From assembly GCA_024742455.1 (NCBI GenBank), contig JANSYL010000012.1:17849-81848 (forward strand): a DNA stretch of 64,000 nucleotides. Reading direction: 5' to 3'. Under the pieces are notes generated by a model. The model saw only the letters and a program-made list of their open reading frames with translations. It ran no database searches and was not told the origin of the DNA. A program made the position numbers and the translations under genes. Origin of the DNA: Paracoccaceae bacterium (GTDB lineage: Bacteria > Pseudomonadota > Alphaproteobacteria > Rhodobacterales > Rhodobacteraceae). Below are positions 1 to 64,000 of this stretch, piece by piece (the stretch's first letter is position 1; each line of letters begins with the position of its first letter).

Positions 1-241
1 CGTTGGGGGGGCGGACCTTGGCGATCACGTCGCAGCCTTTCCACAGGCTGGCGGCGGTCTTGTAGATCTGGACACCCGCCGCCTTGTAGGCCGCGTCGGA
101 AAACCCCGCTGCCTCCCCGGCGCCGGATTCCACCGCGCATTCATAGCCCAGCTTTTGCAGTTGCGCCGCGCTGTCGGGTGTCATCGCCACCCGCGCTTCG
201 CCTGCCTCGACCTCTTTCGGAGCCCCGATTTTCACTGTCAT
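1..241 (-). CDS. pntA: NAD(P) transhydrogenase alpha subunit (PntA-type), N-terminal fragment; the gene runs off the window start
   Basis: The reverse complement of 1-241 reads MTVKIGAPKEVEAGEARVAMTPDSAAQLQKLGYECAVESGAGEAAGFSDAAYKAAGVQIY... This matches the conserved N-terminus of PntA and alanine-dehydrogenase-fold proteins. It is absent from the ORF track because the window edge truncates it. Confidence 0.7.
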   Translation of the reverse strand, partial: MTVKIGAPKEVEAGEARVAMTPDSAAQLQKLGYECAVESGAGEAAGFSDAAYKAAGVQIYKTAASLWKGCDVIAKVRPPN

Positions 242-472
242 CCCCTCTTTCGCTGACGCCAGCACCGAGGTGCCATAACAAGGCGGCGCGCGGTCCACAA
301 CATGCGGTTTCACGACAGATAATTACGTATACAATGGCATACCACGCAATATTCTGTCAGGGTTGTGCCCTGCCCCGCGCGCTCCACCTCAGGTTCTGGC
401 CGATGGCACACCGCATTGCGCGCCGCCGCCCCGCGTGATTGGGTCCGCCGCATGGGAGAGGGAGGATCAGTC

Positions 473-1234
473 ATGCAACTCCAAGCACGCCACGCCCTGG
501 TCACCGGCGGCGGAACGGGCATTGGCCGTGACATCGCCGAGGCGCTGGCCCGTGAAGGGGCGGACGTGACGATCACGGGCCGTAACCTCGATCGGTTACA
601 GGAGGTCGCAGCAGAAACTCCGCGCCTTCACCCGCTGCAAATGGACGTGGCCCGCGAGGCATCGGTGCGCGACGGAATCGCCGCCGCCGCCGACGCGCGC
701 GGCCCGTTGACCATCTGTGTCGCCAATGCGGGCATCGCCGAACCGGCTCTGTTCCACCGCGAAACGCTGGACCATTGGCGCCACACCATGGCGATCAATC
801 TGGACGGGGCTTTCCTGACGTTCCAGGCCGCGCTGGCGACGCTTTCCCCCGACCAACCGGCCCGGATGATTGCCATCGCCTCCATCGCCGGGCTGCGCGG
901 CCTGCGTGGCGCTATTGCCTACACGGCATCAAAACACGGGCTGATCGGCCTGATCCGGGGCATGAGCGAGGAATACATGGGCGGCCCCGTCACCTTCAAC
1001 GCGATCTGCCCGGGCTACGTCGATACCCCCATCGTCGATCGCAACGCCGCCCAGATCGCCGACCGCCAGGACATCACCGATGACGAGGCGCGGATGATCC
1101 TTGCCAAGGGCAACCGCCACCGCCGCCTGCTGGACACCGAAGAGGTGACCGCCACCGCGCTCTGGCTGTGTTCCGACGCCGCGCGCAGCGTCAATGGCCA
1201 GACGATCCAGATCGCCGGGGGGCAGGTGTCCTGA
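473..1234 (+). CDS. Short-chain dehydrogenase/reductase (SDR) family oxidoreductase
   Basis: Has the TGGGTGIG Rossmann motif right after MQLQARHALV and the YTASKHG catalytic Y-x3-K motif. I chose the internal ATG at 473, preceded by GGGAGAGGGAGGA, over the track start at 365. Confidence 0.85.
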   Translation: MQLQARHALVTGGGTGIGRDIAEALAREGADVTITGRNLDRLQEVAAETPRLHPLQMDVAREASVRDGIAAAADARGPLTICVANAGIAEPALFHRETLDHWRHTMAINLDGAFLTFQAALATLSPDQPARMIAIASIAGLRGLRGAIAYTASKHGLIGLIRGMSEEYMGGPVTFNAICPGYVDTPIVDRNAAQIADRQDITDDEARMILAKGNRHRRLLDTEEVTATALWLCSDAARSVNGQTIQIAGGQVS

Positions 1235-1301
1235 CCCGCCCTTCGTCTTGCTTCAATTCCGCCCGCCGGAGGCATCCCCGGCCAGCCACGGACGCCCGCA
1301 G

Positions 1302-2492
1302 ATGACCGATTTCAACGTCACCAGAACCCGGTTCCACCTGCCCGACGGGGTGATCTATCTCGACGGAAATTCGCTGGGCCCCCTGCCCAGTGGCGCAGTC
1401 GACCGGGCCACCCGGGCGATGGAGAACGAATGGGGCGAGATGCTGATCGGCGGCTGGAACACGGCCGGTTGGATCGATCTGCCCACCACGCTCGGCGACA
1501 GGATCGCGCCATTGATCGGGGCGGCCCCTGGCACCACCCTCGTCGGCGACACCCTGTCGATCCGGCTTTACCAGGCGCTGGGCGCGGCGCTGGGCCTGAC
1601 CGACCGGCGCGTGGTGCTGACCGACAGCGGCAATTTCCCCTCCGATCTCTACATGGCGCGGGGTCTGTTGAAGACACTCGGCCAAGGCCATCAGTTGCGG
1701 ATCGTCGACCCCGAAGCGGTGGCCGATGCCCTGACCCAGGAGGTGGGCGTGCTGATGTTGACCCAGGTCGATTACCGCACCGGCCGGATGCATGACATGG
1801 CGGCGCTGACCGCGCAGGCCCATGCCATGGGCGCGCTGACGGTCTGGGACCTGGCCCATTCGGCGGGGGCGGTGCCGGTGGACCTGGCAGGCGCGGGGGC
1901 CGATTTCGCCGTCGGATGTACCTACAAGTTCCTCAATGGCGGGCCCGGCGCGCCTGCCTTCATCCATGTGAGCCCCCGCCATGCCGACACCGCGCCGACG
2001 CTTCTGAACGGCTGGCTCGGCCATGCTGCCCCCTTTGCGTTTGAGGCCGGGTATCGCCCCGCCCCCGGCATCGCGCGGATGCGCGTGGGCACACCGCCGG
2101 TGATCCAGATGCGCGTGCTCGAGGCTGCGCTCGATATCTGGGACGATGTCGATATGGCCGATCTGCGGGCCCGGTCCATTGCGCTGTCGGATTGTTTCAT
2201 CGCGGGGGTCGAGGCGGCCTGCCCCGCCCTCACGCTCGCTTCGCCCCGCGATCCGCACCAGCGCGGCAGCCAGGTGTCGTTCCGCTTCGCCGATGGCTAC
2301 GCCGCGATGCAGGCGCTGATCGCGCGCGGGGTGATCGGCGATTTCCGCGCCCCCGATATCATGCGCTTCGGCATCACGCCCCTTTACACGACAAGGGCCG
2401 ATATCGACGCCGCGGTGAACCATCTGGCCGAGGTCATCGCCACCCGCGCCTATGACGACCCCGCCTTCCGCGCGCGGCGTGCCGTCACCTGA
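1302..2492 (+). CDS. kynU: Kynureninase
   Basis: The protein from MTDFNVTRTRFHLPDGVIYLDGNSLGP onward has the PLP-enzyme features (CTYKFLNGGPGAP) typical of bacterial kynureninase. The start was moved to the ATG at 1302, because the upstream part overlaps the SDR gene. Confidence 0.85.
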   Translation: MTDFNVTRTRFHLPDGVIYLDGNSLGPLPSGAVDRATRAMENEWGEMLIGGWNTAGWIDLPTTLGDRIAPLIGAAPGTTLVGDTLSIRLYQALGAALGLTDRRVVLTDSGNFPSDLYMARGLLKTLGQGHQLRIVDPEAVADALTQEVGVLMLTQVDYRTGRMHDMAALTAQAHAMGALTVWDLAHSAGAVPVDLAGAGADFAVGCTYKFLNGGPGAPAFIHVSPRHADTAPTLLNGWLGHAAPFAFEAGYRPAPGIARMRVGTPPVIQMRVLEAALDIWDDVDMADLRARSIALSDCFIAGVEAACPALTLASPRDPHQRGSQVSFRFADGYAAMQALIARGVIGDFRAPDIMRFGITPLYTTRADIDAAVNHLAEVIATRAYDDPAFRARRAVT

Positions 2493-2638
2493 GACCGGCG
2501 AATTATGCCCTGTTTGTCGGGGCTTGGGCCATCGGCATACCGTTGTATTCCCGCAACCCATTCATTTTCAACAATTTTCCTGTTTACACGACGGACAGAG
2601 CGGTTAGATGCAAGTTATCTGACCCATGAGCCCCGACC

Positions 2639-3919
2639 ATGAACCTTGAAGACCACCCCCTGCGCTACGCGCTCGCCAACGAGCTGCACGCCCGTCCCTT
2701 CCCCGCAATCCCCTGCCCGGGACAGGCCCTGTTCCTCGCGATCAAGGAACCCGCGCAGGCGGCGAAACGCGACCGGGCCCGCGACCGGGCGCATCTCCTG
2801 GCGCTGCTTGACCGGTTCGGCGCCGACCACCCGGCACCGGATGCCACGCATTATTTCGGAGATTTGGGCAAGTTCCGGCTCAAATGGGAACAACACACCG
2901 AATTCGTCACCTATACGGCATTTCTCGATTCCAACGGCGAACGCCCGTTCGACCCCGCCATCTGGGACGTGTTTCCCGAAGACTGGCTGGCCGATTCACC
3001 CGGCACCCGCGTCACCTCGGCCCATATCAGGATCGAAGACACCCCTGACGAGCGTCAGATCGCGGATGCGCTGAACGAGTGGATGGTGCCCGAAAGCCTG
3101 GCCGTAAGCCATGTGCTGGACCAGACCGCGATCATCGCGGGCGATTTTCGCATCGACAGCGCCGGGCACATGCGGTTCGCAGTCTTCTGCAAACCCGATA
3201 CCGGCAGCCGCCGGATCGGCCGGATCGTGCAGCGGATCTGCGAGATCGAGACCTACAAGGCGATGTCGATGCTGGGCCTGCCGCGCGCGCGCGACATCTC
3301 GCGCCGGATGGGCGAGATGGATGAAAGCCTTGCCGGTCTGGTCAGCGACATGACCGGGGACCTGTCGAAACCCGACGAGACGCTGACGCAGCTGCTGGCG
3401 ATCGCGGCGGAGCTGGAAAAACTGCAGACCGAAAGCGCGTTCCGCTTCGGCGCGACCGGGGCCTACGAGGCGCTGGTGATGCAGCGCATCGAGGTGATGC
3501 GCGAGGAACGGTTCCGGGGCCGCCAGACCTTCGGTGAATTCATGATGCGCCGCTTCGATCCGGCCATGCGCACCGTCAAGGCGACCGAACGGCGGCTGCT
3601 CAGCATGACCGAACGGGCGATCCGCGCGGGCGATCTGCTGAGGACCCGGGTCGACGTGGACCGGTCGGCCCAGAACCAGGTGCTGCTGGCCAGCATGGAC
3701 CGCCGCGCCGACCTTCAGCTGCGCCTGCAACGCACGGTCGAAGGCCTGTCGGTTGTCGCGATCAGCTATTACGCGGTGAACCTCGTCGTCTACCTGCTGG
3801 GCCCGGTGGCCGAGGGGTCGGGCATGTCCTCGACCCTTCTTACCGGGCTTGTCGTGGTGCCCGTGGTCCTGCTGGTCTGGCTGGTGGTGCGGTCGATCCG
3901 CCGGTCGATGGAAAAATAA
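2639..3919 (+). CDS. DUF3422 family membrane-anchored protein
   Basis: The N-terminus HPLRYALANELHARPFP and the two C-terminal TM helices match my recollection of the DUF3422 family. GC3 is high throughout. Confidence 0.7.
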   Translation: MNLEDHPLRYALANELHARPFPAIPCPGQALFLAIKEPAQAAKRDRARDRAHLLALLDRFGADHPAPDATHYFGDLGKFRLKWEQHTEFVTYTAFLDSNGERPFDPAIWDVFPEDWLADSPGTRVTSAHIRIEDTPDERQIADALNEWMVPESLAVSHVLDQTAIIAGDFRIDSAGHMRFAVFCKPDTGSRRIGRIVQRICEIETYKAMSMLGLPRARDISRRMGEMDESLAGLVSDMTGDLSKPDETLTQLLAIAAELEKLQTESAFRFGATGAYEALVMQRIEVMREERFRGRQTFGEFMMRRFDPAMRTVKATERRLLSMTERAIRAGDLLRTRVDVDRSAQNQVLLASMDRRADLQLRLQRTVEGLSVVAISYYAVNLVVYLLGPVAEGSGMSSTLLTGLVVVPVVLLVWLVVRSIRRSMEK

Positions 3920-3928
3920 TCTTCCCGA

Positions 3929-5539
3929 TCAGGCGCGGCGCAGGGCGCGGCGCATGATCTTTCCGGTGGCCGTCATCGGAAGCGTTTCGGCCTGCACGAA
4001 TTTGCGCGGCACGAGATGGGCCGAGACCTCGTCGCGCACCCGGGCCTTCAGTTCAGCCTCGATATCCGGCAGGGCCACGCCCGTGCGCAGCACGACATGG
4101 GCCACGACGATCTGCGTGCGCACCGGGTCGGGGTCGCCGACCACGGCGGCCAGCACCACGTCGGGGTGCCGCGCAAGGGCCTGTTCGATCTCGACCGGGC
4201 CGATCCGGTAACCTGCCGAGGTGATGATGTCGTCGTCCCGGGCGTGAAACACCAGGTGCCCGTCAGCGCGCCGGGTCGCAAGGTCACCGGTTCTGAGCCA
4301 CCCGTCCCTGATCTTGGCCGCCGTCGCCCCGGGCTTGTTCCAGTATTCCAGGAACATCACCGGATCCGGGGCCGCGACGCAAACCTCGCCCACTTCGCCT
4401 GTGCCGACCTCGCCCTTGTCATCGCGCAGGCTGACGCGGTGGCCGGGCACGGGCAGGCCCATGGCACCGGGCACACGGTCCATCAGGCCGGTGCAGGCGG
4501 CGACAACCAGGTTGGCCTCGGTCTGGCCGTAGAACTCGTTGATCGGGCTGCCCAGCCGGTCCTGCCCCCAATCCAGAAGGTCCGCGCCCAGCGCCTCGCC
4601 CCCCGACCCGATCGCACGCAGTCGCAATCCCGGGGGCGGCAACGCATCGCGCATCAGGCGCAGGGCCGTGGGCGGGATGAAGGCGTTGGTCACGGTCTCT
4701 TGCGCCATCAGGCGGAACGCGGCATCGGGGTCGAACTTGGCAAAGCGATGCGCCACCAGCGGCACGCCGTAGTAAAGGCAGGGCAGCGCCATATCCATCA
4801 ACCCGCCGATCCAGGCCCAGTCGGCGGGCGTCCAGCCGACGGCGCCGGGCTGCGGGAAGAACCCCTGGCTCAATTCCATGCAAGGCAGGTGACCGATCAG
4901 GAAGCGATGCGCGTGCAACACGCCCTTGGGGTCACCCGTGGTGCCCGAGGTGTAGATCATCACCGCGGGGTCTTCGGCGGTCACGGCCTCGGGTGTGAAC
5001 CCGTCGGCGGGGGTGGCGGCAAGGTCGGGGAAGGACAGAACCGGCGCGCGGGCCTGCCCGGTTGTGATCACCAGTTCCAGAGCCGGCAAGGTCGGTTTCA
5101 GATCCATCACCTTGTCGAGCGTCTCGGGCGCGGTGATCACCGCCCGGGCCCCTGAATCCGACAGCCGGTAGCGCAGCGCTTCGACCCCGAAAAGGGTGAA
5201 GAGCGGAAGCGCCACCGCCCCCAGTTTCATCGCTGCGAAATGCGCCACCAGAACCTCGGGTGCCTGCGCCAACAGGATCGCAACCCGGTCGCCCCGTCGC
5301 ACCCCCTTGGCCCACAGCGCGACAGCCAGCCCGTCCGAGGCGCGTTTCAGCGCGGCATAGGTCCATGTCTGCCGCCCCCCATCGGGCAGACGATGGATGA
5401 TCGCAACCTGGTCGGGCACCCGCGCCGCCCAATCGTCACAGCACACCCTTGCAATGTTGAAACGGTCGGCGACAGGCCAGGCGAACCCTTCGGTAAGGGT
5501 CGTCCAATCGGCCTGGGCCTGGAAAAGCCGCCGGTCCAT
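3929..5539 (-). CDS. AMP-dependent synthetase/ligase (acyl-CoA synthetase family)
   Basis: Has the AMP-binding signature YTSGTTGDPKG, plus the TGD motif and the C-terminal GKI..R lysine motif. Confidence 0.85.
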   Translation of the reverse strand: MDRRLFQAQADWTTLTEGFAWPVADRFNIARVCCDDWAARVPDQVAIIHRLPDGGRQTWTYAALKRASDGLAVALWAKGVRRGDRVAILLAQAPEVLVAHFAAMKLGAVALPLFTLFGVEALRYRLSDSGARAVITAPETLDKVMDLKPTLPALELVITTGQARAPVLSFPDLAATPADGFTPEAVTAEDPAVMIYTSGTTGDPKGVLHAHRFLIGHLPCMELSQGFFPQPGAVGWTPADWAWIGGLMDMALPCLYYGVPLVAHRFAKFDPDAAFRLMAQETVTNAFIPPTALRLMRDALPPPGLRLRAIGSGGEALGADLLDWGQDRLGSPINEFYGQTEANLVVAACTGLMDRVPGAMGLPVPGHRVSLRDDKGEVGTGEVGEVCVAAPDPVMFLEYWNKPGATAAKIRDGWLRTGDLATRRADGHLVFHARDDDIITSAGYRIGPVEIEQALARHPDVVLAAVVGDPDPVRTQIVVAHVVLRTGVALPDIEAELKARVRDEVSAHLVPRKFVQAETLPMTATGKIMRRALRRA

Positions 5540-5552
5540 CGACGGACGCGCG

Positions 5553-6011
5553 TCAGCCTTCGAGTTCGGCCGGCGCGTCGATGGCGGCCGGGTCGACAGG
5601 CACGATCTGGACCACGGTCACGGTCGGCAGCGCCGACAGCGGGATGCCCAGTGCATCATAGCCCTGCAGCGACAGGCGTGAGCCCGAGTTGCGTTCCCCG
5701 CCCGAGGGGCGCAGCGTCAGGTTCACGATGGTGCCATCCTCGCCGATGATCTGGCCGGGGCCTTCTTCGGTCACCAGCGGCGTTTCCAGCCAGAGGCCGG
5801 GCACCGAGGCATCGCCAAGCGAGATCACCGAGAACCCGACGACGCGGCCTTCGCCGGCGGCCTCGACCGCCTCGGCTGCGGCCGGGTCAACGGCTTCGGT
5901 CACCGTTTCTTCGGCGGTATTGCCGGCGCGGTTGCCGAACAGGCCGCCACCAAGGTTGGAGACGCAGCCGCCAAGGACCAGAACGAAGGGAAGAAGAAAC
6001 ATGATGCGCAT
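5553..6011 (-). CDS. Hypothetical lipoprotein
   Basis: MRIMFLLPFVLVLGGC is a signal peptide with a lipobox cysteine. I recognise no domain. The start was set at the internal ATG immediately before the signal peptide. Confidence 0.6.
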   Translation of the reverse strand: MRIMFLLPFVLVLGGCVSNLGGGLFGNRAGNTAEETVTEAVDPAAAEAVEAAGEGRVVGFSVISLGDASVPGLWLETPLVTEEGPGQIIGEDGTIVNLTLRPSGGERNSGSRLSLQGYDALGIPLSALPTVTVVQIVPVDPAAIDAPAELEG

Positions 6012-6096
6012 GGACTGCCTGATACCGGCAAACGGGTCGGCCCGCAACCGATCTGCGGCGCTTGCGGGGGGCGGGATCACAGCCTAGGTTTCCGCC

Positions 6097-7107
6097 ATGC
6101 TGACCGATGCTCCCCTGATCGACCCGTTCCAGCGCGCGATCCGCTACCTGCGGGTTTCGGTGACCGATCGCTGCGATTTCCGCTGTGTCTACTGCATGTC
6201 CGAGCAGATGACCTTTCTGCCGAAGAAAGAACTTCTGACGCTGGAGGAGCTGGACCGGATGTGTTCGGCCTTTGTGCGGATGGGGGTCGAAAAGTTGCGC
6301 ATCACCGGCGGCGAACCGCTGGTGCGGCGGGACATGATGACGTTTTTCCGCGCGATGGGCCGACACCTAGAAACCGGCGCGCTGAAGGAATTGACCCTGA
6401 CCACCAATGGCAGCCAGCTCGACCGTTTCGCAGATGACCTGGCGGCGGCGGGCGTGCGGCGTGTGAACGTGTCGCTCGACACGCTGGACGACGCGAAATT
6501 CGCCGCCATCACCCGGTGGGGGCGTCTGGCACAGGTCTTGAAAGGCATCGACGCGGCGCAGAAGGCGGGGATACGCGTCAAGATCAACGCCGTGGCCCTT
6601 AAGGGCGTGAACGAAGATGAACTGTTCGACCTGCAGGCCTGGTGCGCCGACCGTGACATGGACCTCACCTTTATCGAGGTCATGCCGATGGGCGATCTGG
6701 GCAATGAGGACCGGCTGGCGCAATACTGGAGCCTGAAGGACCTGCGCGCCCGGCTGGACGATCGTTTCACCCTGGTCGACCTTGCCGAACGCACGGGCGG
6801 CCCCGCGCGTTACGTGCAGGTACAGGAGACAGGGCAGAAGATCGGGTTCATCACGCCGCTGTCCCACAATTTCTGCGAAAGCTGCAACCGGGTGCGGCTG
6901 ACCTGTACGGGGCAGCTTTACATGTGCCTCGGGCAGGAGGACATGGCCGACCTGCGCGCGCCCTTGCGCGCCTCACCGGATGATGCACCGCTGGAGGACG
7001 CGATCCGCGCCGCCATCGCCCGCAAGCCCAAGGGCCATGATTTCGACTATTCCCGCCAGATGGTCGACGGCCAGGTCAGCCGCCACATGAGCCATACGGG
7101 CGGCTGA
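6097..7107 (+). CDS. moaA: GTP 3',8-cyclase (molybdenum cofactor biosynthesis protein A)
   Basis: Has the radical-SAM motif [16 protein letters not shown], the C-terminal second cluster [13 protein letters not shown], and the characteristic GG tail. Confidence 0.95.
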
Positions 7108-7110
7108 CCC

Positions 7111-7845
7111 TCAGGGCGCGGCGGTTTCGATGACCGGGCCTTGCGGGCCGAGAAGAAGCAGCGCGCCATTTGCAGTGAAATCGAACCCGTAGACCAGCGG
7201 AAGCGCGTCCAGAAACCGGCGTTCGGTCGTCATCTGCGGCTCGGGGCAGGCCATCATCGTCGTCGCCCCCTCCCCCAAAGTCAGCCCCTCGCCCGTCAGG
7301 CTGGCGGCGGCAAAAAACCGGTTGCAGCCCGCGTCGCCCGCGATCCGGCCTTCACCGTCGAAGGCCAGCGTCACCGTCACCCCGTCGGGCACCGGCCGTT
7401 CGGCGATTGTGACCACCTGCCATTCCCGCCCGGTCAGCAGGTCCATCGGGTCGCCGCCGCAGCCCTCATAGACCGTATCGCCAAGCGCAAGTCTGGCGGT
7501 GTCGGGATAGGGCAGGCCGGTCATCGTGTCCCGGCAGAGCATCGGCACCAGGTCCAGCGTCGCGGTCAATGGCAGGTCCGGCGCCGAGGCGAAGATGGTG
7601 CGTGATCCGGCCTCGGTTACGGTGTCGGTCACAGTGAAGGCGACGGTCTCGAAATCGAGCCGCCGCAGCACCATCGCGGGCGGATCGACCGCGACCGACC
7701 AGAAGGGTTCATTGCCTTGCGCGGTGTAGGCGGGAACATCCGTATCGGACCGGCCTGCCGAGACAGAGCACAACAGAGCGACCGCTGCCGATGCAAGGAC
7801 AAGGGACCTGAATCGCGCCACCGGGTCAAAGCCGCGTCGGATCAT
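7111..7845 (-). CDS. META domain-containing (HslJ-like) exported protein
   Basis: The segment GREWQVVTIAERPVP...FDGEGRIAGDAGCNRFFAAASL...ATTMMACPE is typical of META/DUF306. A signal-like N-terminus is present. An alternative start at 7896 would overlap the upstream gene by 71 nt. Confidence 0.7.
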   Translation of the reverse strand: MIRRGFDPVARFRSLVLASAAVALLCSVSAGRSDTDVPAYTAQGNEPFWSVAVDPPAMVLRRLDFETVAFTVTDTVTEAGSRTIFASAPDLPLTATLDLVPMLCRDTMTGLPYPDTARLALGDTVYEGCGGDPMDLLTGREWQVVTIAERPVPDGVTVTLAFDGEGRIAGDAGCNRFFAAASLTGEGLTLGEGATTMMACPEPQMTTERRFLDALPLVYGFDFTANGALLLLGPQGPVIETAAP

Positions 7846-8461
7846 AGCTTTCCTCCAGCCAGGTTTCGAAATCACGGCCCGCGGATTCGGTTTCATACTG
7901 GTCCAGGACCCGGTCCAGCACCCCGGTTTTCGACCCCTTGAAATGAAGGAACCGGGGGCTGAGCATCCGGCGTGCCTCGGCCAGGGGTTTTCCCTCGATC
8001 ACCAGGAGGTAGAGCGCGGAGGCCAGCCCCGCCCGGTCTGCCCCGGATTTGCAATGCATCAGGAACGGTTTCTCGATGGTCCGGAACTTGTCGATCAGCG
8101 CCGTGAGCGACGCCTTGGGCGGCGCGGATTTGTCGGAAAACCCGATGGCATGCAGCGTCAGGCCCAATTCGCGGCAATAAATCTTTTCGGTGGCGTAATG
8201 GGCGCTGTCGGCCGATCCGCGCAGGGTCAGCACCGACACCACCCCCCGCCGCTTCAGCCGGTGCAGCCGTCCGGGTGTGGGATGGTTCGACCGGATCACC
8301 CCCGGCGCAATCTGCATCTGGTTCGTCCAGAACAACCGCAACACGGCATGGTCGAACCACAGCATGTAGATGCGCGCCCGCCGCCAGCTTTCCACATCCG
8401 TTGGCGCGACGTTGAAATGGGCCCGCCAGCGCCGTTCCAGCCTATCCAGAGCCTTCAGCAT
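7826..8461 (-). CDS. Protein tyrosine / dual-specificity phosphatase family protein
   Basis: Has the Cys-X5-Arg active-site loop HCKSGADRAG. Its start codon shares one nucleotide with the stop of the upstream M20 gene (TGATG). Confidence 0.75.
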   Translation of the reverse strand: MLKALDRLERRWRAHFNVAPTDVESWRRARIYMLWFDHAVLRLFWTNQMQIAPGVIRSNHPTPGRLHRLKRRGVVSVLTLRGSADSAHYATEKIYCRELGLTLHAIGFSDKSAPPKASLTALIDKFRTIEKPFLMHCKSGADRAGLASALYLLVIEGKPLAEARRMLSPRFLHFKGSKTGVLDRVLDQYETESAGRDFETWLEESYDPTRL

Positions 8462-9624
8462 CAGGCGGCGGGCATCCGCCGTTCAACCAGTTCCGCCCAC
8501 CACGAACAGCCAGCCGGGATGATCTCGTCGTTGAAATTGTAACGCGGCGTGTGGACATGGGCGGTGTCGCCATTGCCCACGAGGATATAGGCCCCGGGCC
8601 GTTCCTCGAGCATGAAGGCGAAATCCTCGCCCCCCATGACCTGCGGCGCCTCGGCGCAATTGCCCGCAACGGCGGTGGCCACCTCGGCGGCAAAGGCGGT
8701 TTCGGCCTCGGAATTGACCATGACCGGGTAATTGCGCTGGTAGTCCAGCACCGCGCTGCCGCCAAAGGTTGCTGCCGTGCCTTCGACGATCTCGCGCATG
8801 CGGCGCTCGGCCAGATCGCGTGTCTCCGGGTCAAGCGTGCGGACGGTGCCGCGCAGATGCACGGTGTCGGGGATCACGTTGAAGGCCTTGGTGGCGGTCT
8901 CGAAACTGGTGACCGAGACAACGAGTTGCCTTGTCGGGTCGGCGTTGCGGCTGACGATGGTCTGCAGGGCCAGCACGATGTGGCTGGCGATCACGGTGCT
9001 GTCGACGGTCACATGCGGTTTGGCGGCATGCCCCCCCTGCCCCTGCACACGGATGTCGAAAAGGTCGGTGGCCGCGAAAAAGGCGCCGGGGCGGATGGCG
9101 AACTGACCGAGGGGCTGACCGGGCCAGTTATGCATCCCGTAAACCTCCTGAATGCCGAACCGGTCCAGCATCCCGTCCTCGACCATCTCGCGCCCGCCAC
9201 CGCCGCCTTCTTCGGCCGGCTGGAAGATGACCGCGACGGTGCCGTCGAAATTGCGTGTCTCGGCAAGGTATTTCGCGGCCCCGAGCAGCATCGCGGTATG
9301 CCCGTCATGGCCGCAGGCATGCATCAGCCCGGGCGTCTTCGACGCGTAATCAAGTCCGGTTTCCTCGTGGATCGGCAGCGCGTCCATGTCGGCGCGCAGC
9401 CCGATCACCTTGCCCGATCCGTTGGCGCGGCCCTTGATGATCCCGACCACGCCGGTGCGCCCGATCCCCGTGACCACCTCGTCACAACCGAACTGGGCCA
9501 GCTTCTCGGCCACCAGGGCCGAGGTGCGATGCGTGTCGAACAGCAGTTCCGGATGGGCGTGGATGTCGCGCCGCCATTCGGTGATCTCGGGCAGCAATTC
9601 GGCGAAACGGTTCTTGATCGGCAT
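8461..9624 (-). CDS. M20 family amidohydrolase (hippurate hydrolase / N-acyl-amino-acid amidohydrolase type)
   Basis: Has the IHAHPEL, MHACGHDGH and FQPAEEGGGG motifs characteristic of M20D peptidases. Confidence 0.85.
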   Translation of the reverse strand: MPIKNRFAELLPEITEWRRDIHAHPELLFDTHRTSALVAEKLAQFGCDEVVTGIGRTGVVGIIKGRANGSGKVIGLRADMDALPIHEETGLDYASKTPGLMHACGHDGHTAMLLGAAKYLAETRNFDGTVAVIFQPAEEGGGGGREMVEDGMLDRFGIQEVYGMHNWPGQPLGQFAIRPGAFFAATDLFDIRVQGQGGHAAKPHVTVDSTVIASHIVLALQTIVSRNADPTRQLVVSVTSFETATKAFNVIPDTVHLRGTVRTLDPETRDLAERRMREIVEGTAATFGGSAVLDYQRNYPVMVNSEAETAFAAEVATAVAGNCAEAPQVMGGEDFAFMLEERPGAYILVGNGDTAHVHTPRYNFNDEIIPAGCSWWAELVERRMPAA

Positions 9625-9650
9625 GATTGGTCCTTTGGTCCGGGGCGATG

Positions 9651-10994
9651 TCAGATATGGGGGCCCAACCGGGTCGGGCTGCCATCGCGGAAGCGATCAA
9701 AGCGAAAGCGGTGCAAGTCATGGCCGGGATCGTCGCCCACCGCAAGATCGGCAAGAATCCGGCCAAAGGCCGGTCCTATGCCGAACCCATGCCCCGACAT
9801 GCCCGTGCCCAGGATCAGGCCGGGCAGGTCCGGCACATGATCGACGATGGGCACGAGGTCGGGCATCACGTCGATCATCCCGGCCCATGCAGCCCGATCG
9901 CTGGACCGGGCCAGTTCCGGCACCACACCGCCGGCGCGCGCCTTCACCGCGGCCAGTTTGCGCCGGTCGGGGCGTGGGTCCAGGATGCGCATGCGTTCAA
10001 ACGGGGTCTCATCGCCCATGTCCCATCTGCGCGGGGTGCGCCAGGCGTCGGGGAACCCGTTCGGCGCGCCAAGGCGCAGCCGCACCTCGCGCCCCGCCCA
10101 GAATGCCGTGCGGATATAGTTCTTCAGGTTGCGGAAGGCATCGGGCCCCAGAAACAGTTCGGAATAGCCCGAGGGCGCCACGCTATAGCCGCCATCGGCC
10201 CGGGGCCTGATCGCAAACCCGGTATCGGCCACGGCAGTGCCAACGCCCTGCTGCACCGGGCCGGTGGCAAAGATGCTGGAACGCACCGACAATTGCGGGA
10301 TCGCCACGCGGTGGCGGCGCAAAAACAGCGATGACCATGCGCCGCCCGCCAGCACGACTTTCGGCGCGGCGACCCGGCCCGCTTCGGTCACCACGCCCGA
10401 CACGGTGCCAGCCGTCATCTCCAGACCCCGAACGGCGGTGTCTTCGCGAATGATGACCCCTTCACCTGCCGCAAGCCGCCCCAGTTCCGGCACCGCCACC
10501 CACGGCTCGCCCACCATGTCGGTCGGTGTGTGGAGCGCCCCGCGCCAGGCCGGATCGCTGGTGCCCATCAGCGCGATCAGGGCCTCACGGTCCAGTATCC
10601 TGCTGCTGACACCATAGGGTCGGGCGATCTCCAGCCAGGCCTCGTAGCCGTCCAGCGCGGCCTGACTGCGCGCGATATAGGTCACGCCCACCTGGTTCAG
10701 GCCGAGCGTTCCGCCGCAATCGGCATCGAACGCCGCCCACCGGTCCTGCGCCTCGAGAGCGATGGGGATTTCGGCTTCATCCCGGCCCTGCACCCGGATC
10801 CAGCCCCAGTTGCGGCTGGATTGTTCGGCCCCGAGCCGCCCCTTTTCCAGCAGGACCACCCTCAGCCCCTTGCGCGCCGCGAAAATCGCCGTGCCCAGCC
10901 CGATGATGCCGCCCCCGATCACGGCAAGGTCCACGGCATCCGGCAGGGGCGCGGTATGTTCGGGCGTCTGGGGAACGCGAAACGGGTAAGTCAT
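9651..10994 (-). CDS. FAD-dependent oxidoreductase (DAO family)
   Basis: Has the N-terminal dinucleotide-binding motif DLAVIGGGIIGLGTA. The length and C-terminal GxGHGF-type motif (GTGMSGHGFGIGP) fit the family. The start was moved to the ATG at 10994. Confidence 0.8.
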   Translation of the reverse strand: MTYPFRVPQTPEHTAPLPDAVDLAVIGGGIIGLGTAIFAARKGLRVVLLEKGRLGAEQSSRNWGWIRVQGRDEAEIPIALEAQDRWAAFDADCGGTLGLNQVGVTYIARSQAALDGYEAWLEIARPYGVSSRILDREALIALMGTSDPAWRGALHTPTDMVGEPWVAVPELGRLAAGEGVIIREDTAVRGLEMTAGTVSGVVTEAGRVAAPKVVLAGGAWSSLFLRRHRVAIPQLSVRSSIFATGPVQQGVGTAVADTGFAIRPRADGGYSVAPSGYSELFLGPDAFRNLKNYIRTAFWAGREVRLRLGAPNGFPDAWRTPRRWDMGDETPFERMRILDPRPDRRKLAAVKARAGGVVPELARSSDRAAWAGMIDVMPDLVPIVDHVPDLPGLILGTGMSGHGFGIGPAFGRILADLAVGDDPGHDLHRFRFDRFRDGSPTRLGPHI

Positions 10995-11175
10995 GCCAGC
11001 CACGCTGAGGGCAATGGCATCATGGAGCAAGGCATGGCTGGACCGGCGGGAGGGCACGCATCCACGAAGGCTAGGTCGGCCTGCGTGCCCCTGTCAAACG
11101 CCCGCTGCCTTGAGATGCGACGGGGGCGGTTATCGCGCGAAAACCGAACCGAAAATCGCGCGATTTTCGGCGTGT

Positions 11176-11799
11176 TCAAGGGCGCAGTGCGCGCCCGAAC
11201 AAACGCGCCAGGTGCCTGCGGCCAGCGGCGCGCACCGCCGGTTCCCCGCCCGATTTCTCGACCGCGAACACCGCCATGAGGATCAGGGCTGCGGTCGTGT
11301 CCGGTTGCGGGCCAACGGCCTGTTTCGACAGCCGGCCCGCTGCCGCCCCGTCCCTGAGCCAGGCCGCATAGGCTCCGGCAAGCGCAGACTCGCCTGCCGC
11401 GACCACATCCTGCGCCGCGCCCTGTTTGGCCGACATCATCTCCTCGGCATGGGGGCTGGCCATCACCGCCTCGGCGATATCGGCCATCTGTGCCTCGAAC
11501 GCGGCGGCCAGCGCCGTCTCGGGGTCACCCGCACTTGCCAGCACCTCGGTCACGACACCGGCGGCGGCGGCGAAATACCGGGCCATGAGCGCGCGGAAGA
11601 TATCATCCTTGTTGCGGTAAATGAGGTAAAGCGCAGCCCGGCTCATGCCCGCGCGGTCCGCGATATCCTGCATCGAGGTGCGGCGGACACCGAATTGCAG
11701 GAAGGTGTCGAACGCCGCCCAGAGGACGACGCGCGCCTTGGGGTCAGGCTCCAGCGCATCCAGATGGGCACGCAAGCGGGACGGTGCGGCGGCGGTCAT
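11176..11799 (-). CDS. TetR/AcrR family transcriptional regulator
   Basis: Has the N-terminal HTH segment FGVRRTSMQDIADRAGMSRAALYLIYRNKDDIF, typical of TetR regulators. Confidence 0.85.
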   Translation of the reverse strand: MTAAAPSRLRAHLDALEPDPKARVVLWAAFDTFLQFGVRRTSMQDIADRAGMSRAALYLIYRNKDDIFRALMARYFAAAAGVVTEVLASAGDPETALAAAFEAQMADIAEAVMASPHAEEMMSAKQGAAQDVVAAGESALAGAYAAWLRDGAAAGRLSKQAVGPQPDTTAALILMAVFAVEKSGGEPAVRAAGRRHLARLFGRALRP

Positions 11800-11892
11800 G
11801 CCGACATCTGACGCGCACTGTCGAAAATGTCAATTTCCCGGAGCAGGCGGCGTGTCAGGTATTTGGAAAGCAAAGAGGGCGCATGGGTCGGG

Positions 11893-13455
11893 TCAGAACA
11901 GGCTGCCCTGGTCTTTGGACGGATGCCGTTTCGCGCGCGGTTTGGGGGCCGGGGCACCGGTGTCGGGGGTGACGGTCAGCCGGCCATCGGCGAATTCGAT
12001 CTCCAGCGTGGCCGCCTTTGCCGCCTGGCCCTGGCCGGTGACGATCTTCTTGCCCGCCCGCACCACCGCATACCCCCGGCGCAGCGTCTCGGTATAGCCG
12101 AGGCTCTGATGCAGCCGCGCCAGCGCGTCCAGCCGGGCGCGGTGGCGGGCGGTGGTGGCCCGGGCGGCGCGGTCGAACTGGCGGCCGAGATCATCGAAAC
12201 GGGCGCGCGCCTGTGCGGTGCGCGCGGCAATGCGTGCGGGGTCGAGACGCTGGTCGAGACGGTCGAGATCGCGCTGGCCCTGCCGCGTGAGCCCCGTCAG
12301 CCGGGCGGGCGTCAGCCGGGCGGCCTGGTGACCGAAGGACAGGCGATGACGGGCCACGGCCCGGTCGAGCGCGGGGGTCAGGGCAGCCCCTGCCCGGTCG
12401 GCGCGCGCGCGCGCGGTCTGGGCCCGGGCGCGCAGGGCGGGGGCCAGGGTCAGCGCGGCAAGGTCCAGCCGCTGGCGCGCGCTTTCGAGCAACGCCTCGG
12501 GCCGGGGCAAGGCGCGGGCCAGGTCGCGCAGACGCTGGCCGCGCGTGGTCAGGGCTTGCGCCATGGTGCGGGTCAGCACCGCCTCCTGCCCCGCGAGCCA
12601 GTTCATGAGGTCGACGCGCACCGGCACCGCCTTTTCCGCCGCCGCAGTGGGGGTGGGCGCGCGCCAGTCGGCGGCGAAGTCGATCAGCGTGGTGTCGGTC
12701 TCATGGCCGACGGCCGAGATCAGGGGGATGTCGCTTGCGGCAGCGGCGCGCACGACGCTTTCCTCGTTGAACCCCCAGAGATCCTCAAGACTGCCGCCGC
12801 CGCGCGCCACGATCAGAAGATCGGGCCGGGGCAGCGCGCCGCCGGAGCTCAGCGCGTTGAACCCCTTGATGGCGCGGGTCACCTCGGGCGCACAGCGTTC
12901 GCCCTGCACGGCAACGGGCCAGATGAGCACCTTGCGCGGGAACCGGTCGCGCAGCCGGTGCAGGATATCGCGGATCACCGCGCCCGAGGGCGAGGTGACG
13001 ACGCCGATGATCTCGGGCAGGTAGGGCAGCGGCTGCTTGCGGCCCTCATCGAAAAGCCCTTCGGCAGCCAGCGCCGCACGGCGCTTTTCCAGCATCGCCA
13101 TCAGCGCGCCCATGCCCGCCGGACGCAGATCGTCGATGACCAGCTGGTATTTCGACTGCCCGGCAAAAGTCGTCAGGCGGCCCGTGGCGATCACCTCCAT
13201 CCCTTCCTCGGGCGGATGGGCCAGCCGACCGGCCACGCCCTTCCAGATAACCGAAGCCAGAACGCTGCGATCATCCTTGAGGTCGAGATAGACATGACCC
13301 GACCGGGGGCGGCTGAGCCGACCGACCTCCCCCCGCACGCGGACATGGGAAAACGCGCCCTCGACCGTGCGTTTGACCGCGCCCGAGATTTCGCTGACCG
13401 TGAATTCCGGGGCGTTGCCGGGCGCGTCGCCGGTATCCTCTATCAGGTCATCCAT
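11893..13455 (-). CDS. xseA: Exodeoxyribonuclease VII large subunit
   Basis: Shows the OB-fold N-terminus (VRGEV...SGHVYLDLKD), the catalytic core (IIGVVTSPSGAVIRD, VARGGGSLEDLW, PLISAVGHETD) and a long coiled-coil C-terminus. Confidence 0.93.
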   Translation of the reverse strand: MDDLIEDTGDAPGNAPEFTVSEISGAVKRTVEGAFSHVRVRGEVGRLSRPRSGHVYLDLKDDRSVLASVIWKGVAGRLAHPPEEGMEVIATGRLTTFAGQSKYQLVIDDLRPAGMGALMAMLEKRRAALAAEGLFDEGRKQPLPYLPEIIGVVTSPSGAVIRDILHRLRDRFPRKVLIWPVAVQGERCAPEVTRAIKGFNALSSGGALPRPDLLIVARGGGSLEDLWGFNEESVVRAAAASDIPLISAVGHETDTTLIDFAADWRAPTPTAAAEKAVPVRVDLMNWLAGQEAVLTRTMAQALTTRGQRLRDLARALPRPEALLESARQRLDLAALTLAPALRARAQTARARADRAGAALTPALDRAVARHRLSFGHQAARLTPARLTGLTRQGQRDLDRLDQRLDPARIAARTAQARARFDDLGRQFDRAARATTARHRARLDALARLHQSLGYTETLRRGYAVVRAGKKIVTGQGQAAKAATLEIEFADGRLTVTPDTGAPAPKPRAKRHPSKDQGSLF

Positions 13456-13458
13456 CGG

Positions 13459-14223
13459 TCAGGACCGGTCGGCCTCGATGCGGGCGAACCCACCGGTCTC
13501 GATGAAGCGGTCGAACTCCAGCCGCTCGGGCTCGGCAAAGGCCAGCACGCTGGCGGCATCCGCCTCGCCGCCTTCGGGCTTGCCCATGAAGATCGCGAAG
13601 AGGAGCGAGGCCGCCCCCATCGCCGCCATGAAGACCAGCGCCTCGGTGCTGACGCCCGCATCCGGGCCGCGCCCGTCCACATACCACAGATAGGCCCCGC
13701 CGCCCCACAGAAAGACCGTCATGCCGATGCCGGTACGCCGGCCCGAGCTCATCCGCGCGGGCTGGTTCAGCTTGTGGGCTGCCCAGAGATGCACTTCGGC
13801 GGGGTCCGCCCTGTGCCAGACCTCGGGATCGGGATCGGCGCCAAAGGTTGCGGCATAGCGGGTCCGCGTCGCGTCATAGGCTTGGGCCAGCGTGATATCG
13901 GCCAGCCGCGTCGCCTCGAGCGCGTCGGTGGCAATGGGGGCCGGGCGCAGGATCTGCGGCGCGGCGCGGTCGAGGACGGGCTGCGCCTCAGCAGTGATCT
14001 TGCCCATGACATCGAGGCAGAAGCCAACCGGCTGCGGCACGGAGATGGGCGTGTCACCCGTCAGCGCAAGATACAGTGCGCGGCGCGTTTCCCGCAGCAC
14101 ATCATCGGCATAGCGCCCGCCCCAACCGGCATGCTGGATCAGGGCCTGCCAGCGCGCCCCGGCGGCGGCCGTCGATGCAGGCAATGTGGTGTCAATCTCG
14201 GCCCAGATGTCCGGGTGGTCCAT
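13459..14223 (-). CDS. Hypothetical membrane protein, translationally coupled to xseA
   Basis: The ORF from MDHPDIWAEIDTTL has high GC3 and two C-terminal hydrophobic helices. Its stop lies 3 nt before the xseA ATG. The track ORF extension to 14709 overlaps purD and was rejected. Confidence 0.55.
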   Translation of the reverse strand: MDHPDIWAEIDTTLPASTAAAGARWQALIQHAGWGGRYADDVLRETRRALYLALTGDTPISVPQPVGFCLDVMGKITAEAQPVLDRAAPQILRPAPIATDALEATRLADITLAQAYDATRTRYAATFGADPDPEVWHRADPAEVHLWAAHKLNQPARMSSGRRTGIGMTVFLWGGGAYLWYVDGRGPDAGVSTEALVFMAAMGAASLLFAIFMGKPEGGEADAASVLAFAEPERLEFDRFIETGGFARIEADRS

Positions 14224-14338
14224 AACGCGCTCCTTGGTCGGTGCGGGTCCTTGTGCGGCCATTCGGCCCGGCTGTCCATGTTGTCCTGCGGAGCAGGCGC
14301 CGCTATGCCGCGACAGCCTAGCAACGGAAGGGGCAGCC

Positions 14339-15601
14339 GTGAACATCCTGATCCTCGGTGCTGGAGGCCGCGAACATGCGCTGGCCTGGGCGGTGTTGCA
14401 GAACCCCAAATGCGACCGGCTGGTCGTTGCGCCGGGCAATGCCGGGATCGACCGGATCGCGGAATGCGCCGATCTGGATATCCTCGATGGCGACGCGGTG
14501 GTCTCTTTCGCCGACGCCGAATCCATAGATTTCGTGATCGTGGGACCCGAGGCACCGCTGGCCGCGGGGGTGGTCGACCGGCTGGAGACGGCGGGGATTT
14601 CCACCTTCGGCCCCACCGCGGCGGCGGCACAACTGGAAGCCTCGAAAGCCTTTACCAAAGAGGTCTGCGATGCAGCGGGCGCGCCCACCGCCGCCTGGGC
14701 CCGGTTCACCCAGGCCGCACCCGCCAGGGACTACATCCGCGCCCGGGGCGCGCCTATCGTCGTCAAGGCCGACGGGCTGGCCGCAGGCAAGGGCGTGATC
14801 GTGGCGACAGACGAGGATCAGGCGCTCGCCGCCATCGACGACATGTTCGGCGGCGAATTCGGCGATGCCGGAACCGAAGTGGTGATCGAGGAATTCATGG
14901 AGGGGGAAGAGGCGTCGTTTTTCGTGCTCTGCGATGGCGAGGTGGCCCTGCCCATCGGCACCGCGCAGGACCACAAGCGCGTGGGCGAAGGCGATACCGG
15001 CCCCAATACCGGCGGCATGGGGGCCTATTCGCCCGCCCCGGTGCTGGAAGGGGACGTGGCGGACCGCGCGCTGCGCGAGATCGTGGAACCCACACTGGCC
15101 GAAATGGCCCGGCGCGGCACGCCCTATCGCGGGGTGCTTTATGCCGGCCTGATGATCAGGGACGGCGCGCCCCGGCTGGTCGAATACAATGTCCGCTTCG
15201 GCGATCCGGAGGCACAGGTGCTGATGATGCGGCTTGGCGGGCAGGCACTGGACCTGATGCTGGCCGCCGCCGAGGGGCGGCTGAAGGACATGCGGGTCAA
15301 CTGGGCCGATGATCACGCGATGACGGTGGTGATGGCCGCCAGGGGATACCCCGGGGCCCATGACAAGGGGTCGGTCATCGGCGGGCTCGACACCGTGGCG
15401 GAAGACAGCGCGCATATGGTGTTTCACGCGAGCACCACGGAACGCGACGGGCAGATCGTGGCCAATGGCGGGCGGGTCCTGAACGTGACCGCGCGCGGGG
15501 CGAGCCTGGCCGAGGCGCGGGATCGCGCCTATGCCATGGTGGACGCCATCGACTGGCCGGAAGGGTTCTGTCGCCGCGATATTGGCTGGCGCGCGCTATA
15601 G
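14339..15601 (+). CDS. purD: Phosphoribosylamine--glycine ligase
   Basis: VNILILGAGGREHALAW is the canonical PurD N-terminus, here with a GTG start preceded by GGAAGGGG. ATP-grasp motifs run throughout. Confidence 0.95.
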   Translation: MNILILGAGGREHALAWAVLQNPKCDRLVVAPGNAGIDRIAECADLDILDGDAVVSFADAESIDFVIVGPEAPLAAGVVDRLETAGISTFGPTAAAAQLEASKAFTKEVCDAAGAPTAAWARFTQAAPARDYIRARGAPIVVKADGLAAGKGVIVATDEDQALAAIDDMFGGEFGDAGTEVVIEEFMEGEEASFFVLCDGEVALPIGTAQDHKRVGEGDTGPNTGGMGAYSPAPVLEGDVADRALREIVEPTLAEMARRGTPYRGVLYAGLMIRDGAPRLVEYNVRFGDPEAQVLMMRLGGQALDLMLAAAEGRLKDMRVNWADDHAMTVVMAARGYPGAHDKGSVIGGLDTVAEDSAHMVFHASTTERDGQIVANGGRVLNVTARGASLAEARDRAYAMVDAIDWPEGFCRRDIGWRAL

Positions 15602-15753
15602 GCATGTGCCCGGGGGCAGTTTCCTCAAACAAGCCCTGCGAAAATCCGCAGATATCCTGCACCTAGGTCCATGCGCACCCGCGCGTCGCTGGACAGGTCG
15701 CGCAGAGGTTGTAGGGTGCAGCCAAGCCGTGACCGCTTGAACAAGGACAGCCG

Positions 15754-17730
15754 ATGGACGGCGTTCTGCTGCAATCCCTGATCTACCTCGGCGCGATGGT
15801 GATCGCGGTGCCGCTGTCGGTGCGCTTCGGGCTCGGCTCGGTGCTGGGTTACCTGATCGCGGGCATCGCCATCGGCCCGGTTCTGGGCCTTGTCGGGTCG
15901 GAGACGGAAGACCTGCAGCATTACGCCGAATTCGGCGTGGTCCTGATGCTGTTCCTGATCGGGCTGGAGCTTGACCCCAAGGGCCTGTGGGAAATGCGGC
16001 GCAAGCTGTTGGGACTGGGTGGATTACAGGTCGTGATCACGACGCTTGCCATTGCGGCGGCGGCGTTTTCCCTTGGGCTTGATGCGCAGATGGCGCTGGC
16101 GGTCGGGCTGACCCTGTCGCTGTCCTCCACCGCCATCGTGCTGAAGACGCTGAACGAAAAGGACCTGATGCAGACAGGTGGCGGGCGGTCGGCGTTTTCG
16201 GTCCTGCTGACGCAGGATATCGCGGTGATCCCGTTCCTCGCCTTCCTGCCCCTTCTGGCCAGCGAGGCCGGGATGATCCGCTTTGCCGAGGACGGGTCAA
16301 TCGAGCGCGGCGTGGCGGCGGATGACCACCACGCAATCTCCCTGGTCGAAGGTTTGCCCGCCTGGGGGGTGACGCTGGTCACGCTGGGCGCGGTCGTCGC
16401 CGTGATCCTTGCCGGGCGCTACCTGTCGGCCCACCTGTTCCGCTTCATCCACATGTCGCGCCTGCGCGAGATGTATACCGCCGTGGCGCTGGCCATCGTT
16501 GTGGGCATCGCCGTCCTGATGATCCTCGTGGGCCTCAGCCCCGCGCTGGGCGCCTTCGTCGCGGGCGTGGTTCTGGCCAATTCCGAGTTCCGCCACGAGC
16601 TTGAGGCCAATATCGAACCCTTCAAGGGCCTGCTTCTGGGCCTGTTCTTCATCACCGTGGGCGCGGGAATCAATTTCGCGGTGCTGATCGGCAACCCGTT
16701 CCTGATCGTGGGGCTGACGGCAGGGCTGATGGTGCTGAAAGGGCTGATCCTTTACGCCATTGCGTTTGCCTTCCGGGTGCGCGGGGCGGACCGGTGGCTG
16801 TTCACCCTCGGGCTGGCGCAGGCCGGCGAATTCGGCTTTGTGCTGATCGCCTTCGGTGTCCAGCAGGCGGTGTTCCCCGGCCGGGTGGCCGAGATCATGC
16901 TGCTGGTTATCGCGCTCAGCATGCTGCTGACGCCGCTGGCCTTCATCGCCTATGAACGGCTGCGCGATCACCTGGGCGGACCCGACGAGACCGCCGAGCC
17001 TGACGCCATAGATCATGCCGCCCCGGTGATCATCGCGGGCATCGGGCGGTTCGGCCAGGTCGTCAACCGGATGGTCAAGGCCTCGGGCTTCGACACGGTC
17101 GTGCTGGACAGTGACCTGAAGACGATCCAGCTGATGCGCCGCTTCGGGTTCAAGGGCTATTTCGGTGACCCGACCCGGCCCGAGCTGTTGCAGGCGGCGG
17201 GGCTTGAGATGGCGAAGGTTCTGGTGGTCGCCGTCGATGACCGCAACGCGGCCGTGCAACTGGTGCGCTATGCTCGAAAGGTGCGTCCGGACCTGTCTAT
17301 CACCGCACGCGCCCATGACCGGCTGCATGTCTACGAGCTGTACGAGGCGGGGGCCGATCATATCGTGCGCGAGATGTTTGACAGTTCGCTGCGTGCGGCC
17401 CGCTACGTGCTCGAGGATATGGGCCTCAGCGATTACGAGGCGCATGAGCTCGAAATCGCCTTCTACCGCCACGACCGCGAGAACCTTCGCGCCCTGGCCG
17501 AGCTGTGGAAACCCGGCGTGCCGATATCCGAGAACCATGAATATGTCGAGAAATCGCGCGAGCTGAACACCAGCCTGGAAACCGCGCTGGTCTCGATCCT
17601 GGACGAGGCCGCGGAAAGCGGCGCCGATCCAGGCGCGCCCACCGCCCGGGCGCGCGGCGATGCCGGGGCGCTCAAGGGCACGATGCGCAGCCGCAACGCG
17701 CCCCGCAGACCGGGCGGCAGCGGGGGCTAG
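15754..17730 (+). CDS. Monovalent cation:proton antiporter-2 (CPA2) family, KefB/KefC-type K+ efflux protein with C-terminal RCK/TrkA-N domain
   Basis: About 12 TM helices are followed by the Rossmann-type motif VIIAGIGRFGQVV. Confidence 0.88.
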   Translation: MDGVLLQSLIYLGAMVIAVPLSVRFGLGSVLGYLIAGIAIGPVLGLVGSETEDLQHYAEFGVVLMLFLIGLELDPKGLWEMRRKLLGLGGLQVVITTLAIAAAAFSLGLDAQMALAVGLTLSLSSTAIVLKTLNEKDLMQTGGGRSAFSVLLTQDIAVIPFLAFLPLLASEAGMIRFAEDGSIERGVAADDHHAISLVEGLPAWGVTLVTLGAVVAVILAGRYLSAHLFRFIHMSRLREMYTAVALAIVVGIAVLMILVGLSPALGAFVAGVVLANSEFRHELEANIEPFKGLLLGLFFITVGAGINFAVLIGNPFLIVGLTAGLMVLKGLILYAIAFAFRVRGADRWLFTLGLAQAGEFGFVLIAFGVQQAVFPGRVAEIMLLVIALSMLLTPLAFIAYERLRDHLGGPDETAEPDAIDHAAPVIIAGIGRFGQVVNRMVKASGFDTVVLDSDLKTIQLMRRFGFKGYFGDPTRPELLQAAGLEMAKVLVVAVDDRNAAVQLVRYARKVRPDLSITARAHDRLHVYELYEAGADHIVREMFDSSLRAARYVLEDMGLSDYEAHELEIAFYRHDRENLRALAELWKPGVPISENHEYVEKSRELNTSLETALVSILDEAAESGADPGAPTARARGDAGALKGTMRSRNAPRRPGGSGG

Positions 17731-17753
17731 GCCACGCCGCGCCCGTCCCGCGA

Positions 17754-18776
17754 TCAGCCGCCCTCGGCCACCCCTGCCTCGGCAAAGGTCGCCATGCCGG
17801 AATGGCAGGCCAGCGCCGCCTTGAGCACCTGGATTGCAACCGCCGCACCGCTGCCTTCGCCAAGCCGCATCCCGAGGGACAGGAGCGGCACCTTGCCAAG
17901 CCGGTCAAGCAGCGCGCCATGCGCCTGCTCCTCGCTCAGGTGCCCGGCCACCGCGTGATCCAGCGCGCCGGGCACCGCCCGTTCCAGACAGGCCGCCGAA
18001 GCGGTGCAGATGAACCCGTCAAGAATGACCGGGATCCGGTGCAGCCGCGCCGCCGCGATGGCGCCCGCCATTGCCGCCAGTTCCCGCCCGCCAAGGCAGC
18101 GCAACGCCATCAGCGGGTCGTCCAGAGCCCCCGGATTGGCGGCCAGCCCCGCCGTCACCGCGTCCGTTTTCGCCGCCAGCCCCGCATCGGTGACGCCGGT
18201 GCCGCGCCCGACCCAATCCGCCGCACCGCCGCCGAACAGCGCGCAGGCCAGGGCGGCGGCGGCGGTGGTGTTGCCAATCCCCATCTCGCCGGCAATCAGC
18301 AGGTCGGCGGCAGGGTCGACCGCCGCCCACCCCGCCGACAGGGCCGCCATCACCTCGGCCTCGGACATTGCGGGGCCTTGGGTGAAATCGGCGGTGGGCC
18401 GGTCAAGGTCGAGCGGGATCACCGACAATTGCGCACCCGCCACGTCGCAGAGCTGGTTGATGGCGGCGCCCCCGGCCGCGAAATTGGCGACCATCTGGGC
18501 CGTCACCTCGGCCGGAAAGGCGCTGACACCCTGGGCCACGACGCCATGGTTTCCCGCGAAAACCAGCGCCTGCACCGCATCGATGCGCGCGCGCGGATCG
18601 CCGCGCCAGCCGCAATACCAGATTGCCAGGTCCTCCAGCCGCCCAAGCGCGCCGGGCGGTTTGGTCAGCTGCCCGTTGCGGGCCGTCGCGCCGGCTGTCG
18701 CGGATGCGTCAGGGCCTCTCGCGGCGGCAAGCCGGGCACGAAGATCATCGAGCGAGGCGGGTGTATCGAGTTGCAT
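17754..18776 (-). CDS. cobT: Nicotinate-nucleotide--dimethylbenzimidazole phosphoribosyltransferase
   Basis: [24 protein letters not shown] and LGEGSGAA are CobT signatures. The start was set at MQLDTPASL (18776), giving 340 aa. The track extension to 19193 overlaps cobS. Confidence 0.92.
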
Positions 18777-18867
18777 CGGTGGTCTTTCGGTTGCCAGGGC
18801 GTGTCGGCCCGGTTTAGCTGCCTGCGCCGCGCCTGACCTGCGGCAGAAAGGCCCAGACCAGGCACCC

Positions 18868-19635
18868 ATGGCCGACCCAGACGCCCCCTTGTTCCACCCC
18901 CGCGACATCGCGCGCAGCTTTGCCCTGCTGACGCGCCTGCCCGCCCCCGGTGCCGATGCCACGCGCGGGGCCGCAGCGGCATGGACCTGGCCCCTTGTGG
19001 GGCTGGGCGTGGGTGCGCTGATGGCGCTGGCAGGACAGGCGGCGTTGCTGATCGGTCTGCCGCCACTGGCTGCCGCCTTCCTGGCGCTTGGCACCGGGAT
19101 CGCGGCCACCGGTGCCCTGCATGAAGACGGGCTTGCCGATTGCGCCGACGGGTTCTGGGGCGGGGCCACGCGGGAAAAACGCCTTGAAATCATGCGTGAC
19201 AGCAGGATCGGTAGCTACGGGATGCTGGCCTTGCTGGTCACGCTGGGCCTGCAGGCCGCGCTTCTGGCCGACCTGTTTGCCGCGGGGCTTCTGTTGCCCG
19301 CGTTGCTGGTGCCCGCCGTGCTGGGCCGGGGGGCGATGGTGCTCAGCATGGCGGGGCTGGCCCATGCGCGGCCGGACGGGCTGGCGCGCCATGTCGGCAG
19401 GCCCGGCAGGGCCACGGCGCTGGTCGCCGTCGCGCTGGCCTCGGGCATCGCGGTGCTGATCGGCGGGCCTTTCGCCCCCGCTGCGATCGTGGCGGCAGCC
19501 GCAGGCATGGTGGGCGTCGGGGCGCTTGCAATACGCAAGATCGGCGGGCAGACCGGCGATGTGCTGGGCGCGGTGCAGGTCGTCAGTTCGCTGGCAGCGC
19601 TGCTGGCATTGACCGCGATGGCGGCCCAGGCATGA
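18868..19635 (+). CDS. cobS: Adenosylcobinamide-GDP ribazoletransferase (cobalamin synthase)
   Basis: Has the SFALLTRLP motif and [15 protein letters not shown] motif in a polytopic membrane protein of about 255 aa. It is divergent from cobT. Confidence 0.9.
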
Positions 19636-19664
19636 AAAAACCCGCTGCGGATATCCGCAGCGGG
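19635..19664 (-). terminator. Rho-independent terminator downstream of carD; the hairpin also abuts the cobS stop
   Basis: A perfect 10-bp GC-rich stem CCCGCTGCGG/CCGCAGCGGG (19641-19664) has an ATAT loop. On the minus strand it is followed by TTTTTT (19635-19640). Confidence 0.8.
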
Positions 19665-19701
19665 TCAAATTCGTAACGGTCTGATCGCCTGATCGGGTTG
19701 A

Positions 19702-20217
19702 TCAGGCCGCCGCGCGCGCGGTCAGAAGCTCATCAACCTGGCGCTGCGCCCCGGCCTCGTCCATGCCCTTGACGGCGGCCAGCTCACGCGTCAGCCGCTC
19801 AAGCGCCGCTTCGTAAAGCTGACGCTCGGAATAGGACTGTTCGCGCTGATCATCTGCGCGGTGCAGGTCGCGCACCACCTCGGCGATGGAAATCAGGTCG
19901 CCGGAGTTGATCTTCTGTTCGTATTCCTGGGCCCGGCGCGACCACATCGCACGCTTGACCCGGGCCTTGCCCTTCAGCGTCTGCATCGCCTTCGAAACGA
20001 TATCGGGCGAGCTGAGCGACCGCATCCCCACCTCGGTGGCCTTCGCGGTCGGCACGCGCAGGGTCATCTTGTCCTTCTCGAAGGAGATGACGAACAACTC
20101 CAGCGTCAGGCCCGCGATCTCCTGCTCCTCGATCGATACGATCTGGCCCACGCCATGGGCGGGGTAGACAACGTATTCGTTGGGGCTGAAATCACGGTTC
20201 TTTTTCGACTTCGTCAT
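19702..20217 (-). CDS. carD: CarD family transcriptional regulator
   Basis: FSPNEYVVYPAHGVGQIVSIEEQEIAG is the CarD/TRCF RNAP-interacting domain. The start was set at MTKSKKNRDF. Confidence 0.9.
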   Translation of the reverse strand: MTKSKKNRDFSPNEYVVYPAHGVGQIVSIEEQEIAGLTLELFVISFEKDKMTLRVPTAKATEVGMRSLSSPDIVSKAMQTLKGKARVKRAMWSRRAQEYEQKINSGDLISIAEVVRDLHRADDQREQSYSERQLYEAALERLTRELAAVKGMDEAGAQRQVDELLTARAAA

Positions 20218-20355
20218 AAAGCCTTCCTTCCCTTGCGCCCGGTGCGGCACGGTTCCTCAGGCCACACGGATCCAACGCAAGGGTGTTTCCCTTCCGCCGG
20301 TGGATCATTCGTCAAGCGCTGAGAAGATTGCAGGTTGGCAGACCCGCGCTTCGCA

Positions 20356-20376
20356 TTGGACAGACATGTTGTCCAA
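20356..20376. promoter_or_regulatory. Inverted repeat TTGGACA-N7-TGTCCAA in the carD upstream region
   Basis: Perfect 7-bp arms can be read directly. The repeat lies in a lower-GC non-coding stretch about 140-160 nt upstream of the carD start. Confidence 0.25.
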
Positions 20377-20535
20377 TTCAGATAGCACAAAAATCGCGCA
20401 TTTCAAAGTTCGCTGCGCGTGGACACCCTGTTTCCCCAATGAAACAAGGGGTTTGAACGGATCAACGCCGCGTCGCAGCGGCAGGATCGTATCCTCGACT
20501 CCGCCCGGTCACCCCGAATCGGGCGCCCCGCCCCG

Positions 20536-20871
20536 TCAGCCGCCCTCGCCCGGGGCCTCGGAAAACATCTCCATCTTTCCGTCCTTGCCGTCATTGTCAT
20601 CGGCATCAGGCAGCGGGTCCTTCTTGGTGATGATCACCGGCCATGCCTCGGAATACTTGCGGTTGAACTCCACCCATTTCTCCATGTCCGGCTCGGTATC
20701 TGGCCGGATCGCATCGGCGGGGCATTCCGGCTCGCACACACCGCAATCGATGCATTCATCGGGATGGATGACCAGCATGTTCTCGCCTTCGTAAAAGCAG
20801 TCCACGGGGCACACTTCGACACAATCTGTGTATTTGCAGGCGATGCAGTTTTCCGTCACGACATAGGTCAT
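20536..20871 (-). CDS. fdxA: 7Fe ferredoxin (FdxA type)
   Basis: [29 protein letters not shown] and [12 protein letters not shown] are the [3Fe-4S]/[4Fe-4S] cluster motifs. Confidence 0.93.
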
Positions 20872-21015
20872 GGGGGTCCTCGGCTGGTCTGTCCGGGGGG
20901 TGAGTTAGGCCAGCACCACGATGGGTGCAAGCCTAACCCGGTCCGGTCGTTCATCCATGCGCGAATGTAAACTTTGGTTTACAGTTTGCAAGCCCGGATC
21001 GACCCCGGCCTGCGG

Positions 21016-21386
21016 TCAATCCGCCGCACTTTCCCGGTCGCGGTCGGCCTCCAGCGCACGGCGCGCTTTCTTGGTCGGGCGCGGGCCGACACGCAGGGGC
21101 GGCGGGGCGCCGGGTTCGGGCGGGCTGAGATCGGTATAAAGCGCCTGGGCCTCGGGCGCAGGGCCACGCCGGGTGGCCGGCGCCTCGATACGGATCACCC
21201 GGATCGCGCGGGCCTGCGCAAAGGTCAGCACATCGCCTGATCCAACGGCAGTCGCGGGCTTGCTGACCTTGTCGCCATTCACCCGCACCGCCCCTGCCGC
21301 GACCAGCTTCGTGGCCAGGCTGCGCGTCTTGAAGAACCGCGCCTTCCACAGCCACTTGTCCAGCCGGTCGGTAGGGCGGGGATCGG

Positions 21387-21390
<4 letters not shown>
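21016..21390 (-). CDS. RNA-binding S4 domain protein (Hsp15-like); 5' end uncertain because there is no canonical start codon
   Basis: The S4 motif RLDKWLWKARFFKTRSLATKLV lies upstream of the first GTG (21288) in this frame. The only plausible initiator is the CTG at 21390-21388, which overlaps the helicase TGA stop. Confidence 0.65.
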
Positions 21391-24275
<2,885 letters not shown>

Positions 24276-24314
24276 TGGTGGACACCCCCTCGCCGACGAT
24301 ACGCCCCTGTCAGC

Positions 24315-24869
24315 TCAGAGCGCGATGCCGTCGAGCTCCCGCTCGATCCGTTCTATGGCCCCAGTTATTTCCTGGCGGTGCGGATGTATAGCCTCGGCCA
24401 TGCGAAACGCCTCGAGCGCGCGCGCGTATTCGCCCATCTCCTCCAGCATGATGCCAAGCCCCATCAGCGCCCCGTAATGACGTGGCTCCAGCGCCAGGGT
24501 GCGCTGGATATCGGCGATGGCGGGGCCGAAGCGCTGGCTCTGGAAAAACAGCGTTGCCCGGGCGTTCCAGCCCTCGGCGAACTCGGGAGCATGATCGGTC
24601 AGGGCGGTCAGGTGATTGTAGGCCGCGTCGAAATCGCCCTCCTCCATCGCGGCCACGCCCCGTCGCAGCAGGTAATCGGCCGTGGCAGAGCCCGACCGGG
24701 ACCAAAGCATGTTGATCTCCTGCTCGACCAGTTCCCAGTTGCGCAGATCAGGCCTGGCCAGCCGGTCGAACAGGTCATCAAGGCGTGCGTCATCCGCCCA
24801 GGCCATGCCGGAGGCCAGGCTGAAACCTGCCGCGAGGACAGCGTTGTTAAACGCGCGTAACAGTCGCAT
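24315..24869 (-). CDS. Tetratricopeptide-repeat protein, exported
   Basis: The signal-like N-terminus MRLLRAFNNAVLAAGFSLASGMAWA is followed by TPR-like repeats (AYNHLTAL..., ALEPRHYGALMGLGIMLEEMGEYARALEAF). The start was moved to 24869. Confidence 0.7.
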   Translation of the reverse strand: MRLLRAFNNAVLAAGFSLASGMAWADDARLDDLFDRLARPDLRNWELVEQEINMLWSRSGSATADYLLRRGVAAMEEGDFDAAYNHLTALTDHAPEFAEGWNARATLFFQSQRFGPAIADIQRTLALEPRHYGALMGLGIMLEEMGEYARALEAFRMAEAIHPHRQEITGAIERIERELDGIAL

Positions 24870-24963
24870 GGTGACAAGGGTAGCATCCCCGCCGCCGGGG
24901 TCCATATCAAAGCTTGGCGAGCGGATAGGACAGGACAATTGGGCAAGATGGGAGCGTGAAACC

Positions 24964-25257
24964 ATGGCAAGTGCAGTCATCGAGGCGGCGGTCAGCGCGA
25001 TCGCGGAAAAAATCGACGGGTTCGACGGCAGCGCGAAATTCGTCATCGACGGCGAAGGCGCGGTGATCGTCGACGGCGCGGGTGTGCGCGAAGCCGCAGA
25101 TGGCGACGAGGCCGATGTCACCATGACCGCCGATGCCGACACCTTTCAGGAAATCCTGTCGGGTGATCTGAACCCCACCGCCGCCTTCATGTCGGGCAAG
25201 CTCAAGCTTGATGGCGACATGGGCACGGCGATGAAACTGGGCTCGGCGCTCAGCTGA
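24964..25257 (+). CDS. SCP2 sterol-binding domain protein
   Basis: DADTFQEILSGDLNPTAAFMSGKLKLDGDMGTAMKL is the conserved SCP2 C-terminal segment. The start was set at MASAVIEAAV. Confidence 0.8.
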   Translation: MASAVIEAAVSAIAEKIDGFDGSAKFVIDGEGAVIVDGAGVREAADGDEADVTMTADADTFQEILSGDLNPTAAFMSGKLKLDGDMGTAMKLGSALS

Positions 25258-25268
25258 CGGGGCCGGGC

Positions 25269-26210
25269 ATGCCCGAACCCTTTTCCGACGCCCCGTTTCT
25301 TGCCGATGTGGCCGAAGGGCCCGAGGGCGGGCGCGCCGTCTGGACGCAAGCGGCCGATGGCACCAGGCTGCGCATCGGTGTCTGGCCGGACGGTGCCAAG
25401 GGCACGGTGGTCATGCTGCCGGGCCGCACCGAATACATCGAAAAATACGGCCGCGTCGCCGCGGATTTCGCGGCGGCGGGTTACGCGATGGCCGCCATCG
25501 ACTGGCGCGGGCAGGGCCTGTCGGACCGCCCGCAGCACCGCCGCGACATGGGCCATGTGGTCAGCTTCGATGAATACCGCGAGGATGTTACGGCCCTTGT
25601 CGATGTGCTGATCCGGCTCAACCTGCCGCGCCCCTGGCATATGCTGGCCCATTCGATGGGCGGCTGCATCGGGCTCAGGGCGCTGCATGACGGGGCACCC
25701 GTGGCCACGGCGGCCTTCAGCGCGCCGATGTGGGGCATCAAGATGACCCCGTTTCTGAAATCCATCTCGACCATCGTGCTGGGCCTGGCCGAACCGCTCG
25801 GGCTCGATACCTCTTTTGCCCCCACGACCGGTCCCTACACGCCGATGGCATTCGACGACAACCCGCTGACCGCCGACCGGGACCAGTTCGACTACATGAT
25901 GCGGCAGACGCAAATGCACCCGGCACTGACCCTCGGCGGCCCCTCGGTCAGATGGGTGAAGGCCGCGCTGGAGGAATGCGCGGCGCTGATGGAGATGGCC
26001 CCGCCCGACCTGCCCGCACTGGCGATGGTCGGCACGCGGGAGCGGGTGGTGGAGATCGGGGCGATCGAGGCGCGCGCGGCGTCCTGGCCGTCCTGCGACC
26101 TGCTGGTCCTCGAGGGGGCGGAGCATGAATTGTTGATGGAAACACCCGAGCGCCGGGCGCAGGCCTTCGAGGCGGTGTTGCGGCTGTTCCAGAACGCAAA
26201 AGCTGTCTGA
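25269..26210 (+). CDS. Alpha/beta hydrolase (lysophospholipase-like)
   Basis: Has the nucleophile elbow AHSMGG. The length and the oxyanion region MLPGRTEYIEKY resemble lysophospholipase L2-type enzymes. Confidence 0.75.
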   Translation: MPEPFSDAPFLADVAEGPEGGRAVWTQAADGTRLRIGVWPDGAKGTVVMLPGRTEYIEKYGRVAADFAAAGYAMAAIDWRGQGLSDRPQHRRDMGHVVSFDEYREDVTALVDVLIRLNLPRPWHMLAHSMGGCIGLRALHDGAPVATAAFSAPMWGIKMTPFLKSISTIVLGLAEPLGLDTSFAPTTGPYTPMAFDDNPLTADRDQFDYMMRQTQMHPALTLGGPSVRWVKAALEECAALMEMAPPDLPALAMVGTRERVVEIGAIEARAASWPSCDLLVLEGAEHELLMETPERRAQAFEAVLRLFQNAKAV

Positions 26211-26243
26211 CCGCCCTGCGCGCGGCGAAGCTGCAGGGCGATC

Positions 26244-26927
26244 CTACCCCGCCACCAGCCGCCCGCCTTCCAGGCGCACGATCCGGTCCATCCGCGCGGC
26301 CAGCGCAGGGTTATGCGTGGCGATCAGAGCGGCCATCCCCGTCTCCCGCACCAGCCCCATCAGCGCGTCGAACACCGTATCGGACGTGGTCGGGTCCAGG
26401 TTGCCGGTCGGCTCATCGGCCAGAAGCAGTTGCGGTCCGTTCGCCACCGCCCGGCAGAACGCCACCCGCTGCTGTTCGCCCCCGGACAATTCCGCAGGCC
26501 GGTGACCGGCCCGCGCCGTCATCCCGACCGAGGCCAGCAATGCCGCCGCCCGGTCCGCCGCCGCACCCGCGCTGACGCCATGGGCCAGTTGCGGCAGGAT
26601 CACGTTCTCGGCGGCCGAGAACTCGGGCAGCAGATGGTGGAACTGGTAGACGAACCCAACCGCACCACGCCGCGTCGCGGTCCGGGCCCGGTCGCCCGCG
26701 CCGGTCATGTCATGGCCCGCGATCTCGACCGTGCCGCCATCGGGCGTGTCCAGAAGCCCGGCGATATGCAGCAGCGTCGATTTCCCCGCCCCCGAGGGCG
26801 CGACCAGGGCCACAACCTCGCCCGGGGCCACGGACAGGTCGGCCCCTTCCAGCACCTTCACCTCATTGGGCCGACCGGGATTGTACCGCTTCTCAAGCCC
26901 CGCCAGCCGCAGCACCGCCTCACTCAT
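26244..26927 (-). CDS. lolD: Lipoprotein-releasing ABC transporter ATP-binding protein
   Basis: Has Walker [10 protein letters not shown], the signature LSGGEQQRV and Walker B LLLADEP. It overlaps the upstream permease gene by 8 nt. Confidence 0.88.
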
Positions 26928-28203
26928 AGCGCAGCGCCTCGACCGGGTTCATCCGCGCCGCGCGGCGCGCAGGAAGGATGGTGACGGCAAAGCTCAGGCC
27001 CAGCGACAGCGCCACCGCCGACAGCACGTCCTCAAGCTCCAGCCGCGCGGGCAGTTCCGAGATCAACCTTATCGACGGGTCCCACACCCCGCCGCCGGCG
27101 ATAAAATTCACCGCATTGAAAATCGGGTCGATCCAGATCGCGAAGGCACAGCCAAGCGCCACGCCCGCCGCCGTGCCCGCCACCCCGATCACCGATCCGC
27201 AGATGAAGAACACGCGCATGACCGATCCCTCGCTCAACCCCATCGTGCGCAGGATGCCGATATCGCGGGACTTGTTCTTCACCAGCATCACCAGACCGGA
27301 CACGATGTTCATCGTCGCGATCAGCACGAGGATCGACAGGATGATGAACATGATGTTGTCTTCCATCTGCAGCGCCTGAAGGAAGGCGCCGGAACTGTCC
27401 TGCCAGGTCCAGATCGTCACGTCGCCGCCCGCCGCCTGCAGCACCGGGAAGATCAGGGCGTTCACCTCTTCGGGGTTCTCGACGATCACCTCGATCTCGT
27501 CGGCGACGCCGTCGCGGTTGAAGTAACTCTGCGCCTCGGCAAACGGCATGTAGACGCGGACCCGGTCGATATCCCACCGTCCGACCTGAAAGATATACAC
27601 GACCTCGTAGGCGCCGACGCGGGGGCTGGTGCCGAAGGCCGTGCGCGCGCCGTCGGGTGAGATCAGGCGGATGCTGTCACCCACGCCCAACCCCAACTCG
27701 CGCGCCACGCCGGACCCGATGGCGACCCCGTCGGCGAACCGGGCGATGTCACCCTCCTGTCGTTCCGGGTTGGCCACCAGCGGCACGCGCGCCAAGTCCT
27801 CACCCGCGATCCCGATCACCTCGACGCCCGCGTTGCGGCCGCGATGCGTGGCCATCACCTGCCCCCGGATCACCGGCGCGGCATGGACGACACCGGGCAC
27901 CCCGGCCACCGCTGCGGCGATCGGGGCAAAATTCTCAAGCCTGCGGTCCGCCATGCCCGAGGCCGACACCTCCACCTGATCATAGACGCTGATATGCGGG
28001 TTCGCGCCCAGGATCGTGCCCACGAATTCATACCGGAACCCCGACCTTACGGCGAGCGTGGCGATCAGGGCCATGACCGCCAGCATGATGCCCAGGAAAC
28101 TGATCCAGGTCATCACGCTGACCCCGCCCTCGGCGCGGCGGGCGCGCAGGTAACGCCAGGCGATCAGAAACTCGAACCGGGAAAACGGGGGGGGCGTGGC
28201 CAC
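26920..28203 (-). CDS. Lipoprotein-releasing ABC transporter permease (LolC/LolE family)
   Basis: [14 protein letters not shown] is the typical LolCE N-terminus. The protein has a MacB-like periplasmic domain plus a C-terminal FtsX-type domain. Confidence 0.88.
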
Positions 28204-28321
28204 GGGCTGCTCCTTTTGTCGTTGCCGCGCAAGGTGGGCAGTTTGTCCCCCCTGTCAAGGACCGCCCGGCTTGACCCCATGGCGGTTTCCCGTCCATCTG
28301 CACCGATCAGGGGAGACAGAC

Positions 28322-29446
28322 ATGTATCAGCCCGCCATCACCGGCTCAGGCGTGTTCACGCCGTCCCAGACCATCACGAATGACGAACTGGTCGCCGCCT
28401 TCAACGCATATGCCGACAGGTGGAACGCCGAACATGCCGCGGCGATCGCGGCGGGCGAGGTCGAGGCCAAGGCGCATTCGTCGTCGGAATTCATCCTCGC
28501 GGCCTCGGGCATCGAACAACGCTACGTGATGGACAAATCCGGCGTGCTGGACCCCGGCGTGATGCACCCCTGGCTGCCCGAACGCGGCATGGACGAGGCG
28601 TCGGTCATGGCCGAGATGGGGGTGGCCGCCTGCCGCGCCGCGCTGGACATGGCCGGTGTCGATGCGGCGGATGTCGATGCGGTGATCTGCGCCGCGTCGA
28701 ACCATGAACGCGCCTATCCGGCCATCGCCATCGAGATCCAGCAGATCCTGGGCACCGGCGGGTTCGGTTTTGACATGAACGTGGCCTGTTCCTCGGCCAC
28801 CTTCGGCATCCAGGCCGCCGCCGACATGATCCGGTCCGGCTCGATCAAACGCGCGCTGGTCGTGAACCCCGAGATCTGCTCGGCGCACCTCGAATGGCGC
28901 GACCGGGATTGCCATTTCATCTTCGGCGACGTGGCCACGGCAGTCCTGATCGAACGCGATGACCTTGCGACGGGGCCGCGCTTCAGGGTCCGCTCCACCC
29001 GCTGCGCCACGCAGTTTTCGAACAATATCCGCAACAATGACGGCTTCCTGCGTCGGACTCGAAAGGGCCACATGGAAGACCGCCGCGACATGCAGTTCAT
29101 GCAGAACGGGCGCAAGGTGTTCAAGGAAGTGCTGCCACTGGTGTCGCAACACATCGCCGGGCATATGGCCGACGAAGGCGTGGCGGCGGGTGATCTCAAA
29201 CGCCTCTGGCTGCACCAGGCCAACAAGACGATGAACGACTATATCGGCAGAAAGGTTCTGGGCCGCGACCCGGAACCGGGCGAACAACCCAATATCCTGC
29301 AGGACTACGCCAATACATCCTCTGCCGGATCGATCATCGCCTTCGCGCAGAACTCGGCCGATCTGACGCCCGGCGACACCGGGCTGATCTGTTCCTTCGG
29401 GGCGGGCTATTCGGTGGGGTCGGTGATCGTCGACCGGGTGGGCTGA
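28322..29446 (+). CDS. Beta-ketoacyl-ACP synthase III family protein (long FabH-like form)
   Basis: Has the active-site region FDMNVACSSATFG and the C-terminal HQAN and GAGYS motifs of KAS III / thiolase-fold enzymes. The start was set at MYQPAITGSG. Confidence 0.8.
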   Translation: MYQPAITGSGVFTPSQTITNDELVAAFNAYADRWNAEHAAAIAAGEVEAKAHSSSEFILAASGIEQRYVMDKSGVLDPGVMHPWLPERGMDEASVMAEMGVAACRAALDMAGVDAADVDAVICAASNHERAYPAIAIEIQQILGTGGFGFDMNVACSSATFGIQAAADMIRSGSIKRALVVNPEICSAHLEWRDRDCHFIFGDVATAVLIERDDLATGPRFRVRSTRCATQFSNNIRNNDGFLRRTRKGHMEDRRDMQFMQNGRKVFKEVLPLVSQHIAGHMADEGVAAGDLKRLWLHQANKTMNDYIGRKVLGRDPEPGEQPNILQDYANTSSAGSIIAFAQNSADLTPGDTGLICSFGAGYSVGSVIVDRVG

Positions 29447-29592
29447 GCGGCAGCTCAGCAAGGGGTCGGAAGGACATCAGCGCCTGAAGCGTTATATTTC
29501 CATAACTCGACCCGCTGCCCAATCCTGATCGCCTGATTTACCCCGTCGCAGGCCGCTTGCGCGCGCCCCGCCCATCCGGCAAGACCAAGCCC

Positions 29593-30180
29593 ATGGCCAA
29601 GCTCTATTTCCATTACTCCACGATGAATGCAGGCAAATCGACCCTGCTGCTGCAGGCCTCCTACAATTACATCGAACGCGGGATGCAGACCTATCTTCTG
29701 ACCGCCAATTTCGATGACCGGGCGGGCGTGGGCAGGATCGGCAGCCGGATCGGGATCGAGGCCGAGGCCGATACCTACGCCAAGGACACCGACCTGTTCG
29801 CGATGATCGCCGCCCGGCTGGACGCCGGGCCCTGTGCCTGTGTGCTGATCGACGAGGCGCAATGGATGACCCGCGACCAGGTCTGGCAACTGGCCCGGGC
29901 GGTCGACGATCTGGGCGTGCCGGTCATGTGTTACGGGCTGCGCGTCGATTTCCGGGGCGAGCTGTTCCCCGGCTCCGCCGCGCTTCTGGCGCTGGCCGAC
30001 GAGATGCGCGAGGTGCGCACGATCTGCCATTGCGGGCGGAAGGCCACGATGGTGATCCGGGTGGATGCCGAGGGACGCGCCCTGACCGAGGGCGCGCAGA
30101 TCGAGGTGGGCGGGAATGACCGTTATATCTCGCTCTGCCGCAAGCATTTCCGCGAGGCGGTTGGCGACCGGACCGCGTAA
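29593..30180 (+). CDS. tdk: Thymidine kinase
   Basis: MAKLYFHYSTMNAGKSTLLLQ carries the P-loop, and the C-terminal zinc ribbon CHCGRKA...LCRKH is present. Confidence 0.93.
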   Translation: MAKLYFHYSTMNAGKSTLLLQASYNYIERGMQTYLLTANFDDRAGVGRIGSRIGIEAEADTYAKDTDLFAMIAARLDAGPCACVLIDEAQWMTRDQVWQLARAVDDLGVPVMCYGLRVDFRGELFPGSAALLALADEMREVRTICHCGRKATMVIRVDAEGRALTEGAQIEVGGNDRYISLCRKHFREAVGDRTA

Positions 30181-30270
30181 GGGGGCAACGCCGGGGCTCG
30201 GGCCGCGTTGCAGCCCTCGCCCCGGCGTGACGGGCTGCGCCCTTGGAAGTATTTCCGGCAAGAAGAAGGG

Positions 30271-31221
30271 TCAGACGGGGTTCGGCAACGGGCGGCCTTC
30301 GGCATGGGCCATGACGTTGTCGAGCGCCATACGGCCCATCGCCTCGCGCACCTCCAGCGCAGCCGTGCCGAGATGAGGGAGGAGGGTGACGTTTTCCATC
30401 GCGACCAGCGCATCGGGGATAGCCGGTTCGAATTCATACACGTCGAGGCCCGCGGCGGCGATGACCCCGGTCCGAAGCGCCGTGATCAGGGCAGCCTCGT
30501 CCACCACGTCGCCGCGCGCGATGTTAATGAAGATCGCATGGGGCTGCATGGCCGATAGCGCCGTGGCGTCGATCAGGTGGTGGGTGTCGGCGCCGCCGGG
30601 GGTGGCGATCACCACGAAATCGGCGGCGGCCAGAGCGTCCTGCAACGGCAATTGGGTGGCCGGGAAATCGACGGATTTCTCAGACCTGTTGGCATAGACG
30701 ATCCGGCAGCCGAAGCCGAAATGGCAGCGCCGCGCGATGGCCTGCCCGATCCGGCCCATGCCGATGATCGCGACCGTTTTTCCCGTGACATGCAGGCCGA
30801 GCATCTGGGTGGGGTGCCAGCCATCCCACGCGCCCGCGCGCACCAGACGCTCCCCTTCTCCCGCGCGGCGCGCGGTCATCAGGATCAGCGTCATGGCGAT
30901 ATCGGCAGTCGCATCGGTGACGGCGCCGGGGGTGTTGGCAACGGCGACGCCCGCAGCGGTGGCCGCGGCCACGTCGATATGGTTGTAGCCCACCCCGAAA
31001 TTGGCCAGCAGCCTGCAGCGCGGGGTCGGGACGGCGGCAAAGGCATCGGCCGTGAAGGCATCGGCCAGCGTAGGGATCACCGCGTCCTGTTCGGCCAGGG
31101 CAGCGACGCATTCATCCAGCGTCATCGGCGCGGTTGTCGGGCGGCAAGTCACGTCGAAGCGCGCCCTGGCGGCGGCCATGACTGTTTCGGGTAGGCGGCG
31201 GGAGATCAGGAGCTTCATCAA
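30271..31221 (-). CDS. D-isomer-specific 2-hydroxyacid dehydrogenase (glyoxylate/hydroxypyruvate reductase type)
   Basis: Has the NAD-binding motif GKTVAIIGMGRIGQAIA and catalytic residues in the INIARG...D and PHLGTA motifs. Confidence 0.85.
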   Translation of the reverse strand: MMKLLISRRLPETVMAAARARFDVTCRPTTAPMTLDECVAALAEQDAVIPTLADAFTADAFAAVPTPRCRLLANFGVGYNHIDVAAATAAGVAVANTPGAVTDATADIAMTLILMTARRAGEGERLVRAGAWDGWHPTQMLGLHVTGKTVAIIGMGRIGQAIARRCHFGFGCRIVYANRSEKSVDFPATQLPLQDALAAADFVVIATPGGADTHHLIDATALSAMQPHAIFINIARGDVVDEAALITALRTGVIAAAGLDVYEFEPAIPDALVAMENVTLLPHLGTAALEVREAMGRMALDNVMAHAEGRPLPNPV

Positions 31222-31559
31222 TGCATTCTCTCGCCGTTCGAGACCGGGTGATCGGGGGCCAGCAGCACGATACTGCCATCGGGGTCGCTGACGCCGAGCA
31301 CAAGAACCTCGGACCGCATCGGCCCGATCTGGCGCGGCGGAAAGTTCACGACGGCCATCACCTGTTTGCCGACCAGCGTTTCGGGAGCGTAGCGGGCGGT
31401 GATCTGGGCCGAGCTTTTCTTTTCCCCGATTTCCGGGCCGAAATCGATCCAGAGCTTGATAGCGGGTTTGCGCGCCTCGGGGAAGGGTTCGGCGCGCGTG
31501 ACGGTGCCGCAGCGGATATCGACCCTGAGGAAATCGTCGTAGGTGATGGGGTCTGTCAT
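31218..31559 (-). CDS. csaA: tRNA-binding protein (CsaA / EMAP-domain)
   Basis: FLRVDIRCGTVTRAEPFPEARKPAIKLWIDFG...KSSAQIT matches CsaA. It overlaps both flanking genes by 4 nt, indicating an operon. Confidence 0.8.
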   Translation of the reverse strand: MTDPITYDDFLRVDIRCGTVTRAEPFPEARKPAIKLWIDFGPEIGEKKSSAQITARYAPETLVGKQVMAVVNFPPRQIGPMRSEVLVLGVSDPDGSIVLLAPDHPVSNGERMH

Positions 31560-32371
31560 CCGCGCAATTCCCGGCTGCGGGCAGCGGCGGCGGCCACGGT
31601 GCGGCGCATCAGGGGGTCCAGCCCGTCCGCCGCGTTCATCAGCACCTCCAGCCCTGCCTGCGTCGTGCCATTGGGCGAGGTGACGTTGATGCGCAATTGC
31701 TCGGGGGTTTCGTCCGCGGCCTCGGCCAGGGCACCGGCCCCGGCGACGGTGGCCTTGGCCAGTTGCATCGCCAGATCATCGGGCAAGCCTTCGGCCCGGG
31801 CGGCGGCCGCCAGCGCGTCGATCATGTAGAAGACGTAAGCGGGGCCGGAGCCGGAGACGCCGGTGACGGCGTCGATCTGGTCCTCGGTCTCAAGCCTGAC
31901 GACCTGCCCGATAGACGATAACAACCCCTCGGCCAGATCGGCATCGGCCACAGTTGCCACCCCATTGCCGATGATCGCGGTTATCCCCTTGCCAATGGCG
32001 GCGGGGGTATTGGGCATGGCGCGGATCACGCGGGTCTTTTCGCCCAAAGCCGCCTCAAAGGCCGCGATGGGCGTGCCCGCAGCGACGGACAGGAGAAGCG
32101 TGCCACCCCCGCCGAAAGGCGCAAGCATCGGCAGAGCCTCTGCCATCATCTGCGGTTTGACGGCGACCATGGCGACAGCAGGATCGGCAGGCAGATCTGC
32201 GTTGAGATGCACGCCCTGCCCCGCTACCCAATCGGACGGGTGCGGATCGACAATATGGACATCGCGCGCAGGCAGGCCCGCCGCCAGCCACCCGGCCAGC
32301 ATCGCGGACCCCATCTTGCCGCAGCCCAGCATCACCAGCCCACGGCCCTCGATCGCAGAAAAATCCATCAT
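31556..32371 (-). CDS. proC: Pyrroline-5-carboxylate reductase
   Basis: Has the N-terminal motif MLGCGKMGSAMLAGW and the C-terminal motif VTSPNGTTQAGLEVL, typical of ProC. Confidence 0.92.
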   Translation of the reverse strand: MMDFSAIEGRGLVMLGCGKMGSAMLAGWLAAGLPARDVHIVDPHPSDWVAGQGVHLNADLPADPAVAMVAVKPQMMAEALPMLAPFGGGGTLLLSVAAGTPIAAFEAALGEKTRVIRAMPNTPAAIGKGITAIIGNGVATVADADLAEGLLSSIGQVVRLETEDQIDAVTGVSGSGPAYVFYMIDALAAAARAEGLPDDLAMQLAKATVAGAGALAEAADETPEQLRINVTSPNGTTQAGLEVLMNAADGLDPLMRRTVAAAAARSRELRG

Positions 32372-32395
32372 CCCCCCAAGGTCGGCGGGGTGAGG

Positions 32396-32899
32396 TTAGG
32401 CGCGGCCGAAACTCTCCGCAATGGCGACCTGCATGGCTTCTTCGGGGGTGCGGTTGCCCCAGCAGGCCAGCTGGAAGGCCGGGTAATAGCGCTCGGCGGC
32501 CAGAACGGCGGTTTCGACCATGCAGGCGATCTGATCCGCGGTGGCCAGTTGTTCGCCTGCCAGCACCAGACCGTAGCGGTAGACCATCATCTTCTGCGCG
32601 GCCCAATAGGTGAACGCGCCCGCCCAGCAGCGGTCGTTGGTCAGGTTCAGGGTCTCGTAGAGGCGGGGCAGCGTGTCTTCGGGCGGCTCCATCTCGAAGG
32701 TGCAGATCATGCGCAGCGTTTCGTCATAGGCCGACCAGGCCAGCGTGATCGAATATGTCCGCCACTGCCCCTCGATCGCCATGGCGATCTGATCGTCGGC
32801 GACGCGGTCGAAATCCCAATCGTGATGGGTGGCCAGCGTCTCGACGATATCGATCGGGTGGAGGTCTTCGATGTGAAGATACTGTTCTGCGTGCGACAT
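32396..32899 (-). CDS. YbjN domain-containing protein
   Basis: HPIDIVETLATHHDWDFDRVADDQIAMAIEGQWRTYSITLAW resembles the YbjN family (putative sensory-transduction regulator). This is recall only. Confidence 0.65.
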   Translation of the reverse strand: MSHAEQYLHIEDLHPIDIVETLATHHDWDFDRVADDQIAMAIEGQWRTYSITLAWSAYDETLRMICTFEMEPPEDTLPRLYETLNLTNDRCWAGAFTYWAAQKMMVYRYGLVLAGEQLATADQIACMVETAVLAAERYYPAFQLACWGNRTPEEAMQVAIAESFGRA

Positions 32900-33127
32900 T
32901 GCCCAGGCCTCGTGTCATTGACAGCTTTTCGCGGGCCTGGCCGGGACCAAGACGCCCACCAAAAACTGGGTGTCTTTTTGCGGGAACCCCACGATGTAGC
33001 GTTCCCTTACTAAATACCGTGCGCCGTGGGGCTGAAGGTGTAAAGCATAATTTTTGTGACGGAACGCAGGCAAGCCGCCCTATGGCGGCTTACTCACAAG
33101 ATAATGCGGATAGGCGCGAGGAAGCGG

Positions 33128-33646
33128 CTAGATCGCTTGCGGGCGCAGGCCGCGCGTCACCCGGTCCAGCAGGTCCTTGGTCATGCCCTGGTCGGGCAGC
33201 GGGATGAAATCGACCCCTGCCGCCTTCAACGCACCCCGCGTCAGCGCGGCGGCATCGGGGTCGCGGTCATCGGCGGGCGTTGCCAGAACGGCGACAGGGC
33301 TCCAGCCTTCGTCGACGACCAGATAATCAACCTCGACGCTGCTGATCCGGCGCAGGGTCGCGGTGACGTCCCGCGCATCTGAATCACGGGTTTCCACCGA
33401 CAGGAATGCGCCCACCGGCATGTCGGCAAAGACGCGGTGGCCCGGCGCCACGGAGTCGATTGCCGCTTCCAGATCGGCAAAGGTGCGGCGCTTGGCGGCG
33501 TCCCACATCGCACGCGGGCGCGACAGCAAACGGCGCGCGGCCCCGGGGGCGGTGCTGCGGCCGATGGGCTGGCGCAGCAGCAGCACGGCCAGCACGATCA
33601 TGGCGGCCAGTGCATATATGACGGATGGGGTGAAGACGAGGGACAT
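33128..33646 (-). CDS. Hypothetical membrane-anchored protein, possibly DUF2726 (restriction-endonuclease-like fold)
   Basis: An N-terminal TM helix is followed by GHRVFADMPVGAFL...RISSVEVDYLVVDEGWSPVAVL, which resembles the DUF2726 core. The similarity is weak and judged by eye. Confidence 0.45.
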   Translation of the reverse strand: MSLVFTPSVIYALAAMIVLAVLLLRQPIGRSTAPGAARRLLSRPRAMWDAAKRRTFADLEAAIDSVAPGHRVFADMPVGAFLSVETRDSDARDVTATLRRISSVEVDYLVVDEGWSPVAVLATPADDRDPDAAALTRGALKAAGVDFIPLPDQGMTKDLLDRVTRGLRPQAI

Positions 33647-33757
33647 GTGAACTCCAACATGGTCGTTTCGTTGGAGACATGTCTCAGCACCAAGCCGAAC
33701 ATTTTTGAGGCAAAGCTGTGAACGCTTCGGGGCCGGCGTGCCGAAACCGGCGACAGT

Positions 33758-34003
33758 CTATTTCTTCTTGCGCTCCATCGCGTCGAGCCGTGCCTTCAGC
33801 ACGTCATTCTCTTCGCGTGCTTTCTGGGCCATCGCGCGCACGGCATCGAACTCCTCGCGCGTCACGAAATCGCGGTCGGCCAGCCAGCGGTCCATCATGG
33901 ACTTGATCGCGGTTTCCGCCTCTTCCCGCGCGCCCTGCGCCACGCCCATGGCGTTGGTCATAAGCTGGCTCAGGTCTTCGACGATCTTGTTGCGATTCTG
34001 CAT
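33758..34003 (-). CDS. Accessory factor UbiK / YqiC (BMFP) family protein
   Basis: This 81-aa coiled-coil protein reads MQNRNKIVEDLSQLMTNAMGVAQGAREE...VTREEFDAVRAMAQKAREEN, typical of the family. The track ORF extension was rejected. Confidence 0.75.
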   Translation of the reverse strand: MQNRNKIVEDLSQLMTNAMGVAQGAREEAETAIKSMMDRWLADRDFVTREEFDAVRAMAQKAREENDVLKARLDAMERKKK

Positions 34004-34112
34004 CGGGCGGCCTCCTGTGTCTTGGCAGATATGGCCCCGGCGGCGCGACCGATCAAGGTTGACTTCGACGCAGGGCATGGCATCCCACACCCGCCCGGTC
34101 CGGAGACCCCCA

Positions 34113-35027
34113 ATGCGCTTCGCCATCCTTTTTCCCGATATCTCGCCCGATCTGTTCGCCATCGCCATCGGCGGGTTCGAGTTCGCCCTGCGCTGGTACG
34201 CGCTGGCCTATATCGCGGGGCTCCTGCTTGGCTGGTGGGTGATTGTGCGTGCCGTCAAACGCGCCGATCTGTGGCCCGACAATACCGCACCGATGCGACC
34301 CGAACAGGTCGAGGGGCTGCTGACCGCGGTGGTCCTTGGCGTCATCATCGGCGGGCGGCTGGGCTTCGTGTTTTTCTACCAGCCTGGCTATTACCTGCAG
34401 AACCCGCTTGAGATTCCGCAGATCTGGCAGGGTGGCATGGCGTTTCACGGCGGTCTGATCGGTGTCGCCGTCGCGGCCTGGCTGTTTTGCCGGTCGAACG
34501 GCATCCGCCCCGTGCATGTGGCCGACGCGATGTCGCTGGTGATCGGGTTCGGCCTGCTGTTCGGGCGGATCGCGAATTTCATCAATGCAGAGCTTTGGGG
34601 CCGGCCCACCGATGCGCCCTGGGGCGTTATCTTTCGCGGCACGCTTGCGCAGGATTGCTCCGGCCCTGTGGGCCTGGTCGAGATCGGCGGCCAGGTGCTG
34701 TGCGCGCGCCACCCCTCGCAGCTTTACGAGGCCGCGCTTGAGGGCGCGTTGCTGCTGATCCTGGCCTTCTACCTCGTCTACCGGCGCGGCTGGTTCAAAA
34801 CGCCCGGTGCAATCACCGGGGTGTTCCTTGCCACCTACGGCATCGGGCGGTTCATCGTCGAACTGGTCCGTCAGCCCAATATCGAATTCGTCACCCCCGA
34901 CAATCCCATCGGCTATGCCATCCTTTTCACGCCCGGGATCGGGGTGACGATGGGTCAGCTCCTGTCGCTGCCGATGATCGCGATCGGTCTGGCGCTGATT
35001 TTGCTCGCCCGACGGCGCGCGGCATGA
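34113..35027 (+). CDS. lgt: Prolipoprotein diacylglyceryl transferase
   Basis: Has the FALRWYALAYIAGLLLG, GGMAFHGGLIG, FGRIANFINAELWGRPTD and HPSQLYEA motifs. The start was set at MRFAILFPD. Confidence 0.93.
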   Translation: MRFAILFPDISPDLFAIAIGGFEFALRWYALAYIAGLLLGWWVIVRAVKRADLWPDNTAPMRPEQVEGLLTAVVLGVIIGGRLGFVFFYQPGYYLQNPLEIPQIWQGGMAFHGGLIGVAVAAWLFCRSNGIRPVHVADAMSLVIGFGLLFGRIANFINAELWGRPTDAPWGVIFRGTLAQDCSGPVGLVEIGGQVLCARHPSQLYEAALEGALLLILAFYLVYRRGWFKTPGAITGVFLATYGIGRFIVELVRQPNIEFVTPDNPIGYAILFTPGIGVTMGQLLSLPMIAIGLALILLARRRAA

Positions 35028-36103
35028 GCCCGCTCGAGGCGCTGATACACGACCAGATCGCCCGCGACGGTCCGCTGAGCGTTGCCGATTACATGACGAT
35101 ATGCCTGTGGCATCCGACGCATGGCTACTACGCCACCCGCGATCCGCTGGGGGCCACCGGCGATTTCATCACCGCGCCCGAGATCAGCCAGATGTATGGC
35201 GAGCTCCTGGGCCTCTGGCTGCTGGCGGTCTGGCAGGATCAGGGTGCGCCCGACCCGTTCATCCTGTGCGAGCTTGGCGCCGGGCGCGGCACGCTGTTGC
35301 GCGACGCGCTGCGCGCTACACGGCAGGTGCCCGAGTTTCACCTCGCCATGCGGCTGCATCTTGTCGAAGGTTCCGCCGTGCTGCGCGCCGCGCAGGAAGA
35401 TGCCGCCGCGCCGATGATCCCCGTCTTCCACCACGAGGTTGCGGACCTGCCGGATGGGCCGCTGTTCCTGATCGCCAATGAATTCTTCGATGCCCTGCCG
35501 GTCCGCCAGTTCCAGCGCGGCAGACAAGGCTGGCACGAACGCCGGATCGGCGTGGTGGACGGGGCGCTGGCCTGGGGGCTCGGGCCGGAAACACCGATGC
35601 CCGCGCTCGCGGACAGGCTGGACGATACCGTTCCGGGCCAGATCGTCGAACAATCGCGGGCGGGTGAAGCGGTGATGGCCGAGATCGGCGCCCGCATAGC
35701 CGATCATGGCGGTGCGGCCCTGATCGTGGACTACGGCGACTGGATCAGCCGGGGCGACACGTTGCAGGCCGTCCGCCAGCATGCCTTTGCCGATCCGCTG
35801 GCCGATCCGGGCCTGGCCGACCTGACCGCCCATGTGGCCTTTGCCCCGCTGGGCGAAGCAGCGCATCCGGCGCGCGCGCTGCCCCTGACGCAGCAGGGTA
35901 CGGTTCTGGAACGGCTCGGCATCACCGCCCGCGCGCAGGCTCTGGCACATCACATGGACGGACCGGCCCTGGCCGATCATGTCGCGGCGCACAGACGGTT
36001 GACGCATCCCGACGCCATGGGCCACCTTTTCAAGATGCTGGCGGTGGTGCCGCCCGACGCCCCGACGCCCCCCGGTTTCAACGATCAGGACCCCCTGCCA
36101 TGA
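35024..36103 (+). CDS. Class I SAM-dependent methyltransferase, DUF185 / NDUFAF7 (MidA)-like
   Basis: GDFITAPEISQMYGELLG and ELGAGRGTL are the hallmark motifs. It overlaps both lgt and the downstream gene by 4 nt. Confidence 0.85.
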   Translation: MSPLEALIHDQIARDGPLSVADYMTICLWHPTHGYYATRDPLGATGDFITAPEISQMYGELLGLWLLAVWQDQGAPDPFILCELGAGRGTLLRDALRATRQVPEFHLAMRLHLVEGSAVLRAAQEDAAAPMIPVFHHEVADLPDGPLFLIANEFFDALPVRQFQRGRQGWHERRIGVVDGALAWGLGPETPMPALADRLDDTVPGQIVEQSRAGEAVMAEIGARIADHGGAALIVDYGDWISRGDTLQAVRQHAFADPLADPGLADLTAHVAFAPLGEAAHPARALPLTQQGTVLERLGITARAQALAHHMDGPALADHVAAHRRLTHPDAMGHLFKMLAVVPPDAPTPPGFNDQDPLP

Positions 36104-36870
36104 ATGCGGTCACGCTCAGCCTGGATATCCTGACATCCCCCCTGCTCGACGGGGTCCGGCACGGGTTCTTCAGCCGCCGCGGCGGCGCGTCCTCGGGCAT
36201 TTTCGCCGGGCTGAATTGTGGGGGCGGGTCGTCGGACCAATCGGCCATCGTCGAGATGAACCGCAGCCGCGTCGCCGAGGCGATGGGCGTCGACCTGCAC
36301 CACCTCGTTACTGTGCACCAGACCCATTCCGCCGACGCGGTCACCGTGGACGGACCGCTTGCCGACAAGCCCAAGGCCGACGGTATCGTCACCGCGACGC
36401 CCGGCGTGGCCCTGGCGGTTCTGACCGCCGATTGCCAGCCTGTGCTGATGGCGGACCACGATGCGGGCGTCATCGGGGCTGCGCATGCCGGGTGGCGGGG
36501 CGCGGTCGACGGCGTGCTCGAAGCGACGCTTGGTGCGATGGAAAGCCTCGGCGCGCGGCGCGACCGGATCCATGCCGTCATCGGCCCCACCATCAGCCAG
36601 GCCAATTACGAGGTCGGCGAAGAGTTCTTCGATCGTTTCATGACCGAGGACCCCGCCAACGGGCGGTTCTTCATCCATGGTGCCGGCGGCAAGTTCCTGT
36701 TCGACCTGCCCAGCTATGGCCTGATGCGGCTGCGGGCCGCCGGTGTGGCCGAGGCGGAATGGATCGGGCGCTGCACCTATGGCGATGCCGACCAGTTCTT
36801 TTCCTATCGCCGGTCCGTCCATCAGGGTGAGGCCGATTACGGGCGCCTGATTTCGGTGATTCGCCTTTAG
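36100..36870 (+). CDS. pgeF: Peptidoglycan editing factor PgeF (YfiH / DUF152, laccase-domain protein)
   Basis: Has the VHQTHS, TADCQPVL, AHAGWRG and CTY...FFSYRR motifs. Confidence 0.88.
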   Translation: MNAVTLSLDILTSPLLDGVRHGFFSRRGGASSGIFAGLNCGGGSSDQSAIVEMNRSRVAEAMGVDLHHLVTVHQTHSADAVTVDGPLADKPKADGIVTATPGVALAVLTADCQPVLMADHDAGVIGAAHAGWRGAVDGVLEATLGAMESLGARRDRIHAVIGPTISQANYEVGEEFFDRFMTEDPANGRFFIHGAGGKFLFDLPSYGLMRLRAAGVAEAEWIGRCTYGDADQFFSYRRSVHQGEADYGRLISVIRL

Positions 36871-37155
36871 GCCCTGTCGATCCCGGAAGGATGGCCGACT
36901 GCGTGACCCTGCGCGCGGCGATTCTGGCGGCTTTCGGGCCGGCCTTGCCCAAGGCTTGCCCGATTTCCGCGCGCCCCCGGCGAGAGGTCCAGCAGGCACA
37001 GCCTGCAGACCATCCGGGGCTGCCCCAGATTCGCCGCAAAGATTCACCGCGCATTAGCGATCTTGCCGTATCCCTGCCGGAAACCCGGTGCAGGTTTGGT
37101 GCAAAGGCGGCCTCGTCGCCGCATCGCCATCAACCGGCCGGAAAGGACACGGGCA

Positions 37156-37287
37156 ATGAAAACGCGACGCTGGATGAAAACGATCCTGGCCGAAGCCAAG
37201 AAAGAGCAGAAAGAAATGCCCTGGACCCGCGCAAGGCGGGCCAAGCGCCGGGTGGCAAAGCCTGTCCGGCTCAGCGCGGCCGAATAA
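37156..37287 (+). CDS. Hypothetical 43-aa highly basic protein, below the ORF-track size cutoff as a stand-alone ORF
   Basis: The ATG is preceded by GGAAAGGA at about 8 nt. The ORF reads MKTRRWMKTILAEAKKEQKEMPWTRARRAKRRVAKPVRLSAAE. A hairpin with a T-run follows 27 nt after the stop. Confidence 0.4.
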   Translation: MKTRRWMKTILAEAKKEQKEMPWTRARRAKRRVAKPVRLSAAE

Positions 37288-37313
37288 GCCGCCCGCAGAT
37301 CACGCTTGTAGGG

Positions 37314-37345
37314 GGCGGCCAGAACGGCCGCCTTTGCCCTTTTTG
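37314..37345 (+). terminator. Rho-independent terminator after the 43-aa ORF
   Basis: The stem GGCGGCC/GGCCGCC has an AGAAC loop and is followed by TTTGCCCTTTTTG. Confidence 0.55.
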
Positions 37346-37355
37346 CGAACAAGGC

Positions 37356-39389
37356 TCAGGCAAACAGGTCGATCTCGGTTTCCAGGGCCGCGATCAGCGG
37401 CGCGAGGTCGGTCTCATAGGCCCGCCATCCCGCGACGGCTTGCCGGCCGATGGGCTGGCGGACCTGCGCAAAGCTCAGCGTTTCGACCCGGCGGCCGGAT
37501 TTCTCGGGCGCAAGGCAGGCATCCTCCCAATCGAGCCCCGCAAACGCGACCAGATCCCGGATCACCGGCTCGGGCTCTGCGGTTAACGCCTCGTAGCTGA
37601 TCCGCATGACCCGGTCGGGCAGCGCATCCGCCCAGAACGCCACCAGTGCATCATGGAGCCGGATGTATCGGCCGATGGTCGCCAGATCAGTGGCATACCG
37701 ATGGGAGCCGGGGGCGAACATGTTGCGGTAGATCGACCAGCCGACATCGCGCGGATCGCGGTCGAGGATCACGAACCGCGCCCCGGGCAACGCGGTTGCC
37801 GCATGACCGACCCGCGAAAAGGTGGAAATCGCCTTGTCGGTGAACAGGGTCCCGCCCGCCCGCCGACGCCCCGCCGCAAGATATCGGGCACCGGCCGCCG
37901 CGAAGGCGCCAGGATCGGGGACACCGGCGCGCAAACCCTCAAGTGCGGGGGCCAGGGCGCGGTTCAGGAACGGCATCTCGCCACCCGCCGCCACACCCGA
38001 ATGCGCCGCCAGGATGGTCTCGACCAGTGTCGTACCCGACCGCGGCAGGCCGGTGACAAAGAACACCGGGTCGCTCGGCGCTTCGGGCGCGATGGACTGC
38101 AGGACCGGCCAATCGGCCACCAGCGCCCGTGCGGCGGCAAGGTCGGCATCGAAGGAATAGCCGAATTCCGAGGCCATCAGGCGGTTGGCACGATGCACGT
38201 GATCGATCACCGCCTCGCGCCGTTTCAGCCCCTCCATCGCCTTGGCGGCAGCGAAGTTCAGGATCCGGCGATCGGCGACGGGCAGATCCGCGCGCCCCGC
38301 CTGCGTCAGAAGCTGATCGAGCAACGGGTCACCCTCGGACAGCTTGCGGCTGGACACCTGCGACAGATAGGCGGGCGCATGGCCGGGATGGGCCGCGATC
38401 ACATCGTCGAGGATCGCGGCAGCACGGTCGAATGCCCCGTCCGATTGCAGATGCGCCGCCAGCTGCGTCAGCAACCGGGGATCGCCCGGGAACTGCGCCA
38501 GCCCAAGCTCCAGCGCCCGGGGCATGGCCGCCGCCGCGCCCGCACCCTGCAGGCCCCGGGCCAGATCGAGCGACAAGGCCACGGGGTCGGCGCCCGCCGA
38601 AATCGCACGCGTTGCGGCCTCCAGCGCGGCGTCGACATGCCCGCGCGCCGCCTCGGCCAGCGCCAGTTCGGCCGCCAGCGCGGCGCTGGCTGCGTCATCG
38701 CCGAGCACCGCCACCGCCTCGTCAAAGCGCAGGCCCTCGCGCAGGAGCCGCGCCAGCGCCAGCCGCGCGCGCGATGATGACCCGGCAAGCGGGCGCAACA
38801 GCGCCTCGGCCCGCGAAGGCTGATCGAGACGGGCGAGGCATTGGCCGAGTGCGAGTGCCGCTTCGGCATGGTGGGGGTCGCGCGCATTGGCTGCCTCCAA
38901 TGCACCCAGCGCCCCGGCCCAGTTGCCACGCGTCAGCCTTGCCTGGCCCAGGGCGAAGACCGGCCAGAATGCCTGCGGCGCCTGTTTGACCAGCGCCAGC
39001 GCCGCCGCTTCGGCCTTTGCCGGGTCCCGGGCAAGACCGGCGAGGATCGGCGCCGCCTCGGCCTCGGTGCCCAGAACGATGCCGGCCTTCGCGGCCTCGC
39101 GCGCCAGCTTCTTCGCCGCCCCGCCGCGCAGCACCGCGACCAGCGCCTGCCAGATCGCCGCCTCGCCGGGCTTGAGCGCAAGCGCCTTGCGCAGCGCCGC
39201 CTCGGCCTTGTCGGTATGGCCGGCCTCGGCATGGATGCGACCGATCTGGAAATGCACTTCCGCCAGCTTCGGCTGTGCCAACAGGATCCGCTGGTGAATC
39301 GTCAGCGCCTCCGCCCCCTTGCCCTGCTTTTGCAGGTCGAGGGCGCGCGCGTAGAGCGGTTTGATATCGGTGGTCTTGGGGGGCAACAT
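37356..39389 (-). CDS. Tetratricopeptide-repeat-containing sulfotransferase family protein
   Basis: The N-terminal 400 aa or so are Ala/Leu-rich TPR-like repeats. The C-terminal domain carries a PAPS 5'-phosphosulfate loop (GLPRSGTTL) and a 3'-phosphate motif (RDPRDVGWS). Confidence 0.8.
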
Positions 39390-39392
39390 CGC

Positions 39393-39893
39393 TCAGGCCG
39401 TCTGGCTCAGCCGCGCCTCCATCACGTCGAACGGAACCCCCGGCGCGTCCTTGGCGGCGCGGATCACCAGCGAGGTGCGCACGCTGGCCACGTTCGGAGC
39501 CGAGGTCAGATGCCCGGTCAGAAAGCTCTGGAAACTCGACAGGTCGGGGGCCACGCATTTCAGGATGAAATCGATCTCGCCATTGAGCATGTGACACTCG
39601 CGCACCAGCGGCCAGCCCCGGCACAGATCCTCGAAGGCAACGAGGTCGGCCTCGGCCTGGCTATGCAGCCCCACCATGGCGAAAACCTGCACTTCGAATC
39701 CCAGCATCCGGGGGTCGATCTCGGCATGGTAGCCACGGATGAAGCCCGCCTCTTCCAGCGTACGGACCCGGCGCAGGCAGGGCGGCGCGGAAATGCCGAC
39801 GCGCTTGGCCAGTTCGACATTGGTCATCCGGCCGTCGTCTTGCAATTCGGCGAGGATTTTGCGGTCTATATCGTCCAGCCGCGTATGGGCCAT
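39393..39893 (-). CDS. Lrp/AsnC family transcriptional regulator
   Basis: [47 protein letters not shown] is the HTH segment, followed by a RAM domain. Its stop lies 3 nt before the sulfotransferase ATG. Confidence 0.9.
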
Positions 39894-40058
39894 CCCCGAT
39901 CTCCCCTTGAATTTGCGAAAGCTATAGCAGACTGGGGCTTGCGCGCAATATTGTTTCGCGCTGACGCAACATCCTTTCGGTGCCTCCCGGAACGGCCCAT
40001 GCCCCTTTCGCCCCCCGCCCACCCGGCCTATATCGGGCGAACGACAAGGAGGTGCCCG

Positions 40059-41054
40059 ATGACCGATACCCGCCACACCCGTGTCCTGATCATCGGCTCC
40101 GGCCCGGCAGGCTATACCGCCGCGGTCTACGCGTCGCGCGCGATGCTGGAACCGGTCCTTGTGCAGGGCATCCAGCCGGGCGGGCAATTGACCATCACCA
40201 CCGATGTCGAGAACTGGCCGGGCGATACCACCGTCATGGGGCCCGACCTGATGGTGCGGATGGAAGCCCATGCCAGGGAGATGGGCACCGAGATCATTTC
40301 CGACCATATCATGTCGCTCGACCTCGGGGCCCGGCCCTTCGTGGCGCAGGGCGACAGCGGCACCACCTACACCGCCGATGCCGTGATCCTCGCCACTGGG
40401 GCGCAGGCCAAATGGCTGGGCCTGCCGTCAGAGGAACATTTCAAGGGCTTCGGCGTCTCGGCCTGCGCCACCTGCGACGGGTTTTTCTATCGGGGCAAAG
40501 AAATCGTCGTGGTCGGCGGCGGCAACACGGCGGTGGAAGAGGCTCTGTTCCTGACCAATTTCGCCTCGAAGGTCACGCTGGTCCATCGCCGCGACAGCCT
40601 GCGGGCCGAAAAGATCATGCAGGACCGGCTGTTCAAGAACCCCAAGGTCGAGGTGGTGTGGAACCACACGGTCGAGGAAGTCGTCGGCGCACAGGAACCC
40701 CGAGGCGTGGAAGGTGTCGTCATCAGGCATGTCGACACCGGCGAGACGACTACCATCCCCTGCGCCGGGTTCTTCGTCGCCATCGGCCATGCCCCTGCGA
40801 CCGAGTTGGTCAAGGATCAGCTGGAGCTGCACAATGGCGGCTATGTGAAGGTCGAGGCGGGCACCACCCGTACCTCGATCCCCGGTGTCTTTGCAGCCGG
40901 CGACCTGACCGACCACATCTATCGTCAGGCCGTTACCAGCGCAGGCATGGGATGCATGGCGGCGCTCGATGCGGAGAAATGGCTGGCCGAACAGGAGGGG
41001 GAAACCCCGGCCGAAGCGGCCGCCTATGCCGCGCCGGTGGACGCAGCCGAATAG
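40059..41054 (+). CDS. trxB: Thioredoxin-disulfide reductase
   Basis: Has the [12 protein letters not shown] motif, the redox-active CATCDG motif, and [12 protein letters not shown]. The ATG is preceded by AAGGAGG. The long track extension upstream was rejected. Confidence 0.93.
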
Positions 41055-41064
41055 CCCCTTTCGT

Positions 41065-42138
41065 TCAGGCCGGTCGCGGCCGACGGAAAGCCCAGCGGAA
41101 ACGGAGCACGACACGGGGCATGGCCCGTGCCGCGACGGGCAACCGGACCTGACCAAGCGATGCGACCGCCCCTGCGATGGCGTCCATGTCATCCCGCAGG
41201 CCCGAAACGGCACGCCCGGTCCTTGCGGCCAGCCACTCCACCGTTTCTGGCAGGATGTCATCGAAATCACCCTCGCGGGCGACGGGCCGTGCGGCGGGGT
41301 CGTCCGGTGGTTCGGCCATGTCCCAGCCCATCCGGTCCAGCGCCCAGTCGCGCATCCGGTCGGCAGCGGCCCGCGCAGGGGCCAGAAGCGGCGGCGCCAC
41401 GGCGAAACGGGGACCGGGCAGATCGCTTAGCGCGGTCAGGATCGGGGCGTCGGTCGCCTGCCAGGCCGGAACCCGGCGGCGGTATTGCACCAACAGGCGC
41501 ATCGCCTCGCCCGCCAGGCCCGGGTTGTTGTCGCGCGCCGACGGCAGGGACCCGAGGCCGCACAGGCCGGCGAGATCGGCAACCACCGACCCCCCGGGCA
41601 GGTGGCGCCGGTCATAGGGCCGGAAGGCCACGTTTTCCTTGCCCAGTATATCCTCCCACCCAGCGGCGGCCCGGTCGAATGTCAACATCGGCGCGCGGTG
41701 CAGGTCATCCAGCGGGATGTGGCGCGTTTTCATGCGCTGCTGAAAGCTCGAGACCATGAACGAGGCAGGCGGGCGCACGTAGGCCACGGCTTGCACGTGA
41801 TCGGCATGGGACCGGGCCAGATCGACCAGCGCCCGGATCGACGGCTTGCCAAGGCGGAACAACCTCTCCCCCGACATCACGCCGCGCGGCGCATCGCAGG
41901 CGGCCAGCGCGCGGTCGATCGCCGCGACGGCCTGTTCGGGGCTGCGCGCGCCCGGATGCATGCGCCATGCCTCGGACGGAGCGTTTGGGTGAAAGGCCAG
42001 CCGCACGACGTTCGACGCATTGGGAATGACCGGCGCGACAAAGGCCCAGTCCGGCCCGGCACGCGCGCGGGCGAGCGCGGCCTGCACCGCGGTCGAGCCG
42101 GTCTTGTTCATGCCGATATGCAGGATCAGGGCGCGCAT
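41065..42138 (-). CDS. Hypothetical protein with a sulfotransferase-like N-terminal domain
   Basis: LHIGMNKTGSTAVQ resembles a PAPS 5'-PSB loop, and YVRPPASFMVSSFQQ resembles the 3'-PB R-x-P-x5-S motif. I could not assign the C-terminal 150 aa or so. Confidence 0.5.
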   Translation of the reverse strand: MRALILHIGMNKTGSTAVQAALARARAGPDWAFVAPVIPNASNVVRLAFHPNAPSEAWRMHPGARSPEQAVAAIDRALAACDAPRGVMSGERLFRLGKPSIRALVDLARSHADHVQAVAYVRPPASFMVSSFQQRMKTRHIPLDDLHRAPMLTFDRAAAGWEDILGKENVAFRPYDRRHLPGGSVVADLAGLCGLGSLPSARDNNPGLAGEAMRLLVQYRRRVPAWQATDAPILTALSDLPGPRFAVAPPLLAPARAAADRMRDWALDRMGWDMAEPPDDPAARPVAREGDFDDILPETVEWLAARTGRAVSGLRDDMDAIAGAVASLGQVRLPVAARAMPRVVLRFRWAFRRPRPA

Positions 42139-42182
42139 GGGGCCAGCCTGTGCCTGTCCCGCTGACCGCTGCGTTAACGGCG

Positions 42183-42217
42183 CGGGGCAAAGTGCCGGGC
42201 TTTTGCCCCGGTTTTTG
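42183..42217 (+). other. Terminator-like hairpin with T-run inside a divergent promoter region
   Basis: The stem CGGGGCAAA/TTTGCCCCG has a 10-nt loop and is followed by GTTTTTG. There is no plus-strand gene upstream to terminate. Confidence 0.3.
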
Positions 42218-42232
42218 TTCCAATTTGAACAA
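42215..42232. promoter_or_regulatory. Candidate operator palindrome TTGTTC-N6-GAACAA
   Basis: Read directly from the sequence. It shares the TGTTC/GAACA half-sites with the second palindrome about 47 bp downstream. Confidence 0.4.
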
Positions 42233-42262
42233 ACCCCTTCCCAGACGGGCCCCCCTGATGTA

Positions 42263-42278
42263 TGTTCAATATTGAACA
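42263..42278. promoter_or_regulatory. Candidate operator: perfect 16-bp palindrome TGTTCAATATTGAACA
   Basis: Read directly from the sequence. It ends 12 nt before the ATG at 42291 of the winged-helix/PAPS-synthase ORF. Confidence 0.45.
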
Positions 42279-42290
42279 GAAACTTGCGCC

Positions 42291-44348
42291 ATGACCAACC
42301 TGCCCGATGACGCCCAATTGTTCCGGCTGCTGCGCCGGCTCGATGACGCCCCCGACGCCCCGCAACGGGCGGCGGCCGAGGCGCTTGGCATCAGCCTTGG
42401 CCGGTTCAACGCGCAGCTGCGCGCGGCCACGGAAGCCGGATTGGTGCAGCTGACCGACCGTGACAGCGCCGACCGGCGCAGCCGCGTGGCCTATGCGCTG
42501 ACCCCGAAAGGCGCGGCTGAAAAGGCCCGTCTGGTCGACGCTTTTCTGGCCGCTAAACTGAATGAATACAACGCCCTTCATGCCGAATTGACCGGCACGC
42601 AAAGCCCCCTTCGTCCCCCGAAGCACAGGATGATGACGATGCAATCGAACCTCACCCCGATCCCGGAGCTTTATGTCTCCTACGAAAGCGCCCAGAAGCT
42701 GAAGACAGAGGCCGCTGATCTGCCGTCATGGGACCTGACACCGCGGCAGACCTGTGACCTCGAGCTGTTGATGAACGGCGGTTTCGCGCCGCTGAAAGGG
42801 TTTCTCGGCCAGGCCGATTACGACAGCGTCGTCGATAGCATGCGGCTGGCCGACGGGACGCTCTGGCCGATGCCGATCACGCTGGATGTGAGCCAGGCCT
42901 TTGCCGACAGCATCGAACCCGGCCAGGACATCGCCCTTCGGGATGCCGAGGGCGTGATTCTGGCCATCCTGTCGGTCAGCGACAAATGGCTGCCCAACAA
43001 GAGCCACGAGGCGGAAAAGGTTTACGGTGCCGATGACATCGCGCATCCGGCGGTCAATTACCTGCACCATGTCGCGGGGCCGGTTTACCTGGGCGGCGCG
43101 ATCACGGGCATTCAGCCGCCGGTGCATTACGACTTCCGCGCCCGCCGCGACACGCCCAACGAATTGCGCGCCTATTTCCGCAAACTCGGCTGGCGCCGCA
43201 TCGTGGCCTTCCAGACGCGTAACCCGTTGCACCGCGCGCACCAGGAACTGACCTTCCGGGCCGCCAAGGAGGCACAGGCCAACCTGCTGATCCACCCGGT
43301 CGTCGGCATGACGAAACCGGGCGACGTGGACCATTTCACCCGCGTGCGCTGCTACGAGGCGGTGCTGGACAAATACCCCTCGGCCACCACGACCATGAGC
43401 CTTCTGAACCTGGCCATGCGCATGGCCGGCCCGCGCGAGGCAGTCTGGCACGGGCTGATCCGCAAGAACCACGGCTGCACCCACATGATCGTGGGCCGCG
43501 ACCACGCGGGCCCCGGCAAGAACAGCGCGGGCGAGGATTTCTACGGCCCCTATGACGCGCAGGACCTGTTCCGCCAGCACGAGGCGGATATCGGTATCGA
43601 AATGGTCGATTTCAAACACATGGTCTTCGTGCAGGAACGCGCGCAATACGAGCCGGCGGATGAGATCGCCGACAAGGACAATGTCACGATCCTCAACATC
43701 TCGGGTACGGAACTGCGCCGCCGGTTGCGCGAGGGGCTGGAGATCCCGGAATGGTTCTCTTTCCCCGAGGTGGTGCGCGAACTGCGCCGCACCTCACCGC
43801 CGCGCAGCCAGCAGGGCTTTACCGTGTTCTTCACCGGGCTGTCCGGGTCCGGCAAATCGACCATCGCCAATGCGCTGATGGTCAAGCTGATGGAGATGGG
43901 CGGGCGACCCACGACCCTGCTCGATGGTGACGTGGTCCGGAAACACCTGTCCTCCGAGCTTGGGTTTTCCAAGGAACATCGCGACATCAATATCCGCCGC
44001 ATCGGCTATGTTGCCTCCGAGATCACCAAGAACGGCGGCATCGCGATATGTGCGCCCATCGCGCCCTATACCGCGACCCGGCGGGCGGTGCGCGAGATGG
44101 TGGAGGCCTACGGCGCCTTCGTTGAGGTGCATGTCGCAACGTCGCTGGAGGAATGCGAACGCCGTGACCGCAAAGGGCTCTACAAGCTGGCGCGCGAAGG
44201 CAAGATCAAGGAATTCACAGGAATTTCAGATCCTTACGAGGCCCCGACCAATGCCGAACTGGTCGTCGATACCGAAAGCGTCGATGTCGATTACTGCGCC
44301 CAGCAGGTTCTGCTGAAGCTGGAGAGCATGGGCCTGATCGCGGCCTGA
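42291..44348 (+). CDS. Bifunctional sulfate adenylyltransferase / adenylylsulfate kinase (PAPS synthase) with an in-frame N-terminal EPS-associated MarR-type winged-helix domain
   Basis: Residues 1-105 or so (QRAAAEALGISLGRFNAQLRAATEAGLV...YALTPKGAAEKARLVDAFLAAKLNEYNALHAEL) match the small EPS-associated MarR regulator family. The rest carries ATP sulfurylase motifs (QTRNPLHRAH, VGRDHAGPG) and the APS kinase P-loop (GLSGSGKST). No stop codon separates the parts. An internal ATG at 42639 has AGGA 8 nt upstream. Confidence 0.85.
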   Translation: MTNLPDDAQLFRLLRRLDDAPDAPQRAAAEALGISLGRFNAQLRAATEAGLVQLTDRDSADRRSRVAYALTPKGAAEKARLVDAFLAAKLNEYNALHAELTGTQSPLRPPKHRMMTMQSNLTPIPELYVSYESAQKLKTEAADLPSWDLTPRQTCDLELLMNGGFAPLKGFLGQADYDSVVDSMRLADGTLWPMPITLDVSQAFADSIEPGQDIALRDAEGVILAILSVSDKWLPNKSHEAEKVYGADDIAHPAVNYLHHVAGPVYLGGAITGIQPPVHYDFRARRDTPNELRAYFRKLGWRRIVAFQTRNPLHRAHQELTFRAAKEAQANLLIHPVVGMTKPGDVDHFTRVRCYEAVLDKYPSATTTMSLLNLAMRMAGPREAVWHGLIRKNHGCTHMIVGRDHAGPGKNSAGEDFYGPYDAQDLFRQHEADIGIEMVDFKHMVFVQERAQYEPADEIADKDNVTILNISGTELRRRLREGLEIPEWFSFPEVVRELRRTSPPRSQQGFTVFFTGLSGSGKSTIANALMVKLMEMGGRPTTLLDGDVVRKHLSSELGFSKEHRDINIRRIGYVASEITKNGGIAICAPIAPYTATRRAVREMVEAYGAFVEVHVATSLEECERRDRKGLYKLAREGKIKEFTGISDPYEAPTNAELVVDTESVDVDYCAQQVLLKLESMGLIAA

Positions 44349-44421
44349 CGGGCATTTGCCGCCGAGGCGTTGGCGCAGGGTGCGTTGCCCCCTGCCTGAC
44401 AGGTATCCTGAAAACAAGGAC

Positions 44422-44455
44422 GGGCGGGAGTGTGCGCCCATCCCGCCCTTTCTCC
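44422..44455 (+). terminator. Probable rho-independent terminator after the PAPS synthase gene
   Basis: The stem GGGCGGGA/TCCCGCCC has an 11-nt loop and is followed by TTTCTCC. Confidence 0.5.
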
Positions 44456-44471
44456 CGGTGGTCCGTGCCGG

Positions 44472-44729
44472 TTACTGGCAGGGGGCCTCGAACACCTCGC
44501 CGGTGCGGGTGTTGCGGTAGAGGCAGTTGCGCTGCGTGGGTTGGCTGGCACCGATCGCGGTGCCGATCGCCGCCCCGGCGAGCGTTGCCCCAACGCGCCC
44601 CTCGGCCTGGCCGAACTGGCTGCCGATGGCGGCCCCGGCCAGCGCGCCGGTTGCCGCGTTCAGCGACGGATCATTGGTGCAACCGGCCACGAACAGACCG
44701 GCAGCAGCGAGAATTGCGAGACGTTTCAT
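44472..44729 (-). CDS. Glycine-zipper small lipoprotein (17-kDa surface-antigen-like)
   Basis: MKRLAILAAAGLFVAGC carries the lipobox. It is followed by GxxxG/A repeats (GALAGAAIGSQFG...GATLAGAAIGTAIGA). The start was set at 44729. Confidence 0.7.
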   Translation of the reverse strand: MKRLAILAAAGLFVAGCTNDPSLNAATGALAGAAIGSQFGQAEGRVGATLAGAAIGTAIGASQPTQRNCLYRNTRTGEVFEAPCQ

Positions 44730-44899
44730 CGGTAGGCACCTTTCGTTTGGTCGAAGCAATAACCGCACGGTCCCCAGGGCGGCCGGACGAGCATGACCCG
44801 CCGCCATGATGGCGTGAACGCACAAGCCTGTGAAAGGGCTGTGTCGACGGAATTCCGCCGATCGGGCAGCTGGGGCAGCAGCCGGGTGCCGGAGGCGCC

Positions 44900-46372
44900 T
44901 CAGCCGTCCGTTGCGGTTTCGCCCGGCCCGGTCTCGGTCGTGTCCGGATCGGCGGCGGGGGCGGGGGCATCGCCCGCCCCCGAGGTCGGCAACCCGTTTT
45001 CCCAATCGCCTTCCACCACCTCGCCCGAGGCATATCGCATGATGCCCTGGCCCTGACGGCGGCCATCGACGAACTGGCCCTCGTACACATCGCCGTTGGA
45101 ATAGGTGGCCACGCCCGTCCCGTTGATCTCCCCATCGGCCCACTGGCCTTCATAAGTGAACCCGTCGGGCATCGTCAGACGCCCCTGGCCTGCGCGCTCG
45201 CCCGCCTCGAACATGCCTTCGTAGACGCTGCCGTCGGTATAGGTGGCGGTGCCCTGGCCATGCCGCAGCCCCGCCTCCCAGCCACCGTCATAGCGGTAGC
45301 CGTCGGGATGGGTCATCACGCCCTGCCCGTGCTGAAGGCCGTCGACGAACTCACCCTCATAAACCAGACCATTGGCATAACGCGCCGTTCCCGTGCCCTC
45401 GATCACGCCGGCAACCCATTCGCCCTCGTAAGAGGAGCCGTCGGGGTAGGTGATCGTGCCGCTGCCATTGGCCAGATCATCTTCGAACTGGCCCGTATAG
45501 ACGGACCCATCGGGATAGGTGACCTCACCCTGCCCGGCGATGCGGCCCGCGCGCCATTCGCCGACATAGATATACCCGTCGGCACCGGTGAAGGTGCCCT
45601 GCCCTTCACGGCGGTCATCGTTGAACTCGCCCTGGTAGATATCGCCATTGGCATAGGTGACGGTGCCGGTGCCCTGGCGGCGGCCATTGACCAGGCTGCC
45701 CTCGTAGACATCGCCATTGGGCTGCGACAGCACACCTTCGCCGTTGATCTGGCCCTCGGCCCAGGCGCCTTCGTAGACGACGCCATCGGCCATCTCCAGC
45801 CGCCCGGTTCCCGACCGCTGCCCGGCCTCGAACTGGCCGGTATATACGGCGCCGTCGGGATAGGTGATCGTGCCCTGCCCGCTTTTCAGCCCCGCCTCCC
45901 AGCCGCCTTCATAGCGGTATCCGTTGGGGCCGGTCATGACGCCCTGACCATGGTGAAGCGCGTTCTGGAATTCGCCCTCATAGGTCACGCCGTTGGAATA
46001 GACGGCCACGCCCGCGCCATGGATGCGGCCTTCCTGCCAGGTGCCGGTATAGGTCGACCCATCGGCAAAGGTGATCGTGCCTTCGCCCTCGGGCCGCCCG
46101 GCCAGAAACGTGCCCTCATAGACCGACCCGTCGGGAAAGGTGGCGCGGCCCTGGCCGCGGATCTCGCCATCGACCCATTCCCCGGTGTATTCATACCCGT
46201 TGGGCAGGCGGTAGGTGCCGGTGCCATGCTGCACCCCGCCCCGGAACTCACCCTCGTAGATGCCGCCATTGTCGTATTGCTGGATATCGACCGTGACCTC
46301 ACCCTGGGCCAGCGCGGTCTGCGCCGCGCCCAGCGCCAGCGCCAGGGCGAAACCCCGGATCACACTCCGCAT
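44900..46372 (-). CDS. Secreted MORN-repeat protein (19 tandem 23-aa repeats)
   Basis: The signal peptide MRSVIRGFALALALGAAQTALAQ is followed by 19 units of Y-x-G-x-[FW]-x2-G-x3-G-x-G-x6-G. The tail is acidic and Pro/Thr-rich. The start was moved to 46372. Confidence 0.8.
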   Translation of the reverse strand: MRSVIRGFALALALGAAQTALAQGEVTVDIQQYDNGGIYEGEFRGGVQHGTGTYRLPNGYEYTGEWVDGEIRGQGRATFPDGSVYEGTFLAGRPEGEGTITFADGSTYTGTWQEGRIHGAGVAVYSNGVTYEGEFQNALHHGQGVMTGPNGYRYEGGWEAGLKSGQGTITYPDGAVYTGQFEAGQRSGTGRLEMADGVVYEGAWAEGQINGEGVLSQPNGDVYEGSLVNGRRQGTGTVTYANGDIYQGEFNDDRREGQGTFTGADGYIYVGEWRAGRIAGQGEVTYPDGSVYTGQFEDDLANGSGTITYPDGSSYEGEWVAGVIEGTGTARYANGLVYEGEFVDGLQHGQGVMTHPDGYRYDGGWEAGLRHGQGTATYTDGSVYEGMFEAGERAGQGRLTMPDGFTYEGQWADGEINGTGVATYSNGDVYEGQFVDGRRQGQGIMRYASGEVVEGDWENGLPTSGAGDAPAPAADPDTTETGPGETATDG

Positions 46373-46540
46373 CAGCCCGCCTGTGAATTGCTGTCGCACG
46401 GGTCGCTCCCCCATTGCTCGCATTCGCCCCTCGCTGCGTAAGCTAGGGGACGGTCCGGGGCCGTGCAATGTCTTTCACCCCCGGCTTGGCGCGGGCGGGC
46501 GATCTGCTACATGTCGGCGCGAACGGCGAAGGAGCATCCC

Positions 46541-48205
46541 ATGTCCGACCGGTTCCGCCTGACCCTGGCGCAACTCAACCCCACGGTGGGCGACCTCGCG
46601 GGAAACGCGGAGATGGCGCGCGCGGCCTGGGCCGAGGCGCGGGATGCACGGGCCGACATGATCGCGTTTCCCGAGATGTTCCTGACCGGCTACCAGTTGC
46701 AGGACCTCGTGAAGAAACCGGCCTTTGCCGCCGACGTCCAGCGCGTTCTGGCGCAACTGGCCGAGGATTGCACCGATGGCCCCACCATCGGCATCGGCGG
46801 CCCGTTGCCCGGCGGCGACAAGCCCTTCAACGGATATTTCGTGCTGTCGGGCGGGCGGATGCAGGCGCAGATCCTCAAACACCACCTGCCCAATTACGCG
46901 GTGTTCGACGAAAAGCGCTATTACCACGCGGGCGATCCGTCCGGCCCGGTGCAGGTCGGCCCAGTGCGCATCGGCATCCCGATCTGCGAGGATGCGTGGT
47001 TCGAGGATGTCTGCGAAACCCTGCAGGAAACCGGTGCCGAAATCCTGATGGTACCCAACGGGTCGCCCTATCACCGGGGCAAGATGGATATCCGCCAATC
47101 CATCATGGTCTCCCGCGTGGTCGAGACGGGGTTGCCGCTGGTCTATCTGAACCTGCTGGGCGGGCAGGACGACCAGATGTTTGACGGGGCCAGTTTCGTG
47201 CTGAACCCCGGCGGGGTGCTGACGCACCAGATGCCCGCCTTCGAGGCGGGGCTGTTCCATGTCGATTTCCAGCACGGCAGCGAAGGCTGGCGTGCGATCC
47301 CGGGCGAGAAGGCGCATCTGCCCGACCCGTGGGAGGCCGACTACCGCGTCATGGTCGAGGCGCTGCGCGACTATTTCGCGAAGACAGGGTTTGCCAAGGC
47401 GGTCCTCGGGCTGTCGGGCGGGGTCGATTCCGCGCTGGTCGCCACCATTGCCGCCGATGCGCTGGGGCCGGAAAACGTGCGCTGCGTGATGCTGCCCTCG
47501 CGCTATACCTCGCAGACCTCGCTTGAGGATGCGGAAGGGGTGGCCAACCGGCTGGGTACAAGGCTGGATACCGTGTCGATCGGCGGCGCGCATGCGGCGG
47601 TGACCGAGGCGCTGGCCCCCGTCTTCAACGGGGCCGAACCGGGTATCGCCGAGGAAAACATCCAGTCGCGCCTGCGCGGCGTGATGCTGATGGGGCTCAG
47701 CAACAAGTTCGGCGAAATGCTCCTGACCACCGGCAACAAGTCCGAGGTCGCGGTGGGCTATGCCACGATCTACGGCGACATGGCGGGCGGCTACAACCCG
47801 ATCAAGGATCTCTACAAGACCCGCGTGTTCGAAACCTGCCGCTGGCGCAACGCCAATCACCGCCCCTGGATGAAGGCGCCTGCGGGCGAGGTCATTCCGC
47901 CCCGCGTGATCGACAAGCCCCCCACCGCCGAGTTGCGCGAGGATCAGAAGGACGAGGACAGCCTGCCGCCCTACGAAGTGCTGGATGTCATCCTGGAAAT
48001 GCTGATCGACAAGGAGGCGTCCGTCGCCGATGTGGTCGCCGCAGGCTATGACCGGGAAACGGTGAAAAAGGTCGAACACCTGATTTACATCAGTGAATAC
48101 AAAAGGTTCCAGTCCGCGCCCGGTGCGCGGCTGACCGAACGCGCGTTCTGGCTCGACCGGCGCTATCCCATCGTGAACCGCTGGCGCGACAACGGGCAGG
48201 GATGA
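46541..48205 (+). CDS. nadE: Glutamine-dependent NAD+ synthetase
   Basis: An N-terminal nitrilase (CN-hydrolase) domain is followed by a C-terminal NAD synthetase domain with the SGGVDS PP-loop. The ATG is preceded by GAAGGAG. Confidence 0.93.
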   Translation: MSDRFRLTLAQLNPTVGDLAGNAEMARAAWAEARDARADMIAFPEMFLTGYQLQDLVKKPAFAADVQRVLAQLAEDCTDGPTIGIGGPLPGGDKPFNGYFVLSGGRMQAQILKHHLPNYAVFDEKRYYHAGDPSGPVQVGPVRIGIPICEDAWFEDVCETLQETGAEILMVPNGSPYHRGKMDIRQSIMVSRVVETGLPLVYLNLLGGQDDQMFDGASFVLNPGGVLTHQMPAFEAGLFHVDFQHGSEGWRAIPGEKAHLPDPWEADYRVMVEALRDYFAKTGFAKAVLGLSGGVDSALVATIAADALGPENVRCVMLPSRYTSQTSLEDAEGVANRLGTRLDTVSIGGAHAAVTEALAPVFNGAEPGIAEENIQSRLRGVMLMGLSNKFGEMLLTTGNKSEVAVGYATIYGDMAGGYNPIKDLYKTRVFETCRWRNANHRPWMKAPAGEVIPPRVIDKPPTAELREDQKDEDSLPPYEVLDVILEMLIDKEASVADVVAAGYDRETVKKVEHLIYISEYKRFQSAPGARLTERAFWLDRRYPIVNRWRDNGQG

Positions 48206-48212
48206 GGGGCAC

Positions 48213-48722
48213 CTGACCCTGCGGCCCGGCGCCGGCATCCCGGTGTATTTCGTCTGCGCGCTAACGTTCTGCCTGGGCCTAGGTCTGGCCTATGCCACCG
48301 GGGCGCTGCACGACAGCGACGTCTTCGTGGACACCGGCATCCTTTAGGCCGTGCCACTGGTCTTTCCCGCCGTCTTGTATCTGGCCTGGCGCCTTTACCT
48401 GGTCCTCGCAGGCACGCAGGATTTCGTCATCGCGCCCGAAGGGATCCGCCTGGGACCACGGGGGCGGGTTCCATGGGCCCGGATTGACCGCGCCGATCTG
48501 AACGGAGCGATGAAGGCGATCTTCGTCCATGCCGCCGAAGCGGGGATCACCCTGCCGGTGGTGCAGGATCTGGGTGGCCCGGCGTGCCTGCGCCCATCAT
48601 CGCCCTTCGGGGCGGGTCGAGGCCGTCATTCGCCGCGCCTCATGTCGGCTCCGTCATCGCACCGATCCTGCAGCCCGCGAACGCGAGGCCAAGCAAAGCT
48701 GTCAGCCGGCCCGAAGGCCTAG
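48213..48722 (+). pseudogene. Possible disrupted gene for a small two-TM membrane protein with a PH-like tail, carrying an in-frame TAG at 48345-48347
   Basis: One reading frame gives LTLRPGAGIPVYFVCALTFCLGLGLAYATGALHDSDVFVDTGIL-stop-AVPLVFPAVLYLAWRLYLVLAGTQDFVIAPEGIRLGPRGRVPWARIDRADL. Third-position GC drops in the last 150 nt or so, and another frame looks more coding there. Confidence 0.35.
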
Positions 48723-48729
48723 GGCCCGC

Positions 48730-49182
48730 TCAGCGTTGGTATTTGATGAACGGTGTCAGCGTGGCGATCCGGTCGTAAAGCCGGCGCGCCGTGGTGTTGT
48801 GATCCTGCGTCGTCCAATAGACTACCGGTGCCCCATCGGCATCGGCCTGGGCATAGACCGCCTGGATCAACGCGCGCCCGACGCCGGTGCCGCGCGCTTC
48901 GGGCGCGGCGTACAGGTCCTGCAGGTAACACACCCGCTCCACCCGCCAGCAATGGGCGTGGTAAAGGTAATGGACCAGTCCGACCGCCTTTCCACCAACC
49001 CATGCCAGCCGGCCCGAGGGCATCCAGGGATCGTCCGACAACAGACGGTCGAAGGTGGTGGCATAGACGTCTTCCGGCACGGTGGTTTCATAGAACGCCA
49101 GATACCCGGTCCATAGCGCACGCCAGACCACGTTATCCTCTGCCGCGACCGGGCGGATGTCGATGGACGGATCGCTTGGCAT
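48730..49182 (-). CDS. GNAT family N-acetyltransferase
   Basis: Has the acetyl-CoA-binding segment YLQDLYAAPEARGTGVGRALI. The start was set at MPSDPSIDIRP. Confidence 0.85.
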   Translation of the reverse strand: MPSDPSIDIRPVAAEDNVVWRALWTGYLAFYETTVPEDVYATTFDRLLSDDPWMPSGRLAWVGGKAVGLVHYLYHAHCWRVERVCYLQDLYAAPEARGTGVGRALIQAVYAQADADGAPVVYWTTQDHNTTARRLYDRIATLTPFIKYQR

Positions 49183-49295
49183 CGGACCTGATCCTTTCGG
49201 GTTTCGCCGCCCGCAGCCTAGCCTGCGCCCCGATACGGGCAACGAAAAAGGGCACCGCGCCGGGTGCCCTTTCTCAATCGGATCAAGAACCGGGA

Positions 49296-49523
49296 TCAGT
49301 GGACGCTGACCGGCGCCATGTCGTTCTGCCGCGCCACGACAAAGGCCAGCTTTCGGTCCCTGACCAGCGCCAGTTGCTGCCCGTCCTCATTGCCGATGGC
49401 GTACAGCGTCTCTAGCCCCTTGGCCTGCGCCTGCACATCCTCGGGCAGGTCGGCCACGGCGACGGGGCGGATGTAGACGATGGGCCGTGCGCCCTGATCA
49501 GGGGTATGGGTGTCTTCGGTCAT
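49296..49523 (-). CDS. DUF1150 family protein
   Basis: At 75 aa, IVYIRPVAVADLPEDVQ...LYAIGNEDGQQLALVRDRKLAFVVARQNDM resembles DUF1150. It lies immediately downstream of hsp20, which I recall as the usual partner gene. Confidence 0.7.
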   Translation of the reverse strand: MTEDTHTPDQGARPIVYIRPVAVADLPEDVQAQAKGLETLYAIGNEDGQQLALVRDRKLAFVVARQNDMAPVSVH

Positions 49524-49524
49524 A

Positions 49525-49944
49525 TCATTTGCCTCCGCTCGTGATCTTGATCGTCTTCACCACCGCCTCGGGGACGGCTCGCGTCAGGTCGACATGGAGC
49601 AATCCGTTTTCGGTCACAGCCCCCGCCACCTCGACCCCGTCAGCCAGCACGAAACTGCGCTGGAACTGTCGCGCCGCAATCCCGCGATGCAGGAACACGC
49701 GGTCGGCACCGTCGTCGGTCTGCTTGCCCCGGATCACCAGTTGACGGTCCTCGACGGTGATCGACAGGTCCGCCTCGGAAAACCCCGCCACGGCCAGCGT
49801 TATGCGGAACGCATTGTCGCTCTGCTGTTCGATATTGTAGGGCGGGTAGCCCTCATTGCCGGTCTTGGCGGTGCGTTCGACGAGGCGTTCCAGCTCGTCA
49901 AAGCCCAGAAGGAACGGGTGGGACCCGAGCATCAGTTTCGTCAT
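49525..49944 (-). CDS. Hsp20 / alpha-crystallin family small heat-shock protein
   Basis: YPPYNIEQQSDNAFRITLAVAGFSEADLSITVEDRQLVIRG...ARQFQRSF is an IbpA-like alpha-crystallin domain. AAGGA lies 8 nt before the ATG at 49944. Confidence 0.9.
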   Translation of the reverse strand: MTKLMLGSHPFLLGFDELERLVERTAKTGNEGYPPYNIEQQSDNAFRITLAVAGFSEADLSITVEDRQLVIRGKQTDDGADRVFLHRGIAARQFQRSFVLADGVEVAGAVTENGLLHVDLTRAVPEAVVKTIKITSGGK

Positions 49945-50011
49945 GCCGCACATCCTTTGTGGTAAAGCGATCTGCATGGGGGCGCCCCTTTCGGCGACGC
50001 CGTTGCCACGA

Positions 50012-50040
50012 ATATGGGAGGCAGGCGCGCCCGCGACAAC
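50012..50040 (-). promoter_or_regulatory. Candidate sigma-32 (RpoH)-type promoter for hsp20
   Basis: The minus strand reads GTTGTCG-N13-CTCCCATAT about 60 nt upstream of the hsp20 ATG. The -10 element resembles the CCCCATNT heat-shock consensus. The -35 element is weak. Confidence 0.3.
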
Positions 50041-50146
50041 CCCGCCGGGCAAGGCTTGGCGGCCTGCAGGGAACGCGGTAACCTGCATGGCCTGCCGGGT
50101 TCCGCCGGGGGCCGCCACCCAAACCGAAGGCCGCGAGACGCAGATC

Positions 50147-50365
50147 ATGACCCCACCCGTGGAGATGACGCATGAGGATGTTTTGCGCCTCAAGCTCGAG
50201 GTCCTGCGCCGCGAGCATCGTGATCTGGATGCCGCGATCGAGGCCCTGCAGGAACAGGTGAACCCCGACCAGCTGACGCTCAGGCGCCTGAAAAAGCAAA
50301 AGCTCGGACTGAAGGATCGGATCGCCCGGATCGAGGATGAACTGACCCCCGATATCATCGCCTGA
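50147..50365 (+). CDS. DUF465 (YdcH-like) family protein
   Basis: This 72-aa coiled coil reads LRREHRDLDAAIEAL...LRRLKKQKLGLKDRIARIE, typical of DUF465. Confidence 0.75.
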   Translation: MTPPVEMTHEDVLRLKLEVLRREHRDLDAAIEALQEQVNPDQLTLRRLKKQKLGLKDRIARIEDELTPDIIA

Positions 50366-50432
50366 CCATTCCGTTGCACCGCCCGTGGGCGTGGCTATAG
50401 TGCGGCGTTTCAGGCGGTAAGGGTGCGTTCGC

Positions 50433-50921
50433 ATGGCGGAGATCGAGATCGGCATCATCATGGGCAGCCAGTCCGACTGGCCGACCATGAAGCTTGCCGC
50501 CGGGGTGCTGGACGAATTGGGCCTCGCCTATGAAACCCGGATCGTGTCGGCGCACCGCACGCCCGACCGGCTGTGGGACTATGGCCGGACAGCCGCCGAC
50601 CGGGGGCTGAAGGTGATCATCGCAGGCGCGGGCGGGGCGGCGCATCTGCCGGGCATGATGGCGTCGAAAACCCGGGTGCCGGTGATCGGGGTGCCGGTCG
50701 AAACACGGGCCCTGTCGGGTGTCGACAGCCTCTATTCCATCGTCCAGATGCCCAAGGGCTACCCGGTCGCCACCATGGCCATCGGGGCGGCGGGCGCGGC
50801 AAATGCAGGGCTGATGGCGGCCGCCATCCTCGCCACCTCCGATGCCGACCTGGCCCACCGCCTCGATGCCTGGCGCGCCGCGCTATCGGCCTCGATCCCC
50901 GAGGCACCGAGTGATGACTGA
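50433..50921 (+). CDS. purE: 5-(carboxyamino)imidazole ribonucleotide mutase
   Basis: [18 protein letters not shown] and [13 protein letters not shown] are PurE class I motifs. Confidence 0.95.
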
Positions 50922-51987
50922 CCCGCTGCCTCCCGGCAGCACCGTGGGCATCCTGGGCGGCGGTCAACTGGGCCGGATGCTGGCGATGGCCGCCGCGCGA
51001 CTGGGGCTGAAAACCCATATCTTCGAACCGGGGCCCGCCCCCGCCGCCGATGTCGCCCATCGCTGGACGCAGGCGCCCTATGACGACGACGCCGCGCTCG
51101 ATGCCTTTGCTGCCGATTGCGATGTCATCACGTTCGAGTTTGAAAACATCCCGGCCAAGGCGCTGGACCGGCTCGCAGGTGCGAAACCGATCTTTCCGCG
51201 TCCGAACGCGCTGGAGGTCAGCCAGGACCGGCTGACCGAGAAACGATTCCTGATGGAACAGGGCCTGTCCACCGCCCCCTTCGCCCCCATCGACGGGCCA
51301 GTGGACCTGCCCGAGGCACTGGCAGCCACGGGCCTGCCCGCGATCCTGAAAACCCGGCGCTTTGGCTATGACGGCAAGGGCCAGGCCCGGGTGACGGACA
51401 TGGACGGGGCCGGGGCCGCACTCGCAGAGCTGAACGGCGCGCCCGCCATCGCCGAAGGCGTCGTGCCCTTCCTGTCGGAAATCAGCGTCATCGCCGCGCG
51501 GGGGCAGGACGGGCAGGTGGCCGTCTACGACCCCGGCGAAAACGTCCACGTGGGCGGCATCCTGTTCACCACCACCGTCCCCGCCGCCCTGCCCGCCCGG
51601 CGCAGGACCGACGCGGTGCTGATCGCGTCCCGCATCCTGACCGCGCTCGATTACGTGGGCGTCATGGGGGTGGAACTGTTCGTGACACCCACCGCCCTGA
51701 TCGTGAACGAGATCGCACCACGCGTGCACAATTCCGGCCACTGGACGCAGGCGGGCTGCGCCGTCGACCAGTTCGAACAGCATATCCGCGCGGTCGCGGG
51801 GTGGCCCCTTGGCGATGGCACGCGGTATGCGGATGTGGTGATGGAAAACCTGATCGGTGACGATGTCGCCCGCGCCCTGACCGCCGCTGCCGATCCGCAC
51901 ATCCAGGTCCACCTCTATGGCAAGGCCGAGGCGCGGCCGGGTCGCAAGATGGGCCACCTGAACCGGATCACCGGCCCCGCCCCCTGA
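50914..51987 (+). CDS. purK: 5-(carboxyamino)imidazole ribonucleotide synthase
   Basis: Has the N-terminus [13 protein letters not shown] and an ATP-grasp fold. The ATG at 50914 overlaps the purE stop (GTGATGACTGA). Confidence 0.93.
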
Positions 51988-52050
51988 CGATTGCAAAGAA
52001 TCTGTTACACTGGCTTGGCACCGTCACCGGACCGTCGGAGGGGGATCGCC

Positions 52051-52647
52051 ATGGACAATGTCGTCTATATCGCCGCTGCCATCGTCGCGCTGCCCGGCGC
52101 GGTGCTGAGCGGGCTTCTTGTCTTCAACCTGGTCCGTCCCTCGGGCTTCTGGCCCGCCGACCCCGGCTGGCGGCGCGACCTGACGCTGTGGCTGTTCCGG
52201 GCCTATGCCTTCGGGATGGTCGGCGTGGCGGGCGTGGCGCTCTGGGTCTGGGGCCTGGGCCAATGGCCGCGCTACGCCATAGGCCTGCCGATGATGGGCG
52301 GGGCCTATGCCCTGTCGCTTTGGGCCTACAAGGGGCTTGGCAAGGACAATACCTATTTCGGCAGCGACGGGTTGGTGACGGTCGGGCTTTACGCCTATTC
52401 GCGCAACCCGGGCTATGTCGCCTCACTGGCCGCGGCGCTCGGTCTTGCGGTCGTGGCCGGGTCGGTGATCGTGCTGGCGCTCGCGGGCGGGCTTCTGGCG
52501 ATCTATTTCCTGTTCGCCCTGAACGAGGAACGCTGGCTGGCCAAGGGCTACGGCACCGCCTTCCTGCGTTATATGGTCGACACACCGCGTTTCGTGGACG
52601 CGCGGACCGTGGCCCGCGCACGCGAGGATTTGCTGACCCGGCTTTGA
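52051..52647 (+). CDS. Isoprenylcysteine carboxyl methyltransferase (ICMT/PEMT-like) family membrane protein
   Basis: Has multiple TM helices plus the GLYAYSRNPGY and NEERWLAKGYGTAFLRYMVDTPRF motifs. Confidence 0.75.
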   Translation: MDNVVYIAAAIVALPGAVLSGLLVFNLVRPSGFWPADPGWRRDLTLWLFRAYAFGMVGVAGVALWVWGLGQWPRYAIGLPMMGGAYALSLWAYKGLGKDNTYFGSDGLVTVGLYAYSRNPGYVASLAAALGLAVVAGSVIVLALAGGLLAIYFLFALNEERWLAKGYGTAFLRYMVDTPRFVDARTVARAREDLLTRL

Positions 52648-52663
52648 TCCCGGGCCGCGCGTT

Positions 52664-53587
52664 TTACAGGGCCAGGTTCGGGATGATCTGCTTTTTCCGG
52701 CTGACCACACCCGGCAGCACCACCTGGTCGGCCTCCCCCACCACGGTGGCAAAGCTTTTTTCGGCCACCGTTTTCACAAGATCATTGGGGACCAGCAGCG
52801 TCGCTTCCTCGTTCAGGATATCAACGACGAACAGCAGCACCTGATCGACGCCGTCCTCTTCGGCGACCTTCGGCATCGCGGCGACCAGGGCATCCTTGCG
52901 CGCCAGAACGGTGTCGGGCGAGGTCGTCTCCAGCACGCTGACGCGGAAGGATTTGCCACCGACCTCGTATTCCTTGGAATCCATCCGCAGCAACTCGGCC
53001 TCGGAAAACGCCGACACGTCCGATTTCGCCGCGAACATGTCGGTCGCATAGGTCGGGATGTCGATCTTCAGATCCTCGGCCAGCGCATGGGCGATGGCCT
53101 CGTCTTCCTGCGTGGTGGTGGGCGACCGGAACTCCAGCGTGTCCGACAGGATGCAGGTCAGCATCGCGCCCTTCACCCATGCGGGCGCCTGCGCCATGTC
53201 CTTGCCGATCATCTTCCACATCAGCGTCGCGGTGCAGGCCACGGGTTCGATGCGGATGTCGATGGGCCCCTTGGTTTCCAGCCCGCCGACCAGCTTGTGA
53301 TGATCAATGATCTGCCGAATATCGGCATTATTGATCCCATCGGGCAGTTCGGCGGGGTTGTTGGTGTCGACGATCACGACCGGCTGTCCGGCTTCGACCC
53401 CGTCGATGATGCGCGGCTTGTCGATCGACCACTTCTCCAGCAGGAACGCGGCTTCGGTGTTCGGCTCGCCCAGCAGAACCGCCTCGGCCGGCTGGCCCTT
53501 CACCTCGCTCAGATACCACGCCCAGATCAGCGGCGATCCGGTCGAGTCGGTGTCGGGGGATTTATGGCCGAAGACGAGGGTGGTCAT
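52664..53587 (-). CDS. ppaC: Manganese-dependent inorganic pyrophosphatase (family II, DHH)
   Basis: Has the FGHKSPDTDS, IVDTNN and DHH (IIDHHK) motifs and a DHHA2 C-terminal domain. Confidence 0.9.
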   Translation of the reverse strand: MTTLVFGHKSPDTDSTGSPLIWAWYLSEVKGQPAEAVLLGEPNTEAAFLLEKWSIDKPRIIDGVEAGQPVVIVDTNNPAELPDGINNADIRQIIDHHKLVGGLETKGPIDIRIEPVACTATLMWKMIGKDMAQAPAWVKGAMLTCILSDTLEFRSPTTTQEDEAIAHALAEDLKIDIPTYATDMFAAKSDVSAFSEAELLRMDSKEYEVGGKSFRVSVLETTSPDTVLARKDALVAAMPKVAEEDGVDQVLLFVVDILNEEATLLVPNDLVKTVAEKSFATVVGEADQVVLPGVVSRKKQIIPNLAL

Positions 53588-53693
53588 GGGCGGTCTCTCA
53601 CCAAATTGCAGAAATCGCGCGCCACCTAGCAGCGCCGGCGTCCCTTGTCACCCGGTCAGGCGGATGGGCGGAAAAAACCGCGCCGTGCGGCTG

Positions 53694-53722
53694 TTGACAG
53701 ACTGTCGCAGCATGCCTATCTG
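53694..53722 (+). promoter_or_regulatory. Sigma-70-type promoter of groESL
   Basis: TTGACA (53694-53699), a 17-nt spacer and TATCTG (53717-53722) sit immediately upstream of the CIRCE element. Confidence 0.6.
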
Positions 53723-53730
53723 CCGCTTCG

Positions 53731-53757
53731 TTAGCACTCATCGAGACCGAGTGCTAA
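53731..53757 (+). promoter_or_regulatory. CIRCE operator (HrcA binding site)
   Basis: TTAGCACTC-ATCGAGACC-GAGTGCTAA is a perfect match to the CIRCE consensus TTAGCACTC-N9-GAGTGCTAA, 40 nt before the groES ATG. Confidence 0.95.
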
Positions 53758-53796
53758 CGGGAGAGACACACGAACCCTGAGAGGAGAGTTCGACAG

Positions 53797-54108
53797 ATGG
53801 CATTCAAACCGCTGCACGACCGTGTTCTGGTCCGCCGTATCGAATCCGACGAAAAGACCAAGGGCGGTCTGATCATTCCTGACAGCGCCAAGGAAAAGCC
53901 TTCCGAAGGCGAAATCATCGCCGTCGGCGAAGGCGCCCGCAAGGATTCCGGCGAGCTGATCGAGATGGCCGTCAAACCCGGCGACCGTATCCTGTTCGGC
54001 AAATGGTCCGGCACCGAGATCACCCTGGATGGCGAGGAACTTCTGATCATGAAGGAATCCGACATTCTCGGCGTGATCACCGATAAGGCTGCCGCCGCGG
54101 CCGCCTGA
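53797..54108 (+). CDS. groES: Co-chaperonin GroES
   Basis: [35 protein letters not shown] is the canonical GroES sequence. Confidence 0.98.
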
Positions 54109-54138
54109 AGGCCCCGCGTGATCGTCGACAACAGTTAA

Positions 54139-55800
<1,662 letters not shown>

Positions 55801-55803
55801 GCA

Positions 55804-55828
55804 GCGAATTGGCGTAGAGCCAATTCGC
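55804..55828 (+). other. Stem-loop immediately after the groEL stop, with no U-tract
   Basis: The 9-bp stem GCGAATTGG/CCAATTCGC has a 7-nt loop. Confidence 0.4.
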
Positions 55829-55919
55829 GCGCATCCGACAGGCTCTTTCGCCAAAAGGCGGAAGATGCCGATAGGACAAGACTTTTTCGCCTCGGCGAAA
55901 AAGTCGTAACCCGTCAGTG

Positions 55920-55949
55920 CAAAGGGGCCTTCGGGCCCCTTTGTCATGA
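55920..55949 (+). terminator. Terminator-like GC hairpin 1 downstream of groEL
   Basis: The stem CAAAGGGGCC/GGCCCCTTTG has a TTCG loop. The U-tract (the TTTG that closes the stem) is short. Confidence 0.5.
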
Positions 55950-56046
55950 GAGGGAAAGGCGACTTCGCTTCGCGAAGTCTGCCTGGTGGCGGCAGGCTCT
56001 TTCACTTGCGAAAGATGCCGAGAGCCACACGGTTGAAAGTAAAGTG

Positions 56047-56079
56047 CAAAGGCCCCTCCCAGGGGCCTTTGTCGTTTCC
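56047..56079 (+). terminator. Terminator-like GC hairpin 2 downstream of groEL
   Basis: The stem CAAAGGCCCC/GGGGCCTTTG has a TCCCA loop and is followed by TCGTTTCC. Confidence 0.5.
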
Positions 56080-56316
56080 GGCTCGCACCAAAACGCGGAA
56101 TAAAGGCCGCAGGCCGCCGCGCATCGTGTCGCCATTATTGCTCAAACCAATGGCGCAACAATGGCGACCGCCCCCGCGGACCGGCTATTTGCCAGCCAAG
56201 TGCGCATAGGAATGGCGTTGTCGGTGACGGTTGCGATAAAGTGCACTGAACACCTGCCCCATCGCCGATCCGCGGCCCGTCGAAGCCCGGCACAACGCTT
56301 CACGCAACTCCTTCCC

Positions 56317-56661
56317 ATGTCCGCCAAAGACCCCCGCCGCGCCCTCATGCTGCCCCTGCCCCGGCCGTGGCGTCGCGCCCTGCGTGCCCTCGCGCGCGGC
56401 GGGTCCCTCGCCGATCAGGTCCGCCGTATCGCGCAGGCGGACCTGCCCAAGGCTTGCGATCTGTGCATCGCACCGCAAGGCACGCCCCTCCCCCTCCAGC
56501 TGCCCCGACAGCTGCGCGCCGACCTCACCGCACTGGCGACTGCCTGGAACCGCGACGACATCTACGTCCTGACCCAGATCCTCGCCGCCCGCCTTACCCC
56601 GCCTCTGGCATCGGGCGGCGCGATGGCCGACAAGGGGGCCGGCGGCAAGGAAGGGGATTAG
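56317..56661 (+). CDS. Hypothetical 114-aa protein, possibly two tandem ribbon-helix-helix-like segments
   Basis: GC3 is high from the ATG at 56317, while the upstream part of the track ORF has low GC3. The stop lies 3 nt before the next gene. Two similar segments occur: LMLPLPRPWRRALRALARGGSLADQVRRIA and LPLQLPRQLRADLTALATAWNRDDIYVLTQIL. The competing 311-aa minus-strand ORF was rejected. Confidence 0.45.
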   Translation: MSAKDPRRALMLPLPRPWRRALRALARGGSLADQVRRIAQADLPKACDLCIAPQGTPLPLQLPRQLRADLTALATAWNRDDIYVLTQILAARLTPPLASGGAMADKGAGGKEGD

Positions 56662-56664
56662 GAC

Positions 56665-57513
56665 ATGGAGCGCATCGGCATCATCGGGTTGGGCCGCATG
56701 GGCAGCGCCATGGCGCAACGCTACGCCGGTCAGGGCGTGCCCGTCACCGGCTGGACGCGCAGCGGCCGGGCGGTGGACGGGGTGCCTGCTGCCCCCGATC
56801 TGGCGACACTGACCCGCGAAAGCGACGTGCTGATGCTGAGCCTGTTTGACGGGGACGCGGCGGCAGAAGCACTCGACGCGCTGCTCACCCTGCCCCTCGA
56901 CGGCAAGCTGATCGCCGAGACCAGCACCATCGTGCCAAGCGTTGTGAAAACCCGGGCCGACCGGATCGCGGCAGCAGGCGCCCAGATTGTCGATGCGCCC
57001 ATTTCCGGCGGACCGGAACTGGTGACCGCCGGACAATGCGGCGTCTTCATCGGTGGGGAGGCTGCCGCCGCCCAACGCGCCGAGCGCGCATGCAACCCCA
57101 TATCGAACCGCATCTTTCATGTCGGCCCGCTCGGCACCGGAATGGTGATGAAGACGATCAACAACGCGGTGATTCAGACCTACATTTCCGGCCTGGCCGA
57201 GCAGTTGCAGGTCGCCAGGGGCGGCGGTCTCGCCATTGAAACGGCGCTGACAATCCTGTGCGGTGGCCCCGGCGGCATCCCGTTGATCCGCGACCGGATT
57301 CCGAAAATCCTGGGCAAAGACGACAGCGTCGGATTCACGGTGTCAGGCATGTACAAGGACAATTCCGTTTTCCGTGCCGTGGCCAAGGAACTGGGCGTCG
57401 CAACCCCGACACTCGATCAGTTCGAAGGCTGGATCACGGCGGCGATCGCTGCAGGCCTGGAAGACGCTGACGGTGCCGCCATCCTGGCCCGTGCTTACCG
57501 GGCCCATGACTGA
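56665..57513 (+). CDS. NAD(P)-dependent oxidoreductase, 3-hydroxyisobutyrate / 6-phosphogluconate dehydrogenase-like
   Basis: Has the N-terminus IGIIGLGRMGSAMA, the mid-domain motif DAPISGGP, and the GTGMVMKTINN motif. Confidence 0.85.
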   Translation: MERIGIIGLGRMGSAMAQRYAGQGVPVTGWTRSGRAVDGVPAAPDLATLTRESDVLMLSLFDGDAAAEALDALLTLPLDGKLIAETSTIVPSVVKTRADRIAAAGAQIVDAPISGGPELVTAGQCGVFIGGEAAAAQRAERACNPISNRIFHVGPLGTGMVMKTINNAVIQTYISGLAEQLQVARGGGLAIETALTILCGGPGGIPLIRDRIPKILGKDDSVGFTVSGMYKDNSVFRAVAKELGVATPTLDQFEGWITAAIAAGLEDADGAAILARAYRAHD

Positions 57514-58648
57514 CCTGCAGCCCCTTCGCCTGACCGGGGCTCATGTTCTGCGCCCCGATGGCCTTGCGCGTGACGCAATCACCCTGGCCGATGGCCGGAT
57601 CACCGACGATGCCGCCCCCGAACGCGACCTGACCGGCTACATCCTTCTGCCCGGTATCGTCGATCTGCATGGCGACGGGTTCGAACGCCATCTCGCCCCA
57701 AGGCGCGGCGCGCTCGAAAGCCTCGACGCAGGTCTTCTGGGGCTGGACGCGGAACTGGCCGCTAACGGCATCACCACCGCGGTCCTGGCACAGTTCTTCT
57801 CGTGGGAGGGGGGCATGCGCGGCCCCGATTTCGCCGAACGGGTCGCCGAAGCGGTTTCCGGTTTCCGGGGGCTCACCGACCTGCGGATGCAGCTGCGGCT
57901 CGAGGTCAACATGGTCGAGGATTACCCCCGCGCGCTGGCCCTGGTCGAAGCCTTCGACATCCCCTTCCTCGTCTTTAACGACCACCTGCCCCATGACGCG
58001 CTGGCCTCCGGCAAGAAACCCCCCGGCCTGATCCCGCAGGCGCTCAAGGCCGCGCGCTCGCCCGAGGCGCATGAGGCCTATCTTCACGGGCTCCATGCCG
58101 GGCGCGACCGTGTGGCCACCGCCCTGCCGCCGCTCGCCGCAACGCTCAAGGCGCGCGGTGTCCGGCTCGGAAGCCATGACGACACCACTGCCGAAGACCG
58201 CGCACGGTATCGCGCCCTTGGGGCCGATATCGCCGAATTCCCCGAAACCCGCGCCGCGGCCGAGGCCGCCCATGCGGCGGGTGAACCGGTTCTGATGGGG
58301 GCCCCGAACGTCGTGCGCGGCGCGTCGCACAAGAAAAACCAGCCTGCGCGCGACCTGATCGAGGACGGGTTGGTCACCGCGCTTGTCTCGGATTACCACT
58401 ACCCCGCCCCGCACCGCGCGGCGCTGAAACTGATCGGGGACGGCATCGACTGGCCCACGGCCTGGGGCCTGATCTCCGGCGGCCCCGCTTCGGTTCTTGG
58501 GCTCGATGACCGGGGGCACCTGTCACCGGGCCTGCGCGCGGACCTGACGATTCTGAACGCGGACACCCGCATCATCGAGGGCACGATCGCCGCCGGTCGG
58601 ATCAGCTATCTCAGCGGCGGGCTGGCCGCGCGGATGGTGGCGTCATGA
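57506..58648 (+). CDS. PhnM-like metal-dependent amidohydrolase (alpha-D-ribose 1-methylphosphonate 5-triphosphate diphosphatase family)
   Basis: ILLPGIVDLHGDGFERHLAPRRG and the C-terminal SDYHYP are PhnM-family motifs as I recall them. The ATG overlaps the upstream stop (ATGACTGA). No other phn genes are in the window. Confidence 0.7.
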   Translation: MTDLQPLRLTGAHVLRPDGLARDAITLADGRITDDAAPERDLTGYILLPGIVDLHGDGFERHLAPRRGALESLDAGLLGLDAELAANGITTAVLAQFFSWEGGMRGPDFAERVAEAVSGFRGLTDLRMQLRLEVNMVEDYPRALALVEAFDIPFLVFNDHLPHDALASGKKPPGLIPQALKAARSPEAHEAYLHGLHAGRDRVATALPPLAATLKARGVRLGSHDDTTAEDRARYRALGADIAEFPETRAAAEAAHAAGEPVLMGAPNVVRGASHKKNQPARDLIEDGLVTALVSDYHYPAPHRAALKLIGDGIDWPTAWGLISGGPASVLGLDDRGHLSPGLRADLTILNADTRIIEGTIAAGRISYLSGGLAARMVAS

Positions 58649-59511
58649 TGCGCCTGGCCCTTCTCGTGGCGCTGGTGATGGTCGCCTTCGCCGCCAATTC
58701 GGTTCTCAACCGCATGGCCGTGGGCCCCGGGCTGATCGACGCGCTGGATTTCGCGGTGATAAGGGCCGCGGCCGGGGCCGGTATCCTTGCACTTCTGGTG
58801 ATGTGGCGGGGCGGATCGCTGCCGCTCACCACGCCGGGGCGGCATATCGGGGCGGCCACCCTGTCGATCTACCTGGTCGGTTTCTCACTGGCCTATACCG
58901 CCATCGACGCAGGCGTCGGTGCGCTGCTCCTGTTCGGGGCGGTGCAGATCACGATGTTCGCAGGCGGGCTGATCGGCGGCGAACGTCCCGGGCCCGCGCG
59001 ATGGATCGGCGCGGTTGTGGCCTTTGCCGGGCTGGCCTGGCTGGTCTGGCCCACCGAAACCGTCGCCCTGCCGGTCGCGGCCACCCTGTCGATGCTGGCC
59101 GCAGGTATCGGGTGGGGGATGTATTCCCTCGCCGGGAGGCGCGCGACCGATCCGCTGGCCGATACCGCCGCCAATTTCGCCTTTGCCACGCCGATCTGCG
59201 CCCTCGCGCTGGTCCTGCCGCTGACCCAGCAATCGGATGTCACGCTGCCCGGCGCGGGCCTTGCGATCATATCGGGGGCGATCACCTCGGGCCTCGGCTA
59301 CGCGCTCTGGTATGCGGTGCTGCCGCAGCTCAGGGCCTCGGCGGCGGGCCTCGTGCAGTTGTCGGTTCCCGTGATCGCGGCCCTCGGCGGTGTGGTGCTT
59401 CTGGCCGAACCGGTCAGCTGGCGCTTCGCCGGGGCGGCGGCGCTGGTGATCGGGGGGATCGCTTTCGGCCTTCTCGCGCCTCAGCGCACCAAAAGCTCCA
59501 GCGGATCATAG
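58645..59511 (+). CDS. DMT superfamily (EamA-like) transporter
   Basis: Has about 10 TM helices and duplicated EamA-type halves. It overlaps the upstream gene by 4 nt (ATGA). Confidence 0.8.
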   Translation: MMRLALLVALVMVAFAANSVLNRMAVGPGLIDALDFAVIRAAAGAGILALLVMWRGGSLPLTTPGRHIGAATLSIYLVGFSLAYTAIDAGVGALLLFGAVQITMFAGGLIGGERPGPARWIGAVVAFAGLAWLVWPTETVALPVAATLSMLAAGIGWGMYSLAGRRATDPLADTAANFAFATPICALALVLPLTQQSDVTLPGAGLAIISGAITSGLGYALWYAVLPQLRASAAGLVQLSVPVIAALGGVVLLAEPVSWRFAGAAALVIGGIAFGLLAPQRTKSSSGS

Positions 59512-59939
59512 ATCACCGTGTCACCCCATGCGGCCTCGGGCAGCGTATCGGGCTTGTAGCGCAGGTCGGCCATTTCCTCGCGCGTGACCAGCTTGCGCTC
59601 GGTAACGATGCCTTCAGGGTCGATCCAGTCCTTCGACAGGTCTCCCTCCTTCAGGGTGACGCGGAAATAGACATCCACCTGATGCATCCCGAATTCTGGC
59701 GCGTGGAACTCGTTGATCATGCAGGGAACGCCGACCTCGACGGTCAGGCCGGTTTCCTCGTGGAACTCGCGCACCAGGTTGTCGGGCAGGCTTTCATGCG
59801 GCCGCACCCCGCCGCCCGGCGCGCAGAGAAGGTCGCTCTGGTCATCGCCGAAGGCATTCACCAGAAGCAGCTTGTCGTCGATCATGAGGATACCCCGAAC
59901 GGCCAACCGGACGCGGGGGCGGATACCCAACTCGTTCAT
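59481..59939 (-). CDS. NUDIX hydrolase
   Basis: Has the Nudix box GGGVRPHESLPDNLVREFHEETGL. The start was set at MNELGIRPR. Its 3' end overlaps the convergent EamA gene by 31 nt. Confidence 0.85.
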   Translation of the reverse strand: MNELGIRPRVRLAVRGILMIDDKLLLVNAFGDDQSDLLCAPGGGVRPHESLPDNLVREFHEETGLTVEVGVPCMINEFHAPEFGMHQVDVYFRVTLKEGDLSKDWIDPEGIVTERKLVTREEMADLRYKPDTLPEAAWGDTVIYDPLELLVR

Positions 59940-60155
59940 GCGCGGCACACTGCATCGGAGGCGGGGTGTGGGCAAGGGGCGACGAAGGGGAAGCCGGCGG
60001 GTGGTGCGCGCTTGCCCATCCCGGCGAAACAGGTCCCCGGACAGGCGCAGCCCCGGGGCGATCCGGCCGTGCCGCGCCGCCAAAGACGGCGTGACGCAGC
60101 GTTCGTGTGGCTGTTGCGATCCATGACTGTGTAAATCCGACCCAAGGTGCCTTAG

Positions 60156-60896
60156 GTGACCCCCATGCGCCTGACCGCCCTTGCCCTCTTCACGCTTCTC
60201 GCAGCACCCGTGCCCGCGCAGGCAACCGAGTGCGTGATCCTGCTGCATGGGCTGGCGCGCACCCATGCCTCGCTGACCGTGATGGCCGAGGCGCTGTCGG
60301 CCGAAGGGTTCCGCGTGGTCAATCGCGGATACCCGTCCACCCGTGCCTCCATCGCTGACCTGTCGCCCGCCACGATCCAGCCCGCCATGGCCCATTGCGG
60401 TCATGACCGGACGCATTTCGTCACCCATTCGATGGGCGGCATCCTCGTGCGCTACTGGCTGGCCAATCACCGCCCGCCGAACCTGGGCCGGGTGGTCATG
60501 CTGGCGCCCCCCAACCAGGGGTCCGAACTTGTGGACGTGTTCGGCCCGCTGGACCCGTTCGAATGGGTCAACGGCCCGGCAGGGCGCGAGCTTGGCACCG
60601 ATCCGGACGCCGTGCCCAACACCCTGCCCCCGGTCGATTTCCCGCTTGGCGTGATCGCGGGTGACCGGACGCTGAACCCGATCTATTCGGCGATGATCCC
60701 CGGCCCTGACGATGGCAAGGTCAGCGTCTCCAACACCCGTGTCGATGGCATGACCGATCATATCGTGCTGCCGGTCACCCACACTTTCCTGATGAACAAC
60801 CCCATGGTCATCGGCCAGACCATCGCCTTCCTGCGCGACGGGGCCTTCGACCCCGAGATGGGGTTTTTCGGCGCGGTGGAAGAGATCATCGAATAA
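60156..60896 (+). CDS. Exported alpha/beta-fold hydrolase (esterase/lipase-like)
   Basis: Has the signal peptide [23 protein letters not shown], the oxyanion motif ILLHGL, and the nucleophile elbow THSMGG. Confidence 0.8.
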
Positions 60897-60960
60897 CCCG
60901 CTGGCCCCTGCGCCCGACGCGGCCTATCAGGCCCGCAAACCCGACCATCGGAGCATCCCC

Positions 60961-61833
60961 ATGACCCGCATCATCGAAAACCTGTCCGAGGTTGCGTCCA
61001 GTTACGACGCGGTCTTCTGTGACCTATGGGGCTGCCTGCATAACGGCATCACCGCCTATGCCGAGGCCGTCGCGGCGCTGGCAGACTACAAGGCGCAGGG
61101 CGGCACCGTCCTGCTGCTGACCAACTCGCCCCGCCCCCGCGCCTCGGTCGCGCGCCAACTGGAGCGGTTCGGCGTGCCCGAGGATGTCTGGGACGTGATC
61201 GCCACATCGGGCGACAGCGCACGGGCGGCGATGTTCCAGGGCGTGGTGGGCCGCAAGATCTGGTTCATCGGCGAAGACCACGATCAGCGGTTCTTCGAAA
61301 AGATGGACCTGGTCGCCGACCCGGTCGGGATCGAACAGGTCGATCTGAACGAGGCCGAAGGGATCGTCTGTACCGGCCCCTTCGACCCCAAGGCCGACCC
61401 GTCGGTGATGCGGCCGCAATTCCTGCTGGCCAAGACCCGCGGCCTGAAACTGCTTTGCGCCAATCCCGACATCGTCGTGGACCGGGGCGAGGACCGGGAA
61501 TGGTGCGCCGGTGCACTGGCCCGGCTTTACACCGAGATGGGGGGCGAAAGCCTGTATTTCGGCAAACCGCATCCGCCGATCTATGACCTGGCGCGCCGCC
61601 GCCTGGCCGAGATCGAAGCCCCGGCGCCCGATGACCGGATTCTCGCAATCGGCGACGGGCTGCACACCGATGTTCTGGGCGGGCTTGGTGAAAATCTCGA
61701 CACGCTGTTCATCACCGGCGGATTGTTGCGCGAGGAAACCGGAACCGATCATCAGCCCGACCCGTCTAAACTCGCCCGCGTTCTGACCGAGGCCCAGTTG
61801 GAGCCGACCTATGCCATGGGAATGCTGCGGTAA
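60961..61833 (+). CDS. HAD-superfamily class IIA hydrolase (TIGR01459-like)
   Basis: Has the motif I variant FCDLWGCLHNG, motif II LLLTNSPR, and C-terminal motifs KPHPPIY and GDGLHTD. Confidence 0.8.
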   Translation: MTRIIENLSEVASSYDAVFCDLWGCLHNGITAYAEAVAALADYKAQGGTVLLLTNSPRPRASVARQLERFGVPEDVWDVIATSGDSARAAMFQGVVGRKIWFIGEDHDQRFFEKMDLVADPVGIEQVDLNEAEGIVCTGPFDPKADPSVMRPQFLLAKTRGLKLLCANPDIVVDRGEDREWCAGALARLYTEMGGESLYFGKPHPPIYDLARRRLAEIEAPAPDDRILAIGDGLHTDVLGGLGENLDTLFITGGLLREETGTDHQPDPSKLARVLTEAQLEPTYAMGMLR

Positions 61834-61949
61834 CGGGCGCGCAACATAATTGCGGCGAACAGGCAAATATTTTACGCTTTGTTACTTTCCGCATTGCAGA
61901 GCCGTCCTAAACCGGCCTATACCGCGCAACGGAAGCAGGAGACGGCCCC

Positions 61950-62393
61950 ATGCTCGACAATTCGACCAAAGGCACGATTGTCATCGAAGACCTGGAAATC
62001 GGGATGTCCCGGTCGCTGACCAAGATCGTCACCGACCGTGATATCGAGATGTTCGCTGAGGTTTCGACCGACCATAACCCCGTCCATATCGATGACGATT
62101 ATGCGCGCGACACGATCTTCGAAGGCCGGATCGCCCATGGTATGCTGACCGCCGGCCTGATCTCGGCCGTCATAGGCGAACAGCTGCCCGGTCACGGCAC
62201 CGTCTATCTGGGTCAGACCCTGAAATTCATGGCCCCCGTCCGTCCCGGCGACCTTGTCCATGCCGAGGTCGCAGTGACCGATATCGACCACCGCAAACGC
62301 CGCGTCACGCTGGATACCCATTGCAAGGTCGATGACACCGTGGTCCTGAAGGGTGAGGCGGTCGTGCTGGCCCCGTCGCGGAAATTCGACTGA
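61950..62393 (+). CDS. MaoC family dehydratase ((R)-specific enoyl-CoA hydratase-like)
   Basis: The hot-dog fold motif reads FAEVSTDHNPVHIDDDYARDTIFEGRIAHGML. Confidence 0.88.
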   Translation: MLDNSTKGTIVIEDLEIGMSRSLTKIVTDRDIEMFAEVSTDHNPVHIDDDYARDTIFEGRIAHGMLTAGLISAVIGEQLPGHGTVYLGQTLKFMAPVRPGDLVHAEVAVTDIDHRKRRVTLDTHCKVDDTVVLKGEAVVLAPSRKFD

Positions 62394-62506
62394 ACCGAAT
62401 GACCTGACGTTCCGCTTTCCCGATTTTCCATCGTCCGTTTTCAGGCCCGACATCCGCATCAGAGGCACCGCTTGCCCTGCCCGGTGCACGCCGCTAAGCC
62501 GCCCCC

Positions 62507-63433
62507 ATGCGCATTGTCCGCGACCCGCAATATACGCCCAAAGCACTTACCGGGGCCTCGGCCGCGATCGGCAATTTCGACGGCGTGCATCTGGGCCATC
62601 AGCATGTGCTGGACCTGGCCCGGCGCGGCGGCACGCCGCTGGGCGTCGTGACGTTCGAACCGCACCCCCGGGAATTCTTCGCCCCCACCGCGCCGCCCTT
62701 CCGCCTGATGAATGCCGAGGCGCGCGCGCACCGGCTGGAAAAACTGGGCGTCGAGATGCTGGCCGAACTGCCCTTTGATGCCAGCCTCGCCGCCCTCAGC
62801 CCCGAAGCCTTCGCGCGCGAGGTGCTGGCCGAGGGGCTGAAGCTTTCCCATGTCGTTGTCGGCGCCGATTTCTGTTTCGGCAAGGGGCGGGCGGGCAAGG
62901 CCGAAGACCTGCGCGAATTCGGCGCCGCGATGGGGTTCGACGTAACGATCGCCGAGCTTCTGACCGGCGGGGTCACGCCCGTGTCCTCCACCGCGATCCG
63001 CACCGCGCTCGCTGCGGGTGATCCGGCAGCGGCGGCCCGGATGCTGGGCCATTGGCACCGGATCGAGGGGCCCGTGCTGCACGGTGAAAAACGTGGCCGC
63101 GCGCTGGGCTATCCCACCGCGAACATGTCGATGGAAGGGCTGCACCTGCCCAAACCCGGCGTCTACGCCGTTCTGGTCGATATCCTCGAAGGGCCTGAGG
63201 CGGGCACCTATCGGGGGGTGGCCAATCTCGGCTTTCGCCCGATGTTCGAACGCACGGCCCCGAACCTCGAAACGCATCTTTTCGATTACTCGGGCGATCT
63301 TTACGGCCAGCACCTGTCGGTCGGTCTGGTCGCACATCTCAGGGACGAGGCGAAATTCGACGGCATCGAGGCGCTGATCGCCCAGATGCACGAGGACAGC
63401 GCCGCCGCCCGCCACATCCTGGCCACACTATGA
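62507..63433 (+). CDS. ribF: Bifunctional riboflavin kinase / FAD synthetase
   Basis: Has the GNFDGVHLGHQ and SSTAIR motifs, and the riboflavin kinase motifs GRALGYPTAN and LETHLFD. Confidence 0.93.
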   Translation: MRIVRDPQYTPKALTGASAAIGNFDGVHLGHQHVLDLARRGGTPLGVVTFEPHPREFFAPTAPPFRLMNAEARAHRLEKLGVEMLAELPFDASLAALSPEAFAREVLAEGLKLSHVVVGADFCFGKGRAGKAEDLREFGAAMGFDVTIAELLTGGVTPVSSTAIRTALAAGDPAAAARMLGHWHRIEGPVLHGEKRGRALGYPTANMSMEGLHLPKPGVYAVLVDILEGPEAGTYRGVANLGFRPMFERTAPNLETHLFDYSGDLYGQHLSVGLVAHLRDEAKFDGIEALIAQMHEDSAAARHILATL

Positions 63434-63876
63434 GGGACAGGTTCTGGGAACGGGTGCCGATGGCCCGCATGACACCCGAGGAGTGGGAGGCGCTCTGCGA
63501 CGGCTGCGGCAAATGCTGCCTGAACAAGCTCGAAGACGAGGAGACGCAGGAAATCGCCTTCACCCGCGTCGCCTGTCGCCTGCTCGATGACACGACCTGT
63601 CGCTGCGGCAACTACGAAATCCGCAAGACGCTGGTGCCCGAATGCATCCACCTGACGCCCGCGACGATGCGGGATGTGGCCTATTTCATGCCCGAAACCT
63701 GCGCCTATCGCCTGCTGCATGAGGGCAAGCCGCTGCGCTGGTGGCACCCGCTGGTGTCGGGCGATCCGGACAGCGTGCATCAGGCCGGCATCAGCGTGCA
63801 GGGGATCACCGTGCCCGAATTCGAGGTGCCGGAAGAAGAATGGGAGGATTACGTGATCGAGGAACCCGGCACATGA
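63430..63876 (+). CDS. YcgN family cysteine-cluster protein (UPF0260)
   Basis: The segments WEALCDGCGKCCLNKLEDEET, CRLLD..TCRC..Y and WWHPLVSGD are typical of YcgN. It overlaps ribF by 4 nt. Confidence 0.85.
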   Translation: MRDRFWERVPMARMTPEEWEALCDGCGKCCLNKLEDEETQEIAFTRVACRLLDDTTCRCGNYEIRKTLVPECIHLTPATMRDVAYFMPETCAYRLLHEGKPLRWWHPLVSGDPDSVHQAGISVQGITVPEFEVPEEEWEDYVIEEPGT

Positions 63877-64000
63877 TCTTTGCCTCGGACAATGCAGGCC
63901 CCGCCCACCCGCGCGTGATGGAGGCGGTGATGGCCGCCAATGCCGGCCACGCGATGCCCTATGGCAATGACGATATCACCCGTGCCGCACGCGCCGCTGT
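63873..64000 (+). CDS. Low-specificity L-threonine aldolase (beta-eliminating lyase family), N-terminal fragment; continues beyond the window
   Basis: MIFASDNAGPAHPRVMEAVMAANAGHAMPYGNDDITRAA resembles the threonine aldolase N-terminus. The ATG overlaps the upstream TGA. Confidence 0.6.
   Translation, partial: MIFASDNAGPAHPRVMEAVMAANAGHAMPYGNDDITRAARAA

Follow-up and report, generated by a model that had tools for sequence, protein, structure and literature searches.

Rhodobacterales PAPS synthase carries an N-terminal MarR_EPS-type winged helix and is a candidate self-repressing trigger enzyme

Introduction

PAPS is the universal sulfate donor, and the roseobacters play a large part in the marine sulfur cycle and in the colonisation of surfaces. 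In the window (the whole 64-kb stretch of DNA that was analysed), one open reading frame at positions 42291-44348 of the plus strand, with an ATG start and a TGA stop, encodes a 685-aa product that seems to begin as a transcriptional regulator and to end as a PAPS synthase. This raises the question whether a DNA-binding domain is genuinely tethered to the enzyme and, if so, which gene it might control. The original prediction, made from the DNA letters, had proposed a complete regulator of the EPS-associated MarR family fused in frame to a full-length enzyme, an unusual arrangement that would couple PAPS supply to gene control. Fusions of enzymes and repressors have been named as a class, the 'trigger enzymes' (PMC5397151, PMC8249747). 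The literature that we searched, in which subscription journals are thinly covered, held no description of this fusion, of its operator or of a characterised MarR_EPS member, nor of any transcriptional regulator of sulfate activation in Rhodobacterales.

Results and Discussion

A winged helix and a complete PAPS synthase share one reading frame

The product is arranged as a MarR_EPS-type winged helix (residues 7-102), a variable linker and an ATP sulfurylase/APS kinase (residues 113-684), and Pfam returned HTH_24, PUA_2, ATP-sulfurylase and APS_kinase on it. The parts of the frame, all on the plus strand, are the following.

42291..42605, plus strand: MarR_EPS-type winged helix-turn-helix (wHTH) with long C-terminal helix, residues 1-105 (from TIGR04176, AF2, Foldseek and pN/pS)
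42606..42638, plus strand: variable Pro/Ser-rich linker, residues 106-116 (47% identity, pN/pS 0.61, pLDDT below 50)
42660..43115, plus strand: PUA-like N-terminal domain of ATP sulfurylase, residues 124-275 (Pfam PF14306, E = 7e-50)
43146..43790, plus strand: ATP sulfurylase catalytic domain, residues 286-500 (Pfam PF01747, E = 3.5e-88)
43812..44270, plus strand: APS kinase domain, residues 508-660 (Pfam PF01583, E = 1e-61)

The enzyme part scored 1051.6 bits (cut-off 669) against NF004040, the profile for bifunctional sulfate adenylyltransferase/adenylylsulfate kinase, with residues 113-684 covering profile positions 2-571 of 572. Its ATP sulfurylase domain scored 461 bits against TIGR00339 (cut-off 323) and carries the motifs QTRNPLH (308), HRAH (314) and GRDHAG (402), while the APS kinase domain scored 201 bits against TIGR00455 (cut-off 139) and carries the P-loop GLSGSGKS (516), DGD (545) and FTGISDPYE (642). 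With the catalytic motifs of both activities all present, production of APS and PAPS is predicted. The solved relatives 2GKS (Aquifex aeolicus), 3CR8 (Thiobacillus denitrificans) and the fungal 1I2D/1M8P (Penicillium chrysogenum) match residues 113-684 end to end, with E-values from 4e-203 to 5e-162, but these proteins of 546-573 aa have no DNA-binding domain. The kinase-like domain at the C-terminus of the fungal ATP sulfurylase has no catalytic role and senses PAPS allosterically, whereas the kinase motifs of the fusion protein are intact.

The N-terminal 117 aa, searched alone, scored 86.7 bits (E = 1e-24) against NCBIfam TIGR04176 (MarR_EPS), and the alignment pairs residues 7-102 with model positions 3-98 out of 105. 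The curated cut-off of 88 bits was missed by residues 1-117 and also by the full protein (81.8 bits), and we therefore regard the domain as a diverged branch outside the MarR_EPS equivalog, whose DNA specificity could have drifted. The homology with MarR_EPS is nevertheless full-length, comprising the wHTH and the C-terminal helix, and the domain aligns collinearly with free-standing members. Its AF2 model (pLDDT 87.4) has the order H1-H2-H3-wing-H4, and the top Foldseek matches of this model were MarR-family regulators, several of them solved with DNA. The full-length AF2 model could not be used for domain packing (pLDDT 59, pTM 0.32), because no row of the alignment was less than 82% identical to the query.

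Pairwise identity across orthologs was 69% in the wHTH, 47% in the linker and 92% in the enzyme. The pN/pS of the wHTH (0.28, indicating purifying selection) was similar to that of the PUA domain, in contrast to 0.61 in the linker. In about 120 fused proteins, seven residues of the recognition helix and wing (S35, G37, N40, Y68, L70, T71 and G74) never vary, and this pattern is common to the free-standing MarR_EPS members. By these comparative measures the fused wHTH is a translated and selected domain, and the proposal of a complete EPS-associated MarR-type winged helix joined to a full PAPS synthase is borne out by profile search and fold alike, with the domain found where it had been sought, in residues 1-110.

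A palindrome marks the promoter of the fusion gene

Upstream of the gene we found two copies of an operator-like palindrome.

42216..42231, no strand assigned: distal palindrome TGTTCCAATTTGAACA, an exact match to TGTTC-N6-GAACA
42263..42278, no strand assigned: proximal palindrome TGTTCAATATTGAACA, with 12 nt between it and the first ATG

These are the only two exact copies in the 64 kb, and both lie inside the 152-bp upstream region; within 6 kb on either side of the fusion gene the palindrome occurs at no other gene. All 80 orthologous loci have a site of the form YGTTCA-N4-TGAACA next to the first start codon, 15-21 nt 5' of it and with invariant half-sites. Across 887 kb the pattern matched 101 times, always in the promoter of the fusion gene, compared to 0-2 matches in shuffled sequences. 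Of 79 orthologous loci, 21 have a second copy farther upstream, separated from the proximal one by 47-49 bp (or 32 bp). When 78 upstream regions were aligned, the palindrome was seen to abut directly on a -10-like block, and our guess is that the operator is placed over the transcription start. The -10 and -35 assignments are based only on conserved blocks in that alignment; a sigma-70 consensus scan of positions 41950-42700 returned no promoter, the hexamers being non-canonical.

Several other identities of the palindrome were considered and rejected. It does not behave as a trxB terminator, since its half-sites keep their sequence instead of covarying, its stem is only 6 bp and A/T-rich with no T-run after it, and it is also present 5' of free-standing family genes that lack a neighbouring trxB. 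Of the known alphaproteobacterial motifs, the LexA box is a direct repeat (GTTC-N7-GTTC), PpsR/CrtJ recognises TGT-N12-ACA and the FnrL site is TTGAT-N4-ATCAA; neither these nor the iron-rhodo box fit in geometry or sequence.

Free-standing relatives carry the same site

The family had been described in the original prediction as normally free-standing and about 110 aa long, in agreement with the relatives that we recovered, which are of about 105-130 aa and about 35-49% identical to the fused domain. Of 9 free-standing MarR_EPS genes from alpha- and gammaproteobacteria, 8 have an exact GTTCA-N4-TGAAC on their upstream side, at a distance of 84-213 bp, and the ninth has two copies with one mismatch each, so that all nine have the site at up to one mismatch; elsewhere in these nine loci there was no further exact copy. 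Because the palindrome is common to fused and free-standing genes, it appears to be tied to the wHTH family, which implies autoregulation. The free-standing genes stand first in polysaccharide loci, with an RfaH/NusG-family gene in divergent orientation, and their leaders carry an ops-like GCGGTAGC. The likeness to the fused domain extends over the wHTH, the long C-terminal helix, the invariant residues and the upstream palindrome. The fused domain differs in being linked to an enzyme and located downstream of trxB, in lacking an ops-like element, and in ending in ALHAELTG instead of an EIExL coiled-coil tail.

The palindrome could alternatively serve another factor, either one of the free-standing MarR_EPS paralogs or a sulfur or redox regulator unrelated to them, with the fused wHTH acting as a non-DNA-binding module for interaction, oligomerisation or allostery. 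Loktanella and Limimaricola, genera that carry the fusion, indeed also have free-standing MarR_EPS genes with the same palindrome, the products of which could be the real binders, and the fused domain scores slightly under the TIGR04176 trusted cut-off. We consider this explanation unlikely, however. Such paralogs seem sporadic (only 11 plasmid records), and the site accompanies the fused gene in every one of the 80 loci as well as all nine free-standing genes in unrelated contexts, which is the signature of family-specific autoregulation. Moreover, loss of DNA binding is not expected given that the recognition-helix and wing residues shared with the free-standing members are invariant. The comparative data thus favour a gene that probably regulates itself, and as regards the proposed coupling between PAPS supply and gene control they point first to autoregulation via the palindromic operator.

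A conserved internal start at the domain boundary

The linker stretch TGTQSPLRPPKHRMMTM (residues 101-117) contains an internal translation signal, listed below with the first start codon.

42291..42293, plus strand: first start codon, predicted long isoform of 685 aa and 76.1 kDa, no Shine-Dalgarno sequence upstream
42627..42630, plus strand: internal Shine-Dalgarno sequence AGGA, formed by the rare Arg codon AGG and the A of the next codon
42639..42641, plus strand: internal start codon (M117), predicted short isoform of 569 aa and 63.4 kDa, AGGA with 8-nt spacer

The internal ATG at 42639 and the AGGA 8 nt upstream of it are exactly as had been noted from the sequence, and their conservation exceeds coding needs. 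The Arg codon four codons 5' of the internal start is AGG in 77 of 79 loci, whereas AGG makes up 1.0% of the Arg codons at other positions of these ORFs, and the following codon begins with A in 78 of 79, completing AGGA. The boundary codon 8 nt further on is ATG in 65 loci, GTG in 11 and TTG in one, and in the remaining 2 of the 79 a start-competent codon is displaced by one codon. Where this codon specifies Val it is always GTG (11/11, vs 45% elsewhere). A Shine-Dalgarno 4-mer precedes the internal start in 68 out of 70 loci and the first start in only 2. Furthermore, the NF004040 profile starts (at residue 113) in the region of the internal start. An in-frame start, a correctly spaced Shine-Dalgarno sequence and conservation of both thus coincide at this boundary, and the gene likely also yields the enzyme without its DNA-binding domain, in line with the suggestion of an enzyme-only isoform.

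We weighed two other explanations of this pattern. In the first, only the long protein is made and the linker AGG, as a rare codon, makes the ribosome pause so that the wHTH can fold before any enzyme sequence has emerged; in these genes no class of Arg codon is rarer, and AGG stands exactly at the domain boundary. A pause, however, leaves unexplained the A-initial next codon, the start-competent codon at precisely 8 nt and the use of GTG at every Val, and the start of the unfused-family profile in this region is more in keeping with a retained ancestral start; we judge this explanation distinctly improbable. The second holds that the upstream 116 codons are a translated leader which modulates access to the internal ribosome-binding site, the short enzyme being the functional product. 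The near absence of Shine-Dalgarno sequences at the first start, compared to the internal one, would fit such a leader, but a complete and confidently folding wHTH with a pN/pS of 0.28 and invariant DNA-contact positions would not. In addition, as no stop codon interrupts the frame, any upstream initiation necessarily gives the fused protein, and we attach very little weight to this idea.

The fusion is the standard form of the gene in Rhodobacterales

A relative of the N-terminal domain is encoded in at least 466 species of Rhodobacterales, and the best 120 database homologs of the product were all 682-700 aa long with 99-100% coverage. The frame is unbroken, with 689-803 codons, in every orthologous locus for which enough 3' DNA was available (about 70), and regulator and enzyme are fused in all of these related loci. 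By these comparisons the fusion is the standard form of the PAPS-synthase gene across the order. The original view of the arrangement as unusual therefore stands for the architecture, but not for its frequency. Indeed, the fused gene is already present in the databases, filed under a plain enzyme name. A search of a representative database with the N-terminal domain listed no proteins of about 690 aa, probably because, at 50% identity, the fused proteins fall into clusters represented by enzymes.

An assembly or sequencing artefact, in which a lost stop codon or an indel joined two genes, is already refuted by these comparative data: a few short 'split' database entries (P0121, P0123) would suggest it, but the in-frame fusion occurs in about 70 of about 70 independent genomes, complete chromosomes included, and no stop or frameshift, as had been sought in the linker, was seen in any of these species. 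We also considered P0121 as a natural two-gene form and rejected this, as trxB, the sulfurylase gene and the MORN gene are all fragmented on its contig; the contig is indel-ridden, and the split is therefore an assembly artefact.

A model for self-repression by a two-form enzyme

The reading that we favour, with a probability of roughly 0.6, is that the gene encodes a self-repressing trigger enzyme made both as a 76-kDa regulator-enzyme and as a 63-kDa enzyme. The long isoform would bind the palindrome or palindromes over its own transcription start as a dimer, via the wHTH, and repress transcription, resulting in negative feedback on the level of PAPS synthase. Most enzyme would be the short isoform from the internal start, and therefore a small, fixed fraction of the product would carry the DNA-binding head. 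The solved relatives 1I2D and 3CR8 are homo-oligomers, so that long and short chains may co-assemble, and the pairing of two wHTH heads may be provided, or strengthened, by oligomerisation of the enzyme.

Two extensions of this model are speculative. In BirA, DNA binding is modulated by biotinoyl-AMP, and by analogy occupancy of the enzyme by sulfate, APS or PAPS might modulate DNA binding of the fusion protein. Since the operator is common to free-standing regulators at polysaccharide loci, PAPS supply may also be coordinated with the synthesis of (sulfated) polysaccharides. Taken together, these ideas would make the long isoform a sensor and regulator of sulfate activation, in which APS or PAPS alters oligomer geometry and thereby the pairing of heads on GTTCA-N4-TGAAC, the long:short ratio set by the internal start tunes the number of heads per oligomer, and a single network with the free-standing MarR_EPS regulators at RfaH-dependent polysaccharide operons matches PAPS to the sulfated surface polysaccharides of marine roseobacters. 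We regard this combined scheme as doubtful.

Comparison with known systems

In the trigger enzymes (BirA, NadR, PutA and RbkR), a class defined by function and not by homology, a DNA-binding domain and an enzyme are present in one polypeptide, as they are in the sequence described here, and the specific operator in the promoter of the protein's own gene or of pathway genes has its putative counterpart in the palindrome, linked to the wHTH family by co-occurrence. NadR consists of an HTH, an NMN adenylyltransferase and a ribosylnicotinamide kinase, and BirA of a wHTH and a biotin protein ligase; in BirA the adenylate intermediate of the enzyme drives dimerisation and DNA binding. Like both, the fusion protein has an N-terminal (w)HTH joined to a nucleotidyl-transferring enzyme, with a putative operator in a promoter of the same pathway, and it shares with NadR a P-loop kinase and the same three-part order. 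It differs from them in the pathway (sulfate activation), the MarR_EPS domain and the predicted enzyme-only isoform from an internal start. The resemblance is architectural, with no homology claimed.

In-frame internal starts that give two isoforms are found in CheA (long and short), ClpB and IF2. As in these cases, a start with its own Shine-Dalgarno sequence lies inside a longer ORF and the short product loses an N-terminal module, with the difference that the module lost here is a DNA-binding domain and that the isoforms of the fusion gene are predicted.

RbkR, an archaeal bifunctional regulator composed of a riboflavin kinase and a wHTH, was discovered by comparative genomics (PMC5397151). 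It likewise joins a wHTH to a metabolic kinase, with a predicted palindromic operator 5' of pathway genes, but it is archaeal, its enzyme and wHTH belong to other families, its regulon spans several operons and its binding was shown experimentally (PMC5397151), whereas the site of the fusion gene is known only in its own promoter, from sequence.

The present data turn an unremarked annotation into a testable circuit consisting of a DNA-binding domain, a 16-bp operator and an internal translation start. The same 16-bp site can be assigned to the whole uncharacterised MarR_EPS family, whose genes stand at the head of polysaccharide loci in alpha- and gammaproteobacteria. If the model is true, sulfate activation would join the short list of pathways under enzyme-repressor fusions, and the gene would offer a clean natural case of one gene giving a regulator-plus-enzyme isoform and an enzyme-only isoform.

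Genes around the fusion

The fusion gene is flanked by trxB and lrp upstream and by genes for a glycine-zipper protein, a MORN-repeat protein and nadE downstream, trxB lying directly 5' of it in about 73 of 80 loci. In the window, one further gene lies on this upstream side.

41065..42138, minus strand: divergent ORF of 357 aa, possible sulfotransferase, on the other side of the intergenic region with the palindromes

The product of this ORF had no NCBIfam or PDB match, and its match to Sulfotransfer_3 was sub-threshold (E = 0.037, residues 8-121). A homolog was present in only one of the 80 loci (L011, 37% identity), and from this distribution the ORF appears to be an insertion, specific to this lineage, that separates the fusion gene from trxB.

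Reading frame, domains and distribution of the fusion gene

The fusion gene joins a winged helix-turn-helix (wHTH) domain, a linker and a PAPS synthase (ATP sulfurylase/APS kinase) in a single reading frame, with the following Pfam domains:

42291-44348, + strand: fusion ORF, 685 codons, start ATG, stop TGA
Residues 7-53 of the fusion protein: HTH_24
Residues 124-275: PUA_2
Residues 286-500: ATP-sulfurylase
Residues 508-660: APS_kinase

Among the NCBIfam profiles, NF004040 (bifunctional sulfate adenylyltransferase/adenylylsulfate kinase) matched residues 113-684 (1051.6 bits; cut-off 669), and TIGR04176 (MarR_EPS) matched residues 7-102, corresponding to model positions 3-98 of 105. Both matches bear out the original prediction of a MarR-type domain ahead of a full PAPS synthase, and the linker, the internal ATG at 42639-42641 (M117) and the AGGA at 42627-42630 with its 8-nt spacer had all been placed exactly right. 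The enzyme part contains the sulfurylase and kinase motifs QTRNPLH, HRAH, GRDHAG, P-loop GLSGSGKS, DGD and FTGISDPYE, and by profile the protein is a clear member of NF004040. The fused N-domain falls outside the TIGR04176 equivalog, because the N-terminal piece alone scores slightly below the cut-off of 88 (86.7 bits, E = 1e-24), the domain is not free-standing and its gene context is different.

The best 120 database homologs, every one of them 682-700 aa long with a query coverage of 99-100%, represent many genera of Rhodobacteraceae (among them Jannaschia, Roseibacterium, Dinoroseobacter, Roseovarius, Sagittula, Thalassobacter, Nioella and Palleronia) and are annotated as a plain bifunctional enzyme. 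When the N-domain alignment was scanned against one genome per species, a relative was confirmed in at least 466 genomes, and the best 80 of these loci belong without exception to Rhodobacterales, including the freshwater Fuscovulum and Aliigemmobacter. Whether regulator and enzyme are fused or separate in related Rhodobacterales, a question raised by the original prediction, was settled in favour of an unbroken fusion: the frame is open over 689-803 codons from stop to stop in every locus with sufficient downstream DNA (about 70). The gene is thus fused throughout the clade, and the fusion is no artefact. We rejected one database entry, P0121, as a natural split form. Its contig (L081, JGI contig Ga0612003_0410 from a public metagenome) is an error-rich assembly with three broken genes, trxB, the sulfurylase and the MORN gene all being fragmented into short ORFs. 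The fragmentation, consistent with an indel-rich long-read assembly, puts spurious 'stand-alone' wHTH proteins (P0121) into protein databases.

The N-terminal domain

Pairwise identity among the 120 fused orthologs is 69% in the wHTH domain, 47% in the linker and about 92% in the catalytic domains. Uncorrected pN/pS is lowest in the catalytic domains (0.12-0.16), followed by the PUA domain (0.22), the wHTH domain (0.28) and the linker (0.61); the true ratios are lower because pS is near saturation. Residues 1-113 gave a confident AF2 model (pLDDT 87.4) made up of helices H1 (7-19), H2 (25-32) and H3 (36-48), then a wing formed by a beta-hairpin (52-70) and finally a long helix (72-101). Its top structural matches are MarR-family regulators, several of them solved on DNA (ZitR, CouR, FabT, MftR), and further matches are Sso10a-type wHTH/coiled-coil proteins. 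Free-standing MarR_EPS proteins (about 105-130 aa) share 35-49% identity with the fused domain and are collinear with it, including the C-terminal helix; S35, G37, N40, Y68, L70, T71 and G74, in the recognition helix and wing, are invariant in both groups. Alignments and model alike argue that the N-domain is a genuine wHTH domain under selection.

An internal start and two predicted isoforms

Four codons ahead of the Met at the domain boundary lies an invariant Arg whose codon is AGG in 77 of 79 loci; of the 4032 other Arg codons in these ORFs, 41 (1.0%) are AGG. The codon that follows starts with A in 78/79 loci (ACN, AGC, AAY or ATG), so that AGGA is complete, and 8 nt downstream of AGGA the codon is ATG in 65 loci, GTG in 11 and TTG in one, the Met being shifted by one codon in the other two. 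Val at the boundary position is always encoded by GTG (11/11, versus 45% GTG elsewhere). At the internal start, 68 of 70 loci have a Shine-Dalgarno 4-mer upstream, as against 2 of 70 at the first start, with mean anti-SD duplex energies of −4.3 kcal/mol for the internal start, −1.6 for the first start and −2.0 for other in-frame ATGs. This codon usage argues that the internal start is under selection. It is probably the retained ancestral start, as the unfused-family profile NF004040 begins at residue 113. Two products are predicted from the sequence, a long isoform of 685 aa (76.1 kDa) and an enzyme-only short isoform of 569 aa (63.4 kDa).

A predicted operator shared with free-standing MarR_EPS genes

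Two inverted repeats precede the fusion gene:

42216-42231: distal inverted repeat TGTTCCAATTTGAACA, upstream of the first ATG
42263-42278: proximal inverted repeat TGTTCAATATTGAACA, shortly upstream of the first ATG

These are the only exact occurrences of TGTTC-N6-GAACA within the 64 kb. The pattern YGTTC[AT]-N4-[AT]GAACR occurs 101 times in the 80 orthologous loci (887 kb), every time at the fusion-gene promoter and at least once in each locus (80/80), compared with 0-2 occurrences in 20 whole-set shuffles. The half-sites are invariant and the central four bases variable, which is the pattern expected of a site for a dimeric protein and not that of an RNA hairpin. Aligning 78 upstream regions places the proximal site immediately next to a conserved −10-like block, gtGAgATg, with the site mostly ending 15-21 nt short of the first ATG. 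Where a distal site is present, it is found 47-49 bp (or 32 bp) farther upstream and covers the −35 region. The promoter hexamers of the fusion gene are non-canonical. Most of the 80 loci also have a conserved block, cACTTTGAGTCGyy, between the palindrome and the first ATG (degenerate in the window, at 42279-42290); it holds just a weak GAG Shine-Dalgarno and is more conserved than a weak SD would need.

The comparison also covered nine MarR_EPS genes that are free-standing. Genome or metagenome contigs supplied five of them (Psychromarinibacter, an Oceaniovalibus-like contig, Sulfitobacter geojensis, the gammaproteobacterium Sedimenticola thiotaurini and one further genome), and plasmids the other four (Pacificitalea, Loktanella, Limimaricola, Sulfitobacter). 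In eight, an exact GTTCA-N4-TGAAC lies 84-213 bp ahead of the gene's start codon, and the ninth has two copies with one mismatch each; no further exact copy was found elsewhere in the nine loci. With ten specified bases, we estimate the chance expectation of exact hits in about 2 kb of upstream DNA to be of the order of 0.002. The free-standing genes stand at the head of polysaccharide loci, divergent from an RfaH/NusG-family gene, and since these contexts differ greatly from that of the window gene, the regulator is the common factor. The comparison argues strongly that wHTH domains of the MarR_EPS type recognise the GTTCA-N4-TGAAC palindrome and are autoregulatory, and that domain and palindrome were both retained in the fused gene. 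Both forms occur in Loktanella and in Limimaricola.

In seven of the nine free-standing loci (L082 at about 7965-7975, L084, L085, L086, L087, L088 and L090) an ops/JUMPstart-like GCGGTAGC lies between palindrome and regulator start, at a distance from the start of 27-38 nt in L087, L088 and L090; L083 has none and L089 reads GCGGCAGC. The divergent neighbour in L082 matches the RfaH profile TIGR01955 (E = 3e-28), and that in L090 is annotated 'transcriptional activator RfaH'. The ops-like element and the divergent RfaH/NusG-family gene suggest that the free-standing regulator is the leading gene of a polysaccharide operon under RfaH control. The ops/JUMPstart-like element is absent upstream of the window fusion gene. 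In the Psychromarinibacter locus L082, cysH (9509-10318; phosphoadenylyl-sulfate reductase, NF002537, 257 bits) lies within the polysaccharide locus two genes downstream of the regulator, and is a second, independent tie of the MarR_EPS family to sulfate-activation metabolism.

Proposed mechanism and known systems

We propose that the long isoform would repress its own promoter by binding the palindrome(s) that overlie it, and that most catalytic capacity would come from the short isoform. Long and short chains may co-assemble, since the solved relatives 1I2D and 3CR8 are homo-oligomers. More speculatively, DNA binding could depend on APS/PAPS, and there could be cross-talk between the fusion gene and the free-standing MarR_EPS regulators of polysaccharide loci. 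A striking architectural parallel is NadR, with the order HTH, adenylyltransferase, P-loop kinase. In function, the fusion, known here from sequence, can be likened to the enzyme-repressor fusions BirA, NadR, PutA and RbkR (PMC5397151). Our literature search, whose incomplete coverage means that absence is not proof, turned up no account of the fusion or of the operator, and no MarR_EPS protein that has been characterised. We rate the fusion as a putative trigger enzyme for sulfate activation, unrecognised and clade-wide, with a predicted two-isoform design.

Gene neighbourhood

The gene order lrp (−), trxB (+), fusion gene (+) is found in about 73 of the 80 loci. The window has these neighbours:

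41065-42138, − strand: ORF357, a divergent ORF of 357 aa between trxB and the fusion gene, with the operator-bearing intergenic region in common
Downstream of the fusion gene: glycine-zipper lipoprotein-like ORF, MORN-repeat protein, nadE
44900-46468, − strand: the large MORN-repeat protein, 17 repeats, E = 2.5e-112, signal-peptide-like N-terminus

A homolog of ORF357 is present in just one of the 80 orthologous loci (L011, 37% identity). ORF357 has a sub-threshold Sulfotransfer_3 match (E = 0.037) at its N-terminal, PAPS-binding end and the P-loop-like motifs HIGMNKTGST and RPPASFMVSS, and it may act as a sulfotransferase that consumes PAPS and shares its regulation with the PAPS synthase. 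A terminator-like hairpin at 42183-42210 (+ strand; 10-bp stem with 6 G-C pairs, then GTTTTTGTT) runs straight into the distal palindrome. As ORF357 is on the − strand, no gene of the + strand terminates directly before this hairpin, which may have been the trxB terminator until the ORF357 insertion displaced it. The MORN-repeat gene is conserved beside the fusion gene only in the roughly 13 closest relatives.
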